Virus record (IMG/VR): IMGVR_UViG_2531839233_000017
Direction: 5' to 3' (one strand)
DNA from: a virus
Lineage: Duplodnaviria; Heunggongvirae; Uroviricota; Caudoviricetes
Length of the DNA stretch: 10,353 nucleotides
The notes below the pieces were generated by a model. The model saw nothing but the letters and a program-made list of their open reading frames with translations, was not told where the DNA came from and ran no database searches. This document shows, in pieces, positions 1 to 10,353 of the stretch. How positions within the stretch are numbered: the stretch's first letter is position 1; the number at the start of each line of letters is the position of its first letter. Position numbers and translations under genes: made by a program.

Positions 1-129
1 AGTTCTGCTACCACTCATATCACCAAAAAAGCAGATAAAAAGAAAAGCACGGCAACCACCAAAAAGACCCAGAAAACAGCGAAAAAAGCCGCCAGTAAAA
101 GTACGACCAAAAGCAAAACAGACCAGTAA
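1..129 (+). CDS. 3' end of an upstream CDS (partial, start outside window); Lys/Thr/Ala-rich low-complexity C-terminal tail
   Basis: Frame 1 is open from base 1 to TAA at 127-129 (…TKKADKKKSTATTKKTQKTAKKAASKSTTKSKTDQ*). The stop is followed by an AAGGG Shine-Dalgarno and the ATG at 140. Frame 2 is also open across this A-rich stretch, so the frame assignment is uncertain. Confidence 0.3.
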   Translation, partial: SSATTHITKKADKKKSTATTKKTQKTAKKAASKSTTKSKTDQ

Positions 130-139
130 GGGCACACCG

Positions 140-475
140 ATGACGCTGGCGCGTATGGCGGTATCGTTGCCATGTAGTCAGGCGCAGGATGGGCAGGCGA
201 CGTTATGGCTATCGGTCATCGCATTTGGTAAGCAGGCCGACTTCCTGGCTAAACATCAAAAAGGCGACGTTGCCAGCGTATCCGGCACGATGCAGGTCAG
301 CCAGTGGACCGGACAGAACGGGGAAACGCGGCAGGGTTATCAGGTTATTGCAGACAGCGTAATCAGTGCCCGTGCGGCACGTCCTGGCGGGAACAGACGC
401 AAAACCACAGGCACACAGGGTAATCAGCCACCAGCGGGAGGCGATGACCCTTACGGTGACGGTATTCCGTTCTGA
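140..475 (+). CDS. SSB-like protein with a short N-terminus (partial OB-fold, Gly/Pro/Gln-rich linker, acidic C-terminal tip ending DGIPF)
   Basis: ATG at 140 preceded by AAGGG at 7 nt. The central segment ATLWLSVIAFGKQADFLAKHQKGDVASVSGTMQVSQWTGQNGETRQGYQV aligns by eye with the second half of the E. coli SSB OB-fold (W-x-V-x-FGK … KG … WTDQSG). The C-terminus GGDDPYGDGIPF resembles the SSB acidic tip (DDDIPF). The first ~50 residues of a canonical SSB are absent. Confidence 0.55.
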   Translation: MTLARMAVSLPCSQAQDGQATLWLSVIAFGKQADFLAKHQKGDVASVSGTMQVSQWTGQNGETRQGYQVIADSVISARAARPGGNRRKTTGTQGNQPPAGGDDPYGDGIPF

Positions 476-485
476 GGGGGTGGCG

Positions 486-758
486 ATGGTACATGACCGC
501 ATAGCGGAAGAACTCGAGGCGAAAGGCTTTTACCGGAGGGCGGCGGCGCGATGGGGTGAAGTCATGCTGCTGGTGGAGACAGACAAGGAACGGCATCAGG
601 TTACGATGCGACGGCTGGAATGTTCCAGGAAGGCACAGAAGCCACCGGAGCCGCCGGATAACTTCGGAGACCTGAGAAAGGCAGTCGATCGCACTTATGC
701 TGAAATGGGTATAGATGGTGTAAGCGATGAAATATGGCGTAATTACCCAGACAGCTAA
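486..758 (+). CDS. PerC-family-like small transcriptional regulator (90 aa)
   Basis: ATG at 486 lies 5 nt after GAGGGGG. The N-terminal core MVHDRIAEELEAKGFYRRAAARWGEVM matches my recollection of the PerC/Pch family signature (AE-LE-G-RRAA-RW-EV). The longer track ORF from 366 overlaps the SSB-like gene and lacks an RBS. Confidence 0.5.
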   Translation: MVHDRIAEELEAKGFYRRAAARWGEVMLLVETDKERHQVTMRRLECSRKAQKPPEPPDNFGDLRKAVDRTYAEMGIDGVSDEIWRNYPDS

Positions 759-763
759 TCAAC

Positions 764-787
764 AGCCGGAGAAATCCGGCTTTTTTT
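764..787 (+). terminator. Rho-independent terminator after the PerC-like gene
   Basis: Hairpin AGCCGGAG-AAAT-CCGGCT followed by a run of seven T, directly after the stop at 758. Confidence 0.6.
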
Positions 788-882
788 GCACCAGTTGAAA
801 CGGTATGGCGCATTACCGGGTTTTCGTCACGGTCAGGCATAGTTACTATCTGAAACAAACAGACACAACAGAGGAAAAAACA

Positions 883-1107
883 ATGCCGATGAAATTTGAT
901 GAGATATTAAAACAGCGTGATAAATACCATGCTGACAACATGGAGACGATGAGCATCAATGATTACCGCGCATTCCTGGAGACGGGCGCACTGATTGAAA
1001 AGGATCAGCATGGTTTTGTGAGATGTGCTCTGTCCGGTGAAATGCTGGCGGTAAATCCTGAACAGATAGATGCATTGATAGAATTTCTGAAAGGGATCAG
1101 GGACTGA
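883..1107 (+). CDS. hypothetical protein (74 aa)
   Basis: ATG at 883 preceded by GAGGAAAAAACA (AGAGGA Shine-Dalgarno). Sequence MPMKFDEILKQRDKYHADNMETMSINDYRAFLETGALIEKDQHGF… has no motif I recognise. The track ORF from 805 has no RBS. Confidence 0.5.
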   Translation: MPMKFDEILKQRDKYHADNMETMSINDYRAFLETGALIEKDQHGFVRCALSGEMLAVNPEQIDALIEFLKGIRD

Positions 1108-1117
1108 GCACGCATAC

Positions 1118-1140
1118 AGCCGGAGCAATCCGGCTTTTTG
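1118..1140 (+). terminator. Rho-independent terminator after the 74-aa gene (near-duplicate of 764-787)
   Basis: Hairpin AGCCGGAG-CAAT-CCGGCT followed by TTTTTG. Stem is identical to the terminator at 764-787. Confidence 0.6.
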
Positions 1141-1156
1141 TCATTTTTTGTAAATT

Positions 1157-1187
1157 ATTTGTTCGTGGTTGTTCCACGTTGTTCACT
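1157..1187 (+). promoter_or_regulatory. Three helically phased TTGTTC hexamers (10-bp register) upstream of the capsid operon; candidate operator or activator site, possibly overlapping a weak sigma70 promoter
   Basis: TTGTTC at 1159, 1169 and 1179 (TTGTTCGTGG TTGTTCCACG TTGTTCACTG). The 15-mer TTGTTCCACGTTGTT recurs at 8754-8768. A possible -35 TTGTTC (1179-1184) and -10 TATTTT (1201-1206) sit 16 bp apart. Confidence 0.4.
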
Positions 1188-1261
1188 GACAGGATCGGCA
1201 TATTTTACCCGAACTGAATCATGAGTATTCTCGCCCGTGGTGCCAGGACGCTGGGGCCACT

Positions 1262-1307
1262 TTCCCGCCTGTTAATGTGCTCGCCAATATTCATTACCAG
1301 GCGGGAA
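1262..1307 (+). promoter_or_regulatory. Long inverted repeat in the capsid-operon leader (10 to 11-bp perfect stem, about 26-nt loop)
   Basis: TTCCCGCCTG (1262-1271) is the exact reverse complement of CAGGCGGGAA (1298-1307); flanking T1261/A1308 extend the stem to 11 bp. Confidence 0.4.
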
Positions 1308-1361
1308 AACGATCGGTGCGATTGCTGATTTCCTTATGAAAAACGGTTGAGTTTTTGCCGC

Positions 1362-1399
1362 GTCCTGGAGTTCCTTACTTAACCCCAGGACTTTTTTTT
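1362..1399 (+). promoter_or_regulatory. Terminator-like hairpin plus T8 immediately before the capsid start codon; its 3' arm contains the only Shine-Dalgarno-like sequence
   Basis: GTCCTGG (1362-1368) pairs with CCAGGAC (1385-1391) across a 16-nt loop, followed by TTTTTTTT (1392-1399) and then ATG at 1400. AGGA at 1387-1390 lies inside the stem, 9 nt from the ATG. Confidence 0.45.
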
Positions 1400-2557
1400 A
1401 TGCCGAGAATAATCGAATTACGCCAGCAGAAAACCGCCATTAAAAATCAGATGCGCGACATGCTGGAGAACGCGGAAAAAGAAAACCGCAGCCTTAACGA
1501 TGCAGAGGGCGCAAAATTTGACGAATTACGCGCTAAAGCTGAATCCCTCGATAAAGACATTTCCCGCCTTGAAGCCATTGCAGACGAAGAGCGCAGCAAG
1601 CCAGGTAAAAGCAGCCAGACCACTGACCCGGCAGAACTCCGCAACTACATCCTGACAGGTGAAACCCGCGCATTAAGTACAGGCGTTCCCGCTGATGGTG
1701 GTTATACCGTTATCCCCGAACTGAACACCGAAATCATGCGAATGCTGACGGATGAATCCACCATGCGCCGCATCTGTACCGTGAAGAAAATCAGCAGCAA
1801 CGAGTTTAAGCAGCTTGTTTCCGCTGGCGGTGCGACCGTTAACCACGGTGAAGAGGGTAAGACACGCGAACAGACCAGCACCCCGCAGATTAACGAGGTG
1901 AGCATTAAGCTGTATCCGGTCTATGCGTACCCGCGCACCACACAGGAAATCGTGGATTTTTCCGATGTGGACATCCTTTCATGGCTGACGGGTGAGATTG
2001 GCGACACCTTCACGGAAACCGAAGAAAGCGATCTGGTTGTGGGCGACGGTGACAAAAAAGCAAAAGGTTTTTTATCCGTACCCCGTGCAGAGAAGAACGA
2101 CAAAGAGCGTGATTTTGGTACGTTGCAGGTAATTAAACCTTCCGAATCTCTGGCGTGGACATCTGCGGACCCGCTGATCGACCTGAAATTTGCATTACGT
2201 AAAAAATACCGCAAAAACGCGGTCTGGGTGGTTAACTCCACGACGGCGGCAAAACTTCAGAAGGTGAAGAACGCGAACGGTGATTACATCTGGCGCGACC
2301 GTTTACAGGCGGGTGATCCTGATACGTTGCTGGGCCTTCCGGTCGAATATCTGGAGTTTATGCCTGATAACGTTATTGCCCTGGGTGACTTCAAACGCGG
2401 TTACTACATTGTTGATCACGAAACAGGTGTTCGCACCAGACCGGACAACCTCACAGAGCCGGGTTTCATCAAAATTTTCACGCAGAAATATTTAGGCGGT
2501 GGCGTGGTGGATTCGAACGCGATCAAGATTCTGGAACTGCCACAGGACGACGATTAA
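1400..2557 (+). CDS. Major capsid protein, HK97 fold, with N-terminal coiled-coil delta/scaffolding domain
   Basis: 385-aa ORF. The N-terminus ELRQQKTAIKNQMRDMLENAEKENRSLNDAEGAKFDELRAKAESLDKDISRLEAIADEE is a typical HK97-family delta domain; the remainder has the usual HK97-family capsid length and composition. ATG 1400 is preferred over the track's TTG 1355 because it sits after the leader hairpin and gives a canonical N-terminus. Confidence 0.9.
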   Translation: MPRIIELRQQKTAIKNQMRDMLENAEKENRSLNDAEGAKFDELRAKAESLDKDISRLEAIADEERSKPGKSSQTTDPAELRNYILTGETRALSTGVPADGGYTVIPELNTEIMRMLTDESTMRRICTVKKISSNEFKQLVSAGGATVNHGEEGKTREQTSTPQINEVSIKLYPVYAYPRTTQEIVDFSDVDILSWLTGEIGDTFTETEESDLVVGDGDKKAKGFLSVPRAEKNDKERDFGTLQVIKPSESLAWTSADPLIDLKFALRKKYRKNAVWVVNSTTAAKLQKVKNANGDYIWRDRLQAGDPDTLLGLPVEYLEFMPDNVIALGDFKRGYYIVDHETGVRTRPDNLTEPGFIKIFTQKYLGGGVVDSNAIKILELPQDDD

Positions 2558-2567
2558 CAGCATACAG

Positions 2568-2596
2568 AAGGGGCTTAAAAGCCCCTTTAGTGTTTT
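2568..2596 (+). terminator. Intrinsic terminator or attenuator between the capsid and protease genes
   Basis: Hairpin AAGGGGC-TTAAAA-GCCCCTT (2568-2587) followed by TAGTGTTTT. Confidence 0.5.
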
Positions 2597-2611
2597 ATGG
2601 GTGAAAAAATT

Positions 2612-3169
2612 ATGAAGAGTATGGAAATCCGGTCATCGGAAATCACCACCAGCGCCAGCAACACGCTTACAGGCTACGTTGTTCGCTGGGATAACCTTTC
2701 AGAGCTGCTATGGGGGGAGTTTTACGAAAAATTCCAGCGGGGAGCGTTTACTGAATGGCTTGCGGCGGGTAATGACGTTCGCGGCCTGTATGAGCATGAC
2801 CACAGCATGTTACTGGGGCGCACCCGTTCCGGCACGCTGAAACTGGAAGAGGACGAAACAGGGTTACGCTTTGAACTGACCCCACCGGATACCAGTACAG
2901 GGCGCGACGTTATCGAACTGGTTAAGCGTGGGGACATCTCGGGGATGAGCTTTGGCTTTCGCTCCCGTAAGGATGTATGGGATACCACAACAGATCCATG
3001 CGTGCGCACCGTGCTGGTGGCGGAACTGTACGAAATTACCGTTACATCGGTACCGGCTTACCCCGATTCCGGCGTGGAGCTGGCCCGCCGTTCCCTGTAT
3101 GAGCAGCACCCCGAAAAAATGCCGCGTGCGGATAATCGCCGCTGGTGGGCGGATTTAGCGGGGGTGTGA
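2612..3169 (+). CDS. Prohead maturation protease, HK97 family (S78/U35-like)
   Basis: Motifs YEHDHS (candidate catalytic His) and ISGMSFGF (candidate catalytic Ser), with typical length. ATG 2612 has GGGTGA 7 nt upstream; the track start 2597 abuts the terminator T-run with no RBS. Confidence 0.88.
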   Translation: MKSMEIRSSEITTSASNTLTGYVVRWDNLSELLWGEFYEKFQRGAFTEWLAAGNDVRGLYEHDHSMLLGRTRSGTLKLEEDETGLRFELTPPDTSTGRDVIELVKRGDISGMSFGFRSRKDVWDTTTDPCVRTVLVAELYEITVTSVPAYPDSGVELARRSLYEQHPEKMPRADNRRWWADLAGV

Positions 3170-3170
3170 T

Positions 3171-4382
3171 ATGTGGCCTTTCAGAAGAAAAAAAGAGCAG
3201 CGCAGCATGACGCTTGATGAGTTTATGGCGCTGGCTGGCACATCGAACACGGGGGCGGGTGAGTACGTATCATCGGGGACAGCGGAATCACTGCCCGCCG
3301 TCATGAACGCCGTGACGGTCATCTCTGAGGCGGTGGCTACCATGCCGTGTTACCTGTACCTGGTACGCAATGAGAAGGGGAAGGAGGCCCGCGAGTGGCT
3401 TGATTCTCATCCGGTCGATCATATCCTCAACGAGCGCCCGAACGCGTGGCAGACGCCCTATCAGTTTAAGCGAATGATGGTCCGCCACTGCCTGTTAAAC
3501 GGTAATGCTTATGCGGTGATTCAGTGGGGGCGTGATGGTTTTCCGGTGGCTTTGCACCCTTACCCGCCGCAGTCGGTGAACGTGGAGCAGACAGGCGAAC
3601 ACAACTGGCGCTATTGCATCACTGACGCCTACACCGGAAACACCCACAACTATTTACCGTGGGAAGTACTTCACCTTCGTTACTCCACGGATGACGGCTT
3701 TATGGGGCGCTCACCTGTAACCATCTGCCGCGAATCGCTGGGGCTTGGGCTGGCCCAACAACGCCACGGCGCGAGCGTGATGCGTGATGGCATGATGGCG
3801 GCAGGGGTTATCACGTCAGGCGAATGGCTGGACGGCGTGAAGGGCAAACAGGCATTAGCCGCACTGGAACGCTACAAAGGGGCCAGAAACGCCGGAAAAA
3901 CGCCCATCCTTGAAGGGGGTATGAGCTATCAGCAGCTGGGCATGAGTAATCAGGATGCTGAATGGCTGGCCTCCCGTCGCTTTACCATTGAAGACATCGC
4001 CCGAATGTTCAACGTCTCGCCGATTTTTTTGCAGGAATACAGCAACAGCACCTACAGCAATTTCAGCGAGGCAAGCCGCGCATTTCTCACCATGACGATG
4101 CGCCCGTGGCTGGCGAACTTTGAGCAGCAGATAAAAAACGCCCTGCTGGTGGCCTCGCCTGTACCTGGTATCCGGTATCAGGTGGAGTTTGACAGCGCGG
4201 ACCTGTTACGGGCCACACCTGGCGAACGCTTTGCCACCTATGAGCGCGGCATCAAATCCGGCGTTATGTGCCCGAACGAAGCCCGCGAACGTGAAGGACT
4301 GTCACCGCGTGATGGTGGTGATGAGTTCAGCCAGGCATGGAAACAGGAAGTAAAAATCAGCGAGGGAGAAAAACCGGAATGA
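3171..4382 (+). CDS. Portal protein, HK97 family
   Basis: 403-aa ORF of typical HK97-family portal size, sitting in the head module. The start overlaps the protease stop (TGAtATG) and has a GGGGG Shine-Dalgarno. Confidence 0.88.
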   Translation: MWPFRRKKEQRSMTLDEFMALAGTSNTGAGEYVSSGTAESLPAVMNAVTVISEAVATMPCYLYLVRNEKGKEAREWLDSHPVDHILNERPNAWQTPYQFKRMMVRHCLLNGNAYAVIQWGRDGFPVALHPYPPQSVNVEQTGEHNWRYCITDAYTGNTHNYLPWEVLHLRYSTDDGFMGRSPVTICRESLGLGLAQQRHGASVMRDGMMAAGVITSGEWLDGVKGKQALAALERYKGARNAGKTPILEGGMSYQQLGMSNQDAEWLASRRFTIEDIARMFNVSPIFLQEYSNSTYSNFSEASRAFLTMTMRPWLANFEQQIKNALLVASPVPGIRYQVEFDSADLLRATPGERFATYERGIKSGVMCPNEAREREGLSPRDGGDEFSQAWKQEVKISEGEKPE

Positions 4383-4717
4383 ACATAGGGCGACTGCGTG
4401 ACAGGATAACGATTCAGACCCTGAAACAGACCAGAGCCATGACGGGCGAAATACTCGAAACGTGGGAGGACGGTCACACACTCTGGGCAAGCGTGAACAT
4501 GATCAGCAGCAAGGAGGCCATTTCATCGGGCGCAGAGCTGGCGATTGGTACCGTAAGGATCTGGATACGGTACCGGAAGGACATCAACGCCACCAGCCGG
4601 ATAAAGGTCAGTACGGGGCCGCTGGCGGGGCGTGTACTGAATATCATCGGGCAGCCGTTGCCGGATGTCGCCAGGACACGCCTTGAAATTCTTTGTCGTG
4701 AGGGCGCGGAAAAATGA
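4379..4717 (+). CDS. Head closure / head-tail adaptor protein (Phage_H_T_join-like)
   Basis: MNIGRLRDRITIQ … ETW … LWASV … IRYRKDI … LEILCRE matches the head-closure family pattern (GRLRxRITIQ, ETW, IRYR, LELLC). ATG 4379 overlaps the portal stop (ATGA) and has GAGGGAG 10 nt upstream. Confidence 0.8.
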   Translation: MNIGRLRDRITIQTLKQTRAMTGEILETWEDGHTLWASVNMISSKEAISSGAELAIGTVRIWIRYRKDINATSRIKVSTGPLAGRVLNIIGQPLPDVARTRLEILCREGAEK

Positions 4718-5010
4718 CAGAAGAACTTATCACCCTGGAAGAAGTGAAACTCCATTGCCGCATCGATGGCGACGAGGAAGACCAGTTAATCAGCGGATAC
4801 ATTGCCGCATCGCTTGAGGCGTGCCAGATACACATAGGCAGGCGCTTTGATGACGGGCTGGAGTTCACGCCAGCCATAAAGATTGGCTGCATGATGTTTA
4901 TCGCTCACCTGTATGAAAATCGCCAGATTGTCGCGGATAACGCAAAAACACGCGTACCCATGACGATTGGTGCACTCTGGACGGCTTACCGTGATGTGGG
5001 GGTGTACTGA
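4714..5010 (+). CDS. gp6-like head-tail connector protein (Phage_connect_1-like)
   Basis: LITLEEVKLHCRIDGDEEDQLISGYIAAS … HLYENR is the characteristic signature. ATGA overlap with the previous gene; GAGGG RBS. Confidence 0.8.
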   Translation: MTEELITLEEVKLHCRIDGDEEDQLISGYIAASLEACQIHIGRRFDDGLEFTPAIKIGCMMFIAHLYENRQIVADNAKTRVPMTIGALWTAYRDVGVY

Positions 5011-5450
5011 TGCCGTGGCAACCATTAAGACGATGCACAGAACCAGGCTGTAACAGGCGCGTGAAGTCCGGCAAGTGTGAGGAGCACAGGCGGGCGGCAT
5101 GGCGTGCAGAGGATGCCAGACGAGGACACCGCCGCGCGCGTGGGTACTCCAGACAGTGGGACAAATACCGCGCCATGTATCTGAGTAAAAACCCGTTATG
5201 CGTGCGATGCCTTGAGAAGGGGATATATACGCCCGCCGTGGTGGTGGATCACATTATCCCCATCGATGGCGGTGATGATGTTCTCTTCTGGCCCGAATGG
5301 AACCATCAACCATTGTGTCAGGCGTGCCATAACCAGAAAACGAAATGGCTTGATCCGGCAACAAAAAGCAAGCGTGCCGCAGGTGGATTTCGTGAAGAGG
5401 AAGAACGGGCCGCTAACCGCAATAACTGGATGTATGACGCTGATGAATGA
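5010..5450 (+). CDS. HNH endonuclease (terminase-associated)
   Basis: Cys/His motif CVRCLEKG … VDHIIPIDGGDD … NHQPLCQACHNQKT. Start overlaps the previous stop (TGATG). It sits directly upstream of terS/terL, as in HK97-type cos phages. Confidence 0.88.
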   Translation: MPWQPLRRCTEPGCNRRVKSGKCEEHRRAAWRAEDARRGHRRARGYSRQWDKYRAMYLSKNPLCVRCLEKGIYTPAVVVDHIIPIDGGDDVLFWPEWNHQPLCQACHNQKTKWLDPATKSKRAAGGFREEEERAANRNNWMYDADE

Positions 5451-5616
5451 GCGGGAACAAAACCGCCTTATCCGTGGACTTATAAGGCAGCGTGACGCAT
5501 GGAAGACACAGGAAACAGGGCATAAAGATAAAGCGTCAGGACGCGCAGAACGCATCACAGCGAAGCGATTAACCGACCGTGACCGCGAGGTTATGGAATG
5601 TTTCCGCAATCGCTGA
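5443..5616 (+). CDS. hypothetical small basic protein (about 57 aa); uncertain
   Basis: ATG at 5443 (or 5434) overlaps the HNH stop. Arg/Lys-rich (MNEREQNRLIRGLIRQRDAWKTQETGHKDKASGRAERITAKRLTDRDREVMECFRNR). Weak RBS, no recognisable motif. The long track ORF from 5212 is a shadow of the HNH gene. Confidence 0.3.
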   Translation: MNEREQNRLIRGLIRQRDAWKTQETGHKDKASGRAERITAKRLTDRDREVMECFRNR

Positions 5617-5628
5617 TGAGGCTGTATG

Positions 5629-5672
5629 ACGGGGTGGGGGGCGTTTTCAGGACAAACCCGACCCCGCCGGGC
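5629..5672. other. Candidate cos / packaging-initiation region (G-rich imperfect inverted repeat upstream of terS)
   Basis: GACGGGGTGGGGGGCG (5629-5643) and CCCGACCCCGCCGGGC (5657-5672) are partially complementary G/C blocks in the otherwise AT-rich intergenic region between the HNH-side genes and terS. Confidence 0.25.
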
Positions 5673-5739
5673 ACCGAACGCCTCCTCAAATTTTTATGCA
5701 CGGGAATTTTTTGAAAAATAATCTGGCGAAAAAATAAGC

Positions 5740-6096
5740 ATGGCAAGACCACCGAAAGCCCCCGCCTACCTGGATGATATCGCCGTGAAGCAGTGGCGGG
5801 AAAAATCGCGGCAGCTTGCGGAACGGGGTGACCTGACTCCCGCCGACTGGAGTAATCTGGAACTGTATTGCGTCAATTACTCGATATACCGGAAAGCCGT
5901 CGCAGACCTTGCGGCGCGCGGGTTCAGCATTGTTAACAGTCAGGGCGGAGAGAGCAGAAACCCCGCATTAAGCGCGAAATCCGACGCGGAAAGAGTGATG
6001 ATAAAAATGGCCTCCTTGCTCGGTTTTGACCCGATAAGCCGCCGTAAAAATCCACCGGAAACAGAAGAAGAGGACGAGCTTGACCGCCTGGAATAA
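5740..6096 (+). CDS. Terminase small subunit, P27 family
   Basis: N-terminus MARPPKAP; internal LELYCVNYSIYRKA … GESRNPAL … GFDPISRRK matches the P27-family TerS pattern. Directly precedes terL. Confidence 0.85.
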   Translation: MARPPKAPAYLDDIAVKQWREKSRQLAERGDLTPADWSNLELYCVNYSIYRKAVADLAARGFSIVNSQGGESRNPALSAKSDAERVMIKMASLLGFDPISRRKNPPETEEEDELDRLE

Positions 6097-7741
6097 GTAC
6101 GCAGAAGACGTAAAAACGGGCAAAATTCCGGCCTGTAAACGGTTAAAACAGGCTGTTAAACGGTACTTTTCGGACCTTAAAAGCCCCCTTTACACGTTCG
6201 ATCGTGAGGTTGTGGAGCGGTTTATTGCCTTTTCCAGGGTGTGCCCGCACGTAAAAGGACCGATGCGTGGCAGACCCATTGAGCTGGAGCCGTGGCAGCA
6301 GTTCGCCTTTGCGTGCATCCTCGGCTTTAAGGTTAAGGCCACCGGACGGCGCAAATACACGAGCGCCTTTATCGAAGTGCCGCGCAAAAATGCGAAATCC
6401 ACGACCGCCGCGATTCTGGCTAACTGGTTTTTGATTATGGAGAACGGTCAGCAGGATATCTACACCGCAGCGGTGAGCCGTGACCAGGCGCGGATCGTCT
6501 TTGATGATGCGCGTCAGATGTGCCTTTTATCCCGACCGTTACGCAGGCGGGTGAATATTCAGGCGCATAAGGTGATACACCCGAAAAGCAACAGCCTGTT
6601 AAAGCCGCTGGCAGCAAAAGCGGCAACCATTGAAGGTACAAACCCGAGTCTTGCCATTGTGGATGAATATCACCTGCACCCTGACAACGGGGTTTATTCC
6701 GCGCTTGAACTGGGAATGGGGGCGCGTCCGGAGGGGCTGTTATTTGCCATCACCACATCGGGGAGCAACGTTGTTTCAGCCTGTAAACAACACTACGACT
6801 ATTGCTGCCAGATACTGGATGGTGAAGAGGTGAACGAATCCATGTTCGTGCTGATTTACGAGCTGGATGATGAAAGCGAGGTTGACGATCCGGCGATGTG
6901 GATAAAGGCGAATCCCAATATCGATGTTTCCGTCGATCGTGAAAAACTGGCCTCAACCATCCAGAAAGCGCGGGGAATACCGTCGCAGTGGGTGGAGATG
7001 ATGACAAAGCGATTTAATATCTGGTGCCAGGGGGCTACCCCGTGGATGGGTAACGGCGCATGGGCTGAGTGTGCCGGAACGTTCACGGAGGAAGATTTAC
7101 ACGGCCAGGAGTGTTACGCGGGGCTGGATTTATCATCAACCAGCGATATTTCCAGCGTATGCTATGCCTTTCCGGTCGGTAAAACCATTATGCTGATTTC
7201 CCGTCATTATCTGCCGGAGTTCCAGCTACAGAACCCCGCCAATAAAAACCGCGCTGTCTATCGTCAGTGGGCTAAAGCGGGCTGGATACGCACAACGCCT
7301 GGCGACTGCATTGATTACGACCGGATCAGAGATGACATCATGCAGGACGCGGAGAAATTTCATATCAGGCTGGTGGGCTTTGATACGTGGAACGCCACGC
7401 ATCTCAGAACGCAATTACAGGGGGCAGGTTTTGAGGTGGAGCCGTTCCCGCAAACCTACCTCAGATTCAGTCCGGCGGCGAAATCGTTCGAAGTTTTTGT
7501 TAACCGCAGGGTGATTGTGCATCGTGGCGATCCGGTGTTGTCCTGGTCGATGAGTAACGTCGTGATGCAGAGTGACGCGAACGCCAATATCAAGCCGAAC
7601 AAGAAAAAATCACCGAACAAGATAGACCCGAGCGTGGCGGCACTGATGGCGTTTGGTACATTCCAGGCAGAGCATGAGGATTTTGCTTTTGATATAAGCG
7701 ACAGCCACCGCCAGAAACTGGAAGAATTCAGCGGGGTGTAA
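6080..7741 (+). CDS. Terminase large subunit (ATPase/nuclease)
   Basis: 553 aa. Walker A-like VPRKNAKST, Walker B-like LAIVDEYH, C-terminal nuclease-type region. Probable TTG start at 6080 (AGGA 5 nt upstream) overlaps the terS 3' end by 17 nt. Confidence 0.92.
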   Translation: MTAWNKYAEDVKTGKIPACKRLKQAVKRYFSDLKSPLYTFDREVVERFIAFSRVCPHVKGPMRGRPIELEPWQQFAFACILGFKVKATGRRKYTSAFIEVPRKNAKSTTAAILANWFLIMENGQQDIYTAAVSRDQARIVFDDARQMCLLSRPLRRRVNIQAHKVIHPKSNSLLKPLAAKAATIEGTNPSLAIVDEYHLHPDNGVYSALELGMGARPEGLLFAITTSGSNVVSACKQHYDYCCQILDGEEVNESMFVLIYELDDESEVDDPAMWIKANPNIDVSVDREKLASTIQKARGIPSQWVEMMTKRFNIWCQGATPWMGNGAWAECAGTFTEEDLHGQECYAGLDLSSTSDISSVCYAFPVGKTIMLISRHYLPEFQLQNPANKNRAVYRQWAKAGWIRTTPGDCIDYDRIRDDIMQDAEKFHIRLVGFDTWNATHLRTQLQGAGFEVEPFPQTYLRFSPAAKSFEVFVNRRVIVHRGDPVLSWSMSNVVMQSDANANIKPNKKKSPNKIDPSVAALMAFGTFQAEHEDFAFDISDSHRQKLEEFSGV

Positions 7742-7754
7742 TGAGGTCAGCAGC

Positions 7755-8036
7755 ATGACAGAAGCCGAACTACTGGGATTAATCCGCCGCGTATCTGGAA
7801 TCAGCCAGCAGGCTGACGAACAGACCACGCAGCCGGACAGCGTGACAGCCGAAAATTATGCGCGTGTTGTTGCTGAGGTGATGTGCCGTGATGGTATCCA
7901 GCTTAATGATGTTGATATGCGCAACATACGGATCCGCGTTCTTGAAATGCTGGCCTACAATCGCCGCGTTGAACTGCATCGGGAGAAAGAAAAAATAACG
8001 TACCACTGGAAGAAGCCGGAGCGGTTGCGGCGGTAA
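7755..8036 (+). CDS. hypothetical protein (93 aa), last gene of the island-side operon
   Basis: ATG 7755 with GAGG 8 nt upstream, 14 nt after the terL stop. No recognisable motif. The stop codon lies inside the first copy of the GGCGGTAACT repeat. Confidence 0.5.
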   Translation: MTEAELLGLIRRVSGISQQADEQTTQPDSVTAENYARVVAEVMCRDGIQLNDVDMRNIRIRVLEMLAYNRRVELHREKEKITYHWKKPERLRR

Positions 8037-8455
8037 CTGGTTGATATTTTCGAAATTCGCCAGCGGCGAACATCGGGGAAACCAGCCTAACCCGTTGATT
8101 CTTTCGGAAACAGCCATTGGCGGAATCCGGCGCGGTAACTTGCTGATATTCCCGATAACGCAAAATTGCGTGGCTGAATGAACATTATGATTACTTATGA
8201 TTACGCAGATGATTAAGGCCTAAACCGTTGATTCTTCCCAATTTCCACAGACTGTGGAAGTTGGCGCGGTAACTTACTGAGATTAAAGCAAAGCGCAAAA
8301 TTGCGCCGACTACATCCCTCACATGCGAAATTTTCGCAGTTTAATTACTCGCCAGTTTGATCGTTAACCCGCTGATATTTTCGGGAACCTCAATTTGAGG
8401 AAGTCGGCGCGGTAACTGGTTGATACTTTCGACCTCCTCAATTTGAGGAGGTCGG
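8027..8455. repeat. Array of four composite repeat units: 22-bp direct repeat GGCGCGGTAACT-NNN-TGATATT, each followed 4 to 9 bp later by a different palindrome, with a second direct repeat CCGTTGATTCTT about 37 bp upstream of three of them
   Basis: Core copies at 8029-8048, 8129-8150, 8263-8284 and 8405-8426. Palindromes at 8056-8070 (TTCGCC-AGC-GGCGAA), 8158-8171 (ACGCAA-AA-TTGCGT), 8293-8308 (GCGCAA-AA-TTGCGC) and 8430-8454 (CGACCTCCTCAA-T-TTGAGGAGGTCG). Second motif at 8092-8103, 8225-8236 and variant 8369-8383. Confidence 0.8.
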
Positions 8456-8743
8456 GGCACAGAAAAACAACGAATATGTTGTTTTTGGGAATGGTCATAA
8501 TGACCACGCAGACCATCAAGGCAACCACAACGAACATCGTTACGGTTGGAGCTTTTACCCCACTGGGGGAAAGGTATTACGATAATCATAACACCTACCG
8601 AACAGGTAAAACCCACCAGCCTGATTAACAGTTAACCGGAAAAAAAATCCGGTAGCCCCGTTATGGGGATCCCCATATCGACATTAACGCCCCTCATGAA
8701 TTGGTGCGCTTCCCCCTGGAAAGATTACCCGCCTGTATATTTC

Positions 8744-8769
8744 TTGTGTCTATTTGTTCCACGTTGTTT
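8744..8769 (+). promoter_or_regulatory. Second set of three helically phased TTGT(T/G)(C/T) hexamers, sharing a 15-mer with the capsid-operon upstream site
   Basis: TTGTGT at 8744, TTGTTC at 8754, TTGTTT at 8764 (10-bp register). TTGTTCCACGTTGTT at 8754-8768 is identical to 1169-1183. Confidence 0.4.
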
Positions 8770-8786
8770 CATACAGTGCACCGAAC

Positions 8787-8810
8787 GGTGTAGTTAATGG
8801 TGTAGTCAAT
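8787..8810 (+). repeat. Tandem 12-bp direct repeat (GGTGTAGTTAAT / GGTGTAGTCAAT)
   Basis: Two adjacent 12-mers differing at one position, about 85 bp from the phoQ stop. Confidence 0.5.
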
Positions 8811-8892
8811 TTGCTGTTTTTAGCACTTTTTGCAGTGTGGGTTGTTTAATTAAATCAATGGGTTGCCTTGCTGTGGTGATAAAAGGACATAT

Positions 8893-10353
8893 TTATTCAT
8901 CTTTCGGCGTAGAATGCTGGCGACCAAAAATCACCTCCATCCGCGCACCGCCAAGCATGCTCTCTCCGGCGACGATTTTACCCTCATATTGCTTGGTGAT
9001 TTCGCGGGCTACCGCCAGCCCCACACCTTGCCCAGGGCGTAAAGTATCAACCCGTTGACCACGGTCGAAAATGACCTCTCGCTTGCTTAATGGAATACCG
9101 GGGCCATCATCCTCGACCACAATATAGAGATGCTCGTCGGTTTGCCTTGCAGAAATTTCGACAAACTCGAGGCAATATTTACAGGCATTATCCAGTACAT
9201 TGCCCATCACCTCGACAAAATCGTTCTGCTCACCGACAAAGCTGATCTCTGGCGAAATATCGAGAGAGATATTGACCCCTTTGCGTTGATACACTTTGTT
9301 CAGCGCCGAGGTGAGATTGTCCAGCAGTGGGGCGACCGGATGCAGCTCGCGGCTGAGCAATGTCCCGCCGTGCATACTGGCACGATGCAGGTAGTAGCCA
9401 ATTTGCTGTGAAATGCGGCTGATTTGCTCCAGCATTACCGGTTCAGCATCACTGACGCTCATCTTTTCACTACGTAGAGAACGCAGCGTACTTTGCAGCA
9501 CCGCCAGTGGCGTTTTCAGACTATGGGTCAGGTCGGTGAGCGTTGTACGATATTTGTCGTAACGTTCGCGTTCACTTTTTAACAATCGGTTCAGGTTTCG
9601 TACCAGACTGGTCAGTTCTCGCGTTGTGGCTGGATTGAGCAATTCGCGGTTATGTTCTTCCAGTTCGCGGACTTCTTTTGCCAGGGCTTCGATGGGGCGT
9701 AAACTCCACCAGGCGGCGACCCACAGCAGCGGGATCACTAACAGCAGATTGGCTGAGAGCACATAGATAAACCAGCTCCAGACCATATAGGAACTTTTTA
9801 GCTCCACCGGAATGGTATCCACCACCACAATGGTTAACTTTGGCATCCGCGATGTTGCCGGGTAGACGTTTACCGCCACCGAGTGGGTCATCTCCGCGTC
9901 GTCATCATCTTCCCGCACTTCCTGCAACTGTTGCTGTATCGAATGATCTCCACTCAGCAAGAGGCTGGTATCGTTAACATCCGCTTCAATTTCATGAAAA
10001 CCATTCGATTTCAGCCAGTCAGGCTGGATCATCTTCATCAGCCAGGGCACGTCACGTTGCGCCCATAAAAGCTGCCCGTTCTCATCATAAATTAGCGTCA
10101 TGGTGGGGCTTTGCTTGTCGATATTTTCGGGTAACTCGACATGCAACTTATTGTTTTCCCACTTCGCAAGGGTATAGAACAGATTGCTCTCGCCACGTAA
10201 CAGCCGAAACGTAGTTTTATCGAAACTGACGCTATAACCGATCAGCGCGACCATTCCGTAGGCAAGCGAAAGCACCAGTACTACCGCTGCCGTTGCCAAC
10301 AGAAAACGTACCCGCAGCGAGAGCGGGAAAAAAAGACGCAGTAATTTTTTCAT
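8893..10353 (-). CDS. phoQ: Sensor histidine kinase PhoQ of the PhoPQ two-component system
   Basis: 486-aa ORF, full length. [33 protein letters not shown]…, periplasmic acidic patch [12 protein letters not shown]-box [16 protein letters not shown]-binding G-boxes DDGPGIP and GQGVGLAVA. Matches E. coli PhoQ from memory. The start codon is at the very end of the window. Confidence 0.97.

Follow-up and report, generated by a model that had tools for sequence, protein, structure and literature searches.

PchE of the capsid-forming satellite EcCIEDL933, a PerC-family protein encoded beside the replication module, is probably an accessory regulator of host transcription

The window analysed here is a stretch of 10,353 nucleotides, of which positions 115-8800 match the E. 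coli O157:H7 EDL933 chromosome and many other O157 genomes with 100% identity. In EDL933 this DNA belongs to the island OI-51/CP-933C/Sp7, that is EcCIEDL933, the prototype capsid-forming PICI (cf-PICI), which is located between roxA and phoQ. There, genes for an integrase, an AlpA-like regulator, an Icd-like protein, a DUF4222 protein, a DUF927 primase and a small hypothetical protein are followed by ssb, the PerC gene, a 74-aa ORF and the genes for the HK97 capsid, protease, portal, head closure, connector, HNH, TerS and TerL proteins. The gene at 486-758, which the first-pass annotation had described as a PerC-like regulator carried by a phage satellite, is thus indeed satellite-borne.

Positions 1-119 of the window are 100% identical to an internal part (approximately codons 34-73) of mepH/ydhO, a core gene located a long way from phoQ. 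Island sequence begins at 115, within ssb, so that 5 nt (AAAAC, 115-119) belong to both matches. Because the join to mepH truncates the island within ssb, its left half and the native pchE promoter are missing from the window. In EDL933 the intact ssb of 411 nt (8951-9361 of the EDL933 locus, L001) lies directly 5' of pchE in the same transcript. The mepH::ssb junction was absent from all 5,426 complete E. coli genomes and was not found in an exact-match scan of IMG/VR. It is located 121 nt from the end of contig AOEE01000082.1 (GCA_000335315.2), of which the window is the sequence from nt 3, and it may have arisen as a chimera during assembly or by a real rearrangement of the duplication type. 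An Rfam scan of the whole window identified no RNA family. The features around the PerC gene are listed in Table 1.

Table 1. Features between the left end of the window and the start of the capsid gene
Feature	Position	Strand	Description
ssb, 5'-truncated	140..475	+	111 aa, compared with 136 aa in intact islands; PF00436, E 5.8e-11, model positions 40-101 only
Shine-Dalgarno-like GAGGGGG	474..480	+	5 nt 5' of the pchE ATG; overlaps the ssb stop codon (473-475); read from the sequence
pchE (ECs1588; WP_000233299.1)	486..758	+	90-aa PerC-family protein; Pfam PF06069 over the full length
Intrinsic terminator, end of the ssb-pchE unit	764..787	+	stem-loop AGCCGGAGAAATCCGGCT followed by a T-run; terminator scan; RNA fold -15.3 kcal/mol, z -3.2
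74-aa ORF (phrog_1957)	883..1107	+	PHROG E 7e-42; no Pfam/NCBIfam family
Second copy of the same terminator	1118..1139	+	AGCCGGAGCAATCCGGCT (stem 1118-1135) followed by TTTT (1136-1139); terminator scan; RNA fold -14.4 kcal/mol, z -3.3
Capsid leader hairpin	1261..1308		-23.5 kcal/mol, z -4.3
Second leader hairpin	1362..1399		followed by U8; ends at the capsid ATG (1400)

The open reading frame of the PerC gene is intact, with ATG at 486 and TAA at 756-758, and encodes the 90-aa product MVHDRIAEELEAKGFYRRAAARWGEVMLLVETDKERHQVTMRRLECSRKAQKPPEPPDNFGDLRKAVDRTYAEMGIDGVSDEIWRNYPDS. Since the island is OI-51/CP-933C/Sp7, or EcCIEDL933, the gene is pchE (ECs1588), a group-3 PerC homologue. It has 100% nucleotide identity with the EDL933 gene on the same island, and the only difference is the mepH fragment that replaces the left part of the island in the window. 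RefSeq names the EDL933 product 'PerC family transcriptional regulator' (WP_000233299.1). OI-51/CP-933C/Sp7 was described as carrying 'PerC (PchE)' (Flockhart et al.), and the name PchE for the OI-51/Sp7 gene was also used by Andreozzi & Uhlich. The gene, its family, the island and its presence in PICIs are therefore all in the literature already: the gene was first named in early EHEC genome papers, two papers are dedicated to its function and it appears among the common accessory genes of PICIs. New here are the conserved terminator that closes pchE, its fixed place across satellites of Enterobacterales, the finding of cf-PICIs that have no PerC, and the ANR-like N-terminal half of the protein.

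A longer, 130-aa reading from GTG 366, which is annotated in one NCBI record (P0001), was rejected, as it overlaps ssb in another frame and finds no support in the homologues, which start with M[VI]xD, or in the Pfam model, both of which begin at ATG 486. RefSeq furthermore places a 'trigger factor, frameshifted' pseudogene at 727-842 (L001 9613-9728), overlapping the 3' end of pchE and the terminator; this annotation looks spurious.

Membership of the PerC family, which had been proposed from an N-terminal motif, was borne out by profile searches. PF06069 (PerC) matched residues 1-89 of PchE on positions 1-89 of the 90 in the model (E 3.1e-45), with 152.8 bits compared with a curated cut-off of 22.6, and phrog_994 was matched with an E of 3e-46. 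When 36 diverse homologues were aligned, L10, E11, G14, R17, R18 and A19 were invariant, and D4, A7, A20, R22 and W23 were at least 90% conserved. All 11 of these signature residues, scored as invariant or at least 90% conserved in alignments of 36 and of 58 sequences, are present in PchE. Because invariant and near-invariant residues fall within residues 7-27, the motif quoted in the first-pass annotation, which contains the most conserved positions of the 36 homologues, is a genuine PerC signature. PchE also has the size of the family (∼90-105 aa) and, being encoded on EcCIEDL933, its carriage by mobile elements of Enterobacterales; homologues were found on 371 plasmid records and in many PICIs. 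The gene is under purifying selection, as seen from a median dN/dS of 0.26 across 19 distinct alleles of 90 codons. A tblastn search of 50,697 phage records gave only two weak matches, and no PADLOC defence model was matched at E <= 0.01 by PchE, the 74-aa ORF, a 93-aa ORF or SSB.

A sequence search of the PDB gave no solved relative of PchE, the best match (E 0.36) being to unrelated coiled coils. AlphaFold2, run with the 58-sequence alignment, predicted helices at residues 5-13, 16-27 and 33-50, a Pro-rich linker and a further helix at 60-74, with a pLDDT of 84.5 overall and above 88 for residues 1-50. In this model the N-terminal ∼50 residues would form a TPR-like three-helix unit resembling the ANR domain, the TPR-like matches being weak for a small helical protein, and there appears to be no recognisable DNA-binding fold. 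The ANR_neg_reg model (NF033650, 54 positions) aligned with residues 7-51 of PchE on positions 9-53 with 17.9 bits (E 0.0021), which is below the curated cut-off of 32, so that PchE resembles the ANR family and is not assigned to it. Eight other PerC-family proteins were matched with E values from 4e-9 to 3e-4, and three of these (P0149, P0222 and P0224) passed the cut-off; some PF06069 proteins are also named 'ANR family' by NCBI. Since several PF06069 proteins exceed the ANR cut-off, the PerC and ANR families grade into each other, and the matches of the model to PchE and to the eight further proteins indicate that their N-terminal domains are alike. The ANR proteins (AraC negative regulators, e.g. 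Aar) are small and all-helical like PchE, of which the N-terminal ∼50 residues cover almost the whole model, but PchE has an extra Pro-rich linker and C-terminal helix. The ANR family is reported to bind H-NS and AraC-type regulators, and an ANR-like mechanism was suspected for the PICI protein EcCIMP1_025 (Pick et al.).

Published 5'RACE and RNA-seq data place the transcription start of pchE 10 nt 5' of ECs1586 and identify a polycistronic ECs1586-ECs1587(ssb)-pchE RNA. In EDL933 this position is L001 8693, where the ATAACCCGCA iterons of the island origin have just ended, so that origin and pchE promoter abut. Many copies of ATAACCCGCA, in both orientations as PICI origin iterons, are found in the intergenic region 3' of the primase gene (L001 8360-8670). 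At the other end of the unit, the terminator stem stands directly 3' of the PerC stop codon in five of six aligned PICIs with differing downstream modules. With a promoter and a terminator of its own, pchE therefore closes a self-contained, moron-like unit that is insulated from the capsid operon. In the same six-PICI alignment, the sequence 3' of the terminator groups by the module that follows (cf-PICI type or capsid+decoration+TerS type) and not by PerC.

The second terminator aligns with the single terminator of islands that have no 74-aa ORF. This ORF is a small cassette between the two terminator copies (764-781 and 1118-1135) and is separate from pchE. It is missing from many E. coli cf-PICIs, in which the capsid leader lies directly 3' of PerC, and homologues with 41-43% identity were found 5' of the capsid gene in the distant cf-PICIs L073, L074, L077, L078 and L081, all of them PerC-less; it is thus more widely kept across cf-PICI lineages than PerC. 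No sigma-70-like promoter was found in positions 1-1500 of the window, and the second hairpin of the capsid leader leaves no room for a promoter before the capsid ATG. This hairpin and its U8 recur with an altered stem and loop in L079 and were not found in the PerC-less L073, L080 and L081. The arrangement suggests that the capsid operon is reached via terminator read-through (antitermination).

DNA resembling pchE was present in 966 of the 5,426 complete E. coli genomes, in 750 of them with at least 80% coverage, and the cf-PICI of this window was covered to at least 80% in 359. Genes like pchE also occur in PICIs at roxA/phoQ that have a different morphogenesis module and in E. coli PICIs at tqsA, tRNA-Pro/yejM and rcnR/thiM; in some PICIs large hypothetical genes follow. 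The order beside the origin is constant, with a primase gene, in some cases a small ORF, SSB and/or ProQ, and PerC on the same strand. One PICI at tRNA-Pro/yejM (L009) has two PerC genes, a truncated one after the primase gene (8010-8252) and an intact one 4 kb further on (12548-12850).

A motif-seeded scan with one genome per species yielded 22 loci; its pattern was derived from the PchE motif and is biased to the PchE clade. A PICI-type primase gene was located within ∼2 kb 5' of PerC, on the same strand, at 16 of these loci, from E. albertii, E. ruysiae, Atlantibacter, Kluyvera, Shimwellia, Enterobacter, Leclercia, Pantoea, Lonsdalea, Chimaeribacter, Erwinia and Rosenbergiella. Most of these taxa are not known to carry the LEE, and plant- and nectar-associated genera are among them. 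At none of these loci did the cf-PICI capsid module follow PerC, and several carry tape-measure-like genes. The modules downstream of PerC in different satellites are unrelated to each other and comprise the HK97 capsid operon, a capsid+decoration+TerS module, tape-measure genes and large hypothetical genes.

For a comparison among cf-PICIs, the capsid protein was used to retrieve 58 IMG/VR loci, and those with a capsid at least 97% identical were taken as the E. coli type. An intact PerC gene stood directly before the capsid leader in 36 of the 38 E. coli-type elements with enough upstream sequence and a degraded one in the other two. The PerC module persists in this group while the type of primase is swapped (DUF927, D5_N or RepA helicase). 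By profile search, PerC was absent from six of seven cf-PICIs with 66-70% identical capsids; at the two loci examined (L073 and L080), the capsid-proximal interval contains other ORFs on the reverse strand. The homologous capsid-to-terminase operon thus regularly runs without PerC, which is not a core cf-PICI gene, as it is not present wherever that operon occurs. Several islands carry a frameshifted or truncated PerC gene (frameshifted in L006 and L007). In the literature, PerC regulators are described as "commonly found in PICIs", though not universal, and in the figures of PICI papers they have the colour of virulence or accessory genes. Variants of PerC have been noted in some E. coli PICIs, the presence of PerC varies among EcCIMP1-like elements, and it is tabulated for one of 16 Enterobacter cloacae satellites.

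The published experiments on pchE concern host functions. Expression is low and steady in uninduced cells at 30 and 37 °C and, unlike that of pchA/B/C, is lowered by an SOS-inducing antibiotic. When expressed from a plasmid, pchE strongly represses csgD, csgA, biofilm formation and adhesion to HEp-2 cells, also represses lpfA1 and eae and lowers stpA, whereas flhDC, fliC and motility are induced. Deletion of the gene resulted in a slight rise in Congo-red binding/curli. In ler-lacZ fusions (Miller units) PchE gave a less than 2-fold increase, compared with 5- to 8-fold for PchA/B/C. A LEE1-lacZ fusion is cited, at second hand, as unaffected by the PerC-like genes of EcCIEDL933 and EcCICFT073, the primary paper on PerC1/2/3 being Porter et al. 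2005 (PMC543544). PchE is thus not an activator of ler/LEE1 in the published assays. The first-pass annotation had proposed that the gene might be accessory cargo that acts on host transcription; the proposal fits these experiments, with the reservation that PchE itself hardly activates ler/LEE, given the small change in ler and the lack of an effect on LEE1-lacZ as cited.

PchE shares PF06069, the LExxGxxRRAAxRW signature and mobile-element carriage with PerC (BfpW), encoded on EPEC pEAF plasmids, and with PchA/B/C from EHEC lambdoid prophages, and it is 41% identical over 87 residues to a PerC-family protein of a plasmid on which a bfpT-regulated chaperone gene is also found. PerC and PchA/B/C strongly activate ler/LEE1, whereas PchE has a less than 2-fold effect or none and represses csgD/curli while inducing flagella; the SOS response induces the group-1 pch genes but represses pchE; and PchE has 90 aa compared with 104 aa, the group-1 genes being 315 bp long. 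Another relative borne by a PICI is EcCIMP1_025 of EcCIMP1, a PerC-family protein that is ∼40% identical to the EcCIEDL933 protein and is likewise treated as accessory. However, EcCIMP1_025 silences LEE1 in Citrobacter rodentium while PchE is nearly neutral on LEE1, and EcCIMP1 has no capsid genes, unlike EcCIEDL933.

Combining these results, pchE is probably what it has been taken for, a moron-like accessory regulator that acts on host transcription and is commonly carried by PICIs, and not a switch of the capsid operon. In the intact island the three-gene ECs1586-ssb-pchE transcript starts just after the origin iterons and ends at the terminator directly 3' of pchE. Insulated in this way from the capsid operon, PchE would modulate host genes for curli and flagella as accessory cargo. 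The lack of a recognisable DNA-binding fold and the ANR-like N-terminus make an action through protein-protein contacts most likely, and PchE would thus contact host transcription or nucleoid proteins, with H-NS/StpA-type or AraC-type partners as candidates, instead of activating genes sequence-specifically. The absence of PerC from six of the seven cf-PICIs with homologous capsid operons argues against a dedicated activator of that operon. Against PchE as a host modulator it has to be considered that most host phenotypes were obtained by overexpression from a plasmid and that the effect of the deletion was slight. In addition, the constancy beside the replication module, at no fewer than four E. 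coli att sites and at 16 of the 22 loci from other species, would not usually be seen with free cargo and is a hint of some function in satellite biology. As this place is kept even where the LEE is missing, a satellite role is a fair question, and if it were true, a family known only as "virulence regulators" would have to be re-read as part of satellite biology.

It is conceivable, although on the whole unlikely, that PchE-type PerC proteins are ancestral, position-fixed PICI components that act in the triangle of satellite, helper and host and were not virulence cargo in origin. PchE might then, for example, neutralise a host nucleoid or transcription protein at satellite establishment or induction, and what it does to the LEE, curli and flagella would have arisen later by exaptation or as a side effect. 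Rather improbable is the broader version in which PchE-like proteins belong, together with SSB and/or ProQ, to a conserved PICI backbone across Enterobacterales and serve the interplay of satellite, helper and host, one example being the neutralisation of a host nucleoid protein or helper regulator at establishment or replication, with virulence, curli and flagella as side effects. This backbone would account for the fixed gene order beside the origin in E. coli PICIs at roxA/phoQ, tqsA, tRNA-Pro/yejM and rcnR/thiM and at the 16 scan loci from species mostly not known to carry the LEE. It would also account for the retention of the PerC module when the primase is swapped and for the purifying selection, and the partners reported for the ANR family fit it as well. 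However, the scan carries the clade bias of its motif, PerC varies among EcCIMP1-like elements and is tabulated for only one of 16 E. cloacae satellites, and it is absent from distant cf-PICIs and broken in several islands. Relief of H-NS silencing is also no obvious need of the island, which is not AT-rich (GC 43-59% in 400-nt windows). The more specific idea that PchE relieves silencing of an AT-rich capsid operon was rejected on the same grounds, as the operon has a GC content of 48-59%.

That PchE is instead the late-gene activator of the satellite itself, the second option of the first-pass annotation, which after AlpA-driven induction switches on the capsid/packaging operon from 1400 or permits read-through into it, is improbable. 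The position of pchE at the border between replication and morphogenesis genes in E. coli-type cf-PICIs, and likewise in classical PICIs whose capsid/TerS module differs, would fit such a function. So would the lack of a sigma-70-like promoter in 1-1500 and the terminator-like hairpins before the capsid ATG, which call for a dedicated expression factor, and PerC-related PHROG families are labelled 'transcriptional activator'. As a small satellite-encoded regulator placed before morphogenesis genes, PchE would, if it controlled late genes, be a functional analogue of the late transactivators delta of satellite P4 and Ogr of P2. No similarity to these in sequence or fold was found, however; delta and Ogr are zinc-finger proteins, while PchE has a single conserved Cys and a predicted TPR-like helical fold, and PerC is absent from related cf-PICIs. 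These PerC-less cf-PICIs, with their homologous capsid-to-terminase operons, also speak against a late activator as such, as do the PerC-bearing satellites in which no capsid genes follow, the post-terminator leader that co-varies with the downstream module and not with PerC, and the terminator between pchE and the operon. Moreover, uninduced cells express pchE constitutively and SOS induction lowers its expression, and alpA is required for induction of EcCIEDL933 while overexpression of alpA alone is enough to drive reproduction of the island, as described in the cf-PICI papers. The hairpins and the U-run would themselves point to antitermination and not to a classical activator. In published SOS RNA-seq data the Sp7 genes including pchE mostly changed in one direction while the PICI was not clearly induced, a pattern that speaks neither for nor against a coupling of pchE to the capsid operon. 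A literature search for effects of deleting pchE on PICI induction, capsid production or transfer found no such study, and the cf-PICI papers are silent on the function of the gene. Finally, it is highly improbable that pchE is a decaying, functionless remnant in this genome, as might be thought from the cut in ssb, the join to the mepH fragment with the native promoter missing from the contig, and the frameshifted alleles elsewhere, since the reading frame is unbroken and agrees fully with the expressed EDL933/Sakai-type gene, dN/dS is low, transcripts and phenotypes have been published, and the junction so close to the contig end may be an assembly artefact.

A further observation concerns the genes that follow PerC in other species. 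In PICI-like satellites from Pantoea, Enterobacter, Leclercia, Chimaeribacter and Erwinia, an ORF of 900-1136 aa lies ∼0.7-1.5 kb 3' of PerC. The loci concerned include L023 (11557-14697), L016, L022, L025 and L026, and a further ORF is located at 10595-12397 in L031; the one in L023 contains the tape-measure domain PF20155 (E 3e-57). At the Rosenbergiella locus, a lytic transglycosylase domain is part of a 600-aa protein. Satellites that encode a tape-measure-like protein seem to be unusual.

Follow-up and report, generated by a model that had tools for sequence, protein, structure and literature searches.

Arrays of TTGTTC-like hexamers, repeated every 10 bp, are present in both attachment-site arms of the capsid-forming island EcCIEDL933, between its int and alpA genes and upstream of its capsid gene. 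They are almost certainly real and under selection, and comparison of related islands suggests that they probably serve as operators of AlpA, a winged-helix directionality factor and activator.

The DNA stretch analyzed here (referred to as the window; 10,353 nucleotides) is 100% identical from position 115 to 10353 to E. coli O157:H7 EDL933 and related strains, and comprises the right two-thirds of EcCIEDL933 plus phoQ. In the annotated record, EcCIEDL933 is a 15.4-kb island with roxA on one side and phoQ on the other, and its gene order is int, alpA, primase, SSB, PerC-like, 74-aa gene, HK97-type capsid, protease, portal, connectors, HNH, and small and large terminase. It is the prototype capsid-forming phage-inducible chromosomal island (10.1101/2022.09.08.507074); satellites of this kind were recently described and are a widespread gene-transfer route. 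Features outside the window are given in coordinates of the 28-kb locus holding the island (L001; window position = L001 position − 8886). Related islands were drawn from E. coli genomes, from other genera, and from IMG/VR (three AlpA alleles as queries). An Rfam search of the whole island at gathering thresholds returned no matches.

Two further elements of the window were noted. Upstream of the capsid region, a PerC-family gene is followed by a "trigger factor" pseudogene fragment (486–758). This PerC-family gene is accessory and no component of a capsid switch, because it is missing from several otherwise similar islands. Between the last open reading frame and the attR arm (8031–8457), a unit of about 48 nt (CGGTAACnnGnTGATAnTTTCG followed by a small hairpin) is present in four to six copies; units resembling it were also seen in classical islands (L018) and in L003, and they are possibly linked to packaging.

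Phased hexamer arrays

The 15-mer TTGTTCCACGTTGTT occurs exactly at 1169–1183 and 8754–8768, as the initial annotation of the sequence had reported, and its three hexamers spaced 10 bp apart at each of these sites were likewise confirmed (starts at 1159/1169/1179 and 8744/8754/8764). By arithmetic, about 0.05–0.1 exact 15-mer pairs are expected in 10.3 kb, which makes the shared 15-mer merely mildly unlikely. The non-randomness is carried by the phased triplets instead. The pattern TTGTKY-N4-TTGTKY-N4-TTGTKY was found at only two places in the window and in none of 200 dinucleotide-preserving shuffles. The simpler pattern TTGT-N6-TTGT-N6-TTGT matched five times in the 28-kb locus (two of the matches overlapping), always within the island, and in none of 100 shuffles.

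Arrays with at least three units are located at four places of the island: one in each att arm, one between int and alpA, and one ahead of the capsid gene (Table 1). Directionality factors bind head-to-tail to tandem repeats that are one helical turn apart, and phage 186 Apl requires a minimum of three adjacent operators (PMC7498355). With three to five units each at a spacing of 10 bp (occasionally 11 bp), the arrays at the four places conform to this direct-repeat pattern of directionality-factor operators. The search of the full island and its relatives that the initial annotation had proposed thus uncovered further arrays, and 10-bp phased arrays are conserved in related islands. At least three (three to six) phased TTGT units were present in the int-alpA spacer of 68 of the 69 loci with AlpA allele A, where several sequence families of the array can be told apart by the bases between the units. 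The two-unit pair within the 74-aa gene region is weak and may be due to chance.

Table 1 Hexamer arrays and neighboring features of EcCIEDL933. Positions are those of the window unless L001 is indicated.
Feature	Position	Strand	Description or basis
Two-unit pair at the 74-aa gene, overlapping its ribosome-binding region	853–868	−	TTGTGT + TTGTTT; conserved in L004 and L017, two close relatives
Intrinsic terminator of the upstream gene	~1116–1139	+	Ends just before the array
In-phase extra units before the capsid-upstream array	1138–1143; 1148–1153	+	TTGTCA; TTGTAA; phased TTGT scan
Invariant box TTTTGTAAATTA	1146–1157	+	Comparison of capsid-forming islands
Capsid-upstream array	1159–1184	+	TTGTTC at 1159, 1169, and 1179; 10-bp phase
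Putative capsid-operon promoter	1204–1231	+	−35 TTTACC 1204–1209, 16-nt spacer, −10 TATTCT 1226–1231
Leader hairpin, inferred 5' end of the capsid transcript	1237–1260	+	9 pairs, 4 with compensatory changes between island lineages
attR-arm array	8744–8769	+	TTGTGT 8744, TTGTTC 8754, TTGTTT 8764
Doubled 12-mer GGTGTAGTTAAT GGTGTAGTCAAT	8787–8810	+	Candidate integrase arm-type sites; second half of the 75-nt module
att core identity block GGACATATTT	8885–8894		Alignment of K-12 attB with EDL933 attL and attR; right boundary of the island
Array upstream of int (attL arm)	L001 2402–2437		Phased TTGT scan
int-alpA spacer array	L001 3760–3812	−	Five units, TTGCTG counted as a degenerate fourth
Two-unit pair just upstream of alpA	L001 4027–4042		Phased TTGT scan

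Hexamers and doubled 12-mers in the attachment-site arms

Alignment of the K-12 attB with the attL and attR of EDL933 yielded GG(A/G)CATATTT as the att core, and in empty-site genomes the match to the left flank stops at L001 2319. The core overlaps the phoQ stop codon, and the 3' end of phoQ is rebuilt from island sequence on integration. Since the core identity block maps to 8885–8894, the 8744 array lies inside the island at a distance of 116–141 bp from the core, and the distance of about 125 bp to the phoQ stop given in the initial annotation is correct. We consider it very likely that this copy belongs to the recombination arm. Two other roles proposed for it found no backing: no promoter-like site was detected near the 8744 copy that could account for transcription into phoQ, and no evidence pointed to a function of the island-end copy in packaging.

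The 8744 array forms the first half of a 75-nt module (8737–8811), which is repeated with 76% identity upstream of int (L001 2395–2469). A doubled 12-mer follows the array in both modules (attL-arm copy at L001 2445–2468), and in a search of the island the 12-mer was restricted to the two att arms. The gap between the end of the array and the doubled 12-mer is 17 bp in the attR arm and 7 bp in the attL arm; the occurrence on both arms is unusual. Relative to the core of the reconstructed attP, the centers of the doubled 12-mers map to about −91 and +142 and those of the hexamer arrays to about −133 and +105. The attR-arm arrays are conserved in related islands.

According to the initial annotation, the phased hexamers could bind either a cooperative regulator or an integrase. 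If the P4-family integrase bound them as arm-type sites through its N-terminal domain, it would also gain control of the capsid operon by way of the capsid-upstream copy. Such a role would fit the location of arrays on both attP arms, roughly symmetric about the core, and the Arm-DNA-bind_3 domain of the integrase. However, the hexamers do not follow the integrase. In one group of islands, the integrase shares 96% identity with the EDL933 enzyme after residue 100, compared with only 78–84% within residues 1–100, where the segment SVRHSTSGLLTW is replaced by SVKYLTSGKLTW. These islands contain GGTGTAGTCACT in place of GGTGTAGTTAAT on both arms, whereas their hexamer arrays are identical to those of EDL933. 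Because the 12-mer changes with the N-terminal domain of the integrase while the hexamers stay the same, we propose the doubled 12-mer, and not the hexamer, as the candidate arm-type site. TTGTTC arrays are furthermore common to three integrase types with different 12-mers, and the doubled motifs of more distant integrases have other sequences (TGTGTGGTCAGT, TGTATAAACAY, GGTRTATCACTC, and GGTATCCTAKA). The annotated arm repeats of phage P4 are tandem 12-mer pairs at the same positions, and hexamer arrays also exist outside the attP arms in internal spacers, where the integrase has no known role. Hence, an arm-site function of the hexamers is very unlikely. Of the two binders originally considered, the regulator is favored by the conservation of the arrays amid diverged flanks and by a unit flavor that follows the AlpA allele, and the part concerning integrase arm sites would apply to the 12-mer.

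In one integrase clade (L159, positions 2690–2830; L147, L160, and L186), three TTGTTCC repeats with a 9-bp period upstream of int face three inverted GGAACAAC repeats across an AT-rich stretch. L159 also contains a P4-like doubled motif (two copies of TGGGGCAC, ~2597–2620) about 80 bp further upstream.

Small terminases and replication initiators also bind phased direct repeats, and the island has its own small terminase of the P27 family. The arrays could accordingly be packaging sites recognized by the small terminase, or replication iterons, but we regard this as the most improbable of the alternatives. The arrays flank the recombination core and not terS, and they persist in classical islands that lack this terminase (L018). 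In HK97-like layouts, cos is located between the HNH and terS genes. Separate iterons follow the primase gene (AATAACCCGCA; TGGTTCA repeats in L172). The GGTTCAGT repeats of L172, which had been considered as AlpA-type arrays, were likewise recognized as origin iterons.

The region upstream of the capsid gene

Near-identical terminators of the form ACAGCCGGAG(A/C)AATCCGGCTTTTT at 762–785 and ~1116–1139 flank the 74-aa gene and thereby set it apart as a small transcription unit of its own directly before the capsid promoter region. As the second terminator ends at 1139, the capsid operon needs its own promoter. A promoter-like element, TTTACC-N16-TATTCT, is located between the box and the leader hairpin; it is weak, with 8 of 12 matches and one short of the scan threshold. 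The homologous position in the related island L002 reads TTTACA-N16-TATGTT and was picked up by the promoter scan. Transcription would then start near 1238, and the three hexamers would be centered at about −75, −65, and −55, a usual place for an upstream activator.

The leader (1237–1399) is highly structured, with a 5' hairpin, a long hairpin of variable sequence, and a hairpin with a run of eight T directly before the ATG (~1364–1399). It could be a cis-acting RNA element for the termination or translation of the capsid operon.

All capsid-forming islands examined share a common architecture, in which the box is followed by three units of about 10 bp. The box is identical or near-identical whichever unit type lies downstream, and it may be an extra repeat unit or a site for a factor common to all capsid-forming islands. 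A GTTC-type capsid-upstream array was found in 39 of 39 capsid-forming islands examined with AlpA-A or AlpA-B. This array is confined to HK97-type capsid modules and is absent where the same AlpA is combined with a lambda-type late module, as in the classical islands.

The island family is strongly mosaic, and the 1159 array and the array between int and alpA (TTGTTCGTGGTTGTTCCAC(G/A)TTGT) have almost the same sequence. The capsid-upstream copy might thus be a functionless relic of arm or spacer sequence that was moved by module recombination. This is highly improbable given the conservation pattern. In relatives integrated at yifB and hpt, the diverged capsid-upstream spacer can be aligned over only 50–60 bp, which correspond to the box and the array. 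The units are preserved while the bases between them change. The spacing to the promoter-like element and the leader hairpin is constant within 2 nt across 12 lineages, with 89–91 nt between box and leader hairpin in 12 diverse islands.

Capsid-forming islands produce DNA-filled tail-less capsids without a helper phage (10.1101/2025.02.11.637232), and the capsid promoter therefore needs no phage-encoded activator. That the 1159 copy mediates AlpA-dependent activation of the capsid operon is, in our assessment, an evenly balanced possibility.

AlpA as the candidate binding protein and comparison with known systems

AlpA is a protein of 62 aa, whose gene comes next after int and is not part of the window. 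It matches the Pfam family Phage_AlpA (PF05930, E = 5e-17), PHROG families named "excisionase and transcriptional regulator", and by sequence also PDB entry 8c3t, an AlpA-family protein; a literature search for this entry retrieved no relevant paper. In EcCIEDL933, an alpA mutant showed no induction and no transfer (10.1101/2022.09.08.507074).

The comparison of islands points to AlpA in two ways. First, within the allele-A group only the integrase and AlpA stay constant, as the arrays do. The other shared small proteins (DUF4222, Icd-like, and others) vary between 29 and 100% identity in this group, and many islands with arm arrays lack the PerC-like regulator and the 74-aa protein. Because the integrase and AlpA alone are constant and the hexamers are decoupled from the integrase, AlpA is the best candidate. 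Second, the sequence of the repeat unit co-varies with the factor (AlpA-A, AlpA-B, AlpA-C, or HTH_17), an association to which shared ancestry may partly contribute. AlpA allele B is 69% identical to allele A. The base following TTGTTC is C in 69% of the units of AlpA-A islands and G in 85% of those of AlpA-B islands. Consistently, the arm units are TTGTTCG in allele-B islands and TTGTTCC or TTGTTTC in allele-A islands; the allele-B islands possess two different integrase types, and TTGTTCG arm units occur with both. TGTTCATC units are present in a subset of the AlpA-C islands. In islands encoding an HTH_17 protein, which is an unrelated protein of the excisionase family, the capsid-upstream array was of the TAC type in two of two cases, and phased TAC units were also found beside the doubled motifs of the arms.

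Upstream of the capsid gene, the association of unit type and regulator type is imperfect and could partly stem from shared module ancestry. The capsid-upstream arrays of the AlpA-C islands were of the GTTC type in 5, of the TAC type in 16, and of other or intermediate types in 26 cases. Capsid-upstream TACCC arrays from Rosenbergiella, Citrobacter, and Erwinia, which had been considered as a case of simple co-variation, were downgraded to an association, as the same type occurs in AlpA-C islands together with intermediates. H140, considered as an example of the same integrase with a different alpA, proved to be a deleted remnant.

Several observations count against AlpA. The arrays are present on both arms, whereas a directionality factor typically binds to a single arm. 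In the int-alpA spacer, the array runs in the opposite direction and is separated from alpA by about 270 bp. Five AlpA-C islands have a GTTC-type capsid array, and the TAC-type capsid arrays of many AlpA-C islands resemble their own TGTTCATC units only loosely. Moreover, int and alpA are adjacent and often co-inherited, and their separation rests on few recombinant lineages. No TTGTTC array was found upstream of alpA in AlpA-B islands, which suggests that a different input controls alpA there. In the AlpA-B island L017, two GTGATATCAC palindromes and a terminator-like hairpin directly precede the alpA start (4646–4740), and in the AlpA-B island L018 three phased AATATC repeats are located before alpA (17581–17610).

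The arrays might also be bound by a different protein, such as the PerC-like regulator, the 74-aa protein, the DUF4222 protein, another protein of the island, or a host nucleoid or response-regulator protein for phased TGTT repeats. This would be in line with the imperfect match between capsid-upstream type and AlpA type, with the invariant box, which suggests a factor common to all capsid-forming islands, and with the position of the 74-aa gene directly upstream in most capsid-forming islands. We nevertheless consider it unlikely, since the flavor of the units tracks the AlpA allele. In addition, PhoP or ArcA repeats have an 11-bp period, which fits neither the 10-bp period nor the TTGTTC unit of the arrays. 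The PerC-like regulator was rejected because L002, L003, and L018 have arrays but no PerC-like gene. The presence and absence of the 74-aa protein across islands argues against it, too; its homologue search returned close relatives only, and its AlphaFold model (pLDDT 62) was too poor to use.

With AlpA as the binding protein, the following model can be proposed. AlpA protomers would bind cooperatively and head-to-tail to at least three direct repeats one helical turn apart. At the att arms, where the array lies just upstream of the paired 12-mers, AlpA would bend the DNA and help the integrase to build the excisive complex, and the array upstream of alpA would mediate the known autoactivation of AlpA. 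For EcCICFT073, it was reported that AlpA does not activate the int promoter (PMC6092414), and the attL-arm array is thus not a transcriptional site in that island. From the array about 20 bp before the −35 element of a weak sigma-70-type promoter, AlpA would turn on the capsid and packaging operon, so that excision and capsid production would begin together as AlpA builds up. In this model, the binding of AlpA to the arrays, its activating effect on the capsid promoter, and the position of the transcription start are inferred. The suggestion of the initial annotation that one and the same protein could link structural-gene expression to what happens at the end of the island is favored by the comparative evidence, with arrays recurring at both att arms, before alpA, and before the capsid operon. 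A more far-reaching version would make the 62-aa AlpA a filament-forming directionality factor and a master switch, which turns on the capsid operon directly, organizes both attP arms, and couples excision to capsid production; this version is tentative and somewhat doubtful. If true, leaky AlpA expression would explain the helper-free formation of DNA-filled tail-less capsids, and the allele-specific operator flavors (C or G after TTGTTC) would shield islands residing in the same host from one another.

The literature searched is silent on how the capsid and packaging operon is switched on and on the target of AlpA, and no publication on AlpA operators in capsid-forming satellites was found. 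The arrays provide a concrete operator prediction that is open to mutagenesis, and they offer a possible link between excision and capsid production. As marks of the island ends and of the late promoter, the array sites may also be of use for annotation and for engineering delivery particles based on satellites.

The principle of a dual-purpose excisionase is already well known from P2, 186, and P4. Apl, Cox, and Vis also control promoters far from att through similar repeats (PMC7498355). One of the closest parallels is P2 Cox, a small winged-helix protein that binds several direct repeats about one turn apart and functions in excision as well as at promoters away from att (PMC3936717). Cox boxes are located in the P2 attP, at the P2 Pc promoter, and at the P4 PLL promoter, upstream of which three 10-bp repeats are visible; from boxes located upstream, Cox turns on the late promoter of P4 (PMC3936717). 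Cox differs in its unit (TTAAAG(N)CA versus TTGTTC in the island) and belongs to a sequence family other than that of AlpA. The Cox targets reviewed contain at least six boxes, whose orientation differs from target to target, whereas the island has three to five units per site and arrays on both arms. Apl of phage 186 is likewise a dual excisionase and transcription regulator, whose direct repeats at 10–11 bp lie at att and in a distant promoter region (PMC7498355). However, Apl represses pR and pL, in contrast to the activation proposed for AlpA, and it is a sequence outlier among the directionality factors.

In phage P4, the late promoters depend on Delta/Ogr and not on Vis alone. Vis has been named as the P4 homologue of AlpA, and excision requires it (PMC6092414); the P4 record labels it as "excisionase and transcriptional regulator". 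The P4 attP resembles that of the island: tandem pairs of 12-bp "attP arm sequence repeats" are annotated to the left and right of its core, one pair lying just upstream of int, and the integrases belong to the same family; the P4 arm repeat differs in being of the TGGGGGCA type. A doubled motif (tgTGTATTGCa, twice) has been described for the attP of helper-embedded phage-inducible chromosomal islands as a tandem 12-bp repeat, which occurs once per arm in the same orientation at about −81 and +132 (PMC10111431). This is similar to the positions of about −91 and +142 from the attP center in EcCIEDL933. The motif was stated only for helper-embedded islands, and integrase or AlpA was left open as its binder (PMC10111431). 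Here, integrase sites and directionality-factor sites in attP could be separated, a question that PMC10111431 left open for the related motif: doubled motifs of a similar kind are present in several other integrase clades and change with the N-terminal domain of the integrase, and a separate hexamer array lies beside the doubled motif in these islands.

Follow-up and report, generated by a model that had tools for sequence, protein, structure and literature searches.

A structured RNA leader with two predicted exclusive folds precedes the capsid gene of the satellite EcCIEDL933 and most of its relatives

Attenuators such as those of trp and pyrBI, the RAT elements of bgl/sacB and the riboswitch platforms are built on a layout of four segments that form mutually exclusive folds. 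Hairpins over the ribosome-binding site (RBS) are found in the phage Mu mom/Com system and in the rpoS leader, where they are opened by a factor acting in trans. In IS10 and IS50 the RBS itself is bound by a strand from further upstream, and "fold-back inhibition" of outside transcription has reportedly been observed for these elements. In the lambda PR'-tR' system (6S RNA) with Q, and in HK022 put, a terminator of the late operon is overcome before the structural genes.

The leader analyzed here precedes the capsid gene of a phage satellite and contains three predicted hairpins, H1, H2 and H3 (Table 1). It shares the four-segment layout with exclusive folds of the attenuators and, as in these, H1 would act as an anti-antiterminator, holding the strand directed against the 5' arm of the terminator in front of the first gene, with a U-tract following. 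It differs from them in that no conserved leader peptide and no ligand or protein aptamer was found, H2 is variable, the 3' arm of the terminator doubles as the Shine-Dalgarno sequence (SD), and most members of the family have no U-tract. As in IS10 and IS50, the RNA of a mobile element would fold against read-in, depending (here by prediction) on the sequence at or 5' of its own start, but in this leader the 5' hairpin would govern an anti-sequestor, which is one extra layer, and a terminator is present in one lineage. As in mom/Com and rpoS, a late or conditional gene would be silenced by an RBS hairpin, whereas the competitor here is a strand in cis. A putative late promoter with a terminator-like structure within about 200 nt is shared with PR'-tR' and put; in contrast to these, the putative terminator and the first gene's RBS overlap here, and covariation favors an alternative RNA-RNA helix over modification of the polymerase.

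The stretch of DNA analyzed (the window, 10,353 nucleotides) was identified as EcCIEDL933 of E. coli O157:H7, with a DNA match of 100%, inserted between roxA on one side and phoQ on the other. This element was named the prototype capsid-forming PICI in the cf-PICI paper; cf-PICIs are recently recognized, widespread phage satellites able to make capsids of their own. Its genes are arranged in the order int, alpA-type HTH, primase, ssb, PerC and packaging genes. The gene upstream of the leader encodes a 74-aa protein (phrog_1957) with no Pfam or NCBIfam match, for which a homologue search returned near-identical E. coli proteins only, and the terminator of this gene is nearly a duplicate of another one located at 763-787. 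A terminator-like hairpin (2567-2588) is also found 3' of the capsid gene.

Table 1. Features of the capsid leader region of EcCIEDL933, in window coordinates.
Feature	Position	Strand	Basis
Intrinsic terminator after the 74-aa gene; stem 1118-1135 and T-run	1117..1141	+	Terminator scan
Conserved TTTTGTAAATTATT motif, then three TTGTTC in 10-bp phase (1159, 1169, 1179)	1145..1184	+	Sequence
-10-like hexamer TATTCT, no recognizable -35	1226..1231	+	Sequence comparison
H1, 5'-terminal hairpin, GACG loop, predicted -13.4 kcal/mol	1237..1260	+	RNA folding, covariation
Element A, CCAGGACGC, candidate antiterminator/anti-sequestor strand inside H1	1243..1251	+	Repeat search, shuffle test
H2, long clamp hairpin, 11 perfect pairs and a 5-pair extension, predicted -23.3 kcal/mol	1261..1308	+	Folding, repeat search
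Linker with weak hairpin (1311-1330), poorly conserved, heavily diverged in L094	1309..1359	+	Comparison
Element B, GCGTCCTGG, 5' arm of H3; putative partner C (off) or A (on)	1360..1368	+	Repeat search, folding
H3, RBS-occluding hairpin and terminator-like stem, predicted -12.7 kcal/mol	1362..1391	+	Folding, repeat search
Element C, 3' arm of H3, carries the SD AGGA (1387-1390)	1385..1391	+	Sequence, folding
U8 tract, abutting H3 and AUG	1392..1399	+	Sequence, comparison
Major capsid gene (HK97 fold, Pfam PF05065), first in the packaging operon	1400..2557	+	PGAP, Pfam, homologue alignment

A first-pass annotation of this DNA had described a highly structured capsid leader with a hairpin at 1237-1260, an inverted repeat at 1262-1307 and a GC stem followed by T8, and all of these were recovered with coordinates within one base. 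The RNA between 1230 and 1410 folded with a predicted energy of -69.9 kcal/mol, which none of 200 dinucleotide shuffles equalled (-49.0 ± 3.7 kcal/mol; z = -5.65), and the leader type carried by the majority of the related satellites gave z = -4.70. The outer stem of H1 consists of the pairs G1237-C1260, U1238-A1259, G1239-C1258, G1240-C1257 and U1241.G1256, and the inner stem, CCAG/CUGG, encloses the loop. In H2, positions 1261-1271 pair perfectly with 1298-1308 around an interior of 26 nt, and in the repeat search the arms reached 17 nt with a complementarity of 94%. H3 is formed by GTCCTGG (1362-1368) and CCAGGAC (1385-1391), with an inner stem GTT/AAC. The annotated burial of the SD inside a stem with terminator anatomy was borne out, since the SD was unpaired at equilibrium with a predicted probability below 0.03. 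No base separates the T8 run from the ATG (1400-1402), and the window as a whole has just one further T8 run. H3 and the U8 tract thus have the form of an intrinsic terminator, a G+C-rich hairpin with a gapless U-tract; the simple terminator scan did not list it because it accepts loops of up to 8 nt and does not count interrupted stems, and the loop and interior of H3 are larger than usual.

Comparison with approximately 115 related satellites showed a conserved family of structured leaders, which precede the capsid gene in most cf-PICIs. Across 31 distinct leaders, 96.9% of the cells were paired, and the covariation that the annotation had proposed to look for was found: both sides had changed in 11 pairs, including compensatory changes in all eight modelled pairs of H2, a hairpin whose sequence and apical part vary among leaders. 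This combination of pairing and covariation was reached by none of 500 shuffles, and slid controls were 39-49% paired. Compensatory changes were seen in three H1 pairs within the majority type, and in none of the H3 pairs, where the 31 leaders were invariant or carried one-sided G.U changes. The only conserved parts of the leader are the strands of H1, H3 and the long-range helix described below. L094, a variant of the window type, is only 72% identical overall and yet retains H1 and H2 together with the stem of H3 and a T-run; its linker and H3 loop have been rewritten, while A, B, the C arms and T8 are intact.

The strand on which this structure acts was considered next to two other uses of the same DNA: a DNA-level element (a packaging site, a replication-type origin or palindromes bound by a protein), or a longer capsid protein initiated at TTG 1355, an upstream start that the annotation had weighed against its own choice of the capsid ATG. 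The inverted repeats fold on both strands (z = -4.62 for the minus strand), phased repeats lie close by, and the window has an open TTG-1355 frame. The arms of H2, however, change sequence fully and yet stay paired, which suits a protein recognition site poorly, and each of the four polymorphisms that E. coli copies show in the stems is a C>U facing G, hence G.U-compatible on the plus strand only; together with the U-tract and the orientation of the gene, they point to an RNA read from the plus strand. From the gene order, a cos site would be expected beside HNH/terS. As for the start codon, TTG 1355 is rejected in favor of ATG 1400: T7 in place of T8 breaks the TTG frame in 10 of the 12 window-type variants, the loop "codons" of L094 are all non-synonymous, and ATG 1400, which is also the PGAP call, aligns with Met1 of all homologous capsids. 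The explanation by either of these two uses is regarded as extremely improbable.

The window leader is linked to the majority type by its 5' half. A covariance model built from majority leaders (R1) matched 1237-1338, that is H1 and H2, with 18.2 bits and E of about 1e-5 in an unfiltered search of 401 nt (default filters gave no match), and the shared features are a GTGG/GCCAC outer stem, the GACG loop and a long H2 directly after it. H1 of the window is homologous to that of the majority leaders, with both sides changed in three of the four inner pairs. The 3' half is different: no such linker is present in the majority type, where a C-rich spacer takes its place, and the majority H3 form, GGTTTC-A-CGT...ACGGAAACC near the ATG, was not matched by the window, whose H3 has another sequence, lies about 50 nt further from H2 and carries the added U-tract. 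By sequence, then, the two H3 hairpins are analogous and not alignable. The majority H3 pairs a GGA at -12, and the RBS or the AUG is also paired in the L050, L046 and Gilliamella leaders, whereas about 8% of the relatives have an unstructured leader of 35 nt.

No description of this leader family was found in the cf-PICI literature open to search, and searches of Rfam with the window leader (E <= 10) and with four further leader types gave no hit, nor was there one at the gathering score. Among 50,697 phage records the window leader had no match and the majority leader only three, the best of them in a record of 16.5 kb. No conserved ligand-binding aptamer as in a riboswitch was detected, the apex of H2 being variable, and likewise no leader peptide, protein, tRNA or ligand was recognized that would serve as a defined sensor, with neither a conserved small ORF nor an aptamer-like core in the leaders. 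CsrA, nut/boxB and ops motifs were dropped, as by eye they are not shared between leader types.

The U-tract has a narrow distribution. T7 or T8 is present in all 12 E. coli/Shigella variants, L094 included, and no T-run was found in majority-type or other leader types, so that most relatives have only the hairpin hiding the RBS. On these sequences, the terminator form is restricted to the E. coli/Shigella lineage, and RBS occlusion, rather than antitermination, is the mechanism that the family as a whole would share. The absence of the U-tract from most members and the unstructured leaders of some relatives indicate that the module is dispensable. The same distribution bears on the proposal that a terminated leader of about 1237-1399 is a trans-acting sRNA bound by Hfq or by a ProQ/FinO protein, with control of the capsid as a secondary effect. 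The terminator hairpin with its U8 is what such an sRNA would have, and in a related E. coli cf-PICI a gene for a ProQ/FinO-family protein is located two genes upstream. However, no discrete sRNA would be expected from the members without a U-tract, complementarity elsewhere in the island amounts to chance-level 9- to 12-mers, for which trans-acting antisense within the island was also rejected, and no record of an sRNA or of antitermination at this locus was found in the literature. This proposal is considered quite improbable.

The element that would make the leader a switch, beyond a mere block, is a helix between its two ends, which the annotation had not noticed. An unguided repeat search showed that A and B are 100% complementary over 9 nt, and it also returned A as a duplicate of C, identical over 7 nt (CCAGGAC). 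Since A is complementary to B and is a copy of C, the combination of H1 and H3 (off) and the long-range helix (on) are mutually exclusive. A is unchanged in every window-type variant, and both A and B are invariant in L094. In the majority type, 98.4% of the cells of the equivalent helix are paired, and one of its pairs, 15-119, changed from UA to GC in three sequences of one lineage (L079, L091 and L171). Column 15 also covaries with column 10 within H1, giving a three-way covariation, and column 119 is a bulge of H3, so its change is explained only by the long-range helix.

The complementarity between the 5' domain and the RBS domain gave shuffle p-values of 0.005 in the window, 0.027 in the majority type, 0.002 in the L046 type and 0.09 in the L050 type, values that are individually modest and refer to regions picked after viewing the sequences. 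In the L050 and L046 leaders the 5' domain pairs with the RBS region directly, a different wiring, and the Gilliamella-type leaders follow the same competing logic with CAGATATG / CATATCT / CAGATATG. A pattern scan of IMG/VR for additional covariation in this helix gave mostly identical H1 and B sequences and chance matches. The evolutionary support for a helix of the A:B type, which consists of one compensatory event in one lineage and of the analogy between families, is moderate, because that event is the single independent one.

The predicted energies describe how the two folds would compete. In transcripts with their 3' end at 1368-1384, the A:B helix was part of the minimum free energy (MFE) structure, and from a 3' end of at least 1391 the MFE structure was H1 with H3, the majority type behaving alike. 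In the full leader at equilibrium, the probability of the on helix was about 0, and when this state was enforced a weak local hairpin kept part of the SD paired. The off fold is therefore the predicted thermodynamic default. It is probably the kinetic default as well. The direct-path barrier from H1 to A:B was predicted to be high, about 14 kcal/mol, and a leader whose H1 is neither shortened nor opened would be slow to switch by itself.

These energies would also agree with a static leader that does not switch, in which H1 shields the long operon mRNA against decay that depends on its 5' end, H2 is neutral, H3 damps translation initiation and the U-run serves as a U-rich spacer or S1-binding enhancer instead of a terminator. 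Stabilizing stem-loops at the 5' end of mRNAs are established for leaders of the ompA type, among 82 distinct upstream sequences there are 60 that place H1 at the predicted 5' end, as a stabilizing hairpin would be, H1 with H3 is the sole state populated at equilibrium, and most relatives lack the U-tract. A static leader nevertheless leaves unexplained the perfect 9-nt complementarity of A and B together with the A=C duplicate, the covariation between the H3 bulge and H1, the repetition of the competing-helix logic in unrelated leaders, and the conservation of A, B and the T-run amid the divergence of L094. It is judged unlikely for these reasons.

Upstream of the leader, the TTTTGTAAATTATT-type motif with phased repeats precedes the capsid gene at most cf-PICI loci, and it is presumed from sequence to be the activator-binding region of the promoter of the packaging operon. 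The 60 upstream sequences mentioned above have a -10-like hexamer (variants TATCTT, TATGTT, TATATT and TATTCT) that ends 5 nt 5' of the first base of H1. Because of the position of this hexamer in the window, the start of transcription is predicted at about 1237-1240. Relatives with the short leader retain the same promoter motifs. Two candidate leader peptides were rejected: the ORF from ATG 1221, which would run across H1 and allow attenuation, begins 5' of the conserved -10 and at a position where relatives have CAG, GAT, AAT or TAG, and the mini-ORF at 1336 is missing from L094, so neither ATG is conserved.

The location of H1 and H2 directly after the predicted start, as two stem-loops 0-3 nt apart, recalls the put RNA of HK022, and by this analogy the pair would bind RNA polymerase in cis and allow it to read through H3/U8 and the hairpin at 2567-2588. 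The presence of terminator-like sites downstream and the near invariance of H1 among elements whose capsids are only 65-75% identical would fit such an activity. On the other hand, the sequence and apex of H2 are not conserved, the complementarity and covariation of A and B would be superfluous, and the conservation of H1 is already explained by its pairing with several partners. The likeness extends to the two-hairpin layout, and no similarity to described families was found in Rfam. A put-type RNA is regarded as quite improbable.

The position of the 5' end had a large effect in the predictions. In read-in transcripts the off fold was favored by 4-11 kcal/mol, whereas in transcripts with a 5' end 3-5 nt within H1 the on fold was equal or favored, so that the balance between off and on would move by up to about 10 kcal/mol. 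The annotation had argued that termination and blocked translation would persist unless something remodels the RNA; on the modelled energies, a scheme without any remodelling factor, in which the 5' end decides the fold, would be equally good.

Taken as a whole, the leader is proposed to keep the packaging operon off by default, as an attenuator and a translational lock with two exclusive folds, a reading to which we give a probability of roughly 60% on the sequences and models described. In the off fold, H1, the clamp H2 and H3 would coexist, with A held sequestered in H1 and the SD buried by H3, and in the E. coli/Shigella lineage H3 and U7-8 would have the form of an intrinsic terminator that reaches up to the start codon. 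In the on fold, the H1 segment CCAGGACGC would pair with the 5' arm of H3 (GCGUCCUGG), so that the terminator would be blocked and the strand with the SD freed. The leader would in this way silence the packaging operon, most strongly on transcripts that enter from the variable cargo genes on its 5' side. Release may be achieved in either of two ways, namely (a) by a transcript that begins a few bases into H1, as would be expected from firing of the putative dedicated promoter 5 nt upstream, or (b) by an RNA-binding factor or chaperone that acts in trans and opens H1. The 74-aa protein is a candidate for such a factor, although its association with structured leaders is partial. Of the alternatives named by the annotation, antitermination or RNA-switch control, the switch is favored by a conserved competing helix with a compensatory change and by the recurrence of its logic, while antitermination across the family does not hold, the U-tract being confined to E. 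coli/Shigella.

A broader proposal, about which we are doubtful, is that these leaders constitute a new class of satellite riboregulator. They might be factor-free sensors of transcript origin, such that only RNAs starting inside H1 at the late promoter would adopt the on helix, or switches operated by an RNA chaperone encoded in the PerC / ProQ-FinO / phrog_1957 slot of the island. Such a regulator would time the synthesis of the capsid and insulate it from constitutive defence cargo, and it would have evolved several times at this locus.

No description of how the packaging operon is switched on was found in the cf-PICI literature that could be searched, and the leader provides a concrete, mutable handle on this step. 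The RNA family, with its covariance model, could aid the annotation of such satellites, and in cf-PICI particles engineered for delivery the yield of capsids probably depends on this leader. It also suggests how the packaging operon of these satellites stays silent beside cargo that is variable and expressed.

The window matched E. coli O157:H7 chromosomes with 100% identity, and the annotated copy is an island of ~15 kb flanked by roxA and phoQ. Its genes run from an integrase, a small HTH regulator, a DUF927 primase, ssb, a PerC-family gene and a 74-aa gene to those for capsid, prohead protease, portal, head closure, connector, HNH, small terminase and large terminase. The island is EcCIEDL933, described in the cf-PICI paper as the prototype capsid-forming phage-inducible chromosomal island. 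The minus-strand ORF 8893-10353 is host phoQ, which places the right end of the island within 8037-8892. The region studied was the 165 nt from the terminator 3' of the 74-aa gene to the capsid ATG. The cf-PICI and PICI literature, so far as it is searchable, does not mention a promoter, terminator or leader of the packaging operon. The leader itself is undescribed; its kind of regulator is well known.

The three leader structures claimed in the first-pass annotation, hairpins H1, H2 and H3 with its T8 tract, were all present (table below), and the only Shine-Dalgarno-like (SD) sequence, AGGA, was confirmed inside the terminal stem. The fold energy of the leader RNA was -69.9 kcal/mol, compared with -49.0 +/- 3.7 kcal/mol in shuffled sequences (z = -5.65). 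Judged by the usual criteria (GC-rich stem, eight U, no spacer), H3 and T8 have the anatomy of a terminator; H3 escaped a consensus terminator scan because of the scan's loop limit. The annotated ATG is the capsid start and aligned with Met1 of homologous capsids. The upstream TTG-1355, named earlier as the start that would refute the proposal, was rejected, as T7 instead of T8 breaks its frame in 10 of 12 natural variants.

Features of the capsid leader and its surroundings (window positions)
Feature	Position	Strand	Description
Terminator module	763-787		closes PerC gene; CAGCCGGAG[A/C]AATCCGGCTTTTT
74-aa gene (phrog_1957)	883-1107		no Pfam or NCBIfam match; sole small gene recurring directly upstream of structured leaders
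Terminator module	1117-1141		closes 74-aa gene; nearly identical to 763-787
Conserved motif and repeats	1145-1184		TTTTGTAAATTATT, then three TTGTTC in exact 10-bp phase
-10-like hexamer	1226-1231	+	TATTCT in window; TATCTT, TATGTT or TATATT in most others
H1	1237-1260	+	five-pair outer stem; CCAG/CUGG inner stem; GACG loop; -13.4 kcal/mol predicted
Element A	1243-1251		CCAGGACGC; H1 5' arm and loop
H2	1261-1308	+	11 perfect pairs; 17-nt arms of 94% complementarity in repeat search; -23.3 kcal/mol predicted
Direct repeat	1327-1336 and 1368-1377		GATTTCCTTA / GAGTTCCTTA
Element B	1360-1368		GCGTCCTGG; H3 5' arm plus two bases
H3	1362-1368 with 1385-1391	+	GTCCTGG with CCAGGAC; inner three-pair stem; -12.7 kcal/mol predicted
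AGGA (SD)	1387-1390	+	inside H3 3' arm
T8	1392-1399	+	directly 3' of H3, abuts ATG
Capsid start ATG	1400		annotated start
Terminator-like hairpin	2567-2588		9-bp stem, T-rich tail; between capsid and protease genes

A capsid protein search retrieved five species-level relatives and 80 IMG/VR contigs, and further loci came from a DNA-pattern scan, the sample amounting to about 115 distinct capsid-upstream regions. The window type was found in E. coli and Shigella (360 of 5,426 complete E. coli genomes), and the commonest leader, or majority type, in IMG/VR contigs and in genomes of Rosenbergiella, Citrobacter, Erwinia psidii and E. coli. Two minor types (L050 and L046) and a separate Gilliamella type were also distinguished. 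About 8% of loci keep the same promoter motifs and carry a ~35-nt unstructured leader, and therefore the structured leader is an optional module; in the short-leader loci L042, L043, L045, L047, L049, L051 and L053 the predicted structure was 0 to -0.2 kcal/mol. The L050/L052 leader has a terminator-like site in its middle, formed by the central hairpin and a U7 tract after it; its 5' end is paired directly to the SD region (GGUUCCUG with CAGGAGCC), and TTG is the apparent start codon of the capsid gene. No Rfam family was matched by any leader type. Among phage records, the window type had no match and the majority type only three, the best being a 16.5-kb record and none a true phage.

The covariation check across homologous leaders was positive for H1 and H2. 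In an alignment of 31 distinct majority-type leaders, standard pairs filled 96.9% of the cells of H1, H2 and H3, with two-sided changes in 11 pairs; none of 500 shuffles matched these values, and slid partners were 39-49% paired. All eight modelled pairs of H2 covaried, its arms varying among GGCCGTTTAA, GTCCACCCGG, GCCGCCTGAC and GCCCGCCCCG, each with its own complement, and its apical part being wholly different. Three pairs covaried in H1. H1 of the window shares its GTGG/GCCAC outer stem and GACG loop with the majority type, and three of the four inner pairs differ on both sides. The majority-leader covariance model matched 1237-1338 (H1 and H2) with 18.2 bits when filters were off, and nothing in the window under default filters. 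H3 was invariant or showed one-sided G.U changes in these leaders, so covariation is neutral on it. The E. coli copies differed at four stem positions (1260, 1264, 1383 and 1385), each time by C>U opposite G, which is tolerated only in plus-strand RNA. Inverted repeats necessarily fold on both strands, and good folding was indeed seen for the minus strand (z = -4.62); the strand was therefore assigned from these polymorphisms, the U-tract and gene orientation. The same polymorphisms, and the changes of the H2 arms with pairing kept, exclude a DNA-level role of the repeats. A put-like polymerase-modifying RNA would fit the two-hairpin layout, but it is at odds with the variable H2 and would not need the long-range pairing described below, and is very improbable.

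Element A was perfectly complementary to element B, and its first seven bases were identical to the H3 3' arm; a repeat search found both relations unprompted. The complementarity had been overlooked in the first-pass annotation. Because A is also part of H1, the H1+H3 fold (OFF) and the A:B helix (ON) are mutually exclusive, and A:B pairing would block the terminator and free the SD strand. When transcripts of increasing length were folded, those ending at 1368-1384 had A:B, in a form lengthened to 12 pairs, in the minimum free energy fold, which became H1+H3 from 1391 (-59.5 vs -55.3 kcal/mol), a prediction that gives the classic attenuator picture. The majority type showed the same folding behaviour, with an equivalent helix (AGACGUGAG-CCG with CUGG-UUCACGUCU) that was 98.4% paired in the 31 leaders. 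In L079, L091 and L171, the H1 pair A10-U15 was replaced by C-G, and A119, the long-range partner of U15, by C. As A119 is an unpaired bulge of H3, its change is explained only by the long-range helix; this covariation support, from one evolutionary event, is real but thin.

Independent support for the competing helix came from three further comparisons. The longest helix between the 5' and RBS domains gave, against dinucleotide shuffles, p = 0.005 (window), 0.027 (majority), 0.002 (L046) and 0.09 (L050), with a Fisher combination of about 3e-5 for regions picked after sequence inspection. Gilliamella-type leaders carry CAGATATG in the 5' hairpin, CATATCT mid-leader and CAGATATG again at the start codon. 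In the L094 leader (72% identical), linker and H3 loop were rewritten, with A, B, the arms of C (the H3 3' arm) and T8 intact. As a side observation, the UUCCUUA core of the direct repeat resembles the 16S rRNA 3' end and is able to pair weakly with the SD when A:B is enforced.

At equilibrium, the full leader was predicted to be essentially all H1+H3, with an SD unpaired probability < 0.03. H1 is transcribed about 100 nt ahead of B, and the direct path from H1 to A:B has a predicted barrier of about 14 kcal/mol. Taken together, these values point to a default OFF state, which in the models is the thermodynamic default and probably the kinetic one too. A static leader, acting by 5' hairpin stabilisation and damped initiation with no switching, would account for this equilibrium fold and for the fixed position of H1; it is nevertheless unlikely, since it leaves the A:B complementarity, its covariation and its recurrence unexplained.

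Two routes of release from OFF fit the data, the position of the 5' end or a trans factor. Of 82 distinct upstream sequences, 60 had a -10-like hexamer ending exactly 5 nt before H1 begins, which predicts a transcription start at 1237-1240. Read-in transcripts, whose 5' end lies upstream, were predicted to prefer OFF by 4-11 kcal/mol. For transcripts beginning 3-5 nt inside H1, the prediction at the decision point was an advantage of about 10 kcal/mol for A:B; the barrier decreased to about 9 kcal/mol and the two states of the complete leader were iso-energetic. The effect was seen in both the window and the majority type. The leader would then let through only transcripts from its own promoter, a filter of the kind known from IS10 and IS50. 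Such a filter would fit the location of the leader, downstream of what a 2025 preprint describes as a variable region where immune systems are expected. Alternatively, a trans factor would act on the leader. Of the 59 loci with long flanks, 36 carried the phrog_1957 gene, and the short-leader loci all lacked it; the 74-aa protein is a candidate regulator with partial association. In one related E. coli cf-PICI with a majority-type leader (L216, E. coli EC416, NZ_AP027404.1), a ProQ/FinO-family RNA-chaperone gene (1690-2232) occupies the PerC slot of EcCIEDL933. Neither association is proof of a trans factor.

Further upstream of the hexamer, nearly all cf-PICIs, short-leader ones included, have a conserved TTTGTAAAT motif with phased repeats, the latter often nTTACC. 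No -35 was visible, and the region therefore looks like a putative activator-dependent late promoter. Most majority-type elements carry a terminator hairpin and T-run (e.g., CCCCTGTCTCTGACGGGGGTTTTCTTT) between the phased repeats and the hexamer, and thus inside the presumed promoter (for example in L003, 2640-2700 of the locus). In the window, three successive terminator-like sites separate the capsid gene from the early genes, namely the modules closing the PerC and 74-aa genes and H3/U8. The hairpin after the capsid gene could set the capsid-to-downstream-protein ratio, the capsid gene being first in the operon.

Only leaders of the E. coli/Shigella type had the U-tract, as T7 or T8 in 12 of 12 variants. 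The majority type has ACTCC-ATG directly 3' of H3 and a pyrimidine-rich unpaired spacer 5' of it. The absence of the U-tract elsewhere suggests that the family-wide function is RBS occlusion, to which EcCIEDL933 appears to have added intrinsic termination. As a speculation, the C-rich spacer of the majority type may serve for Rho loading on untranslated RNA. An improbable further role of the terminated leader, in the E. coli lineage only, would be that of a trans-acting sRNA. Of the antitermination or RNA-switch control proposed earlier, the switch is partly supported, as an RNA-level gate with switch anatomy, termination is reduced to a lineage-specific addition, and the link to helper-phage timing is a hypothesis. 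The gate would lie at the head of the key packaging operon of a topical class of satellites.

Follow-up and report, generated by a model that had tools for sequence, protein, structure and literature searches.

A capsid and packaging module beside phoQ that almost certainly belongs to EcCIEDL933, the prototype capsid-forming phage-inducible chromosomal island

[quoted passage not shown] In the life cycle published for this same sequence, a helper phage, HK106 or HK446, induces the island in a process that requires the island's own AlpA activator; for EcCICFT073, a classical PICI related to it, helper phages have been shown to activate transcription of alpA. The island then excises, presumably via Int, and replicates, its Pri-Rep gene and an iteron-rich region lying to the left of the window (by which we mean the whole 10,353-nucleotide stretch of DNA analysed here). 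The MCP, protease and portal encoded in the window build a small T=4 capsid with the HK97 fold, the head-closure and adaptor proteins finish it, the island's own TerS, TerL and HNH proteins package island DNA only, and the filled tail-less heads join helper-made tails. For this sequence, published experiments have demonstrated induction by a helper, small capsids formed from island proteins, packaging of island DNA alone and tails supplied by the helper. Alqurainy et al. (bioRxiv 10.1101/2022.09.08.507074), who found the helpers HK106 and HK446, reported that mutating each of the packaging-module genes abolished transfer, except for gene 1792, where transfer was only severely reduced; that transfer was kept with helper capsid mutants and lost with helper tail mutants; and that electron microscopy revealed small capsids, whereas an alpA mutant gave no induction. 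The T=4 capsid has been solved by cryo-EM, with no covalent crosslink detected (the HK97 capsid is T=7), a proteolytic maturation of the MCP similar to that of HK97 has been proposed, and a pair of adaptor/connector genes on the island determines the helper tails that fit (He et al., bioRxiv 10.1101/2025.02.11.637232).

Two further groups of known systems come close to EcCIEDL933. Classical Gram-negative PICIs (EcCICFT073, EcCIED1a) possess the same kind of int/alpA/pri-rep left half and also share AlpA-dependent induction, PerC-like genes and rightward unidirectional transcription, but they have no MCP, portal, protease or TerL genes and use helper capsid proteins together with the helper TerL, with Rpp redirecting TerS. 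The phages HK97 and HK106, which have HK97-fold capsids and use HNH-dependent packaging at cos, encode TerS, TerL, portal, S78 protease, MCP, Ad1, Hc1 and HNH proteins of the same families, but also carry the tail, lysis and lambdoid early genes that EcCIEDL933 lacks, the HK97 genome measuring 39.7 kb as compared with 15.5 kb.

Positions 115-10353 of the window are 100% identical to the EDL933 chromosome (NZ_CP008957.1), with 0 mismatches in 10,239 bases. In addition, all 385 residues of its MCP are identical to those of PDB 9GYI, the EcCIEDL933 capsid model (He et al., bioRxiv 10.1101/2025.02.11.637232), which contradicts the idea that a different EDL933 element bears this name. Since att site, size and gene set also match, the window almost certainly represents the right-hand ~8.8 kb (about two thirds) of EcCIEDL933 followed by phoQ, and we are as confident that the element is the 15.5-kb cf-PICI of the roxA/phoQ site in E. 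coli O157:H7. Only the first ~115 bases, a mepH fragment, differ from EcCIEDL933, whose left third is missing from the window because the draft contig starts there. An earlier note, made from the raw sequence alone, had recognised a cf-PICI rather than a prophage. The int, alpA and pri-rep genes to the left, the att duplication and the chromosomal flanks support that idea, which is right but not new.

The module consists of ten intact, co-directional ORFs on the plus strand, eight of them with strong Pfam matches, and the packaging genes characteristic of cf-PICIs are represented by eight Pfam families above curated cut-offs. The gene order is the one read originally, namely MCP, protease, portal, head closure, gp6-like adaptor, HNH, 60-aa ORF, TerS, TerL and 93-aa ORF, with intergenic gaps (+) or overlaps (-) between successive genes of +39, +1, -4, -4, -1, -17, +123, -17 and +13 nt. 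The HK97-fold MCP (1400-2557, 385 aa; Phage_capsid, 2.6e-61) begins at ATG 1400, yielding the same length as in 9GYI, and not at the TTG at 1355 where the block had been thought to start. A simple sigma-70 scan upstream of the MCP gene gave no convincing promoter, with fewer matches than in shuffled sequence. Directly 3' of the gene, on the plus strand, lies a terminator-like hairpin (2567-2588), in the same place as the terminator hairpin that follows gp5 in HK97.

Next come the prohead serine protease (2597-3169; Peptidase_S78, 3.3e-48) and the portal protein (3171-4382; Phage_portal, 5.9e-91), which has portal relatives in the PDB. The HK97 gp7-like head closure protein Hc1 (4379-4717; Phage_HCP, 1.1e-22; phrog_25 Hc1, 9.3e-34) starts at 4379, following the RefSeq annotation, rather than at 4337, and is followed by the gp6-like head-tail adaptor Ad1 (4714-5010; Phage_connect_1, 8.4e-12; phrog_40 Ad1, 7.9e-36). 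Judging from how these two genes are annotated, we infer that they are the adaptor/connector pair of He et al. The HNH endonuclease (5010-5450; Pfam HNH, 1.2e-08), described in the EcCIEDL933 literature as a packaging cofactor of HK97-type terminases, precedes the 60-aa ORF (5434-5616; RefSeq annotation, phrog_3173), the P27-family small terminase (5740-6096; Terminase_4, 1.3e-23), the large terminase (6080-7741; TerL_ATPase, 4e-26; TerL_nuclease, 1.1e-49) and the 93-aa ORF (7755-8036; phrog_1561), which follows TerL in all related islands that extend that far. Neither the 60-aa nor the 93-aa ORF matches a Pfam family, and they fall in PHROG families of unknown function; both are candidates for the 'gene 1792' of the published mutants.

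The order of these genes is indeed rearranged, as the earlier note had said: the window reads MCP-protease-portal-Hc1-Ad1, as compared with TerS-TerL-portal-protease-MCP-Ad1-Hc1-tail in HK97. This difference favours the proposal of a new cf-PICI lineage having the rearranged order and the SSB and PerC accessory genes as its signature, a proposal that we nevertheless consider extremely improbable, given that the DNA is 100% identical to the prototype, that the related islands examined keep the gene order of the window, which the EcCIEDL933 literature calls the conserved organisation of the cf-PICI family, and that PerC-like accessory genes are common in Gram-negative PICIs. The same order is found in 'Escherichia phage vB_KppS-Ant' (LR881103.1; 16.5 kb, an induced prophage), which is filed as a phage and not as a satellite and is ~77% identical to the window in the DNA of TerS-TerL. 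The linear record of this genome opens shortly before TerS and closes behind HNH and a small ORF; it differs from the window in its post-TerL accessory gene (2.3 kb, annotated as tape measure) and lacks both the box-plus-hairpin array and the TTGTTCCACGTTGT element described below.

Since the structural proteins all belong to HK97-type phage families, the locus might also be read as an ordinary or defective HK97-like prophage with a rearranged head module, whose tail and lysis genes lie just beyond the window. There is next to no chance that this is so. As the earlier note had claimed for the DNA before phoQ, no tail, tape-measure or lysis genes occur in the window, and none lie between roxA and phoQ in EDL933, whose identical locus is complete at 15.5 kb and likewise lacks lambdoid early genes. 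No tail genes were found on either flank, both being chromosomal (roxA/pepT and phoQ/phoP/purB in EDL933). In a megablast search of 50,697 phage records, all matches were partial and had 76-81% identity; the related record with the fullest coverage is itself satellite-sized, with a genome of 16.5 kb, and the published wGRR to any phage is <=0.09 (Alqurainy et al., bioRxiv 10.1101/2022.09.08.507074). The tail, tape-measure and lysis genes, the early region, the ~40-kb length and the TerS-TerL-portal-protease-MCP order of an HK97-like temperate prophage are all missing. The roxA-phoQ interval and the window ORFs display the absence of lysis genes and of a complete tail module that is expected of a cf-PICI. 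The 15,461 bp between the att cores of the identical EDL933 locus also fall within the cf-PICI size range of about 10-18 kb (He et al., bioRxiv 10.1101/2025.02.11.637232). A gene transfer agent of the RcGTA kind, which would be a cluster of head and tail genes lacking integrase, replication genes and att, was rejected because the locus has int, pri-rep and att but no tail genes; RcGTA proteins rank next among the PDB relatives of the MCP and also occur among those of the portal, a similarity (2.9e-46) at the level of the family only.

The window itself holds no int, alpA or pri-rep. The earlier note expected these genes to the left, and all three lie within 8 kb in complete genomes whose sequence matches positions 115-10353 at 100% identity. 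In EDL933 the integrase is leftmost, followed by regulation and replication modules, which is the cf-PICI layout: the left half encodes Int (Arm-DNA-bind_3, PF13356, and Phage_integrase, PF00589), AlpA (PF05930, 5.4e-17), a DUF927 protein (pri-rep, 1.4e-48) and a full-length SSB. After the rep gene comes a region dense in TAACCCGCA repeats, which we read as putative iterons of the origin. The predicted att repeat is likewise present, as a 10-bp core, GGACATATTT, at both ends of the 15,461-bp island in EDL933 (published sizes, 15.4 kb and 15.5 kbp; bioRxiv 10.1101/2022.09.08.507074; bioRxiv 10.1101/2025.02.11.637232); the empty site in K-12 is the 75-bp roxA-phoQ spacer. In the window, the attR core lies at 8885-8894 and overlaps the phoQ stop codon (8893-8895), so that island DNA does not end with the packaging block at 8036 but runs on through the repeat array to 8894. 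[quoted passage not shown] Beyond it, phoQ (8893-10353, minus strand) is the chromosomal flank outside the island, in the position originally assigned to it after the block and the array.

On the left, the window opens with the 3' part of the SSB gene (115-475, plus strand; Pfam SSB, 5.8e-11; EDL933 comparison). SSB is 136 aa long in EDL933, and only a 111-aa ORF (140-475) is retained, since the bases before 115 are of foreign origin. It is followed on the same strand by an accessory PerC-family regulator (486-758; RefSeq annotation; Pfam PerC, 3.1e-45) and by a 354-bp cassette (764-1135) with a 74-aa ORF (883-1107, phrog_1957), bounded by two near-identical hairpins resembling intrinsic terminators (764-781 and 1118-1135). 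In the related islands L003, L005 and L006, a shorter stretch separates PerC from MCP and has no such gene called in it.

An 11-mer blastn search identified the first ~115 bases as a mepH fragment fused inside ssb at the end of the draft contig; megablast of bases 1-135 gave no match, probably owing to their low-complexity lysine-codon sequence. Given this join, the island could be rearranged or truncated in the source strain, a true chromosomal rearrangement having joined mepH to mid-ssb and cut the capsid and packaging half off from int, alpA and pri-rep, which would leave an immobile remnant. We consider this unlikely. The mepH piece opens contig AOEE01000082.1, of which the window comprises bases 3-10355; the two sources have AAAAC in common where they meet (bases 115-119), the contig is listed for 2 samples, and an assembly could break in the low-complexity stretch of lysine codons at the contig end even if the junction were real. 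However, 5,426 complete E. coli genomes contain no such mepH-ssb junction, and in K-12 mepH lies on the strand of the island ~546 kb downstream, which rules out a simple deletion or inversion; the join would have to come from a tandem duplication of very large size or from a circle. Furthermore, ~120 nt of foreign DNA is about the length of one short read, as would fit a chimeric draft-assembly end, and past the junction, to its right, the whole sequence is undamaged and the same as in EDL933. The left end of the draft contig is suspect as chimeric.

HK97-type phages place cos between HNH and TerS. The equivalent interval of the window, between the 60-aa ORF and TerS, is a G-rich region (5617-5739; GACGGGGTGGGGGGCG...GACCCCGCCGGGC), and the linear record of the related 16.5-kb satellite, an induced prophage, starts 22 nt before TerS and ends at the equivalent of window position 5653. 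We infer that cos probably lies here; the packaged genome would in that case begin with TerS-TerL, as in HK97, and the unusual gene order would be only partly an effect of the position of attP.

A conserved element, TTGTTCGTGGTTGTTCCACGTTGTT, is present at 1149-1183 on the plus strand, ~220 nt upstream of the MCP start. Sites of this 14-25-nt element are found upstream of the capsid gene, between int and alpA (upstream of alpA) and in both att arms, a distribution suggestive of a binding site for a conserved island regulator, with AlpA as the best candidate. AlpA is 94% identical between the EDL933 island and L003, which is compatible with its binding the 14-nt element but proves nothing.

The repeat array reported before phoQ is real and consists of seven units (8020-8460), each formed by a box, GGTAACnnGyTGATAtTTTCG, and a hairpin of variable sequence. 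Six of the seven boxes match the IHF consensus WATCARNNNNTTR on the minus strand, and in related islands, too, the array lies directly 3' of the 93-aa ORF, in 2-6 copies. The array, which lies between the last packaging gene and attR, may act in cis and possibly binds IHF. Its interpretation as a dispersed REP- or ERIC-type chromosomal repeat was rejected: of 5,426 genomes, 1,336 have the array, with a median of one location per genome, and the single partial-match locus that was looked at proved to be a further cf-PICI in the roxA-phoQ site. Rep iterons were rejected for both the box and the 14-nt element, as the same box and element occur in the EDL933 island and in L003 despite differing Rep proteins and Rep-adjacent repeats (TAACCCGCA by the DUF927 Rep in EDL933; CTGTCTACC in L003, by a Rep that differs beyond residue 163). 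An Rfam scan of the whole window (E<=0.1) returned no RNA families. We found no paper that mentions the cos position, the binder of the 14-nt element or the role of the array, and it is conceivable, albeit doubtful, that the array (up to seven IHF-consensus boxes with hairpins) and the TTGTTCGTGGTTGTTCCACGTTGTT element are undescribed cis-elements of the lineage.

The discovery value of the locus is nil, as publications already cover the element and its class, the functions of its genes, its helpers and the structure of its capsid; what the analysis does indicate is that a cf-PICI can be recognised from raw sequence alone, and that corrections can be made to the annotation coordinates, with the MCP starting at 1400 and the island ending at 8894. 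If the reading of the conserved element is true, it would physically tie together AlpA-type control of excision, autoregulation and capsid-operon expression. The likely cos region, the candidate regulator site and the array of IHF boxes, as conserved non-coding elements, may offer handles on the regulation, integration and packaging of cf-PICIs.

Ten intact genes, all on the plus strand and reading in one direction, were identified in the window from a six-frame ORF list combined with a check of every reading frame: MCP (major capsid protein; 1400-2557, 385 aa), prohead protease (2597-3169, 190 aa), portal (3171-4382, 403 aa), head closure (Hc1; 4379-4717, 112 aa), a gp6-like adaptor (Ad1; 4714-5010, 98 aa), HNH (5010-5450, 146 aa), a 60-aa ORF (5434-5616), the small terminase TerS (5740-6096, 118 aa), the large terminase TerL (6080-7741, 553 aa) and a 93-aa ORF (7755-8036). 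Eight of the ten were assigned by Pfam to the expected families, well over the curated cut-offs, and the PHROGs phage protein families name the two neck proteins as Hc1 and Ad1; the only matches of the 60-aa and 93-aa ORFs are PHROG families without known function. The spacings from MCP to the 93-aa ORF are +39, +1, -4, -4, -1, -17, +123, -17 and +13 nt. Upstream of this block are an ORF resembling SSB (140-475), a gene of the PerC family (486-758) and a 74-aa ORF (883-1107, phrog_1957); downstream is phoQ (8893-10353, minus strand). The ORF list, reading frames, Pfam assignments and HK97 annotation together confirm what the earlier note had described, a ten-gene capsid and packaging block in non-HK97 order without tail genes after it; two start codons move, to 1400 (MCP) and 4379 (head closure). 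A terminator-like hairpin (2567-2588) was also seen immediately 3' of the MCP gene, the position at which HK97 has an annotated putative terminator after gp5.

In the annotated HK97 genome the order is TerS, TerL, portal, protease, MCP, Ad1 and Hc1, followed by tail genes, whereas the window has a truly different order and no tail-like gene after its block. The MCP-protease-portal and Hc1-Ad1 inversions are real and are also found in related islands; the organisation has been termed conserved (Alqurainy et al., bioRxiv 10.1101/2022.09.08.507074). The remaining part of the claimed rearrangement, a terminase placed last, may instead reflect the position of the packaging site. HK97-type phages, whose packaging is aided by HNH, have their cos site between HNH and TerS, which corresponds here to the G-rich interval of 123 nt that separates the 60-aa ORF from terS (5617-5739). 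The HNH requirement for packaging of this type is cited by Alqurainy et al. The linear record of a related satellite, LR881103, has its first base 22 nt ahead of TerS and its last base at the counterpart of window position 5653, which suggests that cos lies within this interval. If so, packaged DNA would start with TerS-TerL, as in HK97, and the 'terminase last' appearance would be a product of where attP opens the circle. The record itself (LR881103.1, vB_KppS-Ant) is a 16.5-kb GenBank 'Escherichia phage' whose source is an induced prophage. Its genes run int, primase, MCP, protease, portal, Hc1, connector, HNH, TerS, TerL, the full set of a capsid-forming PICI (cf-PICI), with no tail module except a single gene of 2.3 kb that carries a tape-measure annotation; the record would seem to be a cf-PICI deposited as a phage.

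Bases 115-10353 are 100% identical to O157:H7 strains including EDL933, as judged by megablast against 5,426 complete E. coli genomes, 236 of which carry at least 80% of the window, and a base-by-base comparison with EDL933 found zero mismatches after base 114. The window MCP is identical at 385 of 385 residues to chain 9gyi_B of PDB 9GYI, the T=4 capsid of EcCIEDL933 with its 15.5-kbp genome (He et al., bioRxiv 10.1101/2025.02.11.637232). EcCIEDL933 was described as a 15.4-kb element of EDL933 with int, alpA, rep, capsid, protease, portal, head-tail connectors, HNH, TerS and TerL and with no tail genes, and was named as the prototype of the cf-PICI family (Alqurainy et al.). Because of the identical MCP and the match to this description, the element in the window is, by its sequence, EcCIEDL933 itself.

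The whole element can be read in EDL933 between roxA and phoQ. It begins with an integrase (Arm-DNA-bind_3 and Phage_integrase domains), followed by AlpA (PF05930), several small ORFs including one that is Icd-like, DUF4222, a DUF927 protein of 710 aa (pri-rep), an intergenic stretch where about 14 copies of the TAACCCGCA repeat lie in both orientations and which is read as a putative replication origin, an 83-aa ORF and a full-length SSB, and then all of the window content. Comparison of the K-12 empty site, where the roxA-phoQ spacer is just 75 bp, with the two EDL933 junctions revealed the att core GGACATATTT at both island ends, the right copy (8885-8894) overlapping the stop codon of phoQ; the element spans 15,461 bp. 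It is bordered by potAB, pepT and roxA at one end and by phoQP and purB at the other, and no tail, lysis or lambdoid early genes occur between roxA and phoQ. A prophage reading is rejected on these flanks and on size. The element falls within the 10-18 kb of cf-PICIs, has int, regulation and replication modules in the EDL933 locus and a complete packaging module of its own, and lacks a lysis or tail module. These are sequence-level features by which the authors define cf-PICIs, and their presence supports the capsid-forming satellite proposed earlier. RcGTA, to which the MCP and portal have PDB matches, is a family-level relative only.

The left end of the window is foreign. Bases 1-119 match an internal, in-frame piece of mepH (peptidoglycan endopeptidase), 100% identical in thousands of genomes, which joins the island inside ssb; AAAAC (115-119) is common to both sources, and the foreign part is the first ~115 bases. 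The window corresponds exactly to bases 3-10355 of draft contig AOEE01000082.1 (assembly GCA_000335315.2), and the mepH piece thus sits at the very start of that contig, the window beginning 2 nt into it. A real chromosomal rearrangement could also produce such a join; however, in K-12 mepH lies on the same strand 546 kb downstream, so the join is not a simple deletion or inversion, and the mepH-ssb junction is found in none of the 5,426 complete E. coli genomes searched. The left end is probably an assembly chimera, the rearrangement being less likely.

Several non-coding elements accompany the genes. A repeat array at 8020-8460 comprises seven units, in each of which a conserved box, GGTAACnnGyTGATAtTTTCG, precedes a hairpin that differs in sequence from one unit to the next. 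On the minus strand, six of the seven boxes match the IHF consensus WATCARNNNNTTR; the window contains nine occurrences of this pattern, where shuffled sequence would give 0.66. Related islands carry two to six copies of the box 3' of the 93-aa ORF, including islands with another chromosomal right flank. A dispersed chromosomal repeat was rejected by genome distribution, and a set of Rep iterons by the lack of co-variation with Rep type.

A second element, TTGTTCGTGGTTGTTCCACGTTGTT (14-25 nt), lies ~220 nt upstream of the MCP start and in both att arms; the minus strand between int and alpA has two to four further copies (window 1149-1183 and 8734-8768; EDL933 locus 7392-7426 and 8769-8802, minus strand). 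Chance alone would give about 0.1 occurrences, and the element is kept in islands whose Rep proteins differ and in islands that lie beside another chromosomal locus. It is a candidate binding site for a conserved island regulator. AlpA, 94% identical between two islands that have different Rep proteins and both carry the element, is a reasonable candidate binder, being of one family with the P4 excisionase Vis. Tandem 12-mers, GGTGTAGTTAAT, are present in both att arms of the two roxA-phoQ islands for which both arms are in hand (window 8787-8810; EDL933 locus 7445-7468), and are absent from the right end, the only end compared, of islands flanked by another locus; they are candidate arm-type sites of this integrase, with its Arm-DNA-bind_3 domain.

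Within 764-1135 the 74-aa gene is bracketed by two terminator hairpins of nearly identical sequence (AGCCGGAGnAATCCGGCT and then a run of T). Because this gene is not called in three related islands (L003, L005 and L006), the segment appears to be a 354-bp cassette that was inserted or deleted between PerC and the capsid gene. The repeats that follow the rep gene are TAACCCGCA in EDL933 (13340-13680 of the locus) and CTGTCTACC in L003 (9370-9605), and the two Pri-Rep proteins have no more than their first 163 residues in common; the part of Rep that recognises DNA looks to have been swapped as a module together with its origin.

The functional hallmarks of a cf-PICI are published for this very sequence. 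With HK106 or HK446 as helper, induction and high-frequency mobilisation of the island occur, whereas an island mutated in alpA shows neither induction nor transfer (Alqurainy et al.). AlpA is an activator, whose transcription in the classical PICI EcCICFT073 is turned on by helper phages. Mutation of every packaging-module gene abolished transfer, except for hypothetical gene 1792 (severely reduced), with replication and helper titres unchanged; helper capsid or packaging mutants retained island transfer, whereas major-tail or tape-measure mutants gave none. EM showed small capsids of 46 x 42 nm, and phage DNA and island DNA are packaged in a mutually exclusive way (Alqurainy et al.). The capsid shell has T=4 symmetry and the HK97 fold, and no crosslink was detected in it; capsids are released tail-less and can dock onto HK106 tails, tail fit being set by the island adaptor and connector genes (He et al.).

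The observation is thus confirmed and its interpretation supported, and the element is already known, being the prototype of its class and characterised by experiment and structure; the distinct lineage that had been raised is ruled out by the 100% identity to EcCIEDL933. In the cf-PICI literature examined, we found no mention of the foreign left end, the array, the 14-25-nt element, the 12-mers or the 74-aa cassette, and what is new here is accordingly limited to the non-coding elements and the odd contig end.

Follow-up and report, generated by a model that had tools for sequence, protein, structure and literature searches.

Sites for IHF, a DNA-bending host protein, are known to be paired with palindromes on the E. 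coli chromosome, where RIB/BIME-1 elements at transcription-unit 3′ ends combine an IHF site with palindromes, and where mRNA 3′-end protection, termination or pausing, and topological insulation have been suggested as their roles (PMC3333891). In the satellites known as PICIs several cis-acting sites have been described: mapping placed the origin of Gram-negative PICIs directly 3′ of pri-rep (PMC6092414), EcCICFT073 has its two cosN sites and its functional cosB upstream of orf93, the last gene (PMC6739421, PMC9026076), and HE-PICIs carry a doubled motif about 81 bp from the attP centre on one flank and 132 bp from it on the other (PMC10111431). The AlpA protein is tightly conserved among PICIs (PMC10111431). 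We found no account of the array described here in the searchable literature, PICI papers included.

The window, a stretch of 10,353 nucleotides, covers the rightmost 10 kb of Sakai Sp7, which is almost certainly the capsid-forming satellite (cf-PICI) EcCIEDL933.

Architecture and setting of the array

The original prediction described four direct repeats, each followed by a palindrome, with a second repeat ahead of three of them and another hairpin between the two motifs. All of these elements were recovered. The 22-bp (A) repeats lie at 8027-8048 (GCGGCGGTAACTGGTTGATATT), 8129-8150, 8263-8284 (with TGAGATT) and 8405-8426 (with TGATACT), at the predicted spacing of 102, 134 and 142 bp, and a palindrome starts 3-8 bp after each of them (4/4). 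The second (B) repeat, found at 8092-8103, at 8225-8236 and, in degenerate form, at 8369-8380, is placed 36-38 bp before the next A repeat, and the further palindrome between B and A was found in 3/3 cases. The grouping into four units plus a separate repeat did not hold, however: A and B repeats share an identical geometry, and thus form one family of seven units, not four plus three, each a box with its palindrome, spanning 8027-8455 (Table 1). The box reads YTAAC-N3-YTGAT-W and occupies positions 3-14 of the unit, with the palindrome centre ~29-30 nt downstream (7/7 units), and the tandem unit length is ~48-55 bp. Two further modules lie among the units, an A+T-rich segment, for whose repeat other PICIs carry the unduplicated form (AATAATCATTATGATTA), and an extra palindrome.

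Table 1. Features at the right end of Sp7, in window coordinates
Feature	Position	Strand	Description
orf93 (ECs_1599)	7755-8036	+	93 aa; final gene of the rightward operon
Unit 1 (A type)	8027-8070	-	box 8034-8046 TATCAACCAGTTA, IHF consensus perfect; palindrome TTCGCC-AGC-GGCGAA 8056-8070
Unit 2 (B type)	8085-8121	-	box 8088-8100 AATCAACGGGTTA, perfect; palindrome GCCA-T-TGGC 8113-8121
Unit 3 (A type)	8129-8170	-	box 8136-8148 TATCAGCAAGTTA, 1 mismatch; palindrome CGCAA-AA-TTGCG 8159-8170
A+T-rich module, gap between units 3 and 4	8175-8215		tandem duplication TTATGATTAC x2 at 8185-8204
Unit 4 (B type)	8218-8264	-	box 8221-8233 AATCAACGGTTTA, perfect; palindrome 8238-8264, 13-bp arms, one T.G mismatch
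Unit 5 (A type)	8263-8306	-	box 8270-8282 TCTCAGTAAGTTA, 2 mismatches; palindrome GCGCAA-AA-TTGCGC 8293-8306
Extra palindrome, gap between units 5 and 6	8324-8338		TGCGAAA-T-TTTCGCA; separate module, also in other PICIs
Unit 6 (B type)	8362-8400	-	box 8365-8377 TATCAGCGGGTTA, 1 mismatch; palindrome CCTCAA-T-TTGAGG 8388-8400
Unit 7 (A type)	8405-8454	-	box 8413-8425 TATCAACCAGTTA, perfect; palindrome 8430-8454, perfect, 12-bp arms
Conserved distal spacer	8456-8700		small palindromes GGTCAT-A-ATGACC, AACGA-ACA-TCGTT, CCCCA-C-TGGGG, CCGG-A8-TCCGG, GGGGATCCCC
Doubled motif GGTGTAGTTAAT GGTGTAGTCAAT	8787-8810	+	probable integrase arm-type site
Core-proximal IHF-consensus box AATCAATGGGTTG	8853-8865	+	perfect match; ~20 bp upstream of att core
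att core identity block GGACATATTT	8885-8894		common to attL and attR; overlaps phoQ stop codon

The array lies in the untranslated tail of the single rightward operon of the PICI, on the sense strand and 3′ of the last stop codon, and is followed in order by the arm sites, one more IHF box and the att core. It had been placed at the island end; it is indeed on the int-distal side, but is not terminal, lying 430-860 bp inward of the att core, and the comparison proposed with the opposite island end yielded no array box beside int. The last gene, orf93, whose TAA stop codon falls within the box of unit 1, matched nothing in Pfam or PDB; its sole profile match was PHROG 1561, a family of unknown function. 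The orf93 family is narrow (38 representatives), with an almost invariant WKKPERLRR at the C-terminus, and its AlphaFold model is helical (pLDDT 71.5) and gave no match in a fold search. Bearing on orf93 as a candidate array-binding protein, the PICI L005 has the array and lacks orf93.

Between the array and the att core, the distal spacer recurs in nearly all PICI right ends, with or without an array. The doubled motif has a second, co-oriented copy adjoining int at the left end (L001 ~2660-2690), a layout that matches the one described for HE-PICIs (PMC10111431). Judging by this arrangement, the doubled GGTGTAGTYAAT motif is probably a better candidate for the arm sites than the array is. 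The core-proximal box is oriented opposite to the array boxes, and, reverse-complemented, it matches the B-unit box of other PICIs (CTAACCCATTGATT) at 12/13 positions. Att sites of tyrosine recombinases usually carry an IHF site near the core, the position that this box occupies here.

IHF consensus, palindrome covariation and distribution

Read on the minus strand, the unit box is the IHF consensus, WATCAANNNNTTR, perfect in four boxes of the array and with one mismatch in two others, all on that strand. The perfect 13-mer occurs only five times in the whole 15.5-kb island, four times in the array (minus strand) and once beside the att core. Among 37 distinct homologous PICI tails it was found 53 times on the minus strand vs. 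never on the plus strand, against a shuffle mean of 0.56, although these unit counts are not independent events, as units share descent; the array is thus beyond chance, as originally claimed. A divergent element (L286, with a non-E. coli flank and an orf93 homologue only 44% identical) had 5/5 boxes perfect, with variation at the N positions of the consensus (TAAC to TAAT or TAAG). Based on these matches, the array boxes are most likely candidate IHF binding sites. A-type boxes often depart from consensus positions (CTGAG, CTGAA, TTTAT), and the part of them that is best kept, GCGGTAACT, lies outside the IHF consensus; the N positions of the consensus are also conserved inside each subfamily, via common descent. 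A short A-rich run (GAAAA, GAAAG, GGGAA) directly abuts the consensus, and the palindrome centre, ~17 bp upstream of it, is A/T-rich (CAAWWTTG). The A-tract of lambda H′ is spaced differently from these A/T-rich parts of the units, and we know of no IHF property that would account for a variable palindrome at a set distance from the site.

The array palindromes (9-27 bp) have many different sequences, yet they covary. In the B-unit palindrome, double-sided changes were observed in 4/5 pairs, 92.9% of cells were paired, and the covariation score was matched by 0/500 shuffles; the 85 cells of this alignment held zero one-sided (wobble) changes. Altogether 31 distinct palindrome arms were found, all at the same offset. 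Downstream of the array in several other PICIs, a hairpin that leads into a T run (ATGACGT-GGCCA-ACGTCAT-TTTTTT) was read by eye.

Related arrays, with anywhere from 0 to 7 units, stand at the same end of all kinds of E. coli PICI examined, including both prototypes, EcCICFT073 and EcCIEDL933, and always come between the last gene and the arm motif, whatever the packaging, Rep and Int types. Array matches occurred in just 1336 of 5426 E. coli genomes, at a median of 1 place per genome, so that the array is not a general chromosomal repeat, and each context inspected was a PICI right end or remnant, not the unrelated loci that a generic dispersed repeat would occupy. A search of 50,697 phage records gave no match to the array, and a degenerate two-box pattern scan of genome contigs returned only unrelated tandem repeats and chance matches. 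By these sequence comparisons, the array is a feature of the PICI family, not limited to the Sp7 island, and the original view of it as an organised, non-coding and probably protein-bound array, traveling with the int-distal end, its palindromes conserved in position and variable in sequence, was borne out. It is also accessory, the unit number varying from 0 to 7 between related islands; some PICIs with orf93 carry zero units, showing that whatever function the array has is dispensable.

Possible roles of the array

We tentatively favor the reading, possible rather than probable, that IHF sites and palindromes make up, in the array, a mosaic peculiar to these satellites, which serves as an architectural or insulating operon tail next to attR. 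IHF occupying the co-oriented boxes would impose a series of sharp DNA bends. Because the palindromes are symmetric at the DNA level, hairpins or cruciforms could form, and the palindromes could fold in transcripts from either direction. Boxes and palindromes together might then build a compact nucleoprotein buffer at the end of a heavily transcribed operon, which would shield attR/attP and the neighboring host gene from transcription and supercoiling. Such a buffer would be similar to the one suggested for RIB/BIME-1 elements.

An extended recombination arm, in which IHF and/or the excisionase-activator AlpA would sit on the boxes and a long distal attP/attR arm would tune how efficiently, or in which direction, Int carries out excision and integration, seems unlikely to us. 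The array does lie on the int-distal side of att, the side that in lambda holds Xis, Fis and most of the IHF sites, the same box is found beside the att core, and the tight conservation of AlpA would suit a motif common to islands with differing integrases. Yet the array, with 330 bp of conserved spacer and the arm motif in between, is much farther from the core than the usual ±200 bp, the unit number falls to zero in PICIs that look mobile, no unit-like box was found near the alpA-controlled region, and with AlpA as ligand the perfect IHF consensus would be a coincidence. That the boxes are integrase arm sites proper, as had been suggested, is contradicted by their sameness in islands with attB at phoQ, yejO, mdtJ and clpS and with differing arm motifs (GGTGTAGTYAAT in Sp7, TGTATTGC in L188, TGTGTATAG in L286); more generally, the retention of the array across differing attB, arm motif, iteron and packaging argues against arm sites, Rep iterons and TerS (cosB) sites alike. 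We consider it rather unlikely that the array acts as transcribed hairpins, a long mRNA 3′ tail whose stem-loops would give 3′-end protection, pausing or termination, or small-RNA processing. Its place immediately 3′ of the final stop codon, on the sense strand of an operon read in one direction, would fit such a tail, as would palindrome covariation, the hairpin plus T run downstream in several other PICIs, the somewhat better folding of the plus strand (-146 kcal/mol, z -3.5, vs. -134.7 kcal/mol, z -2.6, for the minus strand) and the internal mismatches of the unit palindromes, which on the plus strand numbered 4 G.T vs. 0 A.C. With every hairpin of the region counted, however, the mismatches were 13 G.T vs. 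14 A.C, and the B-hairpin alignment lacks wobble pairs. No promoter-like site was found on either strand of Sp7 and no clear intrinsic terminator, the unit hairpins being without a following U-tract on both strands (by eye); an Rfam search yielded no match at gathering thresholds and a single, meaningless microRNA match at permissive ones, and RNA structure would leave the conserved asymmetric box unexplained.

Improbable, in our estimate, is a neutral minisatellite or relic, arising as the orf93 3′ end and the neighboring IHF box were repeatedly duplicated and recombined, and persisting though functionless in itself, with palindrome symmetry maintained by template-switch correction and not by selection. 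Such an origin would account for the highly variable copy number and mosaic order, the many combinations of boxes with palindromes, the left flank of A units, which copies the last codons of orf93, and the absence of the array from some islands. It sits poorly with the retention of 0.3-1.4 kb of such non-coding DNA by small, size-constrained PICIs, with the single offset shared by the 31 palindrome arms, and with L286, where box, strand and box-to-palindrome distance are kept beside a protein so diverged. A packaging site, with the units as cosB-like TerS-binding repeats of the capsid-forming island, is scarcely credible. The array is just downstream of terS-terL, and CCTCCTCAA is shared by the hnh-terS gap and unit 7, but related arrays are found in PICIs of unrelated packaging specificity (packaged via Rpp, via their own TerS, or via HNH-TerS-TerL), and HNH-type phages have cos between hnh and terS, a gap which here we take to be ~5616-5740. 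The cosN sites of EcCICFT073 (L002 7921 and 8660) are, like its functional cosB, upstream of orf93 (PMC6739421, PMC9026076). Very improbable too is a replication element, i.e., an additional origin or a P4 crr-like cis region to which the island's primase-helicase would bind, with 8175-8215 as the melting site. The units do flank that A+T-rich segment, TAACCCG is common to the B boxes and the Sp7 iteron, and some PICIs have an iteron-type origin at the right end near the array. Nonetheless the units are co-oriented on both sides of the segment, and the box is the same whether the repeats 3′ of the primase gene are TAACCCGCA, as in Sp7, or CTCTACC/GGTAGA, as in EcCICFT073 and L005, which also contradicts the earlier proposal of Rep iterons. 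Local alignment of the origin centre to A-type units was not significant (equalled by 6/200 and 31/200 shuffles), and the mapped origin of Gram-negative PICIs is 3′ of pri-rep (PMC6092414).

Several further identities were examined by eye and rejected. For a CsrB-like GGA sponge, ~10 GGA were counted in 430 nt (~7 expected), and they lie outside the loops. For decoys of lambda nut boxA/boxB, the loops are of 3-4 nt and not a GNRA-like pentaloop, and boxA is absent. CRISPR-repeat mimicry is limited to GCCAGCGG, common to the type I-E repeat and unit 1 only. Ends of the IS200/IS605 type were suggested by TTAC, TCAA and TTGAT, but the hairpins vary too much and no transposase gene is present. A sigma-54 promoter match was confined to unit 3, with spacing off by one, and partial matches to Fis, PurR, FNR and DnaA boxes were confined to single units.

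Significance and comparison with known systems

PICIs are compact and size-constrained, and to the att, ori and cos sites mapped in the prototypes EcCICFT073 and EcCIEDL933 the array adds a further conserved non-coding feature. If IHF binds it, a part played by this host factor in the excision, transcription or topology of satellites could be put to the test. The box-plus-palindrome signature offers a marker of PICI right ends for genome annotation, and since the length of the array region varies, it is a candidate site for cargo insertion in engineered PICIs.

As in the array, the short boxes of integron attC sites are conserved and the palindrome varies in sequence but not in position, which suggests that structure, not sequence, is recognized. 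The box-plus-palindrome unit could be imagined as a structure-recognized cis element dedicated to the satellite life cycle, for example an IHF-organized hairpin or cruciform array that the excised island would need for switching between recombination, replication and packaging, or one for lagging-strand priming on a concatemer; we consider this doubtful, but if true it would make the unit a new class of satellite cis element and not a passive tail. An attC identity itself was dropped on inspection by eye: each attC carries a pair of complementary boxes (RYYYAAC ... GTTRRRY), one at either end of a single long imperfect hairpin, whereas the PICI unit has one asymmetric box next to its short perfect palindrome, and an integrase of the integron type is absent. 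With the iterons of PICIs and SaPIs and with P4 ori/crr the array has in common the short direct repeats of a satellite on either side of an A+T-rich segment; it differs in that its box is constant across Rep types and iterons and that all boxes are co-oriented.

The 13-bp IHF consensus is common to the array and to the sites of lambda-type att (H1, H2, H′) and cosB (I1), and one copy adjoins the att core as in lambdoid attP. In both, a host factor would serve as an architectural element of a mobile element, presumptively so for the array. In lambda the three IHF sites fall within ~240 bp and are interspersed among those for Int and Xis, whereas the PICI array has up to seven boxes, 430-860 bp from the core, paired with palindromes and varying in number.

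From RIB/RIP (BIME-1) elements the PICI units differ in lacking a systematic GTAG/CTAC tag (CTAC occurs once, at ~8309, and not regularly beside palindromes) and in having no sequence similarity to chromosomal REP/BIME, as the occurrence of matches in only 1336/5426 genomes, at PICI ends in every context inspected, indicates; this also speaks against a REP/BIME-1 identity as a species-wide dispersed repeat. A RIB is a single REP-L-iREP with the IHF site in the L linker, while PICI units are tandem and co-oriented; REP palindromes are far less diverse than those of the units; and no RAYT transposase is associated with the array. The likeness is nonetheless close in layout: in the array too the 3′ end of a transcription unit bears an IHF consensus between palindromes, and both are extragenic, with the consensus flanked by short palindromes, stems that vary but stay complementary, a mosaic order and a varying copy number (PMC3333891). 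If IHF binds the array, it would provide a second mobile-element example of the poorly understood RIB-type pairing of IHF site and palindrome.

The island and its right end

The window is identical (100%) to sequence in both E. coli O157:H7 Sakai and EDL933. Its Sakai counterpart is the right 10 kb of a 15.46-kb element annotated "prophage Sp7; untypable" in the roxA/phoQ interval. The genes, all in one direction (ssb, perC/pchE, major capsid, protease, portal, two connector genes, HNH, terS, terL and a 93-aa ORF, orf93), agree with the published account of the capsid-forming satellite EcCIEDL933 (10.1101/2022.09.08.507074); O-island 51/CP-933C of EDL933 has been described as a cryptic prophage of 14.93 kb (PMC3378721). 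The att identity block overlaps the phoQ stop codon, so the island is inserted exactly at the phoQ 3' end and the phoPQ transcript enters its right end on the minus strand. Two features of the Sakai record differ from our reading: alpA, between int and ECs_1576, was left unannotated, and the record's 'holin protein' is, by its Pfam match, an HNH endonuclease (PF01844, E 1e-8).

Features of the right end and of related phage satellite islands (PICIs); window positions unless a locus is named
Feature	Position	Remark
HNH gene (ECs_1595)	5010-5450	
Small ORF after hnh to terS	5616-5740	124-bp gap; G-rich stretch GACGGGGTGGGGGGCG
terL 3' end	7717-7745	similar to A-unit left flanks
orf93	7755-8036	last gene; array between its stop codon and attR
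Last orf93 codons	8003-8036	W-KKPERLRR-stop
A repeats	8027, 8129, 8263, 8405	spacing 102, 134, 142 bp
Boxes of the seven units	8034, 8088, 8136, 8221, 8270, 8365, 8413	A and B types alternate
A+T-rich module	8175-8215	10-bp tandem duplication (TTATGATTAC x2)
Doubled motif GGTGTAGTTAAT-GGTGTAGTCAAT in attR	8787-8810	~85 bp upstream of att core
IHF consensus, plus strand	8853-8865	~20 bp upstream of att core
att identity block GGACATATTT	8885-8894 (8885-8895)	
Co-oriented doubled motif, Sakai island (L001)	~2660-2690	~135-160 bp beyond core, next to int
alpA, L001	4301-4489	outside window
Spacer module copies, clpS-site PICI (L005)	3886-3965, 4422-4503	...CACCTGAATCATCATTACCGTGATCAAGGGTATGTAAAG...CCGGAAAAAAAGCCAGGTA
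B unit fused to att core and phoQ end, EcCICFT073-type PICI (L163)	~4432-4470	CTTTCGG/ACATATTTATTCATC
GTGAC module, array-poor PICIs (L131, L155)	~40-90 nt past orf93 stop	four direct repeats, spacings 10-13 bp (CCGTGACGGAGAGTGACAACCAGTGACACGCCGTGACAAAA)
Right-end origins (L244; L246; L247)	~6480-6660; ~6330-6500; ~5220-5420	

Units, boxes and palindromes

The original prediction of four 22-bp direct repeats (A units), each followed by a palindrome, and of a second repeat (B units) at a fixed offset was borne out: all four A repeats are present, the second repeat occurs three times, each 36-38 bp 5' of an A repeat, and a palindrome was found behind every repeat. The array escapes Tandem Repeats Finder because its copies have diverged too far and their spacing is too irregular. 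By repeat search and unit alignments, A and B units have in common both YTAAC-N3-YTGAT-W-N-TT and the position of the palindrome; they are thus one family, which gives the window seven units. The A-unit left flanks (GGAAGTCGGCGCGGTAAC) all imitate the last codons of orf93, which are nearly invariant even at 44% identity; this resemblance, and that to the terL 3' end, suggests that units arose via duplications including a gene end.

The box reads WATCAANNNNTTR on the minus strand, which is the consensus of E. coli integration host factor (IHF), a DNA-bending protein. In the window array, four boxes fit this consensus perfectly and two depart from it at a single position each, always on the minus strand; the whole island has only one further perfect match, on the plus strand near the att core, and the B-unit box CTAACCCATTGATT found in other islands agrees with its reverse complement at 12 of 13 positions. 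The 37 distinct homologous tails compared, 23.6 kb in all, contain 53 perfect matches, every one of them on the minus strand; shuffled tails averaged 0.56, with at most 3. The observed count measures conservation and not independent events, since the tails are related by descent. The most telling case is locus L286, whose orf93 homologue is only 44% identical, whose doubled arm motif differs (TGTGTATAG) and whose chromosomal flank had no E. coli match: it has five units, every one with a perfect box, and the C of TAAC is not retained (TAAT, TAAG), so exactly YAA-N4-TTGAT-W survives across that evolutionary distance. Counting against the IHF reading, A-type boxes are frequently degenerate at consensus positions (CTGAG, CTGAA, TTTAT) and their best-conserved part is GCGGTAACT.

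In 20 of the 26 distinct units the palindrome centre is 29-30 nt distant from the first base of TAAC, random positions in the same regions giving a flat distribution. A wider set of 108 distinct unit instances, gathered across related islands, includes 80 with a perfect palindrome (at least 4 bp per arm, centre at 27-32 nt), in which 31 different arms are represented. These vary between units with complementarity retained, in the window (TTCGCC/GGCGAA, GCCA/TGGC, CGCAA/TTGCG, CCACAG/CTGTGG, CCTCAA/TTGAGG) and in relatives (CCCCC/GGGGG, CCTGC/GCAGG, GTGCA/TGCAC, GCTCA/TGAGC). When 17 B units were aligned without gaps, 92.9% of cells were paired, with double-sided changes at four of the five pairs; the covariation score was reached by 0 of 500 shuffles, and a one-column shift of the partner abolished the signal. 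The symmetry is thus real and maintained, complementarity having been kept despite sequence change and covariation exceeding that of shuffles.

Distribution and mosaic tails

Parts of the array were matched in 1336 of 5426 complete E. coli genomes, at one to six places per genome, in only four plasmid records, all from E. coli, and in none of 50,697 phage records. Every context inspected was a PICI right end, intact or as a remnant, and the array travels with that end of the island; among these contexts are EcCICFT073 (Rpp type, same attB as Sp7), TerS-type PICIs at yejO and phoQ, a capsid-forming PICI at mdtJ, a PICI at clpS without orf93, and a decayed remnant. Among 42 distinct IMG/VR tails 3' of orf93, units number 0 to 7 and module order is mosaic; orf93 and the arm motif are 300-800 bp apart in nearly all, and the region is therefore not a cargo-gene hotspot.

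Other rearrangements were seen in these tails. In L005 the whole array sits between two conserved spacer module copies and looks, from sequence, as if inserted or duplicated as one block. In L163 both the spacer and the arm sites are deleted, which has probably left the island immobile. The GTGAC repeats of L131 and L155, followed by a hairpin and T-run resembling an intrinsic terminator, may be another protein-binding module of the same variable region. The A+T-rich module occurs unduplicated in other PICIs, where AATAATCATTATGATTA forms a 7-1-7 palindrome that we take to resemble a Fur box.

Competing readings and the nearest analogue

Our best-supported reading, held tentatively, is that the array is a series of tandem IHF sites, each with a palindrome, in the untranslated operon tail adjoining attR. 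IHF would bind the boxes, the palindromes would form hairpins or cruciforms, and the whole would act as a compact, bent nucleoprotein structure that buffers the recombination site and the host gene from a strongly transcribed operon of 13 kb. An extended recombination arm is the foremost alternative, itself unlikely. The proposal of integrase arm sites within the array did not hold: the separate doubled motif has the arm-site layout, reported to be the same for TGTATTGC of helper-embedded PICIs (PMC10111431), and is probably the arm-type site of this integrase clade, and the array is present despite other doubled motifs (TGTATTGC in locus L188, TGTGTATAG in L286). Ranking next, and doubtful, are RNA hairpins of the 3' tail. 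RNA folding was slightly better for the plus strand than for the minus strand, and internal mismatches within unit palindromes were 4 G.T vs 0 A.C; across all hairpins of the array region they were 13 G.T vs 14 A.C, no cell of the B-unit alignment had a one-sided (G-U type) change, and the array region gave no Rfam match, no predicted sigma-70-like promoter on either strand and no U-tract after unit hairpins. A neutral minisatellite seems slightly less probable again.

We consider a replication element very improbable. The Sp7 origin lies 3' of the primase gene with iterons TAACCCGCA/TGCGGGTTA, and the suggestion of Rep iterons fails in that the boxes are unchanged in EcCICFT073 and L005 although the iterons there are CTCTACC/GGTAGA; the origin of Gram-negative PICIs has been mapped adjacent to pri-rep (PMC6092414). 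A packaging site is the least credible reading of all: the array is common to three packaging types, and the cosN sites of EcCICFT073, whose cos is organised as cos-rpp (PMC6739421, PMC9026076), lie upstream of orf93, which speaks against TerS recognition repeats.

Separately, L244, L246 and L247 have an iteron-type origin close to attR, which follows either the array or, directly, terL. Three copies of TGCGGGTTA and three of TAACCCGC flank its A+T-rich centre, which bears an IHF-consensus box; its iterons are those of the Sp7 origin, and it may be a second origin or a relocated one. For HNH-type islands we presume, from HK97-type phages, that cos lies in the hnh-terS gap; no published cos mapping for the HNH-TerS-TerL module was found in the PICI literature searched.

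We found no description of the array in that literature. It was also rejected as a REP/BIME family member, being without the GTAG/CTAC tag, not dispersed in the chromosome and without sequence similarity to chromosomal BIMEs. We conclude that it is a new, satellite-specific form of IHF-site-plus-palindrome mosaic element, and its presence in both experimental prototypes makes it directly testable. Its nearest known counterpart is RIB/RIP (BIME-1) of E. coli, an IHF site between REP palindromes at transcription-unit 3' ends, for which roles in stabilising mRNA, in termination and as a topological insulator have been proposed (PMC3333891), and we propose the same kind of role for the array.
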